Shown here: positions 1 to 64,000 of the stretch, piece after piece
Layout: every line of letters begins with the position of its first letter
How positions within the stretch are numbered: position 1 is the stretch's first letter
NCBI GenBank assembly: GCA_965249555.1
Contig: OZ252243.1
Span: 1,152,001-1,216,000 of the forward strand
DNA from: Nitrosopumilus sp.
GTDB taxonomy: Archaea > Thermoproteota > Nitrososphaeria > Nitrososphaerales > Nitrosopumilaceae
DNA: 64,000 bases
Direction: 5' to 3'
The notes under the pieces: model-generated
What the model was told of the DNA's origin: nothing
The model's input: only the letters and a program-made list of their open reading frames with translations
Databases searched by the model: none
Position numbers and translations under genes: made by a program

Positions 1-1022
1 TCTATATTCATATTTAGCACAATTTCTGCTATATCACTAGCATATTCAGAGACTCTTCTAATATTTTCAGTCATTCTTCTAACTCTGTAAATTTCCTCCT
101 CATTTTTTAGTGATTTTGAAACATCTCTAACTTTTTTCTCATATTTGGAAATTTCATTTGTTTTTTCAATGGTTTTTTCTGCTTGTGTGTAATCTTCTTT
201 GAATAATGCCAGACATGAGTCATCCAAGACCGATAAACAAAATTCATTCATATCTTGGAGTTTTTCTAAAATTTCTTTTTTGACTGGCTTTTTGAACTCG
301 AGAAGATCTTTTGCAATAAATGCTGCATGATCCCCTGCCCTCTCTATATTTTTTACAACTAATCTATATCCAAGACAATTTCTAGCATTTCTAAAACCCA
401 TCTCTTTTAACATGTGTTCATTTTGTATTGCTATCTTTAATTGACGAATAATGTAAAATCCAAATCTGTCTACTTCGTCATCAGTATTGATTACTTCTTG
501 AGCCAGATCTAAATTGTTCTCCTTTACTGCTAAAATTGCATCACTAGACATTGATCTAGCCAAGTGAATCATTCTTTTGAATGCTCCATCAACTGATAAT
601 TCTAATAAATTTACAAGAACCTGTACTGTAATTCCTCCACTTGAATCAGAAATAATTTCCGAACCCATTAACATCCGCTTAACTGCTTCTTTTACAGTTT
701 TTCTTTGACTGGGACTTAATCTACCATTTTTTGGTTTAACGTTAATAGTCTTGAATCCTAAAAAATACAGAGAAATTAATTTTCTAACAATTGATGATGC
801 TTCCTCTTCAATGCTAATTTCTATCGTTGCATCTTCTTTTTTTTGTATACGAGATTCAAATTTTGGTGGATAAAGTTCTAATGTCGATGATCCTTTTCTA
901 ACTATTCTAATTTGGTCTCCTTGTTTTAGACCTAGATCCACTACCCATTGTTTTGGTAATGAAACTATGTATGATGATTTTCCTGTAAATTGAATTTTCC
1001 TTGTTTCTCCCCTCTCTTCCAT
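1..1022 (-). CDS. AbrB/PhoU-domain phosphate uptake regulator (3' end runs off window)
   Basis: Hand translation from ATG at 1022: MEERGETRKIQFTGKSSYIVSLPKQW (AbrB-like), followed by PhoU motifs (DDEVDRF, IERAGDHA); not in ORF track because it is partial. Confidence 0.9.
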   Translation of the reverse strand, partial: MEERGETRKIQFTGKSSYIVSLPKQWVVDLGLKQGDQIRIVRKGSSTLELYPPKFESRIQKKEDATIEISIEEEASSIVRKLISLYFLGFKTINVKPKNGRLSPSQRKTVKEAVKRMLMGSEIISDSSGGITVQVLVNLLELSVDGAFKRMIHLARSMSSDAILAVKENNLDLAQEVINTDDEVDRFGFYIIRQLKIAIQNEHMLKEMGFRNARNCLGYRLVVKNIERAGDHAAFIAKDLLEFKKPVKKEILEKLQDMNEFCLSVLDDSCLALFKEDYTQAEKTIEKTNEISKYEKKVRDVSKSLKNEEEIYRVRRMTENIRRVSEYASDIAEIVLNMNI

Positions 1023-1106
1023 GATCTAAAGAGAAAAAACCAGTCTATATAGTTTGAGACTTCTAATATAGTTAAACATTGAACTAATATTTAGAAAATA
1101 TCGCCT

Positions 1107-1586
1107 ATGTGTATGGATCAAATCCTAAAGCTTCAGCATTCACTTGATGCGTTATTTGGTAATGGTGTATCAAAATATTTGCCAAAAGATGTTGAAATTA
1201 CTTTTTCACGAAAAACTGGAAGGATAAGAACTGTTTCACATAAAGGAAGATTACTATGCACTTTGAGAATTGATGGTGGTTTAGCAATTAGCACTTATTT
1301 TGCTCAAATTTTACTGAAAAGTAAAGCATTCCGAGAAAACTGTCTTGAGATAAATAAAGACGCTGCTCCGTTTGTCATGGAAGGAAGATCTGTTTTTTGT
1401 AAACATGTTGTATGGTGTGGAAAAAAAGTACGTATTTCTGCTGATACTCCAGTATTGTTCAAAAATAAAGTTATTGCAGTTGGTAAGGCTATTCTATCCT
1501 GTGAGATGATTTTAGATTTTGATAGAGGCGTAGCCGTTAAGGTCAGAGATAGTTTAAAAAGTCGTAAAGAGGAAATAGAATTATGA
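1107..1586 (+). CDS. PUA-domain protein (archaeosine tRNA-guanine transglycosylase C-terminal-like)
   Basis: SRKTGRIR, GRSVFCKHV and GVAVKVR motifs typical of the ArcTGT C2/PUA region. Confidence 0.8.
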   Translation: MCMDQILKLQHSLDALFGNGVSKYLPKDVEITFSRKTGRIRTVSHKGRLLCTLRIDGGLAISTYFAQILLKSKAFRENCLEINKDAAPFVMEGRSVFCKHVVWCGKKVRISADTPVLFKNKVIAVGKAILSCEMILDFDRGVAVKVRDSLKSRKEEIEL

Positions 1587-1924
1587 TGCGAGGAGGAAAT
1601 CGCGAAATGCGAAGAATGATGGACAAGATGGGTCTTGATATGAGTGAACTCCCAAATGTTCAAGAGGTAATAATAAAGACGGACAAAAAAGAGATTATTA
1701 TTTCCAAACCATCTGTTACTGAAATGAAAACAAAAGATAGTTCTATTTTTACAGTAACTGCAGACAGTTATGAAGAAAGTGAATTAGAGGTTCCAATTTT
1801 CTCAGAAGAAGATATTCAGCTAGTTAGTCAGCAAGCTGGAGTTGATGAAGAAAAAGCTAAAAATGCTTTAGAGGAAGCTAAAGGCGATCTTGCAAGGGCA
1901 ATATTACTTCTAACTTCAGGATAA
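1583..1924 (+). CDS. nac: Nascent polypeptide-associated complex protein
   Basis: MRRMMDKMGL, EVII and C-terminal UBA-like EEDIQLVSQQAGV..GDLARAIL. Confidence 0.95.
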   Translation: MMRGGNREMRRMMDKMGLDMSELPNVQEVIIKTDKKEIIISKPSVTEMKTKDSSIFTVTADSYEESELEVPIFSEEDIQLVSQQAGVDEEKAKNALEEAKGDLARAILLLTSG

Positions 1925-1960
1925 AGTCTGATTTTTTCCATTTTTGTTCCTAAAAACTGG

Positions 1961-2221
1961 TTAAAAATGAATGGTTTGCCAATATGTTTTGAGTCTAAAA
2001 TTATAATAAAAAAAAGTATTAGGGTTTGAATTATTCCCTATAGTCCGTGAACTTTTTTGGCCCATTCTGCAACACTCTGAAATGTTGTTGTTTATCTTGT
2101 ATTTTGGTAATACTTTTGACAAATCAGTATCGACAGCTTGTATAACGATTTTTGTACTATCTACATTGTTTAAAGGACAAGTTGCTATTTCATGTCTACC
2201 ATAAATTCCATATAACGTCAT
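1961..2221 (-). pseudogene. Hypothetical protein, probably degraded
   Basis: MTLYGIYGRHEIATCP N-terminus looks protein-like, but the second half looks out of frame. Confidence 0.4.
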
Positions 2222-2222
2222 A

Positions 2223-3017
2223 CTAAATTTCACCTCCTTTTTCTTTTAATCCTACAGAAATGTTTGTTAGCGGTCTATCTAGTTCATTAGGAATTACGAT
2301 TAACAATCCACTATTTTTTCCTATTTCATCACAGGTTCCACTAAAACTCTTCTTATTTTTAGCATAACAACCATCTGTAGTATAAAACTCAAAATTATTT
2401 TTGAAATCATGAAAATTATTTTGTTGTACTTTAGATGAAACAAAGTAAACATCAAATCCTACATTATCACTATTGATTTTAACACTATAATCATATGAAG
2501 TGTTTTCTTTTGATGTGCATATTGGGATAAATTGAGAATATCCATCTTTAATTTTTAATTCTTGTTCATCCTTGCTATATGATTTGTTCTCAATATCCGG
2601 ATACATGAGAATCACTGAATTTGAAATTAGTTGTTTTCCTTGAAATAATTCTATCTCATTACGAAGCGTATCTATTACTTTTTTATACAATATTGGCTGC
2701 CATATTCTTTGACAATCCCAAGGATTTAGTTCTACATACGATTTGTCTCCAATGTATTGTAATTCATTATAGGTGTGATTATCAACATTCTTCTCAAATT
2801 TTGTTTGAGTAGAGTCTATGTTATACCAGGCGTTTGTTATCTCAAAAAGTATGTTCTTTTGATAAACATCCCATTCAGGTTGTAAATGTACATACACTTC
2901 ATACTTGTTTACTACCTGTTCTGGAGCAGAGACAAACAGAGAATGACCATAAAATGCATTAGTTAGAATTAACAAAAAAGCCACAGCTGGTAAAATTCCA
3001 AAATAGATTTTTTTCAT
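2223..3017 (-). CDS. Exported hypothetical protein
   Basis: 264-aa ORF with N-terminal signal/anchor and Cys-containing C-terminal domain. Confidence 0.7.
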   Translation of the reverse strand: MKKIYFGILPAVAFLLILTNAFYGHSLFVSAPEQVVNKYEVYVHLQPEWDVYQKNILFEITNAWYNIDSTQTKFEKNVDNHTYNELQYIGDKSYVELNPWDCQRIWQPILYKKVIDTLRNEIELFQGKQLISNSVILMYPDIENKSYSKDEQELKIKDGYSQFIPICTSKENTSYDYSVKINSDNVGFDVYFVSSKVQQNNFHDFKNNFEFYTTDGCYAKNKKSFSGTCDEIGKNSGLLIVIPNELDRPLTNISVGLKEKGGEI

Positions 3018-3136
3018 TTATTTTCCTCCAAAACAACAAAATAATAATCCACAATATTTTCAGGAAAATTTTTCATCTTTGCATTCAATTTTATCTGAAC
3101 TGCACTTTGGACACTCTCTACTATTAATCATTGTTG

Positions 3137-3611
3137 TCATTTCCTTGTCTCCAAAAGTGGTTTTGATAGAATTCCAATAATTACACCAAATACAATATGT
3201 CTGGACATGGTCATTGCTGGAACTTCTGGAGCAATATTTACTCCTGTAATACCTGCACCTAATGCAGGCAACATTCCAAACCATACAGTAGTAGCTGTTA
3301 CAATTACTCCAAAGATTATTCTATGAAGCCATACTCTACCTTTCATTATTTTATTTGAAATTGGGAAGAAAACATAACCAAAGAATAACGTCAAGCCTAT
3401 ACCATTAGCTATATGGAAAAGATTTCCAATGATATGAGCTGATTCGTGTTCTCAATAACTAACATTCCTAGTACAGCTGAAATGTCAAGTGGTACCCACC
3501 CGTAATTGCCATATCAACATATGCTGCTATGTAAAACCCAAGAGTTGCTACTAGTCCAGCAATCACTAGACTAGAAAATTTATGATTCTTGTATGCTTGT
3601 GTTACATTCAT
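3137..3611 (-). pseudogene. Frameshifted multi-TM membrane protein
   Basis: ATG at 3611 gives MNVTQAYKNHKFSSLVIAGLVATLGFY, which stops early; hydrophobic coding continues in other frames into the 3137-3394 ORF. Confidence 0.65.
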
Positions 3612-3810
3612 GATAATCTATAAGTAAAATTGATAATATTGACCGCGGAAATGAAATCAATCTAAAATTTCTGATTTGGTAGTGATTTTAGCCTAAATCC
3701 AGCTCAAAAATATTCAAAATTTCCAAATTGGAAATCATGATTCTTTTACCAAATTTAGGTATGATCCATGCCTACCAAATGAATGATTTAAGTAATGGAA
3801 TTGTTGAATT

Positions 3811-4155
3811 TTGGGTATAATGAGCAGTATGGCTGAATCTAAAGTTACTGGAATAATCAAGTCTTTGAACGCATTAGAAGATGATCTAGATTCCCTAAAC
3901 GGCAAAGTAGCTGATATGAAAAAACAACTTGCTGTAAAGACTCAAACTGAAATTGATGTATTATTAGAAAAAACTCAAGAAATAGCCACAAAAGAGGCTG
4001 AAGTAATCATTAATGCATCAAAAGAAAAGGCAACCACAGAATCTGCCAAAATTACTCAAGAAGGTGAGGCCAAATTATCTGAAATCCAGTCAAAAATTGA
4101 TGCTAATTTTGATGAAGCAGTAAAACATGTCGTGTCAACTGTTTTGAAAGCATAA
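3811..4155 (+). CDS. Coiled-coil protein resembling A/V-type ATPase subunit G/H
   Basis: Long charged helix ending ANFDEAVKHVVSTVL. Confidence 0.55.
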   Translation: MGIMSSMAESKVTGIIKSLNALEDDLDSLNGKVADMKKQLAVKTQTEIDVLLEKTQEIATKEAEVIINASKEKATTESAKITQEGEAKLSEIQSKIDANFDEAVKHVVSTVLKA

Positions 4156-4197
4156 ATCTAAATCATATATTACATCTAGTCAAATATCGATCCTTTA

Positions 4198-4836
4198 CTG
4201 AACGCTCGTATTGGAATTGCAACTACTTATGGTAAACCATACTATAGATTCTCAACCTATCTTAAAATTCTCAACCTATCTTTTGATTCTATACTTCCTG
4301 AAGAAATTCTAGATTATTCTGGGCATCTAATTTTTACTACCAAAAAAGAGTCCCCAAAAAACTGTGAAAAACTCTTACTTCATGAAGATATCTTTGAGCA
4401 TCATCCTACTGTAATTAGAGGTATAATGATGCAAAGACTCAATCCAGATTTTGAAGAAGATCTAATCTTAGGAATTGATCCAGGACAAAGAATTGGTTTG
4501 TCGATATTTTACTATGGAAAAGAAATTGAGAGCTCATTTTATTCTTCAGTTGAAAAATTGGTTTTTCATATCATTCAAGTTTTAGGTGGTCTTAGAGCAA
4601 AACGAAAAATTATAAAAATTGGAAATGGAAATATGAAAATTGCAAAACAAATTGTAACTGTACTTAATCTAAATTTTTGTTCATCTTTTGAATTAGAATT
4701 TGTTGATGAACAAAAAACTAGTCTAAAAATTAAAAATTTCAATCAAAGAGGAAAACGAGACATGCTTTCTGCAAAGTACATCTCACAACGAGAAGGATAT
4801 AGACACTTTATTCTTCCTTTATCAATGACAGGTTAA
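4198..4836 (+). CDS. RNase H-fold (YqgF/RuvX-like) hypothetical protein, probable CTG start
   Basis: ILGIDPG and FVDE motifs; frame is open for 76 codons upstream of ATG 4426 to CTG 4198. Confidence 0.65.
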   Translation: MNARIGIATTYGKPYYRFSTYLKILNLSFDSILPEEILDYSGHLIFTTKKESPKNCEKLLLHEDIFEHHPTVIRGIMMQRLNPDFEEDLILGIDPGQRIGLSIFYYGKEIESSFYSSVEKLVFHIIQVLGGLRAKRKIIKIGNGNMKIAKQIVTVLNLNFCSSFELEFVDEQKTSLKIKNFNQRGKRDMLSAKYISQREGYRHFILPLSMTG

Positions 4837-5194
4837 ATCAAAAATTCCTTTTCAAAAATTTTAACAATTTTTGAAAATTATGTGAGTTTGCCACTTTTTA
4901 CTCTCATTTTCCTTGTACAATGATAAAAATATGTGGATATAATGAATTTTTTTTGTTTTTTTTGGAAAAAAAATGAAATTTTTAGCTAAACAACTATATT
5001 ACTACATATTATTTTTTCAAAAAATAAAGTATTCTAAAAAACTATACATATTTATTGATGATTTCTTCGTTTTTTTTGAAACTAATAACTTTGATCGCAA
5101 AATAATTTATAATATTTTCATCTTTTTCTGATTTTATTATAGATTTTATCGATCTATTCTTATATAGTTGTGAATTCTATAATAAAATACCAAG

Positions 5195-5653
5195 ATGACA
5201 TGTAAAGGAATTTGTGTTAGATACAAGGCTCAAAAGCCTGTTGGAACCGGAAGATATGCTTCTGGACAACGTCGATGCCAAATTTGTGAAATTTTCATCA
5301 AATGGGAAGGACTTTGGTGTCCATGTTGTGGATATAGATTAAGAACTAAACCACGTAATCTAAAATACAAAGCAAAATTGCGTGCTAGAGTTGAAGCTGA
5401 TTCTATTGAAGCTAAAGCAGCAGCAGATAGTAAATCACAAGAGATTGAAGTTGATGTAGCAGTAAAAGCTAAATCAAAATCAAAATCTAAAACTGTTAAA
5501 GCAATAAAATCAAAAGCAACAAAAAAGGAAAAAACTCCTTGCATACACTGTGAAAAATTGTTTGTTTATGCAGACAAACACGAAAAGAATTGCAAGAAAA
5601 ATCCAAGTATCAAAACTTCCCAAGAAAGTGAATCAATAGCAATAAAAGCATAA
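5195..5653 (+). CDS. Zn-finger protein with Lys/Ala-rich linker and second Cys/His motif
   Basis: CKGIC, CQIC, CPCC; KAKSKSKSK tract; CIHC..H...C. Confidence 0.75.
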   Translation: MTCKGICVRYKAQKPVGTGRYASGQRRCQICEIFIKWEGLWCPCCGYRLRTKPRNLKYKAKLRARVEADSIEAKAAADSKSQEIEVDVAVKAKSKSKSKTVKAIKSKATKKEKTPCIHCEKLFVYADKHEKNCKKNPSIKTSQESESIAIKA

Positions 5654-5670
5654 GATTTGTTCATAGCTTA

Positions 5671-6012
5671 TTGAACTCTCCAAGTGGATTTTCCCAGAAA
5701 ATGGTAAATTTGGAGAGCCGTACTTTTTTTTTACAAATTCAAAAATTTGAGAATGGATATTTTGTTTCTGTCTCAGAGGGTATCAACAAAATAGGTTCTA
5801 TGGTTGTTTCTTTAGCAACTGGGCCTACTCCAATTACGACAACTGTAATTCCATCTAGGAATGAATCTCTTTTTCTAAAACTTGTTGCTGAACAAATTAG
5901 CACTAGGATGAGAGGTATTGCTTTAGTTTCTGCGTTTATTCAAAAAGAACTAGAACCTAATACTGCAAAAGCCTTAATGTTTGAGATAATGGAAATGGTA
6001 GATAATGACTGA
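5671..6012 (+). CDS. Hypothetical protein (proteasome assembly chaperone 4-like)
   Basis: 113-aa ORF overlapping the next gene's start; family assignment is from recall. Confidence 0.55.
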   Translation: MNSPSGFSQKMVNLESRTFFLQIQKFENGYFVSVSEGINKIGSMVVSLATGPTPITTTVIPSRNESLFLKLVAEQISTRMRGIALVSAFIQKELEPNTAKALMFEIMEMVDND

Positions 6013-7336
6013 TTTAAGAAATTATATTTCTCTAATAAAAAAGAGTAAAGATCTCAAAATTATAAAAACAAAAGTTTCGACAAAATTTGAAATTGCAGGA
6101 ATTACTGCAAAAATTGACGGTTCACATGCAATTTTATTTGAAAATATCAAAGAAAGCAATTTTAGTTTAGTTGCTAATTTAGTTGGCACTCGAAAAAGAT
6201 TTGCTCTGGCAGTTGGAGGTACAGAAAATAATATTCATGAAAAAGTCATTTCAGCAATTAAAAAAGCTAAACAACCAAAAATTATTCCTTCAGGAAAATT
6301 CATGGAAAACAAGTCAAAAAATCTCTTTTCCATGCCTATTGTAACTCATTTTGAAAAGGAATCTGGTCCATTTATCACGTCTTCTATTGTTTATGCTAAG
6401 AATCCTGAAACTGGAAAACAAAATTCTTCCTTTCATAGATTAATGCCAATTGATAAAACTCATTTTTCCATGAGAATGGTAGAAGGACGTCATCTTCATC
6501 GATGTTTTATTGATGCAAAAGAACATGGTGAAGATCTAAAAATTGCAATTACTGTAGGTGTTCATCCTGCAATTTCTATCGCAGGTGCATATCAAGCTGA
6601 ATGGGGAAAAGATGAAATTGATATTGCAAATTCTCTTTTGGGCGGAAAATTAACTTTGGCAAAACTTCCTTCTACAGGACTGAATGTACCATCAGGTGCT
6701 GAAATTGTAATGGAAGGAAAAATTCTTCGTGATAAAACTCATCGTGAATGGATGGTTGAAATGCTTCAAACATATGATCATAAAAGATCTCAACCCGTTT
6801 TTGAACTTGAAAATCTATATTTTAGAAATAATCCAATTTTCCATGATGTTCTATCTGGTTATTCAGAGCATAGATTACTAATGGGAATGCCAATTGAATC
6901 CAAGTTAAATGGAGAATTAAAGAAAACTTATTCTCAAACACAACAAGTTTCAATGACTAATGGCGGATGCAATTGGTTACATGCTGTTGTACAAATTAAA
7001 AAGAAAAGTGAATCTGATCCTAAAAAAATAATTAAAAAAACATTTGCCTCTCATCGCTCTCTAAAACAAGTAACTATAGTTGATGAGGATATTGATCCTA
7101 ATAGTGCTGAATCAGTAGAATATGCTATGGCTACAAGATTCCAAGCGGATAAAGATTTGATTATAATCAAAAATGTTCGTGGTTCTAGTCTTGATCCTTC
7201 TAGTAATCAACAGAAATTACAAACTGCAAAACTGGGTATTGATGCAACCAGATCTCTTTCAAAACGTCCAGAAGGATTTGAAATAGCAAAAATTCCAAAA
7301 ATCGACAAAATCAAACTAGAGAAATATTTCAAATAA
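6005..7336 (+). CDS. UbiD-family prFMN-dependent decarboxylase (candidate anhydromevalonate-phosphate decarboxylase)
   Basis: SFHRL, AEIVMEG, VDEDID, SSLDPS and KLGIDAT motifs. Confidence 0.9.
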   Translation: MTDLRNYISLIKKSKDLKIIKTKVSTKFEIAGITAKIDGSHAILFENIKESNFSLVANLVGTRKRFALAVGGTENNIHEKVISAIKKAKQPKIIPSGKFMENKSKNLFSMPIVTHFEKESGPFITSSIVYAKNPETGKQNSSFHRLMPIDKTHFSMRMVEGRHLHRCFIDAKEHGEDLKIAITVGVHPAISIAGAYQAEWGKDEIDIANSLLGGKLTLAKLPSTGLNVPSGAEIVMEGKILRDKTHREWMVEMLQTYDHKRSQPVFELENLYFRNNPIFHDVLSGYSEHRLLMGMPIESKLNGELKKTYSQTQQVSMTNGGCNWLHAVVQIKKKSESDPKKIIKKTFASHRSLKQVTIVDEDIDPNSAESVEYAMATRFQADKDLIIIKNVRGSSLDPSSNQQKLQTAKLGIDATRSLSKRPEGFEIAKIPKIDKIKLEKYFK

Positions 7337-7394
7337 TCAAAGTCAACTGATTAAATTAAATTGGATGAATTAAGAAACTATTGAGAGATTAAAA

Positions 7395-7883
7395 ATGTCA
7401 TCTGAGAATTCCAACATTCGTGAAAAAAGTCCTTCTGAATCACATGCAGAAGTTATTGTTAGGATGTTTCCTACAGATGCAAATCCGGCAGGAAATGTGT
7501 TTGGTGGTGAAATTTTAAAACATATTGATATGGTTGCAGGAATTGTAGCTCAACGACATTCTCAGTCAAATGCAGTCACTGTATCTATGGATAGTGTTAA
7601 TTTTCTAAAACCCATTTTTGTCGGGAATGTTCTCAAACTGAATGCCAGAATAAATTATGTACACAACTCGTCAATGGAGATTGAAGTTAAAGCTGAAGCC
7701 GAAGATATTGTCACTGGAATAAGAACCATTACTGGAAATGCTTTTGTTACATTTGTGGCTCTTGACAAAAATGGAAAACCAATGCATGTTCCAAGACTAG
7801 CTCTTAAAACAGATGAAGATAGAACCAAGTTTGAAGAAGGTAAAATTAGGATGGAAAAACGATTAAAAAATCGTCAAAAATAA
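7395..7883 (+). CDS. Acyl-CoA thioesterase (hotdog fold)
   Basis: PTDANPAGNVFGGEILKHID motif. Confidence 0.9.
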   Translation: MSSENSNIREKSPSESHAEVIVRMFPTDANPAGNVFGGEILKHIDMVAGIVAQRHSQSNAVTVSMDSVNFLKPIFVGNVLKLNARINYVHNSSMEIEVKAEAEDIVTGIRTITGNAFVTFVALDKNGKPMHVPRLALKTDEDRTKFEEGKIRMEKRLKNRQK

Positions 7884-7937
7884 CCATTTCTGATTTTCAT
7901 GGATCCCTTTAAGAATAATGAAAATTGTCTCTAATTA

Positions 7938-8351
7938 ATGTCTGAACAAGAAAAAAACAACGAATGGGATTCATTATGGCAAGAATATACAAAATCTCTT
8001 GAAGGCTGGAAATCACTTTTTGAGCAAATGCAAAATGCAAGTAATGACATGCAAGCTAAATTCAATCAAGTCTGGGAAAAAGCAACTACTGAATCTAGTG
8101 CCGACACCATGAAATCATTTGGAGAGAATTGGCAAAAAGCAATGACTGATGCAGGAATGAAGTACTTCCAAGAATTTGGAGAGAATTGGCAAAAAGCTCT
8201 CAATGATTCTAATGCTTCTGTTTTCAAACAATTTGCTGAAAATTGGCAAAATACTCTAAGTTCATCTGGATTAGAACAAATGCAAGCTTATGGCGAAACG
8301 ATGAAAAAATTTGCTGAAACTTGGAATTCTATGTGGCCAAGATCACAATAA
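7938..8351 (+). CDS. Trp/Gln-rich amphipathic repeat protein (phasin/PhaE-like candidate)
   Basis: Repeated F[GA]E[NT]W units; all-helical composition. Confidence 0.6.
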   Translation: MSEQEKNNEWDSLWQEYTKSLEGWKSLFEQMQNASNDMQAKFNQVWEKATTESSADTMKSFGENWQKAMTDAGMKYFQEFGENWQKALNDSNASVFKQFAENWQNTLSSSGLEQMQAYGETMKKFAETWNSMWPRSQ

Positions 8352-8358
8352 ATTATTT

Positions 8359-9036
8359 TCAAGTTGTTAATTCTTTAATTTTCTTTCTTGACTCTTCAAC
8401 TAATCGTCTCATAACTTGAATGTAAATTTCAGATGCATATGCAATTTCAATATCTTCACATTCTTCAAAATCTAGAAATGTAGATGCAATTACTTGGGTT
8501 TTTCCTACTTTAGGCTCGTTATTTTTATCTCTTTTACGATTTATGATTTCTAAAAATATTGGTAATTGTCTATTGATTTCAATACTCAACTCTTCTTTTG
8601 AGCGTAATTTTTCATTACTCAAATCAACTTTAATCTGTTGATAGATATCATCTTTGTATCTATCTGATGCTCTGATCATGATTTTAATTTTAGGTAGTTT
8701 TTCAAATTTATTTTTAAATTGACAAATTTTTTTTATAAAATTTGGATATGGACTTTCATGTTCTTGATTGTATTGTATTGAATACCATTCTGAAAATTTT
8801 ATTGCATTTTGATCATTTTTCATTTTTGCTTTTTTATCAAAGTTTTTTTGTGAAATCTTTTCTGAAATAAATAATCCAAAATCCCTGTCTCCTTCTTCAA
8901 AAATTCCATTAAATGTATCATTTACAGAATTTATGTATTTATTAAAAAAATAATTCACATAGTAAGGCTCAGGCTCATATTGTTTAATCTGTTTTAGATA
9001 TATCTCACAATTTTCTATTGTTTTTTCAATGTCCAT
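8359..9036 (-). CDS. Hypothetical protein
   Basis: 225-aa ORF coupled to the upstream gene (1-nt overlap). Confidence 0.7.
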   Translation of the reverse strand: MDIEKTIENCEIYLKQIKQYEPEPYYVNYFFNKYINSVNDTFNGIFEEGDRDFGLFISEKISQKNFDKKAKMKNDQNAIKFSEWYSIQYNQEHESPYPNFIKKICQFKNKFEKLPKIKIMIRASDRYKDDIYQQIKVDLSNEKLRSKEELSIEINRQLPIFLEIINRKRDKNNEPKVGKTQVIASTFLDFEECEDIEIAYASEIYIQVMRRLVEESRKKIKELTT

Positions 9037-9416
9037 TAGTCTTTGCCAGATTCAGAAGTAGCATATTTTGATTGTGCTTTCAAACTTGTTGCTAATTCTT
9101 TGAAAATTTCATTTACACTGACATCAACTAGATTAATGGTAGCGTTTTCTTTTACAATCTGTTTTTCAAATTTTTCTTTAATTGCAAAAGACACTGATGA
9201 CCAATGTAGAGTTCCTTTCAATTGTTCTTCAACTGTGATATTTGTTGTTGGAAAATTTGCTGGTGCAAATACAATTCCGTTTGTCCACTGCATTGTGGGA
9301 ATTCCACCACCTGAGGATCTTGTGCTAAATGCTATCTGTTTGACCCAATCATCAAATTTGTATTCAATTACCTCATGAATAATCAATTTTTTCCATGGTT
9401 CTACTGAGATTTCCAT
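9036..9416 (-). CDS. Conserved archaeal hypothetical protein
   Basis: PWKKLIIHEV..QWTNGIVF pattern. Confidence 0.75.
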   Translation of the reverse strand: MEISVEPWKKLIIHEVIEYKFDDWVKQIAFSTRSSGGGIPTMQWTNGIVFAPANFPTTNITVEEQLKGTLHWSSVSFAIKEKFEKQIVKENATINLVDVSVNEIFKELATSLKAQSKYATSESGKD

Positions 9417-9501
9417 TTAATCATAGTACTCTTAAACCAATTATAATCTTATTTTTTAGCTCTTGCGTGCTTATTTATTGGAATATATTCACCATTTTTT
9501 A

Positions 9502-10479
9502 GTGGATAAATGGGCTGACTATATTTCTAAGGTTAGTTATGATACTGACCATCTGATCTCTGTTGCCATACGCCATCAAGATACTGAGAAAGGAATTACT
9601 GTGGGAGAGCCTGTAGATCGTTTGACCATACATTCTGATATCATAAATGGATTATTTTACATTACAATTTACAGTGGAAAGGAGTCCTGGAAAAAGGGAC
9701 ATAAAATACAAACTTTCTCAATTGGTGGCAATCCATACATCCGAATTGATGAAAACAAAGTAAAATTAGATCATCTTGGTGATTTACCTGAAGGACCAGT
9801 TGTAAAATCTGAATCCATTAAAGAATTAGAATTTCAACCAGAACCAACACCAGAACCAACACCCGAACCCCCTTCAAGTCCTAGAGGTTCATTACCAAAA
9901 GGATTCACAAAAGAACTTGTTCAAGAACCAGAACCAACACCCGAACCCCCTTCAAGTCCTAGAGGTTTATTACCAAAAGGATTCACAAAAGAACTTGTTC
10001 AAGAACCAGAACCAACACCAAAACCAACACCAAAAGAGGAAGAAGCTACTCCTCAACAAATTGCACAATTAGATAATCTACAAAAACAAATAAATGAATT
10101 AGAAGATTTACTGTCTGCTCATATTTTATCAGAATCTCAACTAAAAGAGGAAGAAGCTACTCCTCAACAAATTGCACAATTAGATAATCTACAAAAACAA
10201 ATCAACAAATTAGAAAAAGAAATTAAAAAATCTAAATCTACTCATATAAAGCGTAAAATTGTCAAACCAATACGAAAACAAAATAAAAAACTTGGTGGTT
10301 CAACTACTAAAAAAAGTACTTTAAAATCTAATTCTTCACAAGCCTATTGCGCAAGGTGTAAAACAAAAAGAAAAATTAAGAATCCCAAAAAAACTATGAA
10401 AAATGGCAGAGCTGCTGTTAAGGGATTTTGTTCTGTTTGTAACTGCAAAGTTTTCCGAGTTGTAAAAATGAAAAAATAA
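9502..10479 (+). CDS. Multidomain protein: DUF3892-like N-terminus, Pro/Glu repeats, coiled coil, C-terminal DUF5679-like Zn ribbon
   Basis: WADY...YIRIDEN..DHLGDLPE; AYCARCK..MKNGR.AVKGFCSVC..KVFR; probable GTG start at 9502. Confidence 0.75.
   Translation: MDKWADYISKVSYDTDHLISVAIRHQDTEKGITVGEPVDRLTIHSDIINGLFYITIYSGKESWKKGHKIQTFSIGGNPYIRIDENKVKLDHLGDLPEGPVVKSESIKELEFQPEPTPEPTPEPPSSPRGSLPKGFTKELVQEPEPTPEPPSSPRGLLPKGFTKELVQEPEPTPKPTPKEEEATPQQIAQLDNLQKQINELEDLLSAHILSESQLKEEEATPQQIAQLDNLQKQINKLEKEIKKSKSTHIKRKIVKPIRKQNKKLGGSTTKKSTLKSNSSQAYCARCKTKRKIKNPKKTMKNGRAAVKGFCSVCNCKVFRVVKMKK
9850..10019 (+). repeat. 78-bp tandem repeat (two copies plus partial) within CDS
   Basis: Units start at 9850 and 9928, encoding PEPTPEPPSSPRG(S/L)LPKGFTKELVQE. 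Confidence 0.9.
10032..10202 (+). repeat. 60-bp direct repeat within CDS
   Basis: 10032-10091 matches 10143-10202, encoding KEEEATPQQIAQLDNLQKQI. Confidence 0.9.
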
Positions 10480-10511
10480 TGAAATTTTTCTTAATTTCTA
10501 ATTTTACAGAA

Positions 10512-10985
10512 TTACATCTGTCTTGATTGCCATGCCTGATTAAATTTTTTGATGGCTTCTTGATATGCCATAATTGAATCATCACCTGATGTTTTAAGAA
10601 ATTTTTCCCATTGTTCATTGAATTTCTTTATTGATTCAATATTGGTTTCTTTGAAAATACTTTCAATCATCTTTGTTTGTTGTTTGATATATTCAGGACC
10701 AATTTCTTCCCATGTTTTCTCCCAACTTGAAGTTACTTTTTTTAATAATTCTGAATCTGATTCTATCGCTTTTTGACATGCATCATTATATGTCATTAAA
10801 GTTTCGTTAGTAGCTTTTTGCCATTGTGCAAGAGATTCTTTCCAACCGCTTAATGCAGTATTGTATTCTGTCCAAGCTTTTTCAAATTCTGGTTTTTTTG
10901 TAGAAGGTTTTGTTTGTTTTTTTGGTTTAGTAGTTGTTTTTTTGACTGATTTCTTTTTTAGAGTACGTTTTTTCTTGATAGCCAT
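10512..10985 (-). CDS. Lys-rich N-terminus plus Trp-rich amphipathic domain (phasin-like candidate)
   Basis: MAIKKKRTLKKK tail; WTEYNTALSGWK resembles WQEYTKSLEGWK of ORF 7938. Confidence 0.65.
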   Translation of the reverse strand: MAIKKKRTLKKKSVKKTTTKPKKQTKPSTKKPEFEKAWTEYNTALSGWKESLAQWQKATNETLMTYNDACQKAIESDSELLKKVTSSWEKTWEEIGPEYIKQQTKMIESIFKETNIESIKKFNEQWEKFLKTSGDDSIMAYQEAIKKFNQAWQSRQM

Positions 10986-11055
10986 AAAATAGTTTGAAAA
11001 TAGTAGATGTTAAATCTTTCAATAATTTTCAAGTTTGAAAAAATCTAATAAATTT

Positions 11056-11214
11056 TTATTGAAATCCTGTTGCTTTGCTAAAATTTGGAAGATATTTTTT
11101 GTCCTTATTTTTGAATAATTTGTAGTGCTCCTTGCATAGATTTCTGGTTTCTTTAAAACTAATTTTTACTGTTTCTATTGATTTTAGCTTACATTCTGAA
11201 ATACTACATTGCAA
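11056..11214 (-). CDS. Small Cys/His protein (52 aa), below ORF-track cutoff
   Basis: TTG start: MQCSISECKLKSIETVKISFKETRNLCKEHYKLFKNKDKKYLPNFSKATGFQ. Confidence 0.6.
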   Translation of the reverse strand: MQCSISECKLKSIETVKISFKETRNLCKEHYKLFKNKDKKYLPNFSKATGFQ

Positions 11215-11305
11215 TATGACAAATAATCAATATTTGCTAATAAAACTTTGAAATTATGTTATTACCTTCTGCTAACTTTTTATCATTGCATAATATCGAA
11301 AAATT

Positions 11306-11512
11306 ATGAATGATGATGAAAAAGGGAAAAAATTTTTAGAATTAATTGATGATCAAAATAACCTTCAATGGAGTATTGTTGCAAAACTGTCTTCTCTAAT
11401 TAACTCAAAATGGAATTCAATTGGATTACAAAACGAGCTTACAGAATTAGTAGAAAAGCATTCTAAAATCACAAAAGAGCTTAACAGTCTTGATGATGAA
11501 GATACTCTATAA
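11306..11512 (+). CDS. Small hypothetical protein
   Basis: 68-aa helical ORF with ATG start, convergent on cyoE. Confidence 0.65.
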   Translation: MNDDEKGKKFLELIDDQNNLQWSIVAKLSSLINSKWNSIGLQNELTELVEKHSKITKELNSLDDEDTL

Positions 11513-12436
11513 TGCAGAGTCTACCATTAATGCAATAAACAATACTGCCAAATATGGACTAGAAAATTTGAACAAAGTCCATGCGGCTTTTTCCATTGGC
11601 TTTACTATAACCCATATTGATAATGCCATCATTAATGCACCTGATGCAATTGCAGTCCATAGATATACCTGGCCTACCATTTCTTCACCGCTTTCTGTTG
11701 TTATGAAGAATGGGGCAATTGAAAACAATACCATTACAACAGTTGAACCTGCAATCACTCTTGCTGATGTTTTTTCAGACTGTACTGCAGTTAACATTGG
11801 AACATTTACTTTGTTATAATCTTCTTTGAAATGTAATGTCAAAGCCCAAATATGCATTGGAATCCAAATAAACACCAATCCTGCCATTGCAAGACCCATC
11901 GTCCACAAATCTGACATAGTTACAGCTACCCATCCAATCAACGGAGGAGCACCGCCACATAAACCTCCTAAAATTATGTTTGTCCTTGATCTTCGTTTTA
12001 ATGCATACGAGTAAACAAGAATATTATTTACCAATGCAAATGCAATGAATGCAGTTGCCCACGCACCTTGTTCTAATGTTGTAGTGAATGAAATCCCAAA
12101 TGCTAAAACTAGTGATATTCCAGCTAATGCCAATCCAAAATTTCTTGCTTTTACTGCAGGATAGATTCTTTTTGATGGTAGAGGTCTTTCCTTTGTTCTC
12201 TCCATTATTGCATCAATATCTCTGTCGTGATAGTTTGTCAAAGTGTTAGCAGCTGCTGAACCTGCTGCAACTGAAAATAACATTAACAGCCATGTTGCTG
12301 GAGAAATTTCAATACCATAAATATTGGATGCAGTTAGTGCTGCCCCAAATGCAGTAAAAACTAGTAAATACCAGATCTTTGGCTTTGTTAATTCATAGTA
12401 TACGGCAACACGAGATTCTGACTTGATTTTTTGCAA
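11507..12436 (-). CDS. cyoE: Protoheme IX farnesyltransferase (heme O synthase)
   Basis: ELTKP, DRDIDAIMERTKERPLP, PPLIGW and DYNKVNVPML motifs. Confidence 0.95.
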   Translation of the reverse strand: MQKIKSESRVAVYYELTKPKIWYLLVFTAFGAALTASNIYGIEISPATWLLMLFSVAAGSAAANTLTNYHDRDIDAIMERTKERPLPSKRIYPAVKARNFGLALAGISLVLAFGISFTTTLEQGAWATAFIAFALVNNILVYSYALKRRSRTNIILGGLCGGAPPLIGWVAVTMSDLWTMGLAMAGLVFIWIPMHIWALTLHFKEDYNKVNVPMLTAVQSEKTSARVIAGSTVVMVLFSIAPFFITTESGEEMVGQVYLWTAIASGALMMALSIWVIVKPMEKAAWTLFKFSSPYLAVLFIALMVDSAL

Positions 12437-12438
12437 TG

Positions 12439-12906
12439 CTAGTCACTATCCTGTGTTGACATATATGGCATTGCCTTAGTTCGTGTTTTCATCTCAATAA
12501 ATGACTCTGAAGACTGAATTCCTTCAATTCTGCCAATTTTTTCAGAGACTATTTTATGCATTTGCTCTAATGATTTTGAATACATCGTTACCAGTATATC
12601 GAATCTACCCGTAACTTCTGCAATCTCTCTAACTCCATCAATCTTGAATAATTCCTCAATTATATGATCGCGCTTTTTTGAATCCATATTAATTCCAGTT
12701 AATGCCTTGACTTTGTAGCCAAGTTCAGCATCGTTGACAACAATTGTAAAACGTTCAATTAATTTTCTTTTAACTAATCTTTTGATTCTTGAATATATTA
12801 CCGAAGAGTTAACATTGATCTTTTTTGATAAACGTGGAACCGATATTGATGCGTCGTTAGCTAATTCTGATAAAATTTGTAAATCTAAATTATCTACTTT
12901 TACCAT
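12439..12906 (-). CDS. Lrp/AsnC family transcriptional regulator
   Basis: DNLDLQIL..RIKRL HTH and VTGRFD. Confidence 0.92.
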   Translation of the reverse strand: MVKVDNLDLQILSELANDASISVPRLSKKINVNSSVIYSRIKRLVKRKLIERFTIVVNDAELGYKVKALTGINMDSKKRDHIIEELFKIDGVREIAEVTGRFDILVTMYSKSLEQMHKIVSEKIGRIEGIQSSESFIEMKTRTKAMPYMSTQDSD

Positions 12907-12977
12907 TCAAAACACCTGAGTCGATCTAGATTTCTGGTTCTTATAAAGTTATTATTGTAAAAATTGCAAAAAATATC

Positions 12978-14078
12978 CTAAATCTTGCCTTTTTTGTATA
13001 GCATCTCTGCTAGTAAAACTGCACCTTTTGCTGAACCCATTTTCTTGTTGTGTGAAAACAATATGTATTTGAGTCCATTATCAAACAGTTCCTCTTTTTC
13101 AACTCTTCCAATTGTTGTAGTCATTCCATCTCCAACAGATCTTTCCATTCTTGGTTGAGGTCTTGTTGGATCTTCATGAAATGCATAATATTTTTCTGGA
13201 GCTGATGGTAACCCTTCAACTGAAATATTTTGATTGTAAGAGTTGTAGAGTTCTTTGGCTTTTGCAGGATCAATATCTTCTGAAGTTTCTACAAAGACAG
13301 ATTCAGTATGTCCATCAATTACAGGAACTCTAGTACATGTGCAACTAACTTTGATATCTGCATCCTCAATTTTACCGTCTACGAGTTTTCCTAAGATCTT
13401 TTTTGTCTCAATTCTGACTTTTCCTTCCTCTTTTGGAATGTATGGTATGATATTATCTGTGATTCCCATTGCTGATACTCCTGATCTTCCACCACCAGAG
13501 ATTGCCTGCATTGAAGTCATCAACACTTTTTTTACTCCATATTTTTCTAGTAATGGTTTTAGTGTAATTGCTAAACCAGTTGTGGTACAATTTGGCAGTG
13601 GTGCTACCCAACCTTTCCAATTGCGGTTTTTCTTTTGAATTTCAAGTAATTCGGCTTGTTCATCGTTTATTCCTGGAATGAGGATCGGAACATCTTCTTC
13701 ATACCTATATGCAGAACTAGTTGAAATTACTGGCAAGTCTGCTGCCATTTTAGTTTCAATGTCTTTTGCAGCTACTGATTCAACTGCTGAAAATACTAGA
13801 TCTAATTGTGATACGTCAAGATCATCAATTTTTTTGACAGTCATTGATTTGATATATTCGGGTATTTCTCCACCAACATCCCATGCAATAATCCCGTTTG
13901 CATCTTTGATTGCATCTAGGTATTTTTTACCTGCTGAACGTTCAGAAGCTGCAATTTGAGTCACTTGAAACCATGGATGATTGTTCAATGATTGCACAAA
14001 TTCCTGACCTACAGAACCTGTAACACCAATAATTGCTACTCTTTTCTTATCCATAATTTGATAATTGATCGCTTTCAA
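12978..14078 (-). CDS. asd: Aspartate-semialdehyde dehydrogenase (likely start at 14054)
   Basis: GVTGSVGQ, PNCTT, QAISGGG and CTRVPVIDGH motifs. Confidence 0.95.
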   Translation of the reverse strand: MKAINYQIMDKKRVAIIGVTGSVGQEFVQSLNNHPWFQVTQIAASERSAGKKYLDAIKDANGIIAWDVGGEIPEYIKSMTVKKIDDLDVSQLDLVFSAVESVAAKDIETKMAADLPVISTSSAYRYEEDVPILIPGINDEQAELLEIQKKNRNWKGWVAPLPNCTTTGLAITLKPLLEKYGVKKVLMTSMQAISGGGRSGVSAMGITDNIIPYIPKEEGKVRIETKKILGKLVDGKIEDADIKVSCTCTRVPVIDGHTESVFVETSEDIDPAKAKELYNSYNQNISVEGLPSAPEKYYAFHEDPTRPQPRMERSVGDGMTTTIGRVEKEELFDNGLKYILFSHNKKMGSAKGAVLLAEMLYKKGKI

Positions 14079-14137
14079 TTAATAATCGTTTTCTGAATTA
14101 CCAAAACATACTAAATCGCCTAATTCTATTTGGAACT

Positions 14138-15220
14138 GTGAGAATACGAACAAAATCATCCATCATTAGACATGTTCCAGTAATACATGGTGGACAAAAT
14201 TCCATCAAAAACCCTAATTCTCATATTATAGATTTTAGTTCCAATATTACCCCTATTGGAATTCCACTATCTGTAAAGACAAATCTCAAAAAAAATCTAA
14301 ACAATATTCAAAACTATCCTGATTTTCGTTCATCAACACTAATTTCAAGCCTAAAAAAATACACATGCTTACAGAAATCAAATTTATTAGTTGGAAATGG
14401 GGCAATTGAGATAATCTATAATTTCTGTTTTGCACTTTTATCAAACAAAACCAAAGTCTTGATACCTGTTCCAACATTTCAAGAATATGAAACAGCAGCA
14501 AAACTCAACAACTGTAAAATTTCATATTTTAAAACAATGAATTTATCTGAAAACATTGATTCATTTATTTCACAAATACCACTAAATGGATGTGTGTTTC
14601 TTTGTAATCCAAATAATCCTACTGGTCAACTTTTGTCAAAAAAACAATTGCTCTCAATAATTAAAACTGCAAAAAAATTATCTTCAATTGTATTTGTTGA
14701 TGAATGTTTTATTGAACTAGTTCCAAAGTCAAACGAATCTATTATATCCTATGTAAAAAAATATGATAATCTTTTTGTTTTACGTTCTTTGACAAAATCT
14801 TTTGGATTGCCTGGAATAAGAATTGGATATGCTGCTGCTTCTAAACAAATGATAGAAATTTTGCAAAAAATAAAAATTCCGTGGAGTGTAAACACTCTAG
14901 CACAAGATGCAGCAAATATTGCTCTTAAAAATAAATCTCATCTTACAAAATCAAAATTAGTCATTAAAAAAGAATTTAGATATTTAAAAAATGAAATTGC
15001 TAAATTAGATGGATTTGAATGTCATGATTCATCTACAAATTTTATTTTAATTAAAACAAAATATGATTCAACAAAACTACAACAAAAATTACTTAAACAC
15101 AAGATCTTGATTCGTGATTGTAAAAATTTTAGAGGATTAAATAATCATTATATTCGTATTGCTGTAAAGTCTCATAAAGATAATCTAAAACTAGTAAGAG
15201 CATTGGAGATAATTACATGA
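14138..15220 (+). CDS. cobD: L-threonine-O-3-phosphate decarboxylase (PLP class I/II)
   Basis: HGG, DFSSN, CNPNNPTG, SLTKSFGLPGIRIGY; first gene of the cobalamin cluster. Confidence 0.85.
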   Translation: MRIRTKSSIIRHVPVIHGGQNSIKNPNSHIIDFSSNITPIGIPLSVKTNLKKNLNNIQNYPDFRSSTLISSLKKYTCLQKSNLLVGNGAIEIIYNFCFALLSNKTKVLIPVPTFQEYETAAKLNNCKISYFKTMNLSENIDSFISQIPLNGCVFLCNPNNPTGQLLSKKQLLSIIKTAKKLSSIVFVDECFIELVPKSNESIISYVKKYDNLFVLRSLTKSFGLPGIRIGYAAASKQMIEILQKIKIPWSVNTLAQDAANIALKNKSHLTKSKLVIKKEFRYLKNEIAKLDGFECHDSSTNFILIKTKYDSTKLQQKLLKHKILIRDCKNFRGLNNHYIRIAVKSHKDNLKLVRALEIIT

Positions 15221-16056
15221 AATCTTTAATGATTCAAGGAACATCTTCTGGTGCTGGAAAGACAACATTAGTTGCAGCTCTATGTAGAATTTTTTCAGAC
15301 AAAGGTTTTCGCGTAGCGCCATACAAATCACAAAATATGTCAAATTTTGCATATATCACGCCTGACTTTGAAATTTCTCGTGCTCAAGCAATTCAAGCTA
15401 TTGGTGCTAGATGTGATATTACCTCTGACTTGAATCCAATCTTACTCAAACCATTAGGAAATTACTATAGCATGGTGTATCTAAATGGTAAACGCTACAA
15501 GAAAATGCATGCAAAAGACTATTATGAAAAATTTGTTAACTTTGAGGGAATTAAGATTGCATCTAGATCATTGAAAACTTTACAGAAAAATTTTGATTTA
15601 ATAATTTTAGAAGGTGCAGGTTCTCCTGCTGAAATTAATTTACAAAAATTTGATATTGCAAACATGAAGATGGCACAAAAGGCTAATGCGTCTGTATTAC
15701 TAATCACTGATATTGACAAAGGAGGATCATTTGCAAGTATTGTTGGAACAATGGCGCTAATTGAAAAAAAATATCAAAAATTAGTAAAAGGTTTTGTTTT
15801 TAACAAATTTAGAGGAGATATTGATGTATTAAAACCAGGATTTCAAAAACTCAAAAATATTACAAAGGTACCTGTATTGGGTACTATTCCAATGATGCCA
15901 TTGAACTTACCTGAGGAGGATTCGCTTAATGCAAAACCCAAAGATATTGCCTGGACTAAGAAAAATATTTCAAAAATTGACAATGAATTAAACAAGTTAG
16001 CAAAAACAGTAAAATCAAACATTGATATCAAATCAATTGAGAGGATGTTACAATGA
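15217..16056 (+). CDS. cobQ: Cobyric acid synthase, short form without the glutaminase domain
   Basis: IQGTSSGAGKT, KSQNMS, EGAGSPAEIN, NKFRGD, LPEEDS; only 279 aa. Confidence 0.9.
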   Translation: MKSLMIQGTSSGAGKTTLVAALCRIFSDKGFRVAPYKSQNMSNFAYITPDFEISRAQAIQAIGARCDITSDLNPILLKPLGNYYSMVYLNGKRYKKMHAKDYYEKFVNFEGIKIASRSLKTLQKNFDLIILEGAGSPAEINLQKFDIANMKMAQKANASVLLITDIDKGGSFASIVGTMALIEKKYQKLVKGFVFNKFRGDIDVLKPGFQKLKNITKVPVLGTIPMMPLNLPEEDSLNAKPKDIAWTKKNISKIDNELNKLAKTVKSNIDIKSIERMLQ

Positions 16057-17024
16057 TCCTAGAATCTATTCTTATTGTCTGTCTTGCAATATTCTTTGAT
16101 TTTACATTTGGAGATCCTAAAAATAGATATCATCCAACAGCTTGGATTGGAGGATTAATTGCAAAACTAACACCTATTGCACAAAATAAAAATCAGATTA
16201 TAGAAAAACTTGGAGGAATTCTTGTTGTTACAATTACTTCAAGTATTGTAATTTTATTGCTTTTAATGTCAAGTATTGGAATATCTTTGATTCCAATTGA
16301 TTTTGTTTCATTAATTGTATCTGTAATTGTTGGTGGATTGCTACTAAAAACCACCATTGCTATTCGTGGAATGCAAAAACATGCCAAAGCAGTATTGGAG
16401 TCACTTGATCAAGACAATCTCGAATTAGCTAGAACAAATCTATCCATGATTGTTAAGAGAAATACCAAGAATTTGGACAAAAATCACGTTATTTCAGGCG
16501 TACTTGAAAGTATCAGTGAAAATACTGTAGATGGAATTACCGGACCTCTGTTCTACTTTGCTCTTTTTGGCTTACCTGGAGCATTTGTGTATCGAGTAAT
16601 TAACACTGCAGATTCAATGATTGGATACAAAACTGATATTTTTAAAAATGTAGGATGGTTTGGAGCAACTTGTGACACAATTTTAAATTATATTCCATCT
16701 AGACTCACAGGATTAGTAATGATCATTTCAGCTGCCATCTTACAAAACAATTGGAAGGAATCATATAAGATAATGATTAGAGATGGTAGAAAAACTAAAA
16801 GTCCTAATGCAGGATATCCTATGGCTGCGCTTGCAGGTGCTCTTGAAACAAAGTTTGAAAAAATAAATCACTACAAGTTAGGTAATGGCGAAATTATTCT
16901 AACAAAAGAACATGTAAACTCTGCACTTACAATGATGAAACTTACTTCAATTCTTTTCTTTGGAATAGTAACCATTCCAATAATTACTGTTTTATCACTG
17001 GTCGGATGGTGGATTCATGCTTAA
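16053..17024 (+). CDS. cbiB: Adenosylcobinamide-phosphate synthase
   Basis: GDP..HP, ESISENTVDG, NTADSMIGY and SPNAGYP motifs. Confidence 0.93.
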   Translation: MILESILIVCLAIFFDFTFGDPKNRYHPTAWIGGLIAKLTPIAQNKNQIIEKLGGILVVTITSSIVILLLLMSSIGISLIPIDFVSLIVSVIVGGLLLKTTIAIRGMQKHAKAVLESLDQDNLELARTNLSMIVKRNTKNLDKNHVISGVLESISENTVDGITGPLFYFALFGLPGAFVYRVINTADSMIGYKTDIFKNVGWFGATCDTILNYIPSRLTGLVMIISAAILQNNWKESYKIMIRDGRKTKSPNAGYPMAALAGALETKFEKINHYKLGNGEIILTKEHVNSALTMMKLTSILFFGIVTIPIITVLSLVGWWIHA

Positions 17025-17742
17025 AGAAATTAGCTCTGTTTTTTCTTTTCTGACAATTTTTCCATCATCAAATGCAACCCTAGAAAATATTGCAAAATAC
17101 ATGTATCTTTTTCCTATTGTTGGAATTGCAATTGGATTTTTAGTTGGTTCTTTTGGTTTTGGATTATCTTTTGTTTTAGATCCTTTACTAGTTAGCTTGT
17201 TAGTAGTTGCATCTATTGCAATTGTTACTGGAATACATCATGCAGATGGTTTAGCTGATTTTGCTGATGGACTTATGGTAAAGGGAAGCAAAGATAAAAA
17301 GCTAAACGCAATGAAAGATCTTTCTACTGGTTCTGCAGGAGTTGTTGCAATTGTTTTGTATCTTATTGGTTTGATAATTACAGTTTCTCTCACAAGTGGA
17401 TTTGATTTGTTTAGAGCAATTCTGATAAGTGAAATTTTAGCAAAATTCTCAATGGTACTAATGGCAAGTTTGGGAAATTCAGCCTCACCAGGCTCAAATT
17501 CTCCTTTTGTAAAGATTATGAAAGATAAGAAAAAACTTGCAGCTGCATTCATCATCATGCTAATTCCAGTAATTGTTATTGGTGAAACTACTGGATTACT
17601 AATGCTTGGTGTAACTGTTACCCTAACTCTATTTCTTCTAGCGATATCTACTCGTAGTTTTGGTGGAATTACTGGTGATGTTCTTGGTGCTACTAACGAA
17701 CTTACAAGATTGGCTTCTCTAATGGTATTTGTATCGATATGA
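17017..17742 (+). CDS. cobS: Adenosylcobinamide-GDP ribazoletransferase
   Basis: TGIHHADGLADFADG and FGGITGDVLGA motifs. Confidence 0.95.
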   Translation: MLKEISSVFSFLTIFPSSNATLENIAKYMYLFPIVGIAIGFLVGSFGFGLSFVLDPLLVSLLVVASIAIVTGIHHADGLADFADGLMVKGSKDKKLNAMKDLSTGSAGVVAIVLYLIGLIITVSLTSGFDLFRAILISEILAKFSMVLMASLGNSASPGSNSPFVKIMKDKKKLAAAFIIMLIPVIVIGETTGLLMLGVTVTLTLFLLAISTRSFGGITGDVLGATNELTRLASLMVFVSI

Positions 17743-18323
17743 TTGGTCTTGTAATGGCAGGTGGTAAAGGCATTCGCATGAATCTAGGTGATGAAAAACT
17801 ATTACTCCAATACAAAAAACCTGTAATCCTCCATGTCATTGACTCGTTAAAAAATTCAAATTGTTTTTCAAAAATTTTAGCGATTACTAGTTCCAATTCT
17901 CCTAAAACAAAAAAGTTACTGCAAGAAAATAATGTTGAAACTTTTGATACTCCTGGAATTGGTTATGTAGAAGATCTAAATTTAGTACTTAAAACTATCA
18001 ATGATCTAGTTTTAGTTAGTTCTGGAGATTTACCATTATTAGATAAAGAAATCATCCAAAAAGTTGTAACTTACTATAATTCTCAAAATGTTTGGACTAG
18101 TATTCTTGTCACAAACAAATTCTTAACTACAATTGGAATTGAATCTGATTATTCTGTAAATTTTGATAATCAAAAATGCCATTATACTGGAATTTCTATA
18201 ATTAATTCAGAAAAAATTACTTCACTTGAAAATTTAGAAGAAAATTTTGTTATAATTAACGATAAAAGAGTTGCATTTAATCTAAATACAAAGCAAGACT
18301 ATGATTTACTCAGCACTACCTAA
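17739..18323 (+). CDS. cobY: GTP:adenosylcobinamide-phosphate guanylyltransferase
   Basis: MAGGKG.RM..EK, GYVEDL and NLNT motifs; cobalamin gene context. Confidence 0.85.
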   Translation: MIGLVMAGGKGIRMNLGDEKLLLQYKKPVILHVIDSLKNSNCFSKILAITSSNSPKTKKLLQENNVETFDTPGIGYVEDLNLVLKTINDLVLVSSGDLPLLDKEIIQKVVTYYNSQNVWTSILVTNKFLTTIGIESDYSVNFDNQKCHYTGISIINSEKITSLENLEENFVIINDKRVAFNLNTKQDYDLLSTT

Positions 18324-18503
18324 GATTTTACCATTTATCTTAGCTTTTGACCCTGTTGGTTCTGCAATGGTGTTACCACAAGAATTGCATGCAATTACTG
18401 TCGATGCATGAGAATAAATTATTTGAAGTTCACCACACTCATCGCAGTTAACTTTTTGAAATTTGCTAGATGGTTTTGGGATTTCAATATGATCTTTTTT
18501 CAT
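18306..18503 (-). CDS. rps27e: 30S ribosomal protein S27e
   Basis: PSSKFQKVNCDEC..CNSCG..PTG.KA. Confidence 0.95.
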   Translation of the reverse strand: MKKDHIEIPKPSSKFQKVNCDECGELQIIYSHASTVIACNSCGNTIAEPTGSKAKINGKILGSAE

Positions 18504-18781
18504 GCTGCCACCAACTCAAACTTTTTAATTCTAATGCCTGGTTTATTGTATTTCTTTTTACACACAGTACATGTCATAATAGGAGTAACTTTTTTTGTAA
18601 CTTTGGCTGGTTTTGCTAGTTTTGGGAACTTTTGTCCACCGTATCCATGTTTACGTTCTGCATGTCGGCGTTCGCCTCTAGCTGAACCACGTCTTTTACC
18701 AGCCTTGTAAATGGAGACCTTTTGTTCAGTATGTGTTTTACATTTTGGACAATACTTTCTGATCACCTTGGGCATGTTCAT
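18500..18781 (-). CDS. rpl44e: 50S ribosomal protein L44e
   Basis: YCPKCKTHT and GYGGQKFP. Confidence 0.97.
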   Translation of the reverse strand: MNMPKVIRKYCPKCKTHTEQKVSIYKAGKRRGSARGERRHAERKHGYGGQKFPKLAKPAKVTKKVTPIMTCTVCKKKYNKPGIRIKKFELVAA

Positions 18782-18851
18782 ATCAACAAAACCTCTCCAA
18801 CCGTAATTTAAGCATTGAATCTATAATAGATGCAAAATCCAATTAATAACC

Positions 18852-20615
18852 GTGAATTCAAGCCTAGCAAATTCGATTATCTCTTTGAATTCGGTAGCAA
18901 TGGGTGACAAAAAAGCCGATCTTATTTTAAAAAACTGTAATTTATTGTCAGTCTATACTAAAGAAATCATTCCAAAAATTCAGATTGCAATAATTGATGA
19001 TAGGATTGCATATGTTGGTCCAGACGCTGCGCATACAATTGGTCCAAAAACAACAGTCATTGATGTAAATGGCAAATACGTAAGTCCGGGTTTTGCAGAT
19101 CCTCATTTACATATTGATCAATTTGTTCTACCGTCTGAATTTGCAAAAAAGGCACTTCTTTGTGGTGTTACTTCTCTTTTTTCTGATCCAATTGATATTG
19201 TTAGTGTTACAGGTTACAAAGGCTTTCAAGAATTTCTTAAACTTGGAGAAGATTTACCGATAAGAATTTTTCAAGTGGTTCCTGGAGGTCTTCCTGTTGA
19301 TGCAAAATTTAGCAACAGTAAAACTTTTTCTTTATCGCAGGAAAAAACTGCAATAAAACATCCTCATGTTCTTGGCTTGGGAGAAGTTTTTTCATGGACT
19401 AAAGTTACTTTACGTGAACCAAAAACAATGAAATCTCTTTCAACAATGTTAGAGTGTGATTGCATAATTAATGGACATACTGCAGGTATAAGTGAAAAAA
19501 AACTCAACGCATATGTTTCATCAGGTATACTCTCTTGTCACGAACCAATTAATTTTGATCAAGTATTAGAAAGATTGCGTCTTGGAATGTGGGTAATGAT
19601 TAGAGAAGGTTCTATAAGACGTGATTTAAAGGAAATCATTCCTCGTGTTTTGTCTCATGGAACGTACCTTAATCGCCTGATGTTTTGCTCTGATGGTCTT
19701 AATCCACTAGATATTACAAAATTTGGTCATATTGATCATTGCATCAGAGAATCAATAAAACTTGGTCTAAAACCAATAGATGCAATTACCATTGCATCAA
19801 GGAATAATTTTGACTATTACAATATGAGAAAAGATCTTGGTGGAATTGCACCTGGAAAACTAGCAGATATTCTTGTTTTCAATGATTTGAAATCATTCAA
19901 ACCAAACAAAGTCTTTGTGGGAGGTAAACTTGTAGTTTCAAATGGAAGTATTGTAACTTCTATCAAGAAAAAAATAATCTCACCTTGGATTAAAAAAACT
20001 GTTAAACTAAAAAAATTCTCAAAAAATGATTTTCTTATAAAATCAAAAAAGAAAGATGTTCTTGCAAATACTATCTTTATGCAAACTGAAATCATTACCA
20101 AAATTGGTTCAGCTGAACTACATTCAAAAAACGGTCATGTTTCTGCCTCTTTTGATTCTGATATATGGAAAGTTGCAGCATTTGATAGAACTCATGGAAC
20201 AAATCGACATGCAATTGGATTTCTTGAAAACTTTGGAGCAGATATAGGTGCTTTTGCTTCCACTTGGAGTTTTCATGAAAATGATATGATCGTAATAGGT
20301 TCAAATGATTCTGATATGGCAATTGCATCTAATCATATTATTAAAAATCAGGGCGGACTTGTTGTAGTAAAATCTGGCAAAATTCTAGCTTCTTTACCTT
20401 TACAATTTGCAGGAATTATTTCCACAGATTCTTTTGAAAAGGTTTCATCAAATTTTCAAAAAATCAATAACTCTATTGTAGACTCAGGATGTAAATTTGC
20501 TAGACCTCATCTTATCCCATTATTCTTACCTTTTTTGGCTTTACCATCTGTTAGAATTCTCTCAGGTGGCATTGTTGATGTGAAAAAACGAAATTACATA
20601 CAGCCGATCAACTAA
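18852..20615 (+). CDS. ade: Adenine deaminase
   Basis: PGFADPHLH, CHE, IREGS, GIAPGKLAD motifs. Confidence 0.88.
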   Translation: MNSSLANSIISLNSVAMGDKKADLILKNCNLLSVYTKEIIPKIQIAIIDDRIAYVGPDAAHTIGPKTTVIDVNGKYVSPGFADPHLHIDQFVLPSEFAKKALLCGVTSLFSDPIDIVSVTGYKGFQEFLKLGEDLPIRIFQVVPGGLPVDAKFSNSKTFSLSQEKTAIKHPHVLGLGEVFSWTKVTLREPKTMKSLSTMLECDCIINGHTAGISEKKLNAYVSSGILSCHEPINFDQVLERLRLGMWVMIREGSIRRDLKEIIPRVLSHGTYLNRLMFCSDGLNPLDITKFGHIDHCIRESIKLGLKPIDAITIASRNNFDYYNMRKDLGGIAPGKLADILVFNDLKSFKPNKVFVGGKLVVSNGSIVTSIKKKIISPWIKKTVKLKKFSKNDFLIKSKKKDVLANTIFMQTEIITKIGSAELHSKNGHVSASFDSDIWKVAAFDRTHGTNRHAIGFLENFGADIGAFASTWSFHENDMIVIGSNDSDMAIASNHIIKNQGGLVVVKSGKILASLPLQFAGIISTDSFEKVSSNFQKINNSIVDSGCKFARPHLIPLFLPFLALPSVRILSGGIVDVKKRNYIQPIN

Positions 20616-20657
20616 GTAATGTTAAAAAGGGGGATTTAGGGGATTGATGCAGAATCT

Positions 20658-22277
20658 ATGGCCTCAATTCAACAAGGACCAAATGGACCTGTTTTAGTTC
20701 TCAAAGAGAGCGCATTACAGCAAAAAGGTAAAGATGCTCAACAAAACAATATTGCTGCAGCAAAATTAGTTGCAGAATTGGTTAAAAGTAGTCTTGGACC
20801 ACGAGGTCTTGATAAAATGTTAGTTGATTCTTTAGGTGATGTAACTATTACCAATGATGGTGCTACAATTCTAAAAGAAATTGATGTTCAACATCCAGCA
20901 GCTAAAATGATAGTTGAAATCGCTAAAACAGTAGATAATGAAGTAGGTGACGGTACAACTTCATCTGTTGTTTTTGCAGGTGCATTATTAGCCAAAGCAG
21001 AAGATCTTCTCAAAAAAGATGTTCATTCTTCAACCATTGTTGAGGGTTATCAAACAGCTGCTGAAAAAACTCTTGAAATTTACTCAGAATTATCAAAGAA
21101 AATAAGACCTGATGATAAAGAATCGCTTCTTAAAATTGCAATAACTAGTATGCAATCAAAATTAATTTCTGAAGATAGTGGTATTTTATCAAAAATTGTA
21201 GTTGATGCAATTCTTAGTATTGTAACCAAGAAAGGTGATGATTACACTGTTGATCTTGAAAATCTCAAAGTCGAAAAGAAATCTGGTGGTTCAATTCAAG
21301 ACACGCAAATTGTGAAAGGTATTGTTTTAGATAAAGAAATTGTTCATAGTGGAATGCCTACAAAAATTGAAAAAGCAAAAATTGCATTAATAAATTCAGC
21401 ATTAGAAATTGAAAAAACTGAAATGAGTTCTGAAATTAGAATTACTGATCCAACTCAAATGCAGATGTTCTTAGAAGAAGAAAATCGAATGCTAAAAACT
21501 ATGGTTGACAAGTTACATGATGTTGGAGTTAATGTTTTGATTTGTCAAAAAGGAATTGATGACATTGCACAACACTATCTTGCAAAACACGGTATTTTGG
21601 CAGTTCGTCGTGTCAAAGAAAGTGATATGATTAAACTTTCTAAAGCCACAGGTGGACGTGTAATTAGCAACCTAGATGATCTTTCAGAAAAAGACCTTGG
21701 TTATGCTGATTTGGCTCATCAAAAGAAAGTTGAATCTGATAAATGGGTATTCATTGAAGGATGTAAACATCCACAATCAGTCACTTTACTAATACGTGGT
21801 GGTTCTCAACGAGTAATTGATGAAGTTGATCGTTCAATTCATGACTCTTTAATGGTGGTAAAAGATGTAATTGAAAAACCTGAAATTGTTGCAGGCGGAG
21901 GTGCACCTGAATCATTTGCAGCCTCACAACTCAAGAACTGGGCAGATAATTTTGATGGCAGAGAACAACTTGCAATCAAAAAATATGCTGAAGCATTAGA
22001 AACAATTCCGTTAACTATTGCTGAAAATGCAGGAATGGATCCAATTAATACCATGGCTAATCTTAGAGCAAAACAAAATCAGGGTCGTAAATGGACTGGT
22101 ATTGATGCTAGAAACACAAAGATTGCTGATATGTTAGCAATTGATGTTGTAGAACCAATTGTAGTCAAAGAACAGATTATCAAATCTGCAACAGAAACAG
22201 CATGTATGATTCTTAGAATAGATGACGTAATTGCTGTATCTGGCGGTTCAGGTGGCAGTATGCCTCCAATGGGATAA
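20658..22277 (+). CDS. ths: Thermosome (group II chaperonin) subunit
   Basis: [19 protein letters not shown] and GDGTTS motifs. Confidence 0.97.
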
Positions 22278-22320
22278 GTTTTAGTTAAAACTTAAGCCTT
22301 CTAATTTTACTAAATTATCA

Positions 22321-23184
22321 TTGTATAAGGTTGGTGTTGATTTAGGTGGTACTAAAATAGAAGCGATTTTACTTGATGAAAATCTAAATGTTTTAGAGAA
22401 AAAAAGAGTCTTAACTCCAAAAAATAGTTATCAAGAAATCATCAATGCTATCTCATCTTTGGTCTTAGACATTTCTGTAAACATCTCAGACTTTTCTTTA
22501 GGAATTTGTACACCCGGTGCAATTTCTAAACAAACTGGATTAATTAAAAATAGTAATACACAATGCTTGATTGGAAAATCCCTAAAAGAAGATCTAGAAA
22601 ATAAACTAGAAAAAAAAATATCAATGGAAAATGATGCTAACTGTTTTGCAATGGCTGAATCTAAAATGGGTGCTGCTAGTGGGTTTGGTGTAGTCTTTGG
22701 AGTGATAATGGGCACTGGTGTTGGCGGTGGAATTGTAATTGATGGAAAACTTCATCCTGGTAGAACTAACATTGGAGGTGAATGGGGACATCATACGATA
22801 CATCGCAATGGAAATCCTTGTTATTGTAGCAAAACTGGATGTGTAGAGACTTACATCAGTGGTCCTTCACTGGAAAAACGATGGAAAGAATTAACTGGAA
22901 AATTACAATCTCTTTCTGACATTCTTTCAAATATTGATAATGAGATTGGACAAAAATGGAAAAATGAATTTTTAGAAAATTTTGGATATGGTCTTGCTAA
23001 TGTTATAGATATCTTAGATCCGGATGTAATTGTTTTAGGTGGTGGTTTATCAAATATTGATTTTTTGTATACTGAAGGAAAAGAATCAGTTCACAACAAG
23101 GTATTTTCAGACTTGGTTGATACCCCAATTTTGAAAAACAAATTAGGTGATTCTGCTGGGGTTTTTGGTGCGTGTTTATTATGA
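22321..23184 (+). CDS. ROK family sugar kinase
   Basis: GVDLGGTK, ENDANC, GTGVGGG, GEWGH and C.C..GC.E motifs. Confidence 0.92.
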   Translation: MYKVGVDLGGTKIEAILLDENLNVLEKKRVLTPKNSYQEIINAISSLVLDISVNISDFSLGICTPGAISKQTGLIKNSNTQCLIGKSLKEDLENKLEKKISMENDANCFAMAESKMGAASGFGVVFGVIMGTGVGGGIVIDGKLHPGRTNIGGEWGHHTIHRNGNPCYCSKTGCVETYISGPSLEKRWKELTGKLQSLSDILSNIDNEIGQKWKNEFLENFGYGLANVIDILDPDVIVLGGGLSNIDFLYTEGKESVHNKVFSDLVDTPILKNKLGDSAGVFGACLL

Positions 23185-23261
23185 CTGATAAATTCCATTT
23201 TGGAATCTATTTGTCAAACAAAATATAGATTATAGATATAACTATCAAAACCTAAAGAGTT

Positions 23262-23920
23262 TTGAAGAAAATTGATTTCAAAGATAATTCTTGGTTTGCT
23301 CTCTGTAATTATCTTATTTCAAGCACATCAAGTTTATGGTGATGAAGAATTACCCATAATTACAATAGATTTTGTTTCTGGAAATATAATTGATTTAGAC
23401 GAGTCCACAAATGATTAGGGCTGATATTCTAATCCAAAACTATAATCCTCAAGATGGTTATACCTACATGTAAATTACTAGAGTAAGTGATGGAGAAATT
23501 ACCAAATACACTGAAATTTTACCTAAGGCTATTAGTGGAGAAGAAGATAATTTGTCTCGAGTTCAAATTTTACACTACATTGAACCTGGTCAAAACGATG
23601 AAGACTTGATAGGAGATTATATACTTGGAATTCATTCTCAATATGGTTCTAGTGGAGCTGTTGAAGAATTTTCTATTATTAACTAAAGTATGCCAATAAT
23701 TGCTACTCAGAATGAAGTTGAAGAATCAGTAACACCTGAATAATCAGTAACATCTGAAGAATATGATGATGTTGAAGACAGTATAGAATCAGATAAAATT
23801 CCTTCTTGGGTACATGATATTTTTGTTTGGTATGCAAATGAAACTATTTCAGAAAATGAATTACTAGCAGCAATAGAATATCTAATTTCCCAAGGAACTA
23901 TTAATGTAAATTCTAATTAA
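23262..23920 (+). pseudogene. Degraded secreted protein with thaumarchaeal IPxW C-terminal domain
   Basis: Signal-like start, several frameshifts and stops, intact tail DKIPSWVHDIFVWYANETISENELLAAIEYLISQGTINV. Confidence 0.8.
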
Positions 23921-23930
23921 TTTGTAAACA

Positions 23931-24293
23931 TCAAGAATATTTGTTTTTAATTTCTAAAATCTTGTCAACAATTTTAATTACGTCTGCATCTAATTCTGTG
24001 CTAATCAAAATCAATCCTGCCCCTCCAATAGGAATAGTTACTCGATAAATTTTCTCATATTTTGCTAATGCAAAAATAGGCCTTCCAATTTTCCCTGCAG
24101 TTTTTTTACGGGTAGACCATCTGTAAATTGCCTGAGATAAAGACAACTCAGTTTCTTCTTTTGATAAATGACTTTTCAACCCTGGCCTCATCTTATCATA
24201 AAGTTCACCATAATCATACGCTCCTACATATCTGATTTTTTCATCACATTCTAAAATTTCATTACAAATTTTTTCATATTCCATATTTTTCAC
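23931..24293 (-). CDS. DUF6659-like (roadblock/profilin-like) protein
   Basis: ICNEIL.CDEKIRYVG..IGRP.F..AKYEK pattern common in Thaumarchaeota. Confidence 0.7.
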   Translation of the reverse strand: MKNMEYEKICNEILECDEKIRYVGAYDYGELYDKMRPGLKSHLSKEETELSLSQAIYRWSTRKKTAGKIGRPIFALAKYEKIYRVTIPIGGAGLILISTELDADVIKIVDKILEIKNKYS

Positions 24294-25840
24294 TACTGGG
24301 GTTCAATTGTTGCAGGGGGTTTACTTGAAATGGTATACGTTACCCATGTAACATCTTCAATTTCATTTGTAATTCTATTACTAATTTTTTCTAAAAGACC
24401 ATGTGGAAGTCTTGTCCAATCTGCAGTCATTGCATCAATAGAATCTACAACTCGTATCATAACAATGTTTCCATATCTTCTTTCATCACCAACAACACCT
24501 ACTGCTTTATCGTCTCCAACTGCAGCATATGCTTGCCAAACTTTGTCATACAAGTCAGCCTCCATTAATTCATCTTCGACAATTTTACTTGCTACTTTGG
24601 CAATCTGAAGTTTTGTTGGAGTTACTTCTCCTATTATTCTAACAGCTAGTCCTGGACCTGGAAATGGATGTCTCATCAAAAGTTTCTCTGGAACTTTTAG
24701 AATTTTTGCTATTTTTCTTACTTCATCTTTGTATAATTCTCTTAGTGGTTCTAAAATTTCTAAATTGAGCCAACCTGGTAATCCTCCTACATTGTGATGA
24801 GACTTTATTACAGATGCTGGTCCCTTTGAAACTCCGCTTTCAATTACATCAGGATAAAGTGTACCTTGAGCTAACCATTTGAAAGGGCCATTTTTTTCAG
24901 AGAATTCAGTAAAAACACGAATAAACTCCTCACCTACAATTTTTCTTTTTCTTTCAGGATCTTCTACTCCTTTGAGTTTATCAAGAAACTCATCAACTGC
25001 ATTAACTGCTGTAAAATTTACATCAAAATTGTCTTTGAACATTTTCTCAATTTCTGTTTCTTCGTTTAATCGTAACAAACCATTATTTACAAAAACACAT
25101 TTGAGTTTATTTCCAAGTGCTTTGTGAATTAGTAATGCCGCTACAGTTGAATCTATACCTCCACTAACTCCACAAAGTACATCTCCTTCTATTTTTGAAA
25201 TTTTTTCTACAGCTGTATCAATAAAACCCTCCATAGTCCAATCTTGTTTTGCTTTACATACTTTCAAAACAAAATTCTTTAGAATTTCAGTACCTTGTTC
25301 TGTATGTACCACTTCAGGATGAAATTGAATTCCATAAATTGATTTTTCCTCTGATGCAATTGCAGCAGCTTTTGCACTTTCTGTATGGCCTATTACTTGA
25401 AATCCTGGAGGAATTTCTTCTGCTTCATCACCATGACTCATCCATGCTCTGACTGACTCTCCTACATCACTTAGAAGATCTTTATCATTATCAATTGTAA
25501 GTAAGGATGAACCATATTCTTTGTTTGCTCTTTTTATTTTACCACCGTATTTATTTACAATTAATTGATGTCCATAACAAATTCCAAGTAATGGTAAACT
25601 CATATCAAAAATTTTATTTTCTGGAACTGGAGCATCTGAATCATAAACACTTGCTGGACCTCCTGAAAAAATTATTCCTTTTGGATTATGTTTTTGTAAT
25701 TCTTCATAACTAATATCAAAAGGAACAAGTTCTGCATAGACAGAAAATTCTCTAATTCTTCTACAAATCAAATGGCTGTATTGTGACCCAAAATCTAAAA
25801 CTAGAATTTTATCCATGTCATCCCTTTTTGATATTTTCAA
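24293..25840 (-). CDS. guaA: GMP synthase (glutamine-hydrolysing), likely start at 25816
   Basis: DFGSQY, GICYGHQ, SGGIDS, IKSHHNVGGLP and KPPATIE motifs. Confidence 0.97.
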   Translation of the reverse strand: MKISKRDDMDKILVLDFGSQYSHLICRRIREFSVYAELVPFDISYEELQKHNPKGIIFSGGPASVYDSDAPVPENKIFDMSLPLLGICYGHQLIVNKYGGKIKRANKEYGSSLLTIDNDKDLLSDVGESVRAWMSHGDEAEEIPPGFQVIGHTESAKAAAIASEEKSIYGIQFHPEVVHTEQGTEILKNFVLKVCKAKQDWTMEGFIDTAVEKISKIEGDVLCGVSGGIDSTVAALLIHKALGNKLKCVFVNNGLLRLNEETEIEKMFKDNFDVNFTAVNAVDEFLDKLKGVEDPERKRKIVGEEFIRVFTEFSEKNGPFKWLAQGTLYPDVIESGVSKGPASVIKSHHNVGGLPGWLNLEILEPLRELYKDEVRKIAKILKVPEKLLMRHPFPGPGLAVRIIGEVTPTKLQIAKVASKIVEDELMEADLYDKVWQAYAAVGDDKAVGVVGDERRYGNIVMIRVVDSIDAMTADWTRLPHGLLEKISNRITNEIEDVTWVTYTISSKPPATIEPQ

Positions 25841-26393
25841 GCATTCGCGTTAATGACCACCCTGCTGTGTTGATTAACTCATTTACTCTTTCTTTTTGCC
25901 TATAGTTTTTGATAATAATTTCCCTAATGTCTGCTCCATTCTTGTTTATTATGCAATCAATAATTGATTCTTTTTGGATTTTCCCATTTTCTGCTTCTAC
26001 AAAATCCTTCTTTTTCATTTCTCCGATAATTCTATCTAAGAAAAATGATTTGAAGGGTGGAGTATCATCGCTAATCTCAATTTCATCATTTAAAACTATG
26101 GAAACTTGTTCTGGTGTGACATATGCATTAGCAAGTACTTTACCATCACCTGCTCTTTTAATTGGGATTGAATTCTCTTCAGGTTTTTTTACACTTTCTA
26201 TTTTGTTTTGAATCTCTACTTTCGTTGTTTCTAACTGTGACGCTTTTGTAAAACTAGAATCCTTCAAGAATAAATCTAAAATTATGATATTTTTTTCTAA
26301 CATTTCTATGGATTCATGATGTTTGTCAATTTGCCCGATCAAACTTTCCTTCAAAGTAACAATATCTTTTACTTGTTCTTCTGAGAATTTCAT
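25818..26393 (-). CDS. Conserved hypothetical protein
   Basis: 191-aa ORF in the mptE-guaA operon; TPPFKSFF motif. Confidence 0.75.
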   Translation of the reverse strand: MKFSEEQVKDIVTLKESLIGQIDKHHESIEMLEKNIIILDLFLKDSSFTKASQLETTKVEIQNKIESVKKPEENSIPIKRAGDGKVLANAYVTPEQVSIVLNDEIEISDDTPPFKSFFLDRIIGEMKKKDFVEAENGKIQKESIIDCIINKNGADIREIIIKNYRQKERVNELINTAGWSLTRMLENIKKG

Positions 26394-26428
26394 AATTTGA
26401 TAAATGAGGGATGGGTATTAAATGCATT

Positions 26429-27166
26429 CTAGATAATTATAATATCTACATCTTTGTATGATATTTTTTTAAACCCATTAATTGGCTTTGATGTGGTAAA
26501 CAATTCTGATTTTGTAATAGTTGATAGCCATTCCAAAAGTGATTTTCCTCTTTGTAATTTCATTAATTTTATTTTCCTTTCTGATTTTTTTGTATTTGAA
26601 AATTTTCCAATCCGATCTCCAAAATCCATTCCAAACAAAATAATTTTTTTTGCACCATAATGATTAGCTAGAAAAACTCCCCTATCACCATCTGTAAATC
26701 CTCCAAAATTTTGTATTTTACCAAAAGATTTTGATTGAGTTGTTCCAATACAATTTTTAAATTTTTTTGAAAATTCTAGTTTTTCTATATTATCCCCATG
26801 TGCATGTACAACAAATATTGATTTTGTTTTAGCAATTTTTTTTAATGTATTTTCGTCTCCATCTAAATCAGTAATGACAATATCTGGAATAATCCCATTT
26901 TCTACAAGATGTTTAACTGAACTATCTGCAGCAATTTTTATTGATTTTCTGAAATTTCTCAATTTTGGAATAGCAGTTGATAATGAAGGTCCCGAACCTA
27001 TCACAAAAACTATTTTACCTTTTACTAAATTGGTAATTTTTTCATTAACATTTGATTTTTTCAGAATTGAGTTCAAAAGTATGGCTGATTCTTTATCCTT
27101 TTTTTCACTATACTTGAATTCGTTTAAAATATCTGAATATTTTTCTCTCCAACCTAAAGTCATCAT
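26429..27166 (-). CDS. mptE: 6-hydroxymethyl-7,8-dihydropterin pyrophosphokinase (DUF115)
   Basis: GSGPSL, AAD, TDLDG, VHAHGDN and FGGFTDGDR motifs; start at MMTLGW avoids overlap with folP. Confidence 0.9.
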   Translation of the reverse strand: MMTLGWREKYSDILNEFKYSEKKDKESAILLNSILKKSNVNEKITNLVKGKIVFVIGSGPSLSTAIPKLRNFRKSIKIAADSSVKHLVENGIIPDIVITDLDGDENTLKKIAKTKSIFVVHAHGDNIEKLEFSKKFKNCIGTTQSKSFGKIQNFGGFTDGDRGVFLANHYGAKKIILFGMDFGDRIGKFSNTKKSERKIKLMKLQRGKSLLEWLSTITKSELFTTSKPINGFKKISYKDVDIIII

Positions 27167-27188
27167 ATAACTCAAATTACATTGGTTT

Positions 27189-28067
27189 TTGATAAATGAT
27201 GTGACCAGAATTGGAAATGTCGACGTAGGTAGAAAAAATACTGTACGTATAATGAGCATTCTTAACACCAGTCCTGAATCATTTTACAAAAAATCTGTCA
27301 ATACCGCCAAAACTACCATCAAAAATTCTGTAAAACAGATGGAAAATGATGGTGCAGATTTTATTGATGTTGGAGGTATGTCTACTGCACCTTACCTATC
27401 TACGATAGTATCTGAAAAAGTTGAATCAAAAAGAATTCTTGATGCAATTAAAATAATTCAAAATATATCTAATCTTCCAATCTCTGTTGATACTTGTAGG
27501 TCTAAAGTTGCTAGAGATGCTTTAGAACAAGGAGTTGAAATAATCAATGATATTTCTGGATTAAAGTATGATAAAAAAATGCAAGAGATTATTTCAAAAT
27601 TTACACCATCTCTGATTTTGTGTGCATATGATTCCAAAACCATTTCCGGGAATGCTGTAACTACAACCAAAAAATTGCTTAGAGAAAGCTTGAAAATTGC
27701 AAAAAAATCAAATATTCCATCTGACAAAATTGTATTAGATCCTGCTATTGGATTTTTTAGAAAAACTGGAAAAGGCCCATTTTTTACAAAAATTAAATCA
27801 GATTGGGTAGAAAGAGATCTATCCATAATCAGAAATTTAAATTCTATAAAACAAAATTTTCCAATTTTAATCTCTGTTTCAAACAAATCCTTTCTAGGTA
27901 ATCTTTTACAAAAAGAAAATCCTTCTGATCGATTATTTGGCTCAATAGCTGCAGAAGCTATATCTGTCATAAATGGTGCTGACATTATTCGTACTCATAA
28001 TGTTGAGGCAACTAAGAATGCAATTACCATATCTTTGAAACTCTCAAAACGATACAAAGGCTTATAA
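27189..28067 (+). CDS. folP: Dihydropteroate synthase
   Basis: ILNTSPESF, DVGGMSTAP, ISVDT, INDISG, LDPAIGF and IIRTHNV motifs. Confidence 0.95.
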   Translation: MINDVTRIGNVDVGRKNTVRIMSILNTSPESFYKKSVNTAKTTIKNSVKQMENDGADFIDVGGMSTAPYLSTIVSEKVESKRILDAIKIIQNISNLPISVDTCRSKVARDALEQGVEIINDISGLKYDKKMQEIISKFTPSLILCAYDSKTISGNAVTTTKKLLRESLKIAKKSNIPSDKIVLDPAIGFFRKTGKGPFFTKIKSDWVERDLSIIRNLNSIKQNFPILISVSNKSFLGNLLQKENPSDRLFGSIAAEAISVINGADIIRTHNVEATKNAITISLKLSKRYKGL

Positions 28068-28097
28068 TCAATATTTAACTTTCTTAACAAGGTTTCA

Positions 28098-29528
28098 TTG
28101 GAATTCAAAGAAGGATTAACTTTTGACGATGTTCTTCTTGTACCTAAATATTCAGATATTACAAGTAGAAGTCAAACCGATCTGAGTACTAAATTATCTC
28201 GAAATATCTCAATTAACATTCCTTTTGTAAGTGCAAATATGGATACTGTTACTGAATCTTCTATGGCTATGGCAATGGCTCGTGCTGGGGGTATAGGAAT
28301 CATTCACAGATTTTTATCTATTCAAGAACAAGCCAATGAAGTTCTCAAAGTAAAACGTTCAGGAAGTGTGATAATTGAAAATCCTTATTCTATTTCTTCT
28401 AACAGGTCTGTTCGAGATGCTTTAGACTATGCAGAAGACAAGGAAATCTCTGGTCTTTTAGTAGTTGATTCTAATTCTAAATTAGTAGGAATAATAACTG
28501 AGAGAGATTTACTATTTGCTAATACAAGTAATCATATTCACGATGTTATGACTAAAGATGTTGTAACTGCAAAACCTGGTGTGACATTAGATGAAGCAAA
28601 AGAAATTTTACACAAACATAGAATTGAAAAATTACCAATAGTTGATGATTCAGGAATTATCAAAGGATTGATTACAAGTAAGGATATTATAAATAATGCA
28701 GACTATCCAAATGCATCCAAAGATAAGAAAGGGCGACCATTAGTTGGAGCAGCAGTTGGTGTAAAAGGTGACTTTTTAGAAAGAAGTGAATCTCTTTTAG
28801 AATCAGGAGCTGATATACTTGTTGTTGATATAGCACATGGTCACAGTGAAAATGCACTAAGCACAGTTCGTAATATCAAAAAAGCATTTCCAGACTGTGA
28901 ATTAATTGCAGGTAATATTGCAACTGCTCAAGGTGCAGAAGATTTGATAAAAGCAGGAGTTGATGCAGTAAAGGTTGGTGTCGGATCTGGTTCAATTTGT
29001 ATTACTAGAGTAATTACTGGTTCTGGTGTACCCCAATTAACTGCAGTAATGGATTGTGCAAAAATTGGCAAGGATCACGGCATTCCAATAATTTCTGATG
29101 GTGGTACTAGAACTTCTGGTGATGCAACAAAAGCGTTGGCTGCTGGTGCATCATCTGTAATGGTAGGTAGTATGCTTGGAGGCACTGATGAATCTCCGGG
29201 TACAGTTTTGACTAAAAATGGGAAACGCTTCAAAGTTTATCGTGGAATGGCTTCCCTTGCAGCCTCAATTGGCAGAAAATCAAAGGAAACAGGCTCATTT
29301 TCACTTGATGATGATCTCAATGATTACGTTGCAGAAGGAGTTGAGGCAATGGTTCCATACAAAGGAACTGTAACTGACATACTAAAACAACTTACAGGTG
29401 GTATACGTTCTGGTTTGAGCTATTGTGGTGCGCATACAATTCCTCAAATGCAAGATAATGCAGAATTTATCAAAATGTCGAGAGCTGGATTTGCAGAAAG
29501 TCAACCTCATGATGTTTCTTTGATGTAG
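28098..29528 (+). CDS. guaB: IMP dehydrogenase
   Basis: [11 protein letters not shown] pair and GSGSICITR motif. Confidence 0.97.
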
Positions 29529-29550
29529 TTACTTAAACTTTAGAATTACA

Positions 29551-29841
29551 TTAAGTAAGTTCTTTGTATTTTTCTAACTGCTGAATCATTTCTTCTGCAG
29601 AAGGATTTTGTCCTAATCGAATACATGGAATGTCATTTTCATCACATCCATTTTTGTTATCAATTTCTTCAGTAATAAGGATCATCTTGTTCTGTTCAAC
29701 ATACTTGATTATGGAATAATCATATTGTAATTTCAGATTTTTATTTTCTCGTAATTTTCTAACACTATATGCTTCATAGCCATGCTCTATCAATCTCTCT
29801 TCTAGTCCTTCATACATTTCATCAAAAAGAATCGATAACAT
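29551..29841 (-). CDS. DUF5615 PIN-like protein
   Basis: ILFDEM..D..I..ILITE pattern. Confidence 0.7.
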   Translation of the reverse strand: MLSILFDEMYEGLEERLIEHGYEAYSVRKLRENKNLKLQYDYSIIKYVEQNKMILITEEIDNKNGCDENDIPCIRLGQNPSAEEMIQQLEKYKELT

Positions 29842-29969
29842 GAATCACATACTATTACTCTGATCTTTTATATAAATAGATCATCTTGTTTCTCAAAACT
29901 AAATTTATCTATGTGATCATTTTTCAAAATTGAATAAAAGAGAGAGAGTGGGAAATATTTCCTGAATCA

Positions 29970-30209
29970 GTGTCTAATCCTATTGAGCAAGCAACATCAA
30001 CATCATCTTTATTGTATCGTGGACGTACTCCAAGAAAGGATATTTATGAAAAATCAGAACAAACAATTGATGAACTGCTTAAACAACATTCGAATTATCA
30101 AACTGGTTCATTATTTGACAAACTTGGTATTACTGGAAAGCTTCGTTATTGTGCAATCGAGAATCTGAGTCAATTATATCGTCTATGGTTTCTCCAACCA
30201 TCCTCATAA
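29970..30209 (+). pseudogene. Short hypothetical ORF or gene fragment
   Basis: 79-aa ORF in an accessory gap; no recognisable family. Confidence 0.3.
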
Positions 30210-30515
30210 TTTACAGGATTCATATTTTTACAAAACTTTCAAAACCGACTTTTATTTAAGAATTAATTTATCTAGCATTTTCAAAGCAGTTTTGATTTGG
30301 TAAATTAATTCTAATATAGATCTTAATCTTTCTCACTCGATATGGCTTCTTGAAATCCTGAATTTACGCTCAAGATAGGTTTCTATTTTGCTTTGAATAA
30401 CTAACTGCACTTTAGATTTGAGCCTCTTTGAGTTACTTAAAGACCGAGTTAATGCCATTATAGGATCGCTGGTAATGTAGTTAATTTTTTAAACAGCATG
30501 TAAAATTATTGAATT

Positions 30516-30986
30516 ATGTTATCAAAAAGAACTATCATTGGCTTGATAATTGGAATTGTAATTATGGGAATTGGTGGTGTTTCTTTAATTCAACATATTG
30601 GAACAATCACTATTAATGAAAATTATATTGTAGAAGTTGGTGATTCCGCATTCTATACAATCCCTGCTCCTAATCACACACCACAATCCATGAAAATTGT
30701 TGGGGACGCTTTTGATCTTAAACTTGAAAGTCCAAGTACTGGCTTGCAGATTCCAAATACAACATCCTACAAAAATGAGCTAAAGTTAGATTGGGTTCAT
30801 GTAGCAGATGGTGAAACAAAAATCCAGATCCAAAACACTGGAAATACAGAATTAGAAATTACAGGAGTTTTAATTAGAACCTCTGATCCAATCTGGTTTA
30901 CCTTTGATTTTATGGTAATTATTTCTGGAATGGTAATCATTGGATTTAGTATGGGCTTTACATTAAGAAAACCCAAAGGCTTTTAG
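30516..30986 (+). CDS. Two-TM membrane protein
   Basis: Hydrophobic helices at both termini. Confidence 0.75.
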   Translation: MLSKRTIIGLIIGIVIMGIGGVSLIQHIGTITINENYIVEVGDSAFYTIPAPNHTPQSMKIVGDAFDLKLESPSTGLQIPNTTSYKNELKLDWVHVADGETKIQIQNTGNTELEITGVLIRTSDPIWFTFDFMVIISGMVIIGFSMGFTLRKPKGF

Positions 30987-31798
30987 CTTAGTTTTGCAGA
31001 AGGGTACGAACCTAAAACTTTCATGAAAAGAGTTTCTTGTTTTATTTTATCTAGCATTTCTGAAATCTGTGGATTTTTTTCATGTCCCTCAAAATCTACA
31101 TAGAAATTATACTCCCACGTATTTGCTTTTGTTGGTCTAGATTCTATCTTTGTAAGATTGACACTATTCTTGTGAAAATTCTCTATAATTCTGTGCAAAG
31201 AACCTGGTTCATGTTTAATGGAAAAAATAATTGAAGTTTTATCATTTCCTGTTTTAGGTGATTTTTCTTTTGATAATATCAAAAATCTAGTATAGTTGTT
31301 TAGATTATTTGCAATATTTTCAGCAATAATGGGCATATTGTGTATGGTTGATGCCGCTCTACTAGCTATGCATGCACAATTTTTTTTGTTTAATTCTTTG
31401 ACAATTTTTACACTACCTGCTGTATCATATGCAGGAATTGTTTTCATATTGTGTTGCTCAATGAATTTTCTACATTGTCCTAAAGCTTGCGGATGTGAAT
31501 AAACAGTATCTATTTCATCCAATTTACCAACTCCAATCAAACAATGTTCAATTCTATGATAAACTTCACCTGTTGCATTTAGAGCTGTTGAGTATAGTAG
31601 ATCATAACTTTCACCGACACTTCCTTCCAATGAATTTTCTACAGGTAAAATTGCATATTTTGTTTTATCCATAGATGTATTTTCTAAAACATCTGCAAAT
31701 GTTGCAAGAGGAATAGTTTCAATTTCTTCATTAAAAACTGATCTTGCTGCAGATTCACTATATGCACCTCGTTCACCCTGGAACGAAACATGTTTCAT
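30983..31798 (-). CDS. pheA: Prephenate dehydratase
   Basis: QGERGAYS, PVENSLEG, SHPQALGQC, NYTRF and LTKIESRP motifs. Confidence 0.95.
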   Translation of the reverse strand: MKHVSFQGERGAYSESAARSVFNEEIETIPLATFADVLENTSMDKTKYAILPVENSLEGSVGESYDLLYSTALNATGEVYHRIEHCLIGVGKLDEIDTVYSHPQALGQCRKFIEQHNMKTIPAYDTAGSVKIVKELNKKNCACIASRAASTIHNMPIIAENIANNLNNYTRFLILSKEKSPKTGNDKTSIIFSIKHEPGSLHRIIENFHKNSVNLTKIESRPTKANTWEYNFYVDFEGHEKNPQISEMLDKIKQETLFMKVLGSYPSAKLS

Positions 31799-31801
31799 TT
31801 T

Positions 31802-32353
31802 TTAATCTCTCAAATTAAAGAAATCAGTTTTGCCAAAGTTTGATGAAAGTTTTCTTTCATCAATCCATGAACATTCTGTACATTTTATAGCATCACGCAT
31901 TGGTACAACTTTACCTCCACATTTTCTACATTTTGTGAATAAAACTCCTAAATTGGGTTCACTAATTGTTGCATGAATTGTACCATTAAGATGACTAAGA
32001 ATTTTCAATGTTACTATATCGTTAACTAGTGCCACGTTTCTTATTCTGATATTTCGTGTTCCACATATGCATTCCACTTTTGATGTAGTAGGTTTTCCAT
32101 TAATGTAATCCATTGATACAGCAATCATAGATGACATTACTGCTGCAACTGTTCCAATAACAATGTCTCCATCTTTTGGAATTGATAGAAGTTTTGGATG
32201 CTTAATGCTTGCAATACGTGTTGTTTTATCAATGTCTTTTTCTCCTACAGTCGCTGCTCTGACCATATTTCCATCATCAAAAGTGTTGTATCCAGCCTCA
32301 TATTCTTCAATAGATGCTATTTTGTCACCTGGAAATGCTGTATTTTCTGACAT
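31802..32353 (-). CDS. csl4: Exosome RNA-binding protein Csl4
   Basis: PGD..EEY, S1 domain, CRKC..CTEC and ERKLS. Confidence 0.92.
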   Translation of the reverse strand: MSENTAFPGDKIASIEEYEAGYNTFDDGNMVRAATVGEKDIDKTTRIASIKHPKLLSIPKDGDIVIGTVAAVMSSMIAVSMDYINGKPTTSKVECICGTRNIRIRNVALVNDIVTLKILSHLNGTIHATISEPNLGVLFTKCRKCGGKVVPMRDAIKCTECSWIDERKLSSNFGKTDFFNLRD

Positions 32354-32441
32354 GTTGTGATTTTTGCTGTTATGATTATAATTGTTTGTGGTGCGAAAGT
32401 CCTGTTAACTTTGTGGGTGTATCTTCTTCGTGTTTACACTG

Positions 32442-32492
32442 TAAATTCTTAGGGACATTTCATTTTCTCTCAAAATTCTGTAAACTTGGGGA
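32442..32492 (-). repeat. 51-bp dispersed repeat, copy 1 (probable solo transposon end)
   Basis: Exact reverse complement of 48807-48857. Confidence 0.85.
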
Positions 32493-32569
32493 CATGAAAA
32501 TCTGATCAGTATGTGCATTTATCTAGATCGATATAGAATATTTCTTCACTGATTTCGGATTTTACTGAT

Positions 32570-33067
32570 TTAATTATTAAAAAAATGACAGATAAGAGTT
32601 CCAGATAACGAAATCACAGAAATAATCATACAAATTAATGCTATTCGTAAATATCTAAATTTTTCACTTTGAATATCTGCTATACTGTAAATATTATCTA
32701 AAAAATCTTGTAATATGTTTTCGACAGTCATCATTTGTACCCTTTTTCTATATTCTTCTTTTGTTTGTTGAGTTATAGATTTGTAAAAAATTATACTTTC
32801 AAATTGAGTTTTTTGAGTAATTCTAGGAAAGATGACTAGGAATGAGAAAAAAATAGTGGCACTCAGGAACCCTATCGTGGTTATTAATCCAAATATAAGA
32901 TATTTGTCCAAATTTATTTTCTCAGAAAACACTAAAAGACCCATGATGATTCCTGCTGAACCTAAAATCAATCCTGCCTTTGTGTCTGCAAAATTTATCA
33001 GATCTACATTATGTTGGAGGATTGATTTTACAAGTTCAATTTTTTCATCCATTGTATCTTTACTCAT
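32570..33067 (-). CDS. pycTM: Pycsar-type transmembrane effector (DUF5706-like)
   Basis: INFADTKAG, TM helices, FPR..SIIFYKSI and EKFRYLR; 1-nt overlap with the cyclase stop. Confidence 0.85.
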   Translation of the reverse strand: MSKDTMDEKIELVKSILQHNVDLINFADTKAGLILGSAGIIMGLLVFSEKINLDKYLIFGLITTIGFLSATIFFSFLVIFPRITQKTQFESIIFYKSITQQTKEEYRKRVQMMTVENILQDFLDNIYSIADIQSEKFRYLRIALICMIISVISLSGTLICHFFNN

Positions 33068-33798
33068 TAATTATATCCATTCCAATGTGCACTATAATGA
33101 TAAAATCTATACTTTTTGTTAGTTGCAATATCCACCCACTCAAAGTCATCTCTATTGTTTTGCATAGTGCAATACGATTGTTCCATTTGAGATAATTCCG
33201 AATATACAGAATCACCTAAAAATATTTGATGCTCTCCAGCAAATTCTTCTAATTGTTTTGCTATGCTTACTTCATTACCAACTAAAGTTAATTGATTCAT
33301 TCCTTGTACACCTACACGTGCAACCCATATGTTCCCATAATCTAATCCAATAGAACATGAAAAACGAGGTAACTTTATTGAGTCAAGATATGCATTTATT
33401 GCATAATTAATTTCAGTTAAAATTGTCAATCCACAATCTATTGCGTTTGAAATTGCTTTTTCTTTACTTATTCCCACTCCAAATAAGGCTGTAATTCCAT
33501 CTCCAACATATTTTTCTATGAATCCATCATAATCTCTGATTACATAAGTTAATTCTGAAAGATAAATGTTAAGAAATCGTAGTTTCTCATCATTAGATAA
33601 ATTCCCTGTTAGTTTTTTAAAATTATTCATATCGATATGCATTACTACAAGTCCAAATTCTTTGGCTTCCCCTAATCTCATGTCATCAATTTTTGGTATA
33701 GTTTTTCCTGATGTAATGTCATCAAATTCTCGATCACAATCAAACTGTTTTACTCTATTTTTGGCTTCAATTATTGTGTTATTATTATTCCATGGCAT
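33067..33798 (-). CDS. pycC: Class III nucleotide cyclase (Pycsar PycC-like)
   Basis: HIDMNNF, EKYVGDG, IGLDYG and VGNEV motifs; directly upstream of a DUF5706-like effector. Confidence 0.8.
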   Translation of the reverse strand: MPWNNNNTIIEAKNRVKQFDCDREFDDITSGKTIPKIDDMRLGEAKEFGLVVMHIDMNNFKKLTGNLSNDEKLRFLNIYLSELTYVIRDYDGFIEKYVGDGITALFGVGISKEKAISNAIDCGLTILTEINYAINAYLDSIKLPRFSCSIGLDYGNIWVARVGVQGMNQLTLVGNEVSIAKQLEEFAGEHQIFLGDSVYSELSQMEQSYCTMQNNRDDFEWVDIATNKKYRFYHYSAHWNGYN

Positions 33799-33980
33799 AT
33801 GCGTAGAGTAAAACTATGTTCTTAATTAGTATGAGTCATTAGTATTCAATCTTTTAAAAAATTGAAATATGAACTTGTATACAAATTATCAGAAATTGTT
33901 TAATGTGTTTAGAGGCCACTCTTAACATGGATACTATTGAAAATAAGAAAGGTCCTAATGGAGAATCCAGCAAAAAGTCA

Positions 33981-34071
33981 GGTAAACCATCAGGCCGATA
34001 GAGCTGGAATTGAGATTAAAGGGGATAACAAATGGTTAACCATAATCCAAAACGCCTCACTCTATAATTAA
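33981..34071 (+). pseudogene. C-terminal fragment of IS6/IS1-like DDE transposase
   Basis: AGIEIKGDNKWLTIIQNASLYN* is typical of archaeal DDE transposase tails. Confidence 0.6.
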
Positions 34072-34238
34072 AATTCTATTAGAATAGTAAAATAGTTATA
34101 TGATTATTCTGTGTATCAAAATTAACTTGAGTTTGGCTTGTCTTTGCCTGTGATTTGCTATCACAATTAAGACAAAAAATGAAGCCTTATACTCCTATCG
34201 GGCATAAGGTAGATTCTTTTTATTTTAAAAAAATTAAT

Positions 34239-34321
34239 GCTACGGTACGCAAGTCTGGTATGCGGGAAGACTTCTAATCTTCTGCCCGATAGGTTCGGGG
34301 ATTCGAATCCCTCTCGTAGCG
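34239..34321 (+). tRNA. Non-canonical tRNA-like gene, anticodon TCT (Arg), long variable arm
   Basis: Acceptor GCTACGG/TCGTAGC, D-stem CGCA/TGCG with TGG loop, anticodon stem GAAGA/TCTTC with loop CT-TCT-AA, 14-nt variable region, T-loop TTCGAAT. Confidence 0.8.
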
Positions 34322-34623
34322 AGGGGTTCTGCATGGTTACGTAACGCAATGGTAGAGGCTGCAAATACTACAGTACGATTTGATGAAAGAATGGAATCAT
34401 TCTATTTCAGAATTACAAAGAGAAGAAAACAAAAGTGGCAGCTGCAAGACCGGATGCTTGCAATAATCCGGGCACATGCTAACTCTGAAAGTGTATCGTA
34501 CACAAAATCATGAACTGACACAACGAAAGTATAAGATGCAAGGCATATCTGAGATGTCCTGATTCAGCAAAGCACGCTAGGAAGTGTCCTCAGTAGGGTT
34601 GGAGACGATTTCGTATGGGAGAA
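34322..34623 (+). mobile_element. 3' remnant of a second IS110-family element (copy A)
   Basis: Frameshifted RGSAWLRNAMVEAANTTVRFDERMESFYFRITKRR..AAAR..MLAII.HMLT..QRKYK plus a short 3' non-coding end. Confidence 0.75.
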
Positions 34624-34625
34624 TC

Positions 34626-34922
34626 TTATAGACCACTATTTTTATTACCATTAGATGTTACAGTACAAGTTATTTTATCATCATCACCAGTATCTAGATT
34701 ATTTTTCCAATGCAGTGGAATTAAATTTGAGATATTATTTGACCCACCTTTTGATTCAGCTTTTATATGATGGATTTCCCAACCAAAATCTGATTGCCTA
34801 TCTCCATGTGCAGAAAGTTTTATCCATGCTCCACACACATCTTTTCTAAAATCGTTTTTATCATTATTTTTATCTATCTCTCCGTTACACCAGACATCTG
34901 TTTTGATATCGTTATTGGACAA
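34626..34922 (-). CDS. HNH endonuclease
   Basis: RKDVCGAWI..GWEIHHI...GGSNNISNLIPLHWKNN. Confidence 0.88.
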   Translation of the reverse strand: MSNNDIKTDVWCNGEIDKNNDKNDFRKDVCGAWIKLSAHGDRQSDFGWEIHHIKAESKGGSNNISNLIPLHWKNNLDTGDDDKITCTVTSNGNKNSGL

Positions 34923-35174
34923 TATGGTGAATAATGAATTATCATTATTAAGTGTAATACATTTACATCTTAAGATCGTCTTAACTAATTTTCCGTTCTC
35001 TTACAATTCTAACGCAATATGATATACCGTGAGATTTATTGGCAAATCTTCCGTTTTTTACTTCATGATCTACCCACTTTAGGAGTTCATAATCTATTGA
35101 TATGGCTGTCTTGATTTTCGTACACAAAGTTATACCAAATATAACTTAAATGCGGTAAAACTAGGTTATACTTT

Positions 35175-36947
35175 ATGATTAAATTTGTCTTTATTTTGTT
35201 AATTACCATTACATTTATTCCAGCATTTGCTGATAGTCATCCAGTTTCAAGGGATTATTTTTATGAATGGAAAGAATGGGCATATGATATATTTGATTGG
35301 TATAAAAATCAAATATCAACACTTGAATCTGAAAATGAAAAATTAAAGCTGCAGATTGCACATTATCAAAATGAACCAAATTATAACGATCCTGATTATG
35401 ATACCCATTCAAAATATCTAACACCAGAACTAATAACACAACAACAAGAACAGATAACACAAGATCAAAATAATGAAGATATGAGAGTTGTTTATTATGA
35501 TAATGGAAATATTAAACAGATTTTTGATAGTGATGGATTTTTAATTGTTGAGTATTATGAAAGTGGAAGTTTTAAGTCTTATTTTAATGAATTTTATAAT
35601 GATGAGATAATTAAAAAATATAGTAAAACTGGAATAGAAGAAACATTTGAGAATTATAAACAAGAAAAACAACAAGATGGTTTGTTAGATGGTCAAGCCT
35701 TAGATTCTAATGGAAATCTTGTATTACTTACTGCAGAATCTCAATATGCACATCATCTAAAAACATTAGAATTAAATGAAGAAAGAGGTATGGGACCTTT
35801 TCATGATGGTTTTAGGTTTGGACCAGATAGTTATTATGACAAATTATGTGAAGATTCAAACAGAAATTGGATAATACCAACCATTGAGTTAGAATTTCCT
35901 ACATCTCAGACTTTGGGAAATACAGAATACATCTATCATATGCCAAATGAGAATGAAATTGTAGTTGAGGGAAGTGTGATTAAATCAAATGATTATGATA
36001 AATATGTTTCAGTCTATTTCAATTTTTTTACTGATGACGAACTGCGTCAAACTGATTTAATTGGAATTACTGTTAGTTCTGGAATAGTTGGCACTGTTTG
36101 GAATAGTGATAATCCTAACAATTTTGGAAGAATATTAGATAAAGATGATGGAAGATTTTCTACAAGTTTCAATAAAAATACTATAGATGAGATATTAGGT
36201 TCTGATCCTGTTTATGACAAACATGTATCTAGTTTTTATAAAATAACAGTGAATTATGATGATCAATGTGGATTTAAAAAGTTTGATTATGTTAGATACA
36301 TTGAAGATATAACACCCACAATAAATGAAATACCAACACTAGAACCAAAGGTAACACCAGAAACAACCAAAGACCTAACACGAATAGAGTATGATGATAA
36401 TGGAAACAAAAAATATTATTATAAAAATAATATTTTGGTTGCAGAGTATTATGAAAATGGAAACTTTAAGGTTCTTTATGATGATAATGGTAATCTAATT
36501 AAAAAATATCCAGTATCTAAACAATCAATATATGAGTCAACTCCAACAATAAATGAAATATCAAAAGACCCATCCGAATCAATTGAAGTCAAATATTACA
36601 AAATACCATTACCATTTAGTAATGGGAATTTTGCTAATGCACATAGAAGCCATGCAGAAGTAATTACAATTGATGTAAATGTTGCTTGTATAGATGGGAA
36701 ATCTTCGTGTTTTACTCCAGATAGAACAGTAATACCAGTTGGTGGGGAGGTTATTTTTGTAGTAAATGATGGTTTTGGACATGTCATTGTTCAAGGAACT
36801 GATAGGGCTAAACCATATGATGGTGAATTTAGAGTAGATAATTTAGTTAGAGGTGGACAGTTTTCACATGTTTTTGATAATGCAGGAGAATATCCATACT
36901 TTTCTCATATACATCCTAATGCAGAAGGTATTGTAATAGTAGAATAA
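35175..36947 (+). CDS. Secreted protein with MORN-variant-like repeats and C-terminal cupredoxin-like domain
   Basis: Signal peptide (PAFA), YYxNGN repeats, CFTP..GHVIV..FSHVFDNAGEYPYFSHIHPNAEG. Confidence 0.8.
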   Translation: MIKFVFILLITITFIPAFADSHPVSRDYFYEWKEWAYDIFDWYKNQISTLESENEKLKLQIAHYQNEPNYNDPDYDTHSKYLTPELITQQQEQITQDQNNEDMRVVYYDNGNIKQIFDSDGFLIVEYYESGSFKSYFNEFYNDEIIKKYSKTGIEETFENYKQEKQQDGLLDGQALDSNGNLVLLTAESQYAHHLKTLELNEERGMGPFHDGFRFGPDSYYDKLCEDSNRNWIIPTIELEFPTSQTLGNTEYIYHMPNENEIVVEGSVIKSNDYDKYVSVYFNFFTDDELRQTDLIGITVSSGIVGTVWNSDNPNNFGRILDKDDGRFSTSFNKNTIDEILGSDPVYDKHVSSFYKITVNYDDQCGFKKFDYVRYIEDITPTINEIPTLEPKVTPETTKDLTRIEYDDNGNKKYYYKNNILVAEYYENGNFKVLYDDNGNLIKKYPVSKQSIYESTPTINEISKDPSESIEVKYYKIPLPFSNGNFANAHRSHAEVITIDVNVACIDGKSSCFTPDRTVIPVGGEVIFVVNDGFGHVIVQGTDRAKPYDGEFRVDNLVRGGQFSHVFDNAGEYPYFSHIHPNAEGIVIVE

Positions 36948-36980
36948 CACTACTAACAACATAATTCTTTCAATATCTTT

Positions 36981-38214
36981 TGGTCTGGTCCCCTCTAGAA
37001 TGAGAACGTCTACATACACTTTTCAGGGGATCTAGGAGATTCACACTCATGGTAAAGAGCAAATTCACACCTGCAGAAAAATCAAGAATAATTCTTGAAT
37101 CATTAAACACCAACATTGGAACTGCAGAATTGTGCAGAAAGCACAACATTCATCCGCAGACATTCTACTCTTGGAAAGAAAAGTTTGTGGATGGAGGCAA
37201 ATCCGCATTAAACAGCAGGATCTGATGACAATACATGCAAGACATTACAAAAAGAAAATGAGACTCTAAAAAGAATTGTAGGTGAGTTGACCATCGTCAA
37301 TGACACTTTTAAAAAAATGTTGGAGGGACACAAAAGATGATCATTGCAAAGCAACTCACTGCAAAATTGAGTCTGAGAAAATCATTATCATACGTTGGGA
37401 TATCACACAACAAATGGTACCATACAAAATCCCCCCGAAACATTCCACTAAACAAGACCGTATCCCAAATGGTCCAAAAGATTGGAAATGCCAGGCCAAC
37501 ATATGGAACCCGTAGGATGGCTGCAGCCACAGCAAGGGAGCTTGGATTGCCTGTAAACAGAAAGCAGATTCGCAGAATATTCCACAAGCTAGGCTGGATT
37601 GCACCTGCAAAGACCAAAAAAGACATCATGGCATCCAAAAAGAAACTTTTCAAACCGACTGCGCCAAACCAGTTGTGGCAGACAGATATGACATATGTCT
37701 GGTGTGGAGTTGATGGTTGGTGTTACTGCTTTAATGTCATAGATACATTTAGCAGAAAATGGATTTCATACATATTTGATGTAACTGCAAGCAAAGATGC
37801 TGCAACAGAATCAATCATTCATGCAATTGCAACTTCCAATCCGGATTGTGCCAAACTGATTATACGAACTGACAATGGTTCGCAATATGTAAGCCGAAAG
37901 TTCAGAGAAGCAATCCTGCTTTTGGGTGCAAGACAGGAATTCATCTGGCACCATACACCACAACAAAATGGTCATGTCGAATCGTTTCATAAAACGTTAA
38001 AGAAGGAATATCTCTGGCCACACGAGTTTGAAAATTTCCAATCAGCACAAGAATTGCCAAGGCATTTGAGGATTACAACGATTCCAGGATTCACTCTGCA
38101 CTTGGATACATCACGCCAGATGAATTTCTGGAAAAATGGGAGATGAGACATGAATGAGGGTAATTGTATGTAAAATTATGCAAAAAGTGCTCTCATTTAG
38201 TGGGGTCCACTCCA
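36981..38214 (+). mobile_element. IS3-family insertion sequence (frameshifted)
   Basis: Imperfect IRs TGGTCTGGTCCCC.. / ..GGGGTCCACTCCA; HTH OrfA from 37049; OrfB 37337-38146 with WQTDMTY, TDNGSQY, NGHVESFH. Confidence 0.9.
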
Positions 38215-38218
38215 CCAA

Positions 38219-38280
38219 TTGCTAGTAATTTTTGATGTTGAAGGTGTTTTATATGATGAAGAATATCTCACTATTCTTTC
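38219..38280 (+). pseudogene. N-terminal fragment of a HAD phosphatase (phosphoserine phosphatase-like)
   Basis: TTG start gives MLVIFDVEGVLYDEEYL, then runs into the IS110 remnant. Confidence 0.6.
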
Positions 38281-38495
38281 AGAATTGCAAAGAGAAGAAA
38301 ACAAAGGTGGTAGCTGCAAGACCGGATGCTTGCAATAATCCGGGCACATGCTAACTCTGAAAGTGTATCGTACACAAAATCATGAACTGACACAACGAAA
38401 GTATAAGATGCAAGGCATATCTGAGATGTCCTGATTCAGCAAAGCACGCTAGGAAGTGTCCTCAGTAGGGTTGGAGACGATTTCGTATGGGAGAA
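38277..38495 (+). mobile_element. IS110 3' remnant (copy B), 219-bp direct repeat of 34405-34623
   Basis: Near-identical to copy A (3 mismatches seen). Confidence 0.85.
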
Positions 38496-38548
38496 CCGGT
38501 GTGAAAGATCTTGGCAAATCATATATCTCCAAAAATTTGAAAAAAATC

Positions 38549-39625
38549 ATGAAAGCCCTTGTATATGATCAATATACTACTGATGATGATTTTTCTAAAA
38601 TCTTAAAAATCAAAGATATTCCTTCCCCTAAACCAAAACCTGATGAAGTTATTTTCAAAGTAAAAACAGCATCACTCAACTATGATGATATTTGGGGAAT
38701 GAGAGGTAAACCACTGGCAATTCCATTACCACACATATCTGGAACTGATGCTGCAGGGGAAGTTACTGCAGTTGGTAGTGATGTAAAAACTATCAAAGTT
38801 GGTGACAGAGTAGTTTCCCATGGAAATATGTCATGTAGAGTTTGCAAAGCATGTACTGATGGACGAGAATATGATTGTAGAAAACGAACTATTTGGGGTT
38901 TTGAAACAGGTCCGCTTTGGGGTGGATATTGTGAAGAAACTCATCTTCCTGAAGTCAATGTTGTGAAAATTCCTGAAAATGTGTCATATGATGCTGCTGC
39001 AGCTGCATCAATGACTTTACTGACAGCATGGCACATGCTAATTGGAAGAGCAAAAATTCAACCTGGACAATTAGTTTTGATTATGGGTGGAAGTTCAGGT
39101 GTTGGAAATTATGGAATTCAAATCGCAAAACTTTTTGGATGTACTGTAATTGCCACTGCTAGTCCTGATAAGTTGGAAAAATTACTGGACTTGGGAGCTG
39201 ATTATGCAGTAGATCATAGAAATGATGATTGGCACAAAGAAGTTAGAGCAATTACAAAAAAAATCTCGAAACCTTCTGGTGATATATCTGGAGTTGATGT
39301 AATTTTTGAACATATTGGAGGTTCTCACTGGAACAAAGAGCTAACTTTGCTAAATTATGGTGGAACAATTGTTACTACTGGGGCAACAACAGGTTATGAT
39401 GCAAAGACTGACCTACGTCACATTTTCTTCAAAGGAATCAACATTTTAGGTTCAACTCAAGGAACTAGAGCTGAATTAGAACTTGGTCTCTATTGGATGT
39501 CCCAAGGAAAAATAAAATCTGTAATTGATTCAGTGTATTCACTTGAACAGGCAGCAGAGGCTCACACAAAAATGCTGAAAGGCAAAGGACTTTTTGGAAA
39601 AATCTTAATGAAACCAGGATCATGA
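38549..39625 (+). CDS. Zn-binding alcohol dehydrogenase/MDR oxidoreductase
   Basis: MKALV start, GTDAAG, CRVCKAC..C, GGSSGVG; ORF-track extension to 38456 comes from the repeat. Confidence 0.92.
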   Translation: MKALVYDQYTTDDDFSKILKIKDIPSPKPKPDEVIFKVKTASLNYDDIWGMRGKPLAIPLPHISGTDAAGEVTAVGSDVKTIKVGDRVVSHGNMSCRVCKACTDGREYDCRKRTIWGFETGPLWGGYCEETHLPEVNVVKIPENVSYDAAAAASMTLLTAWHMLIGRAKIQPGQLVLIMGGSSGVGNYGIQIAKLFGCTVIATASPDKLEKLLDLGADYAVDHRNDDWHKEVRAITKKISKPSGDISGVDVIFEHIGGSHWNKELTLLNYGGTIVTTGATTGYDAKTDLRHIFFKGINILGSTQGTRAELELGLYWMSQGKIKSVIDSVYSLEQAAEAHTKMLKGKGLFGKILMKPGS

Positions 39626-40231
39626 TTGATAATGGTAGATCCTAAAATAAATTCAATTTTAGATGAAGGAAATAGATTATTTCTCCAAGGAAAACTAAAA
39701 GAAGCAATTGCATATTATGATAAAATTCTAAATGATAATCCGGAACATCTCAGTTCATTAAACAATAAGGGATATGCACTAAGTAAACTCAAAGATTTTG
39801 ATAATGCCATAAAGTGCTATGATGTGGCTCTTCAGATATGTCCAAACGATCTTTCTGTGTTAGTAAATAAAATCTCAACTATTCGTAAACAAGGAAATTT
39901 TGTTAAAGCATTGTCATTATGTGATAAAATTTTAAAGGATTATCCAAAATACAATATTGCCTTATATCACAAAGAACGAATTTTATTTTCTATGAAAAAA
40001 TTTGATGAATCTATTTTATGCTGTAATAGTATATTGGAAGTTTATCCAAATAATGGTGATGTTTTATTTGATAAATCATGTAACTTCATCATGCTCTCAC
40101 AAGTTGATGAAGCACTTGTTCTTCTAGAACGTGCAATTATTCAAGGAATTCAATATAAAATCAAAGCAAAAAAATCTAAATCATTTGAAAAATTATTAGA
40201 TAACTCCAAGTTCAAAAAATTAGTATCGTGA
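39626..40231 (+). CDS. TPR repeat protein
   Basis: Repeated AIxxYDK/NKG TPR units. Confidence 0.9.
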   Translation: MIMVDPKINSILDEGNRLFLQGKLKEAIAYYDKILNDNPEHLSSLNNKGYALSKLKDFDNAIKCYDVALQICPNDLSVLVNKISTIRKQGNFVKALSLCDKILKDYPKYNIALYHKERILFSMKKFDESILCCNSILEVYPNNGDVLFDKSCNFIMLSQVDEALVLLERAIIQGIQYKIKAKKSKSFEKLLDNSKFKKLVS

Positions 40232-41227
40232 TTATAACCAGTGAGGAATTTCTAAATATTCCTCAATACTTTCATTTCGTAAAATTTTGAGAAGTGCATT
40301 TGCCTGAGGTGTTGATAATACTGGTTTGTCAAACTGATTGTCTGTAGATATTCTTGGGCATGCTACTTGAATAAAAGCATCAATTCCTTTAAGATTTCTT
40401 AATCTTTCATTTGTAATGTCAGTTAGTGCAAATAACTGAACCTCTTTTCCTTCTTTTTCTAATTCTTTTTTAATTTTCAAAGCAAACACTTTGGATAGTT
40501 GTCCCTCTTTTAGTCCTATAATTACTCCAAATGATTTTGCTTCAGCTGCTTTGTATATTGCAAGAGTAGCTTTCTTTTTTAATTTCTGAGCAAATTCTGT
40601 AATTTCTCTTACTTCATTAAAGTAAGGATCTAAAACATAAGTTGGTAAATTTGTTGATAGAGCAATTCCCGCTGCATGAAAATTACTTTGACCTAAAAAT
40701 ACATAGGCATCAACCTCTTTTTTTAGACTTGATGCAGGATAAAACTCACAACCAAACACTTGACCATCATTCAATTGCCCTTTTCCTTTTCCAATTTTAA
40801 CTTTAATTCCATTCCCTGTTAAAATTTTTTCAACTTTGTCTATTTGATGTAAATGCTGACTATCTGTAACCAATGAAATTATTTTTCCTTTTAAAATACT
40901 TCCACATTTTTTTGCAACACTATCAAATCCTACATCATCAAATGCATCAATTAAAACTAAATTTTTTTCTAGTGATTCAGTATTTATTGTATGTCCAATG
41001 TTAAATTGAATTTCTGCTCCAAGAACTTTTGAACCATTTGAATTCAGATCACAAGTTCCCCATGTTGTATCTGCTAAAACATATGCTGGAATCCCAAATT
41101 TTTTTGTAATATTTATAGCAGTTTCTTGAACTTTAGGTAAAATCCCATCAGGACCGTTTAATGAAACTGATGCTGGATTTTTATCTTCAATTTCTTTGAA
41201 AATTCTCTCTTCATCTATTATTATCAA
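40232..41227 (-). CDS. dph2: Diphthamide biosynthesis protein Dph2
   Basis: WGTCD, GQVFGC and ACPRI Fe-S cysteine motifs. Confidence 0.95.
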   Translation of the reverse strand: MIIIDEERIFKEIEDKNPASVSLNGPDGILPKVQETAINITKKFGIPAYVLADTTWGTCDLNSNGSKVLGAEIQFNIGHTINTESLEKNLVLIDAFDDVGFDSVAKKCGSILKGKIISLVTDSQHLHQIDKVEKILTGNGIKVKIGKGKGQLNDGQVFGCEFYPASSLKKEVDAYVFLGQSNFHAAGIALSTNLPTYVLDPYFNEVREITEFAQKLKKKATLAIYKAAEAKSFGVIIGLKEGQLSKVFALKIKKELEKEGKEVQLFALTDITNERLRNLKGIDAFIQVACPRISTDNQFDKPVLSTPQANALLKILRNESIEEYLEIPHWL

Positions 41228-41309
41228 TTTAGCTTGGAATCTAACTTTATTAATTTAAACCAACTGTACTCTCCAACAACTAAAAATGCCTGAGTTGTTC
41301 AATTGATTT

Positions 41310-42635
41310 ATGGATGAAACTGTTCTCAATATTGGATTTGATGATACTGATTCTCCTAAAGGAATGTGTACCACATTTCTAGCATACAAAATTGTTGATT
41401 TACTTCAAAAACAGGACGCTGAATTTCTTGATTTTCCAAGATTAATTCGATTTAATCCTAATATTCCATGGAAAACTCGTGGTAATGGAGCAGTTTCAAT
41501 CAGAATAAAGACTAAAAATCCTTCTAAGATAAAAAATCAAATTAAAAATCTTGTTTCAAGATACTCTGATGTTAAAAATGGGGCAAATCCTGGTTTAGTA
41601 TTTTTTGAAAGTGATGCAATTCCTACTGAGTTTACTAATTTTAGTAACTTAGCTTTGTGGCAATTAATTAATAGAAACAATGCAAAAAAATTTGCCAAAA
41701 AAAATGATCTTGAATTTTTCTATCAAGGAAATGGTCAAGGACTTGTTGGTGCAATTGGTGCAATAGGGTATGATTTTCAAGATCATACCTTAGAACTTTT
41801 AAGTTATCGTAAAAGAAAAAAATTTGGAAAAGAAAGAAAACTTTCTGCTTCAAGTGTAAAAATTATGCAGGAAAAAACTTTGCCAAATACGTTTAATAGT
41901 TTTGATACAAAAAAAGGACGAATTTTAATTACTCCGCATGGCCCTGATCCTGTATTTTATGGTGTTAGAGGTGAAAATGTAAATTCATTATTGTATGCTA
42001 CAAAAATTCTGAAAAGTGATGAAAAATTAGATGGTTACATGATCTTCAAATCTAATCAAGGAACTGGAGATCATTTGAAAAATGAATTAAATTTTGAAAA
42101 TATGAAACCTTATGCTTCTGGAAAAATCACCGGAATTGTATCAGATACACCAAAAATTGTCAAAGGCGGACATGTCTTTTTTAAAATTTTCTCTCAAAGT
42201 CATGAATTTTGGTGTGCAGTTTACAAACCGACAGGAATCTCATCTGTTGCTCTGAATTTGATTAAAGGAGACAAAATATGTGTCGGTGGAGGAGTTCGAA
42301 AGGCATCTAAAAAATTTCCTCGAATCATTAATCTCGAATTTATTGATATCATTCACCTTGAAAAGAATCTTTCAAAATCTAATCCAATTTGCAAAAAATG
42401 TAACAAAAACATGAAATCCAAAGGTCAGAATCAAGGATTTCAGTGTATTCGATGTGGAAAAAAAGCTTCTAAAAAAATAACTATTGAAATTTCAAGAAAG
42501 ATCAGAAAACAACTGTATATTCCAAAAATGTCTGCACATAGACACCTAACAAGACCTTTGCAACGAATTGGAATTTCTAACAAAATCTCAAAATTTGATA
42601 AATCTCTTTCATGGTTTTGCGTTTATAGAAACTAA
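41310..42635 (+). CDS. tiaS: tRNA(Ile2) agmatinylcytidine synthetase
   Basis: DDTDSPKGMCTT, NPNIPWKTRGNGA, SNQGTGDH, Zn ribbon and RHLTRP. Confidence 0.95.
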   Translation: MDETVLNIGFDDTDSPKGMCTTFLAYKIVDLLQKQDAEFLDFPRLIRFNPNIPWKTRGNGAVSIRIKTKNPSKIKNQIKNLVSRYSDVKNGANPGLVFFESDAIPTEFTNFSNLALWQLINRNNAKKFAKKNDLEFFYQGNGQGLVGAIGAIGYDFQDHTLELLSYRKRKKFGKERKLSASSVKIMQEKTLPNTFNSFDTKKGRILITPHGPDPVFYGVRGENVNSLLYATKILKSDEKLDGYMIFKSNQGTGDHLKNELNFENMKPYASGKITGIVSDTPKIVKGGHVFFKIFSQSHEFWCAVYKPTGISSVALNLIKGDKICVGGGVRKASKKFPRIINLEFIDIIHLEKNLSKSNPICKKCNKNMKSKGQNQGFQCIRCGKKASKKITIEISRKIRKQLYIPKMSAHRHLTRPLQRIGISNKISKFDKSLSWFCVYRN

Positions 42636-42636
42636 G

Positions 42637-42711
42637 TAGCGGGGAGTAGATTTGAACTACTGATTTGCGGGTTATGAGCCCGCCGGGATGACCTGACTTC
42701 CCCACCCCGCT
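42637..42711 (-). tRNA. Initiator tRNA-Met (CAT)
   Basis: AGCGGGG..GCGGG CTCATAA CCCGC..GTTCAAATC..CCCCGCTA; A1-U72 pair and three G-C pairs in the anticodon stem. Confidence 0.97.
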
Positions 42712-42763
42712 GATCGATAAAAGATGATCTGCCGTATATACGCTTATCAAATTCTTACTCTGT

Positions 42764-44063
42764 TAACTATATGTGAATACAAAAAGAAGGAATTCAGATA
42801 GCATAGGAAATGAATCTAATTCCAGGGCTCGTAATCCATCGTCCTCAAAGAAACAGATTAGGGTAAAAAAAGACAAGGGCATGTATATTGGCATTGACTT
42901 GCACAAGAAATTTCTTCAAGTAGCAACAATGGATAATGACGGAAAGATATTACAAAACATAAAAATTGAGAACACTCATGAATCAATCAAGAAACATTTT
43001 ACAGACATACCAATTCATGCCAATATTGTCATGGAGTCATCATCAGTTTGGTATGGCACGTATGGATTTCTTACAGATGAATTGGGATACAAAAACGTAA
43101 ACACTGTCAAACCCATATCTTACAAAAGCAATAGCTGCATCAAAAAAAACAGACAAGATTGATGCCAAGATACTAGCCAGATCTTTTGCGTGGAGGATAC
43201 ATGCTATGTTCCAAACAAAAAAATAGTAAAACATCGTCAACTGGTAAGATACAGAAAAAAACTCATTCAGTGGAGAACCTCTCTCAAAAATTCTGTTCAT
43301 GGAATTTTGTTACAGGAGGGAATCAAGATATCAGGAGTCACGTTCACTGTAACATACAACAGAAAACTCATGTCACTAGGTGACTGTCGCATAGATGGAT
43401 TTGTACGACAGATAGACTATCTTAATCTGCAAATTGCAGAGATTGATTCAAGAGTGTATGCTGCTGTAAAGACCAGTCCTGATGCCATGATAATAAAATC
43501 AATACCCGGAATTGGTGATTACGCATCACTAGTTATCGCATCAGAAATTACAGATATTAACAGATTCAATGACTCTCACAAGTTATGTGCATATGCCGGA
43601 GTCGTACCATCAGTTAGAAACTCTGCAGATTACATCATGGCTGTATAACCAAAAGGGAAAGCATGACACTACGATGGGTTCTTACTCAATGTGTCCATAC
43701 TCATACAATACATGCCAAGAACAGTGACATTACAAAATTTTACAATCGCATTAAAAAGAAGAGAGGCTCATCAAAAGATGTAGTTGCCGCATCATCCCAG
43801 ATCCTGCGAGTGATTTACTGGATGCTAAAAGAGAGAATTTGTACAGAATTACAGTTAGGACTGCAAGTCGCGTTATGATTAGTGAGGGACAAGCCTCGGT
43901 CAATAACTGCGAATAATCCTAACAAAGGGATGAAGATAGCATTGAGGGACAAGCCTAGTATGGATACATGTCCGTCATCTTTTGATTGAAAACCTTCTCT
44001 AGCGAAAGATATGCCTTGGGATGCCAAAAAGTAGGAAATGTATAAAAACAATTCACATGGATA
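42764..44063 (+). mobile_element. IS110-family (IS1111-type) element, copy 1, frameshifted transposase
   Basis: YIGIDLHKK, MESS, KTDKIDA, SIPGIG, YAGVVPSVRNS; subterminal IRs ATGTGAAT/ATTCACAT; about 200-nt 3' non-coding region. Confidence 0.92.
43859..44050 (+). ncRNA. Putative bridge RNA/seekRNA of IS110 copy 1
   Basis: Two hairpins TGAGG-GACAAG-CCT (43883-43896, 43943-43956) inside larger internal loops; second loop carries TATGGATACAT, matching the element's right end. Confidence 0.7.
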
Positions 44064-44282
44064 ATCTTAGGAACACTTCATCAAAGTGTTCAAAGACCGG
44101 AAGGTGATTTGAATAGAAGGCAAAGATTCCAAGATTTGGCATAAAACAAGAGTTTCAAGAGATATTGTGATGAGAATGAAAAGAAAAAATTTACAAGGAG
44201 GTAATCATAAAAATGTGGTATTGTGTCTAATGTAGAAGTATATTAGTCCAAAAAGATAAATAGTTTTTTTAGTTAAAATTGT

Positions 44283-44576
44283 ATGGATAAAGATTCTGTA
44301 TTTAATTTTATTGATAAAATATTAAAAAAAGACAGCATCCAGCCACTTGATTTGTTTTGGGGTAAATATGAGGGAGATGAAGAGGATCTTCTTTGTACTT
44401 TTTTTACCTATTTAATGTCAAATTGTGTTATAAGATATGACTCAAAATCCATGGAATATGGAATGTATAAATTTTCAAAACCAGGTAAAGAAATACTTGA
44501 AAATAAACAAAAACGGGATATTTTTGTTCTGAACTTTTTAAGACTTTATTATTGTGACGAAAATGTCGAATTATAG
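44283..44576 (+). CDS. Hypothetical protein
   Basis: 97-aa ORF. Confidence 0.5.
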   Translation: MDKDSVFNFIDKILKKDSIQPLDLFWGKYEGDEEDLLCTFFTYLMSNCVIRYDSKSMEYGMYKFSKPGKEILENKQKRDIFVLNFLRLYYCDENVEL

Positions 44577-44609
44577 GTAGCCAGGAACAGATAAAATATA
44601 TCTAAAATC

Positions 44610-44702
44610 ATGTTATCACAAAATGAAATTAAGCTAAGATCAGCAAAGTTTTCTGAGGATTGGAAAAGTGCATCTTATGAAAAAGGTGAGACACAGACGT
44701 TC
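44610..44702 (+). pseudogene. N-terminal fragment of MmeI-like type IIL restriction-modification enzyme
   Basis: MLSQNEIKLRSAKFSEDWKSASYEKGETQTF resembles MmeI-family N-termini, then breaks off. Confidence 0.7.
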
Positions 44703-44786
44703 AATTATGATAATACCAAAAAAAAACAGAATAGCCAAATCAGTTAAAGTGTCATATACCGTAGCACTTCATCAAACACTAAAAAA

Positions 44787-45104
44787 TCAAGTGTTCTGAG
44801 GGAGCATCTTAATCCAGCAACTGTCCTTGTCATTTGATAACCAACAAAACTTGTGAAGACTCAAAATATCATTAATCTCTCTCCAAATCGGTTTATCAAT
44901 CCAGCATCTAGGGGCAATCTTGATGGAATCGCCCTCATTGACTATGGTTACTTTATCGATTCTCTTTCCAAGATTATTTACAAAGTTAACTTTAGTTCCT
45001 GACAGTTTGATCAAATCCTGATACTTGTCTTTACCAAGACTCAAATCAATTCCAGCCACTTCAGCAGGAGTATTACCACCAAGCCCCTGATGTGGTTTTA
45101 CAAA
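44787..45104 (-). pseudogene. C-terminal fragment of IS6/IS1-like DDE transposase with extra tail
   Basis: In-frame FVKPHQGLGGNTPAEVAGIDL upstream of the ORF-track start. Confidence 0.7.
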
Positions 45105-45178
45105 TCAAATCTATATTCCTATAATAATAACAATTTCTCAAGTAATGGTTTATTATACTAAGTTTTTAAAATTTATGA

Positions 45179-45622
45179 ATGGAACCATGGAATTTAGGAA
45201 TTTTTACAATCATGGCTGTGATGGTTACAGTAATAGGAATCCTATTAGCTTCACGTTTTGTATATCTAGATAATAGATACAGCAACATAATTCGAACCAA
45301 TGAAATGAAAATACAGGAATTAAATGATGAACGAGATAAGCCCGATTCTGATAATGAAAAAATTATTACAGAACAATTAAGGGTTAGCTTTTCAGTAGGA
45401 GAATACATATCTAAACGTGCAGATAATAGAGGAATTGGAATATGGGTTGATATATTTAGTTTGCTCGGAATCATAATATTGGGAATTATAACAACTTTTG
45501 GTGTTTTTGATGATTCAATAAGATTTACATTACTTGTTACCTTTTCAATGCTGTTATTTTTAGTGCCATTAGTAAATTTCCTTCGACATGTAAGGTATGT
45601 AAATAAATTCAAATCAGATTAG
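45179..45622 (+). CDS. Three-TM membrane protein
   Basis: Three hydrophobic segments. Confidence 0.7.
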   Translation: MEPWNLGIFTIMAVMVTVIGILLASRFVYLDNRYSNIIRTNEMKIQELNDERDKPDSDNEKIITEQLRVSFSVGEYISKRADNRGIGIWVDIFSLLGIIILGIITTFGVFDDSIRFTLLVTFSMLLFLVPLVNFLRHVRYVNKFKSD

Positions 45623-46099
45623 AGAATCTTTTATTCTGCTTTTTGTAGTGTATTTTGGGTATGCATCATAAACCTGCCTTAACAATTCAACGAGTTTCAT
45701 AGTTTGTAAATATCTAATCTTATTATTAATTTTAATTACTTCATCTGTTGTATTGAAGAATATCTTACGCCATTTGATACGTCCTTTAAGTGTGAGAAAA
45801 TACTGTTTGAAGCCTCGATCCTTGTCAATCATCTTTTCATCTAATATTCCATTTGTAACACAATTCTTAATATCCTGAGTTAACTGTTCACTATATGGAC
45901 CAAAACGATGTGGTTTCCAATCCTCATAAAAATTAAAAGATCGATTATAACTTAGGTTTAATTCTGCTAATTCTTTTTGATATTGTTTGAATATTACAAA
46001 ACCATACTTTTGAAATCTTGTAGCACCTTGTATGACATTATCATTAATTATGAACAATACTCGATCTTCTGGATTTAATGTCAATTCATTATCAGTCAT
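45614..46099 (-). CDS. Panacea/SocA (DUF4065)/YwgA-like wHTH protein
   Basis: G.TRFQK..F, FGPYSEQL and VYDAYPKY motifs. Confidence 0.7.
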   Translation of the reverse strand: MTDNELTLNPEDRVLFIINDNVIQGATRFQKYGFVIFKQYQKELAELNLSYNRSFNFYEDWKPHRFGPYSEQLTQDIKNCVTNGILDEKMIDKDRGFKQYFLTLKGRIKWRKIFFNTTDEVIKINNKIRYLQTMKLVELLRQVYDAYPKYTTKSRIKDSLI

Positions 46100-46260
46100 A
46101 GATTTCCCATTGGTTGTGTATTAATACCTCATAATAAGGGGTGCTCTCTCATGTCATTGTATTGCCTGTCTCTTTGTTGAAATCAAGGAAATGACACTAA
46201 AATGGAATAGAGTACAAATTCTTGAAAGTAATTAATAGGATTTGAAAAGCTTATCTCTTT

Positions 46261-47352
46261 GTGGATAAAAAAACTCGAATCATTGCAGTTATTGCTGTTG
46301 TGATATTTTCTGTTTTTGTTTTAACTTCTCCATCAGATCCTATTCCATTACCATTACCCACTTCAAATTCTGAAAGTGCTTCTGTAAGTATTTTAGCTGA
46401 AAACCTTGACAAACCTCGCGCAATTGCTATTTCTGAGGACAGAATTTTTGTTACTGAAAAAGATGGATTCATTAGAGTAATTCAAGACAATAATCTGTTA
46501 GAATCACCATTAGCTGTATTTCGTTCTGCCAATGTGTTTGATGGGGGATTGTTAGGTATTGCGCTTCATCCGGATTTTTCAAACAATCATTACATCTATG
46601 TATTTTTGACATATGAAGAAAATGGAAATTTGTGGAATAAGATTTTGCAAATAACTGAATCTGAAAATAAATTGCAAGATGCTGAAACTATACTTGATAA
46701 AATTCCTGGTTCCACATTTACAAATGGTGGTTTTATAAAATTTGGACCTGATGGAAAACTGTATGTAGGTACTGGAACTGTTTCTGATTCGTCTCATCTT
46801 CCGCAAGACCTTGATTCTTTATCTGGAAAAATTTTAAGACTAAATGATGATGGTACCATTCCAGATGATAATCCATTTTCTGATTCCCCAGTATACTCTT
46901 TAGGACATAGAAATCCTCAAGGAATGACTTGGGATCATAATGGCAACATGTTTGTAGCCGAATTTGGGCCTGAAAAAAATGATGAAATAAATCTAATTCA
47001 AGCAGGAAAAAACTATGGTTGGCCTGAACAACAATGTTCTGGTATTGATAAATATGAAAATGCCATTCTCTGTTATGATCCAAGCATAGAACCAGGCGGT
47101 ATCTTGTTTTATTCTGGAGATAAACTTGATTTTGAATCTTCATTCATAATGGCTTCTATGAGGGCAACTAATCTTTATCAGCTAGATTTTGAAGAGGGAC
47201 TAAGCTCTCAGAAATCTATTCTAAGTGGGATTGGCCGTGTTCGTGATGTAGTACAAGGTCCTGATGGAAGTCTTTATGTAATTACTTCAAATACTGATGG
47301 AAAAGGTTTTCCAGATAGAATGGATGATAAATTATTGAGGATATTAAAATAA
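46261..47352 (+). CDS. PQQ-dependent sugar (glucose/sorbosone) dehydrogenase
   Basis: GLLGIALHPDF, FGPDGKLYV, GHRNPQG and NYGWP motifs. Confidence 0.92.
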   Translation: MDKKTRIIAVIAVVIFSVFVLTSPSDPIPLPLPTSNSESASVSILAENLDKPRAIAISEDRIFVTEKDGFIRVIQDNNLLESPLAVFRSANVFDGGLLGIALHPDFSNNHYIYVFLTYEENGNLWNKILQITESENKLQDAETILDKIPGSTFTNGGFIKFGPDGKLYVGTGTVSDSSHLPQDLDSLSGKILRLNDDGTIPDDNPFSDSPVYSLGHRNPQGMTWDHNGNMFVAEFGPEKNDEINLIQAGKNYGWPEQQCSGIDKYENAILCYDPSIEPGGILFYSGDKLDFESSFIMASMRATNLYQLDFEEGLSSQKSILSGIGRVRDVVQGPDGSLYVITSNTDGKGFPDRMDDKLLRILK

Positions 47353-47353
47353 A

Positions 47354-48616
47354 ATGCCAGACTCGTCAATTTCAAAGTTTTTTGAAAAATCAAGAAAAGA
47401 AAGATTGGGTATTGTTGCAAATTTTTCAAACCTTTCTGATGAAGAATTAGATATTTTGCAAAGCAACAATGGAGGAATTTCATATGATAAAGCAGATAAA
47501 ATGGTGGAAAATGCCATTGGTACATTTTCTCTTCCCTTAGGAATTGCAACAAACTTCAAGATTAACGGTAAAGACTACATAATTCCAATGGTAATTGAGG
47601 AGCCATCTGTAATTGCAGCAGCATCCAAAGGAGCCAAAATTGCACGAATTAAAGGTGGATTTGAAGTTACAGCAGATGAATCTTATAGCATTGGTCAAAT
47701 ACAAGTGTTAGATGTTGATATTCCCTCTGCAATTCAGCAAATCACTAATTCTTCCAATGAAATTCTTCAACTAGCAAATTCCAAAAGCAATACATTATCT
47801 AAAATGAATAAAGGTGCAAAAGAAATCTCTTGTAAAGAAATTGATACGCCCTCCTGCAAAATGCTTATTGTTGAACTCTTAATTGATGTTGGAGATGCGA
47901 TGGGTGCAAATATTACTAATACAATGTGCGAAGCTGTTTCACCATTAATTCAAAAGATTACAGGTGGACGAACATTACTTCGAATATTATCAAACTATTC
48001 GACTAGAAGAATTGCTAAAGCAAAAGCAGTATTTGAAAAAGAAGCTGTTGGAGGAGAAACTGTTGTTGATAATATTATTTTAGCATTTGAATTTGCTGAT
48101 AATGATGTCTACCGAGCAGTGACTCACAACAAAGGTATCATGAATGGAACCATATCTGTGGCAAATGCAACTGGTCAAGATAGTAGAGCCATTGAAGCTG
48201 CAGCAAATGCTTATGCTGCAAAATCTGGCAGATATCGATCTCTTAGTAAATGGAGTAAAGATGGTGATGGTAATTTAGTTGGAACCTTGGAAATTCCATT
48301 ATCCGTTGGAATTGTAGGTGGAATTGCAAATGTTCATCCAGTTGCCAAAGTTTGCACAAAGATTCTTGGAGTTTTATCAGCACAAGAGCTTGCATGTGTA
48401 ATGACTGCTACTGGTTTAGCTCAAAATTACAGTGCCATCCGAGCTCTTGCTACTGAAGGAATTCAAAAAGGACACATGCGTCTGCATGCAAGAAATCTTG
48501 CTGCAGCAGCAGGAGCTACATCTGAGCAGATAGATGAAATTGTTCAAAAAATGATTGAAGAAAAGAAAATTTCACTTGATAGAGCTAAAGAGTTATTGTC
48601 AAAGATGAATAATTAA
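47354..48616 (+). CDS. hmgA: Class II HMG-CoA reductase
   Basis: EEPSVIAAAS, DAMGAN, RILSN, THNKGIMNG and GIQKGHM motifs. Confidence 0.95.
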   Translation: MPDSSISKFFEKSRKERLGIVANFSNLSDEELDILQSNNGGISYDKADKMVENAIGTFSLPLGIATNFKINGKDYIIPMVIEEPSVIAAASKGAKIARIKGGFEVTADESYSIGQIQVLDVDIPSAIQQITNSSNEILQLANSKSNTLSKMNKGAKEISCKEIDTPSCKMLIVELLIDVGDAMGANITNTMCEAVSPLIQKITGGRTLLRILSNYSTRRIAKAKAVFEKEAVGGETVVDNIILAFEFADNDVYRAVTHNKGIMNGTISVANATGQDSRAIEAAANAYAAKSGRYRSLSKWSKDGDGNLVGTLEIPLSVGIVGGIANVHPVAKVCTKILGVLSAQELACVMTATGLAQNYSAIRALATEGIQKGHMRLHARNLAAAAGATSEQIDEIVQKMIEEKKISLDRAKELLSKMNN

Positions 48617-48806
48617 AATTCTTTAATTGTTTTTAATAATAACTTATCTTTCCAAATTACATGTTCCGGATAACAATTTAACATAAAACCATTTGAAATG
48701 AGATAAAATTCCCAATTTTCACATTTATCATCAAATTCATATGGATGTGTATTTTCATTTTCCCAATTAAATCCATTTATAATATCTGAATTGGGGTAAC
48801 CATGGT
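48613..48806 (-). pseudogene. Truncated hypothetical gene (C-terminal part)
   Basis: Coding-like tail whose 5' end is replaced by the 51-bp repeat. Confidence 0.5.
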
Positions 48807-48857
48807 TCCCCAAGTTTACAGAATTTTGAGAGAAAATGAAATGTCCCTAAGAATTTA
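48807..48857 (+). repeat. 51-bp dispersed repeat, copy 2
   Basis: TCCCCAAGTTTACAGAATTTTGAGAGAAAATGAAATGTCCCTAAGAATTTA. Confidence 0.85.
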
Positions 48858-49014
48858 GTGTAATCTTTTATTAAATTTGGCTCAGATGTAAAATAGGATA
48901 TAGAGATTACAGCTCCAATCATTGTCACACTTATTGTTAGGATTTTTGTAAACTTTACGCTAGAAATTTTAAAGTTAAATTGAGGCTTTTATACAGTACT
49001 CTTGGTATCCATAA

Positions 49015-49992
49015 ATGTCTCAAGTACGATTTGCAATTCCTAAAGGAAGTCTAGAGGATGCTACTTTCAAATTATTAGAAAAATCTTGGACCAAAGTTAC
49101 CCGAAAAAGTAGAACCTATCGAGTTTACCTTGATGATCCAAATATTATTGTCAAGATGCTTCGTCCTCAAGAGATTCCAACTTTAGTTGCAGAAGGATTG
49201 TATGATGTAGGTATCACTGGTAAAGATTGGGTAGGTGAAACAAATTCTGATGTTGAACCCATTTTAGATTTAGAGTATGGTAAAATTAGACTAGTGATAG
49301 CTTTTCCAGATAAATATAGTTACAAAAATCTTGATGAAATGATTGCAGATTATGGAAAAAAGAAAAAAACACTTCGTATATCTTCAGAATATCTTACTAC
49401 TGCCTCCAAATTTCTAAAACAATCAAAGTCTTACAAAAAATATTATGGTTCCAAAGATCCTCTAATTGTAACTCCGTGGGTTCGACTAGGAACTAACAAA
49501 AATGTCCAAATTCACTTATCATTTGGCGCAACTGAGGCAAAACCTCCTGAGGATGTAGATGCAATAATGGATGTTACTGAAACTGGCACAACTCTAAAAC
49601 AAAATAAATTAAAAATTGTTGATGAGGTGCTTACATCTACTGCACACTTGATTGTAAACAAGAAATCACTAAAGGATCCAAAAAAACGTGAAAAGATATT
49701 TGATATTGTAACTCTTATGAGAGGAGCTGTTTATGGTAAGAAATACCTACACATTTACCTAAATGTCGAAGAGAAAAATCTAAAAAAACTTCTAACACAG
49801 ATGCCATCTCTCAAAAAACCAACTATTAGTCCACTTAGTGAGAAAGGATGGTATGGAATAAACACAGTCATCAAAAAAGATGAATTTTACAAACTTATTC
49901 CAAAACTAAGGAAGATTGCTCAAGGTCTTGTAGTTCATGAACCGCGACAAATACTAGATCTTGAGGAGATTAAACGTGACGAAGAAAATTGA
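49015..49992 (+). CDS. hisG: ATP phosphoribosyltransferase (long form)
   Basis: AIPKGSL, DVGITGKD, GATEA and DVTETGTTL motifs. Confidence 0.95.
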   Translation: MSQVRFAIPKGSLEDATFKLLEKSWTKVTRKSRTYRVYLDDPNIIVKMLRPQEIPTLVAEGLYDVGITGKDWVGETNSDVEPILDLEYGKIRLVIAFPDKYSYKNLDEMIADYGKKKKTLRISSEYLTTASKFLKQSKSYKKYYGSKDPLIVTPWVRLGTNKNVQIHLSFGATEAKPPEDVDAIMDVTETGTTLKQNKLKIVDEVLTSTAHLIVNKKSLKDPKKREKIFDIVTLMRGAVYGKKYLHIYLNVEEKNLKKLLTQMPSLKKPTISPLSEKGWYGINTVIKKDEFYKLIPKLRKIAQGLVVHEPRQILDLEEIKRDEEN

Positions 49993-51263
49993 TAAAAATA
50001 ATCAAAGTAACTAATGTTGAAAAATTTGCAGCAAAAATTCTCCCAAAACAGCCTCAAAAAAACAAAAACATAGTTGAATCAATTCTCAAAAATGTCAAAA
50101 AAAATGGTGATGAGGCAATTCGAAAATATGAAAAAAAATTCAGTGGTGCAAATATCTCTTCATTACGTTTATCTCAAACAGAAATAAAAAATGCATACTC
50201 TAAAGTTTCTAAAACTGAAATTGCTGCATTACGTTTAGCGAAAGCTAGACTTGAAAAAACAGAATCCATAATTAAATCCCTTTTAAAAAATAAGACCATT
50301 AACAGTAACGGAATTAAAATTTCCAAAAAATTTGTTCCAATTGAAAGTGTTGGATGTTACATACCAGGTGGATTGGCAAGATATCCAAGCTCTGCAATAA
50401 TGTCTGTAGTTCCAGCTAAAGTTGCAGGTGTTAAAAGAATTGTGGTTGTGTCCCCTCCAAATTCAAATGGAACAATTTATCCATTAACAATTGTTGCTGC
50501 AAATATCTGTGGTGCTAATGAAATTTACAAAACAGGTGGTGCACAGTCAATTGCGGCGTTATCATATGGCACTAAAACCATTACCAAAGTTGACAAAATT
50601 GTTGGCCCTGGAGGTACATTTGTTACTACTGCAAAATCTTTGATAAGTGATCAGACTGGAATTGATATGCTTGCAGGTCCTACTGAATTAGGAATTGTTG
50701 CAGATAATTCAGCCAACCCAAAATTTGTTGCGTTAGATCTTGTTTCTCAAGCAGAGCACAGCAGTGACACTTTCTGTTATTTGATTACAACTTCTGTAAA
50801 ACTTGCAAAATCTGTTAACAGTATTATCTCTGCATTAATACCTAAAATTCAAAGAAACAATTTAGTAAAGTCTAGTCTAAAAAATAATGGATTTATTGCA
50901 ATTTGTAAAACTAAATCTGACATGATAAAACTTGCAAATATCTTGGCACCTGAACACCTGCAAATAATGACAAAAAATCCTGAATCTCTCTCCTCAAAAA
51001 TTACTACCCCCGGATTGATTTTGCTTGGAAACTATACCCCATCATCTGCTAGTGATTATGTTTTAGGCTCAAATCACATTCTTCCTACTAGCGGATTTGG
51101 AAAAATTCGAGGCTCACTTTCAATTTTGGACTTTATCAAGGTAAATACACAAGTTATTTCATCCAAATCTTCATTGTCCAAAATTTCAAAATACCTTGAC
51201 GTTTTAACAAAAGCTGAAGGGCTTCCTAACCACTATGAAGCAGTTAGAGGTAGATTAAAATGA
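49989..51263 (+). CDS. hisD: Histidinol dehydrogenase
   Basis: GCYIPGG, DMLAGPTE, SQAEH, APEHL and GSNHILPT motifs. Confidence 0.96.
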   Translation: MIKIIKVTNVEKFAAKILPKQPQKNKNIVESILKNVKKNGDEAIRKYEKKFSGANISSLRLSQTEIKNAYSKVSKTEIAALRLAKARLEKTESIIKSLLKNKTINSNGIKISKKFVPIESVGCYIPGGLARYPSSAIMSVVPAKVAGVKRIVVVSPPNSNGTIYPLTIVAANICGANEIYKTGGAQSIAALSYGTKTITKVDKIVGPGGTFVTTAKSLISDQTGIDMLAGPTELGIVADNSANPKFVALDLVSQAEHSSDTFCYLITTSVKLAKSVNSIISALIPKIQRNNLVKSSLKNNGFIAICKTKSDMIKLANILAPEHLQIMTKNPESLSSKITTPGLILLGNYTPSSASDYVLGSNHILPTSGFGKIRGSLSILDFIKVNTQVISSKSSLSKISKYLDVLTKAEGLPNHYEAVRGRLK

Positions 51264-52330
51264 AAAAAAATTGGTTTGAAGAACAAACAAAGAAACTCTC
51301 TTCCATTGGAGGCTATCAGAAACCTGAGCTTAATCAGAATGCACTAAAGCTTGATTCCAATGAAAACTATGTAATCTCAAAACAATTTCAAAATGACATT
51401 ATATCCTCGGCAAGAAAAAATTCTGACGTAAGAGAATACCCACTTGGTAGTGTAGAACATTTAATCCAGAGAATATCTAAATTTGTTAAAATGCCTTCAT
51501 CAATGATTGGTGTTGGTAATGGCTCTGATCAAATTTTGGATTTAATACTATCTAATTTTGCATCAAAACAAACCAAAGTTCTTACCTCTAATCCCACTTT
51601 TGGTTTTTTTGAAGAACGATGTAAATTATATTCGATTCCTTTGGTTGCAATCCCATTTTCAAATAATATGAAACTAGATATCAAAGATTTCGTCAAACAA
51701 TCTAAAAATGCAGATATATTGTATCTTGATTCTCCAAACAATCCTACAGGATTTCAATTTTCAAAAAATGAATTACAAAAACTCATCAAATCTTTTGGTG
51801 GCCTTGTGATAATTGATGAGGCTTATGGTGAATTTGGTGACTATTCTTTATCAAGTATGGTAAAAACTCAAAAAAATCTAATTATTGTGCAAACTCTTTC
51901 AAAATCATTTGGCTTGGCTGGACTTAGACTAGGATATTTTATTGCAAATAAAAAATTCACTAGTACCTTTATGAACATCCTTCAGTATCCATACCCTCTA
52001 AGCACCATTACTATTGAATCGGGAATTTTAGCTTTGGACAAATCAAATCTTATGAAAGATGCAGTGACTAACATCAAAATTGAAAGAAAGAGAATTGTTG
52101 AGACTTTGCAGAAATATGATGCCTTTGAAGTCTTTGATTCCAAGGCTAATTTTGTGCTATTTGATGCCAAGGGAATCCACAAACGAGTTTATTCAGCACT
52201 TGCTGAGCAAGGGATTTCAATCCGAAAATTAGGAAAAATAGGAGATCATGAAGGATGTCTTAGAGTGACAATTGGAACGAAAGAAATGAATTCAAAATTT
52301 TTACTAGCTATTCGAGATCTATTGGGATGA
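51260..52330 (+). CDS. hisC: Histidinol-phosphate aminotransferase
   Basis: LDSNEN, GNGSD, SPNNPTG, DEAY and TLSKSFGLAGLRLG motifs. Confidence 0.93.
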   Translation: MKKNWFEEQTKKLSSIGGYQKPELNQNALKLDSNENYVISKQFQNDIISSARKNSDVREYPLGSVEHLIQRISKFVKMPSSMIGVGNGSDQILDLILSNFASKQTKVLTSNPTFGFFEERCKLYSIPLVAIPFSNNMKLDIKDFVKQSKNADILYLDSPNNPTGFQFSKNELQKLIKSFGGLVIIDEAYGEFGDYSLSSMVKTQKNLIIVQTLSKSFGLAGLRLGYFIANKKFTSTFMNILQYPYPLSTITIESGILALDKSNLMKDAVTNIKIERKRIVETLQKYDAFEVFDSKANFVLFDAKGIHKRVYSALAEQGISIRKLGKIGDHEGCLRVTIGTKEMNSKFLLAIRDLLG

Positions 52331-53301
52331 CTTTAACCAAAAAATCTGAAGGAATCTATATTGATGATTCTGGTATTGATGTTCTAAATAAAATTGATAC
52401 AATAATTTTTGATTGTGATGGTGTTTTAATTGACATTACAAAATCATATGATCAAGCAATAATTAAAACAACTCAATATGTGTTAGAAAATTTTGCAAAA
52501 ATCAATGATACAATAACTGTGGATTATAAAATAATTGATGGATTCAAATCAACAGGTGGATTCAATGACGAAGTTGATCTTACATATGCTGCAATAATCT
52601 CTCTAGTTGCTGCCAAAAAATTAGAAAAAGATCAAACAAGTTTTATCTTTGATGTGATAAAAAACTCTGATTCGAGTGGTATTTCCTCTGTGGAAAAATA
52701 TCTAGCAAATCAAGTTGATATTTCTGATATTAAAAAACAATTATCTTATCCTGGTATGCATCATGATAATTCCCTGTATCAGATATTTGATCAACTTTTT
52801 TATGGACCTGAATTATATCAAAAGTTATTTAACAACACTTCAAAATTTTCTGAATCAGGTTTAATTGAACAAGATGATGTAATTTTAAATAATTCATTAA
52901 TTGAAAGACTATCAAAAAAATTTGATTCAAAAATTGCAATAGTAACTGGAAGAGGAAAAGAATCTGCAAGTCATTCATTAAAGACATTATTGGAGAAATT
53001 TGACTTGAAAAATTCTACATTTCTTGAAGATGAATCAAGAGAACTTGCAAAACCTAACCCTCAATCACTTTTAGATGCAATTAAAGGAATGAATAGCGTC
53101 TCAACTCTGTTTGTTGGAGATTCTATGGAGGATTTTATCATGGCAAAAAAGGCCACTAACTTGGGAAGTAAAACTACTTTTTGCGGAATTATTGGCACAA
53201 GTAAGAATCCTCAAGAAAAACTTGAATTATTTCAGCGTAATGACGCTATTCTAGTATTAAATTCTATCAATCAACTTCCAAAGGTATTAAATTTAGAATA
53301 A
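52327..53301 (+). CDS. HAD hydrolase (likely histidinol-phosphate phosphatase)
   Basis: FDCDGVL, TGR, KPNP and VGDS motifs; lies between hisC and hisB. Confidence 0.8.
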   Translation: MTLTKKSEGIYIDDSGIDVLNKIDTIIFDCDGVLIDITKSYDQAIIKTTQYVLENFAKINDTITVDYKIIDGFKSTGGFNDEVDLTYAAIISLVAAKKLEKDQTSFIFDVIKNSDSSGISSVEKYLANQVDISDIKKQLSYPGMHHDNSLYQIFDQLFYGPELYQKLFNNTSKFSESGLIEQDDVILNNSLIERLSKKFDSKIAIVTGRGKESASHSLKTLLEKFDLKNSTFLEDESRELAKPNPQSLLDAIKGMNSVSTLFVGDSMEDFIMAKKATNLGSKTTFCGIIGTSKNPQEKLELFQRNDAILVLNSINQLPKVLNLE

Positions 53302-53318
53302 AGCATATTCCATAACCT

Positions 53319-53915
53319 GTGATAAATATGAAACCACGAAAGGCATCAATCAAGCGAAGTACCAAAGAAACTAGCATTCAAGTATCTGTCAACATGGATG
53401 GATCTGGAAAAACAAGCATCAAAACTGGCATCAATTTTCTTGATCACTTGATTGTATCTTTTGGTAAACATGGTATGATGGATCTAAAAGTTGATGCAAA
53501 ATCAAATGATGGAATTGAACACCATCTTATTGAAGATACTGCAATTACCATAGGACAAGCAATAGATAAAGCATTAAGCTCTAGAAATGGAATTACCCGA
53601 TTTAGCTATGCATCTGTTCCAATGGATGAGTCTCTTGCTGAAGCTTCAATTGACTTGGTGAAACGTCCATTTTGGAAGTTAACTTTATCAATTAAACAAA
53701 GTAAAATTGAAGACATCTCCAAAGAAGATCTTGAACACTTTTTCCAATCGCTACTACAAAATCTGAATTGTTGTGTACACCTTACTGTAAAGTATGGAGA
53801 CAATGATCACCACAAAGTAGAATCTGCAATAAAGTCACTTGCTGTTGCATTTAGAAATGCATCTATGATAGATAAAAAACAAAAAGGAATTCCAAGTACA
53901 AAAGGTTCAATGTAA
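53319..53915 (+). CDS. hisB: Imidazoleglycerol-phosphate dehydratase
   Basis: RSTKET, HHLIED, PMDES, NDHHKVE and PSTKG motifs. Confidence 0.96.
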
Positions 53916-54520
53916 TGGTTAGTGTTGCAATTTTTGATTATGGTGCTGGAAATATTTTCAGCCTCAAGAATTCTCTTGAAAAGGCAGGAGCTTCAGTTGA
54001 TGTAATAACTGATTTTGATGAACCTAATGAATATTCTGGTTTGTTGCTTCCTGGTGTAGGAAACTTTGATCCTGCCATCAAAAGCATAACCAAATACTCC
54101 AACACTGGATTTATGGATTTTGTTAATACTACTCCTGTTCTTGGAATCTGTCTTGGAATGGAGATGTTTTTTGACAAAAGTGAAGAGGGAAAAGAAAAAG
54201 GCTTGGGAATAATTGATGGTGACGTGATTGTTCTTCCATCCTCCATGAAAGTACCCCACATGGGATGGAATGATTTAGAAATAAAAAAACCAAGTAAACT
54301 TTTAGAAGGAGTTGAAAACGGTTCTTGGGTTTATTTTGTCCACTCGTACAGAGTTAAACCAAATTCTAATGACGTAATTACTGCAGAATCAGATTATGGT
54401 CTTAAGGTTCCAGCAGTAGTTGAGAAAGATAACTTTTTTGGAACTCAATTTCACCCAGAAAAATCCGGATCTGTGGGACAAATCATGATAAAGAATTTTC
54501 TTGATGTGTGTAAAAAATGA
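53915..54520 (+). CDS. hisH: Imidazole glycerol phosphate synthase glutaminase subunit
   Basis: DYGAGN, PGVG, GICLG and QFHPEKS motifs. Confidence 0.96.
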   Translation: MVSVAIFDYGAGNIFSLKNSLEKAGASVDVITDFDEPNEYSGLLLPGVGNFDPAIKSITKYSNTGFMDFVNTTPVLGICLGMEMFFDKSEEGKEKGLGIIDGDVIVLPSSMKVPHMGWNDLEIKKPSKLLEGVENGSWVYFVHSYRVKPNSNDVITAESDYGLKVPAVVEKDNFFGTQFHPEKSGSVGQIMIKNFLDVCKK

Positions 54521-55224
54521 AAATTATTCCTGCAATTGATCTAATGAATGGACAAGTGGTTCGACTTTACAAAGGTGATCCAAAACAGAAAACAGTGTAT
54601 AGTGATAACCCTGTTGAAACTGCAAAAAAATGGGAAGCAAACGGTGCTGATATGTTGCATATTGTGGATTTGGATGCAACTTTAGGAATAGGTACAAACA
54701 TTTCAATTATCAAAAAGATACTCGAAAAAGTATCTATCCCTGTTGAAGTTGCTGGAGGTCTACGAGATGAATCATTAATTTTAGATGTTGCTAAAATTTC
54801 AAATAGAGTAGTAATTGGAACTTTGGCCTTTAAAGACAAAGAACTTCTTAAAAAACTGCTTTTGTCCTTAGGATCTGAAAAAATTGTAATTTCAGTTGAT
54901 CATATTGATGGTGAAATAGTAATCAATGGCTGGCAAGATAGAACTGGAATTAAATTAATTGATGCTATCAAAGAATTTCTTGAGATGGGATTTACTGAAT
55001 TTTTACTGACAAATGTAAGTCGTGATGGTACTATGGACGGTCCTGACTTGGAATTTTTAGAGCAATCTTGTAACTTGGACAAAACTAATGTTATTGCTAG
55101 TGGTGGCATTTCAAATATTGTTGATATTAAAGATGTGAAAGAAAAGAATGCGTTTGGAGTAATTCTTGGAAAAGCACTATATGAGAACAAAATTTCAATT
55201 GAGGAAGCAAAAAAATTATCATGA
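54517..55224 (+). CDS. hisA: ProFAR isomerase
   Basis: IIPAIDL..VVRL, HIVDLD and ASGG motifs. Confidence 0.96.
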
Positions 55225-56024
55225 CTTTAACTAAAAGAATTATCCCATGTCTGGATGTCAAAAATGGTAGAGTTGTTAAAGGATTACATTTTGAATCAAT
55301 TAAAGATGCAGGTGATCCTGTTGAACTGGCTAAAAAATACAGTAATGAAGGAGCCGATGAGCTTGTATTTTTAGATATTACTGCATCTGATGAACAAAGA
55401 GAAACAATCAAAGATTTAGTACGAAAAGTTGCATCAGTAATTGATATTCCATTCACTGTAGGTGGCGGTGTAAAATCAATAGACGATGCAAGAAATATTC
55501 TTCTTAATGGAGCTGACAAAGTTGGAATCAATACAGGAGCTATAAAAAACCCAAAAGTGATCACTGAGTTGATGGAATTATTTGGACGTCAATGTATTGT
55601 AGTTGCAATTGATGCCAAAAGAAACTATGACATTAAAGACGATGTGACTATTTTTTCAGAAAACAACAAAAAATTTTGGTTTGAAATTTTCATTTATGGT
55701 GGCAAACAAGAAACTGGAATTGATGTTATTGAATGGGCAAAAAAAGCAGAACGTCTTGGGGCTGGAGAAATTCTTCTAACCAGTATTGATAAAGATGGTA
55801 CTAAAGATGGATATGATATTTTACTCACAAAGTCAATTGTTGACTCTGTATCTATTCCTGTAATTGCTTCTGGTGGTTGTGGAAAACCAAGTGATATGGT
55901 TGATGTGTTTAAAGAATCTAATGTTGATGCTGCTTTGGCTGCTTCAATTTTTCACTATGAAACTCATGGTGTAAAAGGAGTCAAAACATACCTTAAAGAA
56001 AAAGAAATTCCTGTAAGGTTATAA
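55221..56024 (+). CDS. hisF: Imidazole glycerol phosphate synthase cyclase subunit
   Basis: RIIPCLDV and [13 protein letters not shown] motifs. Confidence 0.97.
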
Positions 56025-56046
56025 GACCTGTTTTTAATTTTAAAAT

Positions 56047-56376
56047 ATGCAAAAAACAATTGATGATATAGATTTTGAGAAAAGTGGCGGCCTAGTTCCA
56101 GTGATAGTTCAAGATGCAAACACAAAGGATGTTCTAACTCTAGCTTATACAAACAAAGAATCTTTAGAGCTTGCAAAAAAAACTGGGAACTCTTGGTTTT
56201 GGAGTCGTTCAAGAAACAAGCTTTGGATGAAAGGTGAAGAGTCAGGAAACACTCAAAAAATTAAAGAAATTTTAGTTGACTGTGATTCTGATGCAATTAT
56301 TTATCTTGTTGAACCGTCTGGACCTGCTTGTCATCTAGGTGAGAATGTTTGCTTTCATAACAATTTAGAAAAATAA
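56047..56376 (+). CDS. hisI: Phosphoribosyl-AMP cyclohydrolase
   Basis: SRSR.KLW.KGEESG, DCDSD and GPACH motifs. Confidence 0.96.
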   Translation: MQKTIDDIDFEKSGGLVPVIVQDANTKDVLTLAYTNKESLELAKKTGNSWFWSRSRNKLWMKGEESGNTQKIKEILVDCDSDAIIYLVEPSGPACHLGENVCFHNNLEK

Positions 56377-56377
56377 G

Positions 56378-56956
56378 TTAACATACGGGTTCAAACTTGT
56401 CTTCAGTTCCTGGAAGAAAGTCTTTAGTTATTTTAAATTCTAAATTTGGATAATCTGTTCCTCTAAATACAACTTTCCAATCTCCAACTAAATCACCTAC
56501 AGTACAAAGTCCTTTAACTCTTGAAAGTGATGGTGGAAAATAATAATTGAATGATGATTTAATGCTGCCATCAAACGGGATAGTAAGATAAACTGAATAA
56601 TGTGTACTATTTAATGGTCTAAGAAAAGCAATCTGTCCTTTTTCTTCAGGACCTAATGCTCCAATTCTTACAAAAACTTTTTCTCCTAAAATGTATTCAC
56701 TACGATCAATTTGGAATGGTCCTGAAGTTATCCATTCGGCTGGTTTTGGTGAATATTTATTTTCTAAATTTGCTTTTTCAATCTCATCCAACTTTTTTTG
56801 AATTTCTGATGTAATCTCCTCACTTGGTGTTAATTTCCCATCTAGAGCATTTTCTACTTCCATTTTATTATCTTCTTGATTACTTGTTGCAATTATCCCT
56901 ACAATTACAATTATTATTCCAACTACAATTGGAATTGCAACTTTACTATTTCTCAC
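56378..56956 (-). CDS. Membrane-anchored hypothetical protein
   Basis: N-terminal TM; SGPFQIDR.EY..GEKVF Ig-like domain common in Nitrosopumilus. Confidence 0.75.
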   Translation of the reverse strand: MRNSKVAIPIVVGIIIVIVGIIATSNQEDNKMEVENALDGKLTPSEEITSEIQKKLDEIEKANLENKYSPKPAEWITSGPFQIDRSEYILGEKVFVRIGALGPEEKGQIAFLRPLNSTHYSVYLTIPFDGSIKSSFNYYFPPSLSRVKGLCTVGDLVGDWKVVFRGTDYPNLEFKITKDFLPGTEDKFEPVC

Positions 56957-57161
56957 AACAATATTTTTTCAAAAATCACTAAAAACCTTACTGATGAATA
57001 TAGAAATATCTGACAAATGGGCACAACAATAAATCTGAACGAAGTCATACTATCCTATTAATGAATAATAGTAAACAGCGATCATCTTTTATGGATCATG
57101 CGATCTATACTATGATCCAGATGAACTATAGTCCTGAGATTCATATAGGTGTGGATTCCCT

Positions 57162-57356
57162 GTGAGTGTGAAGAAAATGAGTACCACTAAAAGTCTATTA
57201 CCATCAAACGCAACTTACATGATTTCTCCATTATCTAAAGGATATATGGCAAAATGTGAAATAAGACCCGAAATTTCTGTTTATGGTGATACTAGAACTG
57301 AAGCACTTGAAAAAATCGAGTCGGCTATTACAGAATATGAAAAGATATTCAAATAG
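57162..57356 (+). CDS. HicB-like antitoxin (short)
   Basis: GYMAKC..PEISVYGDTRTEALEKIESAI. Confidence 0.7.
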   Translation: MSVKKMSTTKSLLPSNATYMISPLSKGYMAKCEIRPEISVYGDTRTEALEKIESAITEYEKIFK

Positions 57357-57395
57357 TGCAAAATAATATACCTTACAATACTTGATTCTATAACC

Positions 57396-57738
57396 TTGAC
57401 ACAATATGTTCGTGATAGAATACTTTTGGTTCTAGAACATGTAGGGATATACTGTGTTAAGCGGCAACACTGATGCTCCTGTATATTATTTACAACATAA
57501 ACACTCAGGCAATATATTGTTGCTAGACAAAGAACCTGATAAATTTCCTGCTGATTACGTGCAAAGTAAAATTAAAACAACAGGTATGAATTTTTCTGTA
57601 TTCCAATATCTTTATGAAGAATCTAAAGAAAAACATTACAAATTAATTTTAACACAAAGTGATAAAGATACTTTAATTAATTTATTAAAAGGAAGAGACA
57701 TTCCAGAAAAACATTCAAAAATAAAATTAATTATTTAA
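57396..57738 (+). pseudogene. HicA-like partner, frameshifted
   Basis: TTG 57396 MTQYVRDRILLVLEHVG joins the 57454 ORF frame if one base in GTAGGGATAT is removed; alpha-beta3-alpha pattern. Confidence 0.45.
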
Positions 57739-58209
57739 CACATCTAAAAATCTAATATAACTTTTACAATTCTTTAATTTTTTACAATCAAGCTTTCTTA
57801 CATATCTTGGTAAATTTCTCTTTTCATATCTTTCTTTATGTTTTAACACTTTAGCTGGTTTATCGTTATATTTTAAATCTAATACATGACAAATCCATTC
57901 TTCTATTTCATGATCAAACAAATGAATTTTTAATTTATTATGATATTCTTGTTTTATTTTTCTATACAACTCACCATTAACTTTGGTGACATCTTGCCCA
58001 TGTGCATCTAATATCAACAATACAAAATCATCATTGCTCTTAATGAAATTTCCAATTAATTTATTTAGTTTGGGTATATTTCTAGTACACGATATAAATT
58101 TACGAGGAGTTGGTATATTGTGTAATGCTCTCTCTTCTTTCTTTTTGATAAAAAACTCAGGCCAAAAATATTCACCATATGCATCTTCAACAAGACAGGA
58201 AAACGTCAT
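57727..58209 (-). CDS. DUF4276/TOPRIM-like partner of ABC ATPase
   Basis: LVED, LILDAH and HEIEEWI motifs; 4-nt overlap with the ATPase. Confidence 0.65.
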   Translation of the reverse strand: MTFSCLVEDAYGEYFWPEFFIKKKEERALHNIPTPRKFISCTRNIPKLNKLIGNFIKSNDDFVLLILDAHGQDVTKVNGELYRKIKQEYHNKLKIHLFDHEIEEWICHVLDLKYNDKPAKVLKHKERYEKRNLPRYVRKLDCKKLKNCKSYIRFLDVLNN

Positions 58210-59501
58210 AGATTTCCATCAAAATATGTGTCGCTAAAAGTCATATTGATATCAACTAATTGTTTTGTTAATTCTTCAATATTTTCAACATGCCTAAAAC
58301 TACTAGATGAACCAACACGTTCAGCAAGTATAATGTCACCAAGATCACATGCATTCATTACTTGTGGTGAATGTGTGGTCATAAACACAATAGTATCTTC
58401 ACAATTATTGCATTCATCTATAATATAGCGGATTATATCATAATGCAGTGAGTTTTCAATCTCATCAATTAGTAATATTTTGGGCTTGGTATGTAGTGCT
58501 GCTAAAATAAAAATTAGTTTCAATAATCCATCTGGAAGATTTTTTGGTACATATGTTCTCCCATCATGTGTTACAATTAATGTGATTATGCCTTCTTGAT
58601 TAAGATTAAAACCTAATTCCCATCCTGGAAATAATGTTTGTATTGCATTTTCAATAATACTTGGAAATCTATTATTGTTTTGTTTAAACCAATTATATAA
58701 CAAATTAATCAAACCATTGCCATCTTCTTCTAATAATTGATGACCATGAAGTGTTGAAGTACGTACATCACAAATAGATTTTACATAAACCCCGTTGAAA
58801 AAATTTAATGAATTCAAAATGTGACTAAATAATATCTCCGGGAAATTATTCTTAGATGGAATCATATCAGAAACTATTGCCATGTTATTATTTAACGAAC
58901 CATATGCAAAATCATTATCATGAGTAAATCCAGAACTATGTATAAAATTCAAAATTGATACTGAATCTCCAATTGTTGATTCTTGAAAGCTGTTATTTAA
59001 TAATGATTTAAGAAGTTTACTTTCTAGCCCATCTAAATTTGGTATCTGAGGTTTTTCTAATTTGTCTATTAATCTTTGAGGATACTGTATAATGAGTTTA
59101 TGATGTTGTCTATCCATGATAAATACATCTGGTACATTCAAACGTTCAAAAAGAAAATTTACTGATTCATTTATGCCATTTATTTTTGCATGATAGTGAA
59201 ATGAATATTTGTCAACTTTGCCAATAATTTCAAACTCTATAATTTGTTCAGGATCAAGTCTATGACTGATGTTTTGATATCCTCCCCATCTACTAAATGG
59301 ATATGATGGTGACATATTAGGCGAAATAATTTTTTGTAGTAACACAAAAAATTCAAGATAATTTGTTTTACCTGAACCATTAGGACCAATTAGTACATTT
59401 AATTTGTTTAATGATACGTCTGTCTCCCTTAGGCTTTTAAAACCATTAACTTTAACCTGTTCTATTTTTAGCATATTGAATTTAGAAAAATCATCAATCA
59501 T
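58206..59501 (-). CDS. AAA_21/ABC-family ATPase
   Basis: NGFKSL, GPNGSGKT, LPDG, LLIDEIENSLH and TTHS motifs. Confidence 0.9.
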   Translation of the reverse strand: MIDDFSKFNMLKIEQVKVNGFKSLRETDVSLNKLNVLIGPNGSGKTNYLEFFVLLQKIISPNMSPSYPFSRWGGYQNISHRLDPEQIIEFEIIGKVDKYSFHYHAKINGINESVNFLFERLNVPDVFIMDRQHHKLIIQYPQRLIDKLEKPQIPNLDGLESKLLKSLLNNSFQESTIGDSVSILNFIHSSGFTHDNDFAYGSLNNNMAIVSDMIPSKNNFPEILFSHILNSLNFFNGVYVKSICDVRTSTLHGHQLLEEDGNGLINLLYNWFKQNNNRFPSIIENAIQTLFPGWELGFNLNQEGIITLIVTHDGRTYVPKNLPDGLLKLIFILAALHTKPKILLIDEIENSLHYDIIRYIIDECNNCEDTIVFMTTHSPQVMNACDLGDIILAERVGSSSSFRHVENIEELTKQLVDINMTFSDTYFDGNL

Positions 59502-59617
59502 TTATATATAGATCGTTTGTTTGACTTTAAATTCAATCATGACTTGAATTTTTCTTTCAAGCTTGGCATATTATCATACAATTTTTTTGTAAATTCTACA
59601 AACTCTTTAGATTCTTG

Positions 59618-60648
59618 TATAGCGAAGAGTCAAAGTTCGTGAACTAAAAATCATCAAAACAAAACACTTTTTGATCACCACACACAATGAAACACATGAA
59701 CAAGTTAGAACAGCTTGAAGCAGCATACAAAGAGGGTAAGGAATTAGAGTACACCGCACAAACACCATACCGCTGTACAAACTGGGTACGCAAATGGGTT
59801 GATCGTTTTAAAGTAGATGGCCTCTACGATCACCCAAGGAGTGGAGGATCATGCGTAATCCCAAAGAAGCAAATGAATTCTATCATGCTCAAAATTATGT
59901 TGACACTATTTACACCTGTAATGCTGCAGCAGACAATATTTGATTCTACTGGAATAAAATTTCACATAACACATGTCAGAAGAATAATGCGCCGGTATGG
60001 AATGTCTGCTAAAACTGCACAAAAATATCACATCAATCATGCAAGTGCAACAGCCGTGCGCAGCTGGGCAGCAACGCATGAAAAAGAGAATTCCACGCCT
60101 AAAAAAGAGTGGATTCACCATTGCAATGCTTGATGAGGCATTCTTTGTTAGGGATGTAAAAGCAGGACGAAAATATTGGTCACCAGTTGCCAAAAGAATA
60201 TTTCTCCTATATGTGGGAAACCATGAAAGTTTGGCAGTGTATGGAACAGTTACAATCAATGGGGCCAACTGTTTAGAATTTATAAAAAATTCAACGGCAT
60301 AACATTTGTAGAATATCTAAAAGAGTTACACTACAAATATGGTAAAATTGCGTTGATACTTGACAGGGCATCAGTGCACAAATCAAAGAAGGTCAAGGAC
60401 TTTTTGACAGATAATCCAGATGTTAGACTGATTTGGCTACCAAAAGGATCACCATATCTAAACATGATAGAGCAGTGTTGGAAAATAGGCAAGCATGTGT
60501 TGTTGGTATCAGAATATTATGCAATGTTTACAATAATGAATAATGTAGTGTCACAATACTTTGGAACAGAAAAATTCAAACTTGATGTTGTTAATTATAT
60601 TTTTAGAAATCCTGCAAAGATGTTCACGAACTTTTGATCGTCGCTATA
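59618..60648 (+). mobile_element. IS630-family insertion sequence (frameshifted)
   Basis: IRs TATAGCGA..AAAGTTCGTGAAC / GTTCACGAACTTT..TCGCTATA with TA ends; LDEA, ILDRASVH and LPKGSPYLNMIEQCW motifs. Confidence 0.92.
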
Positions 60649-60742
60649 ACAATGCTTATTCGTTAAAAATTTATCAGCATATAGATATTCAGAACCCAGG
60701 GATATCACAATATCTAGTTGGTTTAAGCAAATGTTTTGATTA

Positions 60743-61228
60743 TTATATTGTTATGTTATAATGAACTAGTGTAATTAATAAAATAAATATAAATAAAAAA
60801 AACAATCCTAACATCAAAGACATGCTAGCATAAACCAAAACATCAGTTCGTTTATTATTTTTATTAGTTACTTCATCAATTGTTATTTTATAAATTCTAA
60901 TTAAACCAAAAATTATTTTCTTTTCATTATTTTCTAGATCAGCATCTCTATCTATTTCTATGTTAGTTTCTTTTATGGATGTTTTAAAAATACTAAATAT
61001 AGAAATGATTAAAGATAGTATAATTGAAATTGTGGACACAGTTAATATTATTAAATACTGTGAAGCTAATTCCATTATAAAACTAATTCCGATAAAAACA
61101 ACAGATAATAATATACCATTAATTTGCAAAAAATTTTGAGATTTGCGATTTAATTCAGTCCAGTTAGATAATTGTCGGTTATACTGATCCTTGACTTCTT
61201 CTAGAAGAATCTCCTCACTTGTCTTCAT
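60743..61228 (-). CDS. Membrane protein resembling SLATT/Pycsar-type effectors
   Basis: Helix, LNRK, two TMs, soluble segment, NNKR, TM layout. Confidence 0.6.
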   Translation of the reverse strand: MKTSEEILLEEVKDQYNRQLSNWTELNRKSQNFLQINGILLSVVFIGISFIMELASQYLIILTVSTISIILSLIISIFSIFKTSIKETNIEIDRDADLENNEKKIIFGLIRIYKITIDEVTNKNNKRTDVLVYASMSLMLGLFFLFIFILLITLVHYNITI

Positions 61229-61428
61229 CTTTGGATTTTTTTTCTGTGTGGTATATTTCTTTAAATATTCGTTTTGTACCCATAGTTACACCCTTTACAG
61301 GTTCTTCGGTATCTTCACTCATTATAATTACATATTATGTGATGATATTTATATGATTTAATTTTTTTAGTAGTGATTCTATTTTACACCATCCATTTAT
61401 TATAAAATGATAGTTGGAATATCAGTCC

Positions 61429-61503
61429 TATAGCGAAGAGTCAAAGTTCGTGAACTAAAGATCATCAAAACAAAAGACTTTTTGATCACCACACACAATG
61501 AAA
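61429..61503 (+). mobile_element. Solo left end of IS630 element
   Basis: Near-identical to 59618-59692, ending at the transposase ATGAAA. Confidence 0.9.
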
Positions 61504-61504
61504 G

Positions 61505-62838
61505 TATGTATCCATGTGAATTGTTTTTATACATTTCCCACTTTTTTGCATCCCAAGGCATAGCTTTCGCTAGGGAATGCTTTCAATCAAAAGATGACGG
61601 ACATGTATCCATACGAGGCTTCTTCCTCAATGCTATCTTCATCCCTTCGTTAGGACCTATCCGCAGTTATCAACCGAGGCTTGTCCCTCAACATCTAAAA
61701 CGCGACTTGCAGTCCTAACTGTAATTCTGTACAAATTCTCTCCTCTCTTTTAGCATCCAGTAAATCACTCGCAGGATCTTTGATGATGCGGCAATTGCGG
61801 CCTTTGATGAGCCTCTCTTTTTCTTAATGCGATTGTAAAATTTTGTAATGTCACTGTTCTTGTCATGTATTGCATGAGTATGGACGCATTGGACAAGGAT
61901 CCATCGTAGTGTCATGCTTCCTCTTTTGGTTATGCTGCCATGGTGTATCGTGTCTGCAGAGTTTCTAACTGATGGCACGACTCCTGCATATGCGCATAAC
62001 TTGTGAGAGTCATTGAATCGGTCAATATCTGCAATTTCTGATGCGATAACTAGTGACGAGTAGTCACCAATTCCTGGCATTGATTTTATTATCATGGCAT
62101 CAGGACTGGTCTTTACAGCAGCATACACTTTTGAATTAATATCTGCAATTTGCAGATTAAGATAGTCTATCTGTCGTACAAATCCATCTATGCGATAGTC
62201 ACCCAGGGAGGTGAGTCTTCTGTTGTATGTTACAGTGAACGTGACTCCTGGTATCTTGATTCCCTCCTCAACAAAATTCCATGGACAGAATTTTTGAGAG
62301 ATGTTCTAAACTGAACGAGTTTTTTTCTGTATCTTACCAGCTGGCGATGTTTTACTATCTTTTTGTTTGGAACATGGCATGTTGCAATGTATCCCCCGCG
62401 CAAAAGATCTGCCAGTATCCTGGCATCAATCTTGTCTGTCTTCTTTTTTGATGCAGCTATTGCCTTTGTAAGATACGGGTTTGACAGTATTACGTTTTTG
62501 TATCCCAATTCATCTGTAAGAAATCTATACGTGTTATACCAAACTGATGATGATTCCATGACAATGTTTGCATGAATCGGTATGTCTGTAAAATGTTTCC
62601 TGATTGATTCATGAGTGTTCTCAACTTTTATGTTTTGTAATATCTTTCCGTCATTATCCATTGTTGCCACTTGAAGAAATTTCTTGTGCAAGTCAATGCC
62701 AACATACATGCCCTTGTCTTTTTTTCCCCTAATCTGTTTCTTTGGACTTTTCTTTGAGGACGATGGATTACGACTCCTGGACTTGGGTTCATTTCCTATG
62801 CTATCTGAATTCCTTCTTTTTGTATTCACATATAGTTA
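61505..62838 (-). mobile_element. IS110-family (IS1111-type) element, copy 2, frameshifted transposase
   Basis: ORFs 62230-62829 (YVGIDLHKK, KTDKIDA) and 61715-62128 (ITKRGS); same IRs and 3' non-coding region as copy 1. Confidence 0.93.
61520..61714 (-). ncRNA. Putative bridge RNA/seekRNA of IS110 copy 2
   Basis: Homologous to 43859-44050 with the same two-hairpin layout. Confidence 0.7.
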
Positions 62839-63298
62839 TGACGGATTCAAAAGGATTTTAGGCACAAAATTGCATGTCGCAGTGGAGAAGACAGGACTGC
62901 CGGTTTCAATTGTGTGCAGTCCTGCAAATGTCCATGACAGTACCAAGTTCATCGATGTGCTAGAAAACATCTCAGATTTTCTTGATGATGATGCACTCGC
63001 AAAGACCGTATCGGTATATGCAGACAAGGGCTATGATGCTGCATACATCAGGGATTATCTCAAGTGCCATGGAATTGGCTACAGCATTCCCTACAAAAAA
63101 AATTCTAAATCCATCACCCCGAAAAATCGTAAAAACAATTACAACAAGACAAGGTATGTCGTGGAGAGGTTCTTTGCATGGCTCAAATGCGGGTTTAGAA
63201 GAACTGCAATCAGATACGAAAGGAATTGCGAGAACTATCTCGGACTCGTGTATCTGGCATCAATTATTATGTATTGGAGGGTTATAGGATGAGTTGTA
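62837..63298 (+). mobile_element. IS5-family element, 3' part only
   Basis: YDGFK..GTKLH, PANVHD, ADKGYD and RYVVERFFAWL motifs; stop at 63292. Confidence 0.88.
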
Positions 63299-63390
63299 TA
63301 ACACTTTGAATCATACAGACTCGGTTGGGAGAATGGCGATCAATATTAACCAAGATCAAACATAAATATAATTATATTGTTAATTTTTTA

Positions 63391-64000
63391 ATGTTGTCTA
63401 AGTTAATATCTACCGAAATCCCAAAATGGGCCTTACCAAAAGAATCAATTTCTCTTTATGTAAAAATCCACAGAATAGAAGATATAAAACAAATCAATAT
63501 CAAACTACCTGAAAATTTTATAATAAAAGATTTGATTAATATTTCTGAACACACTTCTAGTACCAATCAAATAACCGTTACAAAAATAGGTAAACTTAAA
63601 AACGGACAAAATTATTTTGGTATAATATTATCATCAACAAAATATTTTTCTAAATTGGCAACAAGTAATCGTATAGTGATAACTGTAATGACAAACTCTG
63701 ATGTCGAAGAAATTTTTTATGAATATGTACGTATTTTTAGACCTAGGTTGGAAGTGGATATAGACGAGCAACTAAGTTTAACTAATAAACAGACCAAAAT
63801 TCCTATTCATATTAAGTTCATTGGTTTTGGTGACGTATCGCTTCGTATAGAAGCAGAAATTGGTGGAAAGATAGTAACTAAGGGTGGTTACTCCCTTTTT
63901 GATATGTTTTTTAATGAAATATTGGCAAATGGGGTTTTGGATAAAAGTTTTGGACTTGATTCTATTTCTGATAAAAAATCAATGATAGAATACTTTAATA
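63391..64000 (+). CDS. Hypothetical protein (runs off window)
   Basis: Open frame from ATG 63391 (MLSKLISTEIPKWALPKES) to the window end. Confidence 0.7.
   Translation, partial: MLSKLISTEIPKWALPKESISLYVKIHRIEDIKQINIKLPENFIIKDLINISEHTSSTNQITVTKIGKLKNGQNYFGIILSSTKYFSKLATSNRIVITVMTNSDVEEIFYEYVRIFRPRLEVDIDEQLSLTNKQTKIPIHIKFIGFGDVSLRIEAEIGGKIVTKGGYSLFDMFFNEILANGVLDKSFGLDSISDKKSMIEYFN

Follow-up and report, generated by a model that had tools for sequence, protein, structure and literature searches.

The tRNA gene at positions 34239-34321 (+ strand) of the window is a real, though probably crippled, member of a mobile family of class II tRNA genes that is found in Nitrosopumilus and its viruses. 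The window is the whole stretch of DNA analysed here, 64,000 nucleotides of a Nitrosopumilus sp. genome that consists of a single 2.23-Mb contig with 34.4% G+C. As far as can be judged from sequence, the body of the tRNA most resembles tRNA-Ser(GCU), and its anticodon has been moved to arginine codons. The gene is an extra one, since ARAGORN places a canonical 77-nt tRNA-Arg(UCU) elsewhere in the genome, at c[1250739-1250815]; a preliminary description of this DNA had suggested looking for such a separate gene.

The assignment as a class II tRNA with the anticodon UCU, G73, U20 and an A53-C61 mismatch is carried by ARAGORN, by Rfam, by a covariance model built from the family (termed R1) and by covariation within the family. 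ARAGORN reports a tRNA-Arg(tct) at 34238-34322. In E-value mode, Rfam matches RF00005 over its full length (1-71) to 34239-34321 with 44.5 bits (E 2e-08), which exceeds the gathering threshold of 29 bits, and the only non-standard pair in this match lies in the T stem. A gathering-mode Rfam run with fast filters missed 34239-34321 and returned only an initiator tRNA at 42637-42711 for the window. Read from the bases, the cloverleaf is 83 nt long. Its acceptor stem is GCTACGG/TCGTAGC, including a G7-U66 pair, and all pairs are formed in the D stem (CGCA/TGCG) and in the anticodon stem (GAAGA/TCTTC). The D loop is AGTCTGGTA, also given as AGUCUGGUA, which puts U at position 20, and the anticodon loop is CTTCTAA (CUUCUAA). 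The variable region TGCCCGATAGGTTC comprises 14 nt, arranged as U-GCC-CGAUA-GGU-UC with the stem GCC/GGT, and in the T stem (GGGGA/CCCTC) A53, at window position 34301, faces C61. The discriminator is the G at 34321. A variable region of at least 10 nt that forms a stem-loop marks class II tRNAs; in this copy it has 14 nt, and in the family as a whole 13-14 nt. The geometry is that of a 7-bp acceptor stem and a 5-bp T stem with covariation in both stems, and U8 is unable to pair with C65. The UCU cloverleaf, the 14-nt arm, U20, the A53-C61 mismatch and the AT-rich stretch upstream of the gene, all of which the preliminary description had listed, were each confirmed from the bases.

Relatives of this gene were found by DNA searches and by pattern scans. 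Among 150 other genomes of the genus, the tRNA occurs together with its upstream region in three (G163, G153 and G017); in the same DNA search, G164 carries the upstream region without the tRNA, and the match in G102 consists of 30 AT-rich bases only. A second copy in the genome studied here, at genome positions 2222197-2222279, is degenerate, has broken stems and receives no ARAGORN call. The copy of G017 contains a 74-nt internal tandem duplication. Pattern scans added two IMG/VR contigs and two metagenome contigs with family members. Two further scans of IMG/VR gave the same two contigs and none additional, a scan with a D-arm pattern gave two unrelated matches only, one to a coding stretch rich in GC and one to a tRNA-Pro of a phage, and a pattern scan of genome contigs returned the record of G163 only. 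In a DNA search of 400 Nitrosopumilaceae genomes, the module was present only in this genus, and the remaining hits were T-arm matches of at most 36 nt; this sample includes four genomes flagged as unpublished, and no result rests on those. In total, the family comprises nine cloverleaf copies and one internally duplicated copy, which come from genomes of Nitrosopumilus and from two contigs each of metagenomes and of IMG/VR. Its members are 82-85 nt long with a variable arm of 13-14 nt and G73, and the whole unit spans about 200 nt.

The cloverleaf of the family is far beyond chance. In an alignment of eight members with 85 columns, 95.3% of the cells are paired on the cloverleaf, and in 10 of 24 pairs both partners have changed in a compensatory way. 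Not one of 500 shuffles matched the observed covariation, and sliding the pairing partners reduced pairing to 42-55%. As an example of compensation, the acceptor stem reads GCUGUGG/CCACGGC in the virus copy and GCUACGG/UCGUAGC in the copy studied here. Each of the three pairs of the variable-arm stem is standard in seven of the eight sequences. In the intact members the cloverleaf is the minimum-energy structure. The features needed for decoding have been kept throughout, namely a 7-nt anticodon loop with U33 and a purine at position 37, the T loop, and the GG of the D loop.

The anticodons of the family point to arginine codons in nearly every case. UCU is found four times (this copy, the second copy in the same genome, L035 and L036), CCU twice (G163 and G153), and UCG (G017), GCG (L068) and UAU (L069) once each. 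Arg anticodons, defined by C35 together with U36 or G36, are thus present in eight of nine members, and none of the nine has a Ser anticodon (NGA or GCU). The anticodon loop was remodelled alongside these changes. In the UAU member, all stems are paired and the loop has become UUUAUGA, with G37. It had been proposed that homologues which all carry GCT would expose TCT as a decay mutation; since GCU appears in no homologue, and UCU, CCU, UCG, GCG and UAU are found instead, UCU is not a decay mutation. The eight Arg anticodons, which cover both Arg codon boxes, fit a synthetase that reads C35 and U36 or G36, an observation that speaks against serine.

Two sister families of class II tRNAs with G73 exist in the same genus. 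One of them has the anticodons GAU, UAU, GAA and CAG and was found in 7 of 150 genomes; the other has GAA, with three copies in the genome studied here and further copies in G009 and G164. Canonical Ile and Phe tRNAs carry A73, unlike these sister families. Together with the intact UAU member L069, the sister families with Ile and Phe anticodons indicate that tRNAs of this kind are not locked to one anticodon, an observation on the side of serine.

To assign the isotype of the body, R1 was run against this genome and against 150 genomes of the genus. In this genome, R1 gave 94.8 bits for the copy in the window and 77 bits for the second copy. The best matches outside the family were tRNA-Ser(GCU) with 66 bits and tRNA-Ser(UGA) with 65.3 bits, followed by tRNA-Leu with 42-53 bits and by tRNA-Arg(UCG) with 37 and 30 bits. 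The canonical tRNA-Arg(UCU) and tRNA-Arg(GCG) of this genome gave no match at E<=0.01. In the 150 genus genomes, among about 150 matches listed of some 1,300, the recurring best match outside the family is an 84-nt sequence with about 75 bits. The listed match in G095 is called tRNA-Ser(gct) by ARAGORN and is the sole listed place that could be tied to an ARAGORN call. ARAGORN also calls tRNA-Ser(gct) at the short T-arm matches of the family in three of six loci examined. Because length biases a crude pairwise identity to host tRNAs, this measure was excluded as evidence for the isotype.

Direct reading of the bases leads to the same ranking. This tRNA shares with host tRNA-Ser a D loop of 9 nt (AGYYUGGUA), a G that follows the D stem, and G73, and its variable arm is set in the frame of host tRNA-Ser, with one unpaired nucleotide on its 5′ side and two on its 3′ side. 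Both determinants of SerRS, a long variable arm and G73, are present. The preliminary description had cautioned that the G discriminator lies at an IS110 junction and might not be original; this doubt can be laid aside, as all nine members carry G73. The stem of the variable arm has 3 bp here, whereas each of the three host tRNA-Ser without intron that were read has 4 bp. Canonical host tRNA-Arg genes read GGATA, with A20, and have a 5-nt variable loop; neither trait is seen in this tRNA, which has U20 and a 14-nt arm. G73 is found in the host tRNA-Arg(UCU) and tRNA-Arg(GCG) as well. A tRNA-Sec, with 9/4 geometry, a long D stem and the anticodon UCA, does not fit a 7/5 tRNA with a 4-bp D stem and UCU. 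Archaeal tRNA-Leu is marked by A73 and a long D loop with positions 20a/20b, and in host tRNA-Leu the D loop has 12 nt, three nucleotides 3′ of the arm are unpaired and the discriminator is A73; the short 9-nt D loop and G73 of this tRNA make charging with leucine unlikely. The earlier suggestion of a Ser-type rather than an Arg-type body is borne out both by the R1 ranking and by the bases themselves.

About 110 nt upstream of the tRNA are common to all ten aligned loci. This leader contains two hairpins on the + strand. Hairpin 1 (34140..34173) is two-tiered, with GTCTT/AAGAC as outer and TGTGAT/ATCACA as inner stem. It is kept in this copy, G163, G153, L035, L069 and G164 and is absent from L036, L068 and the second copy of this genome; as it is mostly invariant, covariation lends it weak support. 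An A-rich linker with AUGAAG separates it from hairpin 2 (34184..34210; GCCTTAT...ATAAGGT), which sits between an A run and a T run and is present in ten of ten aligned loci. Hairpin 2 shows one compensatory pair (CCTTGT/ACAAGG in G164), and its G-U changes fit the + strand only. Directly 5′ of the tRNA lies a T-rich, TATA-like block (34211..34238, + strand), and a GGATTTTTATTATTTTT-type block is found in ten of ten loci. This block may serve as promoter, as terminator of the leader or as both, and the hairpins could belong to a small RNA, act as terminator or insulator, or serve as an operator. An open reading frame in the leader (MKPYTP...) was considered and rejected, its frame being broken by indels across the loci. 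A 15-nt motif flanks the module in L035 and G017; in this window it does not occur above chance.

The copy in the window is damaged at two places. A53-C61 is private to it (one of eight aligned members), and it alone among these lacks the G53-C61 pair closing the 7-nt T loop of functional tRNAs. In its minimum-energy fold (z -1.14) the T arm becomes a stem of 6 bp capped by a 4-nt loop, and the ensemble frequency of the cloverleaf is 0.02. A T run follows G73 in three of the six other members for which the downstream sequence was read (G163, G017 and the virus copy L036). In this copy, its position is occupied by sequence of an insertion element. Since the exchange of G53 for A53 breaks the T arm and an IS fragment has replaced the T-run terminator, the sequence suggests that this tRNA copy is likely inactive or weak. 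DNA contigs from three runs of two studies span 33900-34350 without difference, so A53 and the IS junction are the same in those runs; their contigs possibly include the source sample.

The module resides in a 6.1-kb inserted island (32354..38455). The island is bordered on the left by an exosome Csl4-like gene (31802-32353, - strand) and on the right by a zinc alcohol dehydrogenase gene (38456-39625, + strand). Among 17 other Nitrosopumilus genomes with both border genes, these are 37-65 bp apart in 14 and 3.5-6.6 kb apart, with different cargo, in three. Upstream of the leader, on the - strand, lie the Pycsar effector PycTM (32570..33067; Pfam PycTM 2.4e-15, PADLOC 7.7e-30) and, adjacent to it, the Pycsar cyclase PycC (33067..33798; Pfam Guanylate_cyc 7.4e-10, PADLOC 3.1e-31), that is, the pair of cyclase and effector that makes up a Pycsar system. 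Exactly at tRNA position 73 begins the 3′-terminal portion, about 305 nt, of an IS110-family element (34321..34625, + strand) whose 5′ side is missing; it has at least 15 matches in the genome with 91-97% identity, and its translation is a decayed transposase C-terminus. It is followed by a small HNH endonuclease ORF (34626..34922, - strand; Pfam HNH 6.5e-07) and by a 590-aa ORF (35175..36947, + strand) that gave no Pfam or PADLOC match and has no homologue beside other family members. An IS3-type DDE (rve) transposase (37337..38146, + strand; Pfam rve 1.8e-18, HTH_21) and, where the island ends on the right, a second partial 3′ end of the same IS110-family element (38277..38495, + strand; genome positions 1190277-1190495; 98.6% over 219 nt in blastn) complete the cargo.

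Other members of the family adjoin restriction-modification genes, GmrSD fragments and IS elements. No conserved protein partner is common to the loci of family members, and therefore the tRNA is tied to no single defence system; the label 'defence island' is nevertheless a fair one, as PycC and PycTM in the neighbourhood bear out the defence setting that had been proposed. The member L036 is carried by the IMG/VR virus G477, which has 46,717 bp, 131-bp direct terminal repeats, a CheckV completeness of 100% and 33.2% G+C. Its products include the large subunit of a terminase, a giant protein resembling a tail fibre, DNA methyltransferases and a tyrosine integrase. The module lies about 300 nt from the start of the integrase gene and holds the sole tRNA of the virus. 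In a comparison of this virus with the genome studied here, nothing else of note was shared beyond the module. The horizontal acquisition proposed in the preliminary description is supported by the 6.1-kb insertion, by the hotspot being empty in 14 of 17 relatives and by the presence of the module in a complete virus. We also considered the module as an att site and rejected this idea: there is no partial tRNA repeat in the genome, the virus shares the module only, and the 16-nt identity to the T arm of tRNA-Ser(GCU) would not rebuild that gene.

How the tRNA would be transcribed, charged and used in decoding we infer as follows. The gene would be transcribed from its own promoter, and the transcript would be processed and CCA-tailed as other tRNAs are. 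SerRS is described in PMC7609411 as recognising the long arm and G73. As SerRS reads these two elements and ignores the anticodon, a tRNA with both of them is likely a substrate, and this one is without the A20 that all canonical host tRNA-Arg carry. Ser, or a mixture of Ser and Arg, would be inserted at AGA. The result would be an archaeal counterpart, with canonical geometry, of the bacterial allo-tRNAs and the nematode nev-tRNAs, placed on viruses and on defence-island DNA. A Ser-like body with Ser or dual Ser/Arg charging is the best explanation for the tRNA that we can offer, held tentatively and at somewhat less than an even chance. AGA makes up 60% of the host Arg codons (20.8 per 1000 codons) and 68% of those of virus G477, and it accounts for about 2% of all codons. 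Appreciable insertion of Ser at AGA would be very damaging, and the virus shows no avoidance of this codon. The 3-bp stem of the arm, one pair fewer than in host tRNA-Ser, may also be a poor handle for SerRS. With Arg anticodons in eight of nine members and AGA as the commonest Arg codon, charging with Arg or a role outside decoding gains weight.

An actual Arg donor is rather unlikely in our view. A virus or another mobile element would have taken the scaffold of tRNA-Ser(GCU) and shifted its anticodon, and ArgRS would charge the product via C35 and U36 or G36, so that it supplies tRNA for AGA; the long arm would then be a structural relic or an escape from tRNA-targeting nucleases. Viral tRNAs usually read codons that are commoner in the virus than in the host, and here the sole tRNA of a complete virus reads a codon whose share is 68% in the virus and 60% in the host. 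The four different forms of Arg anticodon in eight of nine members, and G73, which fits the host tRNA-Arg(UCU) and tRNA-Arg(GCG), agree with this explanation, and a harmless tRNA would also explain why the gene persists in chromosomes. On the other hand, A20 is absent, though present in every canonical host tRNA-Arg, and R1 places the body far from tRNA-Arg. The stem of the variable arm is conserved, yet ArgRS would not need it. Moreover, an intact UAU member exists, and the sister class II/G73 families with Ile and Phe anticodons do without the cognate A73. Regarding the determinants themselves, A20 and C35 are the main ones for Arg elsewhere, and the yeast enzyme relies mainly on the anticodon, that is, on C35 and U36 or G36, which would favour an Arg donor; according to PMC9976931, no experiment has yet determined Arg identity in archaea.

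Rather unlikely, too, is a look-alike that takes no part in decoding, acting as a decoy for an anticodon nuclease or a tRNA-binding factor, as a regulatory RNA linked to the leader, or as a module for recombination or landing. The conserved, structured leader is always linked to the tRNA, which stands beside an integrase in the virus and, in chromosomes, next to defence genes and the debris of IS elements. Its target codons appear too abundant for tolerated missense, and copies decay readily, as seen for both copies of this genome and for that of G017. Many bacterial allo-tRNA(UAU) were translation-inactive and some were toxic, according to PMC5389517. Against a look-alike speak the retention of all decoding features and the remodelling of the loop along with the anticodon; moreover, no att-like tRNA repeat is found in this genome, and the loci have no conserved protein partner in common. 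A wider proposal can be made from the at least three class II families with G73: they might form a Ser-charged shadow set for Arg, Ile and Phe codons, a leader-switched poison or recoding device for the proteome that serves as a weapon between archaeal virus and host, in host shut-off or abortive infection. We consider this improbable, and we leave a small probability for charging outcomes other than Ser or mixed charging, Arg charging or a mimic.

A dead duplicate of the host tRNA-Ser(GCU), in which G34 was replaced by U and which would be a pseudogene without family or function, is very unlikely. The A53-C61 mismatch and the lost terminator of this copy would be expected of it, and the step from GCU to UCU is a single change, but only about 60 of 82 positions are shared with the host tRNA-Ser(GCU), by a crude, length-biased identity, and the family is conserved, shows compensatory changes, has its own leader and contains no member with GCU; for the family, a dead duplicate is thereby contradicted. 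A class I tRNA-Arg whose variable region holds a small non-canonical intron is hardly credible. Thaumarchaeotal tRNAs often have non-canonical introns (bioRxiv 10.1101/614032), and ARAGORN finds intron-bearing tRNAs in this genome, but the extra stretch is 8-9 nt long and on inspection shows no bulge-helix-bulge motif, in which a 4-bp helix would be enclosed by two 3-nt bulges. In seven of eight members, an arm made of a 3-bp stem and a 4-nt loop has been retained, and the remaining body is Ser-like by R1 and unlike Arg.

Nitrosopumilus comprises marine ammonia-oxidising archaea that are among the most abundant archaea of the ocean. Our literature search of main texts found no report of a long-arm tRNA with a 'wrong' anticodon from an archaeon or an archaeal virus, and the table of a 2014 review lists none for archaea (PMC4033280). 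In the present case, a version with canonical geometry occurs on a complete virus and on defence-island DNA and targets the commonest Arg codon. If the tRNA is serylated, it would amount to a natural codon ambiguity that is mobile and affects high-use codons; an arginylated tRNA would be the first class II tRNA-Arg and would show a tRNA changing its amino-acid identity. The scaffold is possibly of interest to builders of orthogonal tRNAs. The family is more interesting than the damaged copy in the window.

Among known tRNAs, the canonical archaeal tRNA-Ser(GCU) is closest to the family. Both have a 7/5 cloverleaf, a 9-nt D loop with U20, G73 and an arm with one and two unpaired flanking nucleotides; the T arm is nearly identical, and tRNA-Ser(GCU) is the best match of the family model outside the family. 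The family differs in its anticodons (UCU, CCU, UCG, GCG and UAU), in an arm stem of 3 bp instead of 4 bp, in acceptor and anticodon stems that are richer in AU, in having its own leader, and in its accessory and mobile distribution. Genes for tRNA-Arg(UCU) are common in tailed viruses. As with those genes, a single tRNA is carried by an integrase-bearing tailed virus and reads the commonest Arg codon of that virus; a class II body and a missing A20, however, are to our knowledge not features of any known tRNA-Arg. The mitochondrial tRNA-Ser(UCU) is likewise a Ser tRNA with UCU; it reads AGR as Ser and is not arginylated, as stated in PMC9976931. That case is a fixed change of the code in organelles with reduced tRNAs, whereas the genome studied here also has a canonical tRNA-Arg(UCU) and uses AGA as its main Arg codon.

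The nev-tRNAs of nematodes and the allo-tRNAs of soil bacteria are the nearest functional parallels. The nev-tRNAs share with the family a class II body, class I anticodons including UAU, and coexistence with canonical tRNAs; they are charged with Leu, read rare codons and reside in nematode chromosomes (PMC3333845, PMC4033280). Unlike them, the family has G73, a short Ser-like D loop, abundant target codons and carriage by a virus. In E. coli, as described by Mukai et al. 2017 (PMC5389517), allo-tRNAs insert Ser; UAU and GCG dominate among their anticodons, readers of AGA/AGG occur in addition, and toxin-antitoxin systems and transposons are found in their vicinity. The family resembles them in its Ser-type long arm, in non-Ser anticodons of an overlapping spectrum (UAU, GCG and AGA/AGG readers), in adjoining mobile or toxin-antitoxin DNA and in its many decayed copies. 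Allo-tRNAs, in contrast, are defined by a 12-bp acceptor branch with an acceptor/T geometry of 8/4 or 9/3 where the family has 7/5, and their codons are rare, whereas the family is archaeal and viral and reads abundant codons. The family would work like an allo-tRNA or a nev-tRNA and yet belongs to neither, since its geometry is 7/5 and its discriminator and D loop are not Leu-like.

The site between the Csl4-like and zinc alcohol dehydrogenase genes, which in the window carries the 6.1-kb island (window 32354-38455) with the UCU copy of the main family of mobile class II, G73 tRNA genes, is a recurrently used insertion hotspot. It is also occupied in three other genus genomes. Its cargo in G002 and G018 is an ORF of 1554-1579 aa without known family, accompanied in G002 by an IS, and in G017 it comprises two genes, one HD/dGTPase-like and the other DarG-like. 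Within the island, the frame-shifted C-terminal remnant of a DDE (rve-type) transposase (..GIEIKGDNKWLTIIQNAS..) lies at window 33940-34060 (+). This remnant is further IS debris; a similar sequence ends the IS found directly next to the tRNA in G153.

In the G017 member of the main family (locus L025, 1576-1732), an exact 33-nt direct repeat, 74 nt apart, covers the anticodon arm and the variable arm, indicating an internal tandem duplication. The module of conserved leader and tRNA is flanked in G017 by the motif TACAAGGAAAATTCA..., which is present on both sides in locus L035. In two genomes, G163 and G017 (loci L030 and L032), the module is adjoined by an operon for an archaeal ATPase; between the two operons, identity at the A and B subunits is just ~55-58%.

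Elsewhere in the genome, ARAGORN called an 85-nt 'tRNA-Gly(acc)' at 491703-491787 (-). Its variable region, UUGCCUUUAGGGUUUC, is similar to the main-family arm, and it scored 36 bits with R1, the covariance model built from the main family. This gene may be a decayed relative. Over the whole genome, ARAGORN made about ten further calls of 71-72 nt, 'tRNA-Phe(gaa)' and 'tRNA-Leu(aag/tag)' (for example at 58883, 92747, 506756, 1841925, 1886429, 2185020, 2194432 and 2214900), which have the look of a repeat family and not of tRNA genes. The canonical tRNA-Arg(UCG), encoded by two identical genes, and tRNA-Arg(GCG) are found at 252865-252939, 850193-850267 and 1659135-1659210. All three genes show an apparent A3-C70 mismatch in the acceptor stem, and the UCG genes an apparent U73.

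Two more class II/G73 tRNA families were observed. The third family has the anticodon GAA, a length of 89-93 nt and a 20-nt variable arm. Its copies are located at genome 181323-181415 (+), 1539985-1540077 (-), 1917746-1917838 (+) and 2195354-2195442 (-), with further copies in G009 (two) and G164, and the repeats include common flanks of 160-600 nt. A fragment of the second family immediately adjoins the copy at 2195354. The second family is represented outside the window by a perfect 87-nt cloverleaf with anticodon UAU and G37 (genome 1237756-1237842, +). Relatives (loci L131-L138), clustered in some cases (G164), are present in 7 of the 150 genus genomes, most with the anticodon GAU, others with GAA or CAG. 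Since TiaS is encoded in the window (41310-42635), AUA is already provided for. The canonical tRNA-Ile carries the discriminator A73, whereas the second family carries G73.

Follow-up and report, generated by a model that had tools for sequence, protein, structure and literature searches.

Positions 43859-44063 of the window (the whole 64,000-nucleotide stretch of Nitrosopumilus sp. DNA analysed here) form the non-coding right-end region of an IS110-family element of 1.3 kb, now decayed, which has an IS1111-type layout, occupies positions 42764-44063 and is referred to here as copy 1 (Table 1). A second copy, copy 2, lies further along the window. The genome (G000) holds nine end-to-end copies of the element, three of them with an intact 371-aa transposase gene. 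The copies are 87-97% identical among themselves, and copy 1 is 89.8-93.8% identical to the other 11 aligned copies. Since no two copies are near-identical and 49 exact main-target sites are present in the genome, there is no sign of recent activity. Copy 1 is a dead relic that belongs to a minor guide class, with its ORF in three pieces and one of the five pairs of its second hairpin broken (A at 43957 versus C in other copies); copy 2 is nearly intact, and its own guide misfits its own site. The elements carry 8-bp subterminal inverted repeats located 7 and 3 bases inside the left and right element ends, respectively, and ATGTGAAT is conserved in every copy that retains its left end.

Table 1. 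Features of copy 1 and copy 2, in window positions; RNA features and their pairing roles are predicted.
Feature	Position	Strand	Basis or remark
Left TA core	42764..42765	.	target- or element-derived; one TA per empty site (sister copies)
Copy 1 body, 1296 bp, ACTATATGTG... to ...CACATGGA	42766..44061	+	end-to-end similarity to 8 other genome copies
Left subterminal inverted repeat ATGTGAAT	42773..42780	+	reverse complement of ATTCACAT
Transposase pseudogene, three frames (42773-43162, 43190-43648, 43663-43878)	42773..43878	+	intact 371-aa version in sister copies
Putative bridge RNA core, target-binding then donor-binding module	43850..43986	+	covariance model R1, 132.2 bits, E 4.9e-26 (G000 1195850-1195986)
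Loop 1 5′ strand ATGATTAG, RTG-like guide pairing top strand right of core	43875..43882	+	reverse complement CTAATCAT vs TAATCTT, 6/7
Hairpin 1 TGAGGGACAAGCCTCG, TGAGG-GACAAG-CCTCG	43883..43898	+	helix 3
Loop 1 3′ strand GTCAA-TA-AC, LTG-like: left target half, core, first two left-end bases	43899..43907	+	0/5 vs actual left flank TCTGT
Loop 2 5′ strand AAGATAGCAT, RDG-like	43933..43942	+	ATAG(C) pairs (A)CTAT of left end
Hairpin 2 TGAGGGACAAGCCTAG, TGAGG-GACAAG-CCTAG	43943..43958	+	helix 5
Loop 2 3′ strand TATGGATACA, LDG-like: last five right-end bases and TA, then CA	43959..43968	+	agrees with right end across copies
Right subterminal inverted repeat ATTCACAT	44051..44058	+	
Right TA core	44062..44063	.	
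Right target half ATCTTAG of copy 1	44064..44070	+	
Copy 2, both TAs included	61509..62838	-	single frameshift; open frames 201 and 196 codons long
Copy 2 putative bridge RNA core	61586-61723	-	R1, 137.9 bits (G000 1213586-1213723)

Both window copies are frameshifted, and the family was assigned from an intact sister copy (L009:1510-2622). Its product contains the DEDD_Tnp_IS110 and Transposase_20 domains of the IS110 family (PF01548, 88.1 bits with a cut-off of 29, E 6.9e-25; PF02371, 74.8 bits with a cut-off of 21.3, E 7.2e-21) and scores 224.6 bits against a cut-off of 140 with NF033542, ‘IS110 family RNA-guided transposase’. The same protein matches the IS621 and ISCro4 structures at E 1.5e-11, the match to IS621 being of low identity and split into two stretches with a total of 47 bits. 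In the alignment with ISCro4, the GID, the MES glutamate, both aspartates of TDKID and the RNSA serine correspond to GID, the MEA glutamate, TDAVD and the ESG serine, respectively; catalytic roles for D/E/D/D/Ser are described for IS621 (PMC11208158). The C-terminal motif reads G-V-V-P-x4-S-A, compared to the described form G-L-x-P-x4-S/T-G. Among the three intact genes dN/dS is 0.23-0.31 at a dS of 0.12-0.15. The earlier note on this DNA had suggested that a recombinase could be rebuilt from the two window copies, which is needless, as the genome itself supplies three intact genes.

The transposase gene starts with GTG, 7 bases from the left end, and about 185 bases of non-coding sequence separate its stop codon (43856-43858 in copy 1) from the right end. 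We call the element IS1111-like by its layout: 8-bp repeats, the order of the guides and a long 3′ non-coding region. PMC11208160 describes the IS1111 subgroup as having subterminal inverted repeats of 7-17 bp; here the right end is also longer than the left, and the predicted guide RNA lies downstream of tnp. The closest annotated proteins are haloarchaeal IS110-family transposases, and the labels returned by a tblastn search of plasmids read ‘IS110 family’ only, a wording that does not separate the IS110 and IS1111 subgroups.

The non-coding region is predicted to fold into a conserved two-loop structure. The earlier note had pointed to two similar hairpins, each in an internal loop; both are present, near-identical and 60 nt apart, and a two-loop covariance model has 24 matches in this genome. 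In an alignment of 24 diverse sequences, 10 of the 24 base pairs show compensatory changes, including three pairs of helix 5, and 98.8% of the pair cells are standard, as compared to 33.5-47.1% when the partners are slid by 1-3 columns. For four of five measures none of 500 shuffles matched the observed pairing value; the fifth, further pair types, was reached by 173 of 500. Four of the pairs are mostly G-U or U-G (in 21, 20, 24 and 24 of the 24 sequences), and thus the structure fits the transposase strand only. Variation within the genome is concentrated in the guides, where on average 5.25 and 5.0 copies deviate per column in the two guide strands, versus 1.85 in the rest of the RNA. No curated Rfam family matches the putative bridge RNA: the sole match up to E 10 was RF02631, at chance level and on the opposite strand (13 bits versus a gathering score of 52, E 1.8), and at Rfam gathering scores a tRNA is the sole match in the whole window.

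We then compared the unpaired strands of loop 1 with the insertion sites. In this genome, with its nine different 5′ loop-1 guides, and in 74 loci of Nitrosopumilaceae, the 5′ strand and the right flank are reverse complements of each other, and the 3′ strand equals the left flank followed by TA. The 21 guide/right-flank pairs of this genome give 127 matches versus a permuted mean of 107.4 (sd 4.5), a value that none of 20000 permutations reaches, although such counts overstate independence since the copies are kin by descent. Adding the relatives (64 unique pairs, 30 distinct guides) gives 404 versus 277.0 (sd 9.0, maximum 313; 0/20000), and restricting the set to one pair per guide (n = 30) gives 181 versus 121.5 (sd 6.0; 0/20000); guide classes differ by up to 2 nt in how their 5′ guide is set against the core, and the best of three registers was scored, in the permutations likewise. 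For the 3′ strand and the left flank, 59 unique pairs give 192 versus 93.1 (sd 9.2, maximum 136; 0/20000). The covariation between loop 1 and target that the earlier note had proposed as a check is therefore present: loop 1 is complementary to the two target halves, on opposite strands, and covaries with the target. The fit varies between copies, with 17 of the 64 unique pairs scoring 5/8 or lower on the right and two of the nine G000 copies with a left junction matching there at 4-5 of 5 positions. The strong cases are the copies at 282k (right 8/8, left 4/5), 709k (right 7/8, left 5/5), 193k (right 8/8) and 2,219,980, which belongs to the guide class of copy 1 (right 7/7).

The window copies are weak examples of this fit. 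Their loop-1 sequences differ as previously described (ATGATTAG / GTCAATAAC in copy 1, TTAGATGT / GTTGATAAC in copy 2), and GATTA of copy 1 can indeed pair with the TAATC of its right junction (44062-44066). The guides of copy 1 agree with the right flank at 6/7 positions and with the left flank at 0/5, those of copy 2 at 4/8 and 2/5, and none of the three known right flanks of the TTAGATGT class, to which copy 2 and three further copies belong, fits the guide (4, 4 and 5 of 8). Such misfits, in two copies that are both broken, could mean that the loop-1 differences reflect drift in dead elements and not working guides that redirect insertion. We consider this improbable. The guide variants are common to several loci (three copies of the xxxxxxAG/GTCAA class, four of TTAGATGT), and variants common to copies at different loci were inherited via transposition or duplication, not made in place. 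Furthermore, the intact copies, whose guides differ, each fit the site that they occupy (282k, 709k, 193k), the class-mate of copy 1 at 2,219,980 fits perfectly, and no permutation reached the observed scores. The proposal that guides were retargeted within one genome thus holds, mainly through the sister copies with their differing guides and sites and less through the window pair from which it had been drawn. We also considered an exchange of guides between copy 1 and the 1,248k copy and rejected it: the copy 1 5′ guide matches that right flank at 7/7 positions, and the reverse 3′ fit needs a 1-nt shift.

Loop 2 agrees with the ends of the element itself. Its 3′ strand, ATGGAT or ATAGAT, agrees with a right end of CACATGGAT or CACATAGAT in 79 of 80 copies, with none discordant and one unclassifiable; in both window copies it reads TATGGATACAT, identical to the right junction of copy 2, CATGGATACAT, as had been noted. 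For the 5′ strand, 58 of 64 copies combine ATAGC with ACTAT or ATGGT with ACCAT (six are discordant), the pairing to the left end being short, 4-5 nt. The second loop is thus complementary to the joined element ends. A CA / CAT match of loop 2 to the target, which may tentatively be regarded as handshake-like, is present in the main G000 class and some relatives (L084 type, L072, L060) and absent in the retargeted lineages L027, L029 and L038.

Since the region lies directly 3′ of a stop codon, a possible place for a terminator, and the hairpin stems are conserved, the hairpins might be terminators or DNA or protein recognition sites, with the protein alone picking the site and no guide RNA involved. 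This is very unlikely, because the unpaired strands beside the hairpins covary with the flanks and the ends, because the compensatory changes are accompanied by G-U pairs that are workable only in an RNA of the transposase strand, and because the protein family is reported to use such RNAs (PMC11208160; 10.1101/2024.04.26.591405).

The junctions point to a TA core. Both window copies have TAACTATATGTG at their left junctions, from which such a core had been proposed, and the unoccupied sites of sister copies confirm it: these sites contain a single TA, the inserted element is bordered by TA at either end, and the flanks of the retargeted 282k copy overlap by exactly TA on an unoccupied paralogous site (G000 287231). 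The two junctions of some relatives disagree at the second core base, the left one reading TA and the right one TT or TG. As is typical of IS110 elements, there is no long target duplication, and a short core is common to target and donor. A search of 40 other genomes from the genus returned no counterpart of the right flank of copy 1 (chance-level matches only), and therefore the TA core at that junction is taken from the sister copies. Logan contigs from four DNA runs, which are fragmented and repetitive, yielded no circle-junction or empty-site joint for the 709k copy; a single contig among these fragmented repeat contigs contains one internal joint, 1932 to 2741.

An IS66-family element provides the main target, its terminal inverted repeat: the end of this element, GAAGGTTGATACATAC, is uninterrupted in 31 of 34 rows, and the 709k copy splits GAAGGTTGATACATAC at TA. 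A second sub-family, found in relatives, targets the left end of its own sister IS. CATAC follows the right end in most copies, much like conserved element sequence, as if the ends had been set wrongly and the loop-1 match were an internal inverted repeat, but this reading is very unlikely, since CATAC is the tip of the IS66-family terminal repeat in those same rows, which lack the IS, the 282k flanks abut on their unoccupied paralogous site with one TA, and the sequence past about 8 nt differs among copies.

Collectively, the protein family, the layout and the covariation of loop 1 with sites and of loop 2 with ends agree with the IS110/IS1111-type bridge RNA that the earlier note had recognised. 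Judging from sequence, the locus very probably encodes the bridge RNA (seekRNA) of an IS110-family insertion sequence, decayed and of IS1111-type layout, from a Nitrosopumilus-like archaeon, that is, a known mechanism in a new archaeal lineage. The RNA would be read on the transposase strand from the tnp stop codon and would fold into two stacked modules of like build, each with a UGAGG-N6-CCUCG hairpin, an internal loop and a stem at its base. Loop 1 would bind the target, its 5′ strand pairing with the top strand right of the core and its 3′ strand (left target half, TA, and AC as the first two IS bases) with the bottom strand. Loop 2 would bind the donor, with the last five right-end bases and TA in its 3′ strand and with its 5′ strand pairing to the (A)CTAT of the left end. 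Provided that the RNA is transcribed and bound, the DEDD/Ser recombinase would cut out a circle joined as RE-TA-LE, with the predicted junction ...CACATGGA-TA-ACTATATG..., and the RNA would bridge this junction to a matching target, strand exchange leaving TA on both sides. The predicted targets of the 709k and 282k guides are GGTTGATACATACC and GATGATTTTTACAATCAT, respectively. Element lineages in one genome have differing loop-1 sequences and reside in differing, matching sites.

It is conceivable, though we hold it rather doubtful, that these elements form a distinct archaeal IS1111-like clade in Nitrosopumilaceae, with a compact two-fold symmetric RNA, dozens of working target specificities (30 distinct guides) and, perhaps unlike IS621, a guide register that tolerates shifts of 1-2 nt against the cut site. 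Its members would mostly be aimed at IS ends, including those of their own sisters, resulting in a network of RNA-guided mutual parasitism, and misfits of the copy 2 type would be guided in trans by the RNA of a sister. Such a clade would also use a bottom-strand handshake; if so, the handshake with the non-cognate partner would imply a strand-exchange order opposite to that of IS621.

Bridge (seek) RNA recombinases are studied as programmable tools for genome rearrangement, and their guide rules come mostly from a few bacterial elements. The archaeal family offers a natural experiment, in which a single conserved scaffold bears many guide variants that each have insertion sites of their own, and intact genes are available. 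In ammonia-oxidising archaea these elements insert into the terminal repeats of other insertion sequences, a choice of site that reduces harm to host genes and may inactivate competitors. The outcome for the window itself is modest, both copies being relics.

Our search of a limited collection of papers found none on bridge RNAs of Nitrosopumilus or other Nitrososphaerota, and by title and abstract none of the three papers there that mention both Nitrosopumilus and IS110 is on guide RNAs; Supplementary Table 5 of PMC11208160, which gives predicted bridge RNAs of ISfinder elements, may already include archaeal ones. Of the named or annotated proteins in the plasmid collection, the nearest are ISHvo9 of Haloferax volcanii and other haloarchaeal IS110-family transposases, with 32.5% identity for ISHvo9 and 37.2% for the best haloarchaeal protein. 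The RNA model R1 found nothing on the ISHvo9 locus (best E 2.8), and the non-coding regions of ISHvo9 look different from those of this element. Site-specific insertion at a set distance from the tip of another mobile element's terminal inverted repeat is already known, and the family described here behaves likewise; here, the element that is entered is an IS66-family IS of an archaeon.

In comparison with the IS621 bridge RNA as described in PMC11208160 and PMC11208158, the element has the same DEDD plus Ser recombinase type and the same two internal loops, target-binding and then donor-binding; in each loop, one strand pairs with the bottom strand to the left of the core and the other with the top strand to its right, core included. 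It differs in that the RNA lies in the right end and not the left, the guide order within the loop is reversed, the core is T(A) and not CT, and the extension to the non-cognate partner is on the bottom-strand-pairing strand (AC in loop 1, CA in loop 2) and not beside the top-strand guide. The RNA layout resembles that of the IS1111 seekRNAs of ISEc11, ISPa11, ISKpn4 and ISPst6 as described by Siddiquee et al. (10.1101/2024.04.26.591405). In those elements, as here, the RNA lies downstream of tnp, the inverted repeats are subterminal, and closely related elements have differing targets; the guide order is also shared, with the segment complementary to the top strand placed 5′ of that for the bottom strand and the two matches overlapping at the core in the target. 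The differences are an archaeal host, an RNA recognised here in the DNA alone, a transposase of 371 aa as compared to the 330-350 aa stated for IS1111 transposases, and a Ser motif of SA where SG or TG is described.

Bases 43859-44063 of the window are the final 205 bases of a 1.3-kb repeat, copy 1, one of 43 blastn matches to the element in the whole genome of the same organism (G000; 2.23 Mb, one contig). Nine of these matches are end-to-end copies, both window copies included, and an intact open frame of 373 codons (371 aa from GTG) is present in three of the 12 long copies examined, here named by genome position as 193k, 282k and 709k. The protein encoded by the intact copies carries PF01548 and PF02371 domains, passes the NCBI equivalog NF033542 ('IS110 family RNA-guided transposase'; 224.6 bits, cut-off 140) and hits the solved recombinases of IS621 and ISCro4 (E 1.5e-11) in an alignment that pairs up the acidic residues and the serine. 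Pairwise identity among the genomic copies is 87–97%, with no near-identical pair, and we saw no sign of recent movement among them. Between the three intact genes dS is 0.12–0.15 and dN/dS 0.23–0.31, which indicates that the transposase gene has been kept under selection in several lineages. The earlier note had suggested rebuilding a recombinase from the two window copies; with three intact genes in the same genome this is not needed. Six copies keep only the last ~500 bases, comprising the transposase gene end, the predicted bridge RNA and the right end, and all six are fused at one same base, equivalent to window position 43562 (query base 863), with another IS-like repeat, whose end abuts them (...GACGATTTCGTATGGG / AGATTCAATGAC). 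At G000 1239168 lies a corresponding 5′ part that stops at this fusion point; the shared point is either a hot spot for the other IS-like element or the mark of a composite that spread.

Coordinates of the element, its relatives and its targets, with loop 1 strands and flanks (window positions unless marked G000; a slash marks a junction)
Feature	Position	Sequence or content
Copy 1, left end	from 42764	TA / ACTATATGTG
Copy 1, right end	to 44063	CACATGGA / TA
Copy 1, 8-bp subterminal inverted repeat	42773-42780; 44051-44058	ATGTGAAT; ATTCACAT
Copy 1, transposase frame in three pieces	42773-43162, 43190-43648, 43663-43878	
Copy 1, hairpin 1	43883-43898	TGAGGGACAAGCCTCG
Copy 1, hairpin 2	43943-43958	TGAGGGACAAGCCTAG
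A/T-rich box	44040-44049	GTATAAAAAC
tRNA-Met gene	42636-42711 (-)	
Copy 2	61509-62838 (-)	guide TTAGATGT
Intact transposase genes	G000 193k (+), 282k (-), 709k (+)	
709k, intact, loop 1	G000 709k	5′ TGGTATGT; right A-CATACC (7/8); 3′ GTTGATAAC; left GGTTGA-TA-AC
282k, intact, loop 1	G000 282k	5′ ATGATTGT; right A-CAATCAT (8/8); 3′ TTTTTTAAC; left ATTTT-TA-AC
193k, intact, loop 1	G000 193k	5′ TTATATGT; right A-CATATAA (8/8)
Loop 1 of a further copy	G000 2,219,980	5′ GTAATTAG; right TAATTAC (7/7)
Right-end-only copies	G000 56611, 1558338, 1584120, 1839073, 2075037, 2219668	
IS66-family element	G000 1089400-1091100 (L101)	~31 unoccupied ends in the genome
Insertion target at the IS66 end		GAAGGTTGA-TA-CATAC
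Second-sub-family loci in relatives	L039, L042-L044, L067, L069, L075 (positions 1296-1500), L083-L088	

The observation made in the earlier note holds: copy 1 has two hairpins spaced by 60 nt, with ATGATTAG and GTCAATAAC as the strands flanking hairpin 1, TATGGATACAT as the strand 3′ of hairpin 2, and TAATC at the right junction. Fold prediction places in each copy, from the transposase stop codon on, two stacked modules built alike, each with an internal loop and a UGAGG-N6-CCUCG hairpin above a basal stem. We aligned 24 sequences, four from G000 and 20 from relatives whose transposases are 52–86% identical, and RNAalifold returned 24 pairs in five helices, with compensatory changes in 10 pairs. 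Standard pairs fill 98.8% of cells, against 33.5–47.1% with partners slid by 1–3 columns; the observed value was reached by 0/500 shuffles for four measures and by 173/500 for a fifth, which counts further pair types. Four pairs are G-U or U-G in 20–24 of the 24 sequences and thus fit only an RNA of the transposase strand. The covariance model built from this alignment (R1) gives 24 matches in G000, scoring copy 1 at 132.2 bits and copy 2 at 137.9 bits, and finds matches in 19 of 121 sampled genomes of the same family and eight of 27 genera, G000 counted. No Rfam family matches the RNA.

Loop 2, the predicted donor-binding loop, follows the element's ends and is invariant within G000. The strand 3′ of hairpin 2 reads (T)ATGGA-TA-CA, that is, the last five bases of the right end and then the core. 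Of 83 unique copies, 80 can be scored for agreement between ATGGAT or ATAGAT here and CACATGGAT or CACATAGAT at the right end: 79 agree, none is discordant and one is unclassifiable. On the 5′ strand, ATAGC goes with the left end ACTAT and ATGGT with ACCAT in 58/64, six being discordant.

The guide strands of loop 1, the predicted target-binding loop, are the most variable part of the RNA within G000. We extracted them together with the junctions for all 22 G000 copies found by pattern search and obtained nine distinct 5′ strands. The 8 nt 5′ of hairpin 1, when reverse-complemented, give the sequence directly right of the element, and the bases 3′ of it repeat the left-flank sequence, followed by TA and then AC. 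Loop 1 covaries with the insertion sites in all four permutation tests, across G000 and the relatives' loci, supporting the natural retargeting that the earlier note had proposed. One-base guide changes are mirrored in the target in two close relatives (AAACATAT with ATATGTTT; AAACACAT with ATGTGTTT). Most G000 copies have a good fit on the right but a poor one on the left, where 4–5 of 5 is reached in only 2/9. Between guide classes, the 5′ guide shifts in register against the core by up to 2 nt.

Permutation tests of loop 1 against flanks, every row kept (copies are kin by descent, so the counts in the last column are not true probabilities; some left ends in the last row are those of a nested element and weigh against the hypothesis)
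Comparison	Pairs	Observed	Permuted	Permutations reaching observed
G000, 5′ strand against right flank	21	127	107.4 (sd 4.5)	0/20000
5′ strand against right flank, 74 related loci added	64 unique, 30 distinct guides	404	277.0 (sd 9.0; max 313)	0/20000
One pair per guide (first occurrence)	30	181	121.5 (sd 6.0)	0/20000
3′ strand vs left flank	59 unique	192	93.1 (sd 9.2; max 136)	0/20000

The flanks that match loop 1 belong to the target and not to the element. To the left of the 709k copy, the adjoining 259 bases form the end of a different repeat, a 1.45-kb IS66-family element with a 449-aa ORF (PF03050, DDE_Tnp_IS66; E 5e-41), which is the main natural target. Its end is uninterrupted (GAAGGTTGATACATAC) in 31/34 blast rows; in the 709k row it is split as GAAGGTTGATA / ACTATATG..., with CATAC following the far end of the inserted IS, so insertion took place at one TA in the IS66 terminal repeat, five bases from its tip. 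The genome has 49 exact occurrences of the 12-mer GTTGATACATAC, yet 709k is the only copy that occupies an IS66 end which is otherwise intact. The retargeted 282k copy has an unoccupied paralogous counterpart at G000 287231, to which both flanks align with an overlap of exactly TA. The TA core suspected earlier is thus confirmed by unoccupied sites of both kinds. The T alone may be fixed, because some relatives have different second core bases at their left and right junctions. At L045-L057, L068 and L070, all from one relative genome, the left junction reads TGC-TA-ACTAT and the right AGA-TT-GATTCAT or AGA-T-GATTCAT, the target being a terminal repeat of IS66-like type (...TGCTTGATTCATACC). 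At its second base the core thus resembles the donor on the left and the target on the right, an asymmetry that hints at where strands are exchanged.

At three G000 copies (729404, 2071120 and 2210592) the left junction is the same, ...CGCACAAATCAA-TA-; it falls within the IS66 terminal repeat, ~24 bases in and in the opposite orientation, and two of the three have in common a left end of a TAGC variant. The IS66 sequence does not resume in their right flanks, making a rearrangement or a carried-along fragment likely. In relatives, a second sub-family of the IS (guides TTCACAT / AAACTA) sits in the left end of the first, at AACTA-TA-TGTGAAT, and its guides match this site at 4–5 of 5 positions on the left; the elements target each other.

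Copy 1 is a dead element, with its reading frame in three pieces and one of five pairs lost from hairpin 2 (A at 43957). The 5′ guide matches the copy's own right flank at 6/7 positions and the 3′ guide matches its left flank at 0/5, the lowest of all tabulated copies. It belongs to a minor guide class of three copies (xxxxxxAG with GTCAA), and since a class-mate fits 7/7, the class is a real retargeted lineage. The tRNA-Met gene lies 53 bases left of copy 1 on the opposite strand, and we found no link between this gene and the insertion site. The A/T-rich box, ~21 bases before the right end, keeps its position in all relatives (L045, L059, L072, L090, L091, L098). It could be an archaeal TATA box firing outward, across an RE-TA-LE circle junction into the transposase gene; if so, it would be the archaeal counterpart of bacterial IS110 junction promoters.

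Copy 2 has one frameshift and shares its guide with three other copies. This guide class fits none of three known right flanks (4, 4 and 5 of 8), and copy 2 itself sits at TA-CATAC, the target of the main class. Copy 2 may have been inserted by the RNA of a sister copy acting in trans or through a half-matched event, as reported for IS621 (10.64898/2026.08.31.748434), or its guide may have been altered later.

Collectively, these sequence comparisons indicate that the element is an archaeal member of a known bridge RNA kind. For IS621, one guide is described as pairing left of the core with the bottom strand and a second one right of it with the top strand, core included (PMC11208160), and the archaeal element shares this scheme. 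Unlike IS621, it has the reversed guide order within the loop and the RNA in the right end, both reported by Siddiquee et al. for IS1111-type elements (10.1101/2024.04.26.591405); together with the 8-bp subterminal repeat this places it, by layout, in the IS1111 group as structurally defined. The closest annotated proteins in the plasmid collection searched are haloarchaeal (best 37.2% identity; ISHvo9 32.5%), and R1, applied to the ISHvo9 locus, does not find their RNA. In both loops the bases that follow the core recall the handshake guides described for IS621 (PMC11208158): AC in loop 1, with which the IS begins, and CA in loop 2, with which the main target begins. They lie on the other guide strand; the likeness is only tentative, since the loop 2 match is lost in retargeted lineages. 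Natural retargeting is in principle not new, since Durrant et al. already used natural guide/target covariation across orthologues (PMC11208160). The novel features are the host family, which is archaeal, the RNA family, how many guide variants occur within a single genome and clade, and the habit of insertion at other insertion sequences' ends. These ends include an IS66 terminal repeat and, in the case of one sub-family in relatives, that of a sister IS on its left side. This habit resembles what is reportedly seen with IS4321/IS5075 and Tn21 ends.
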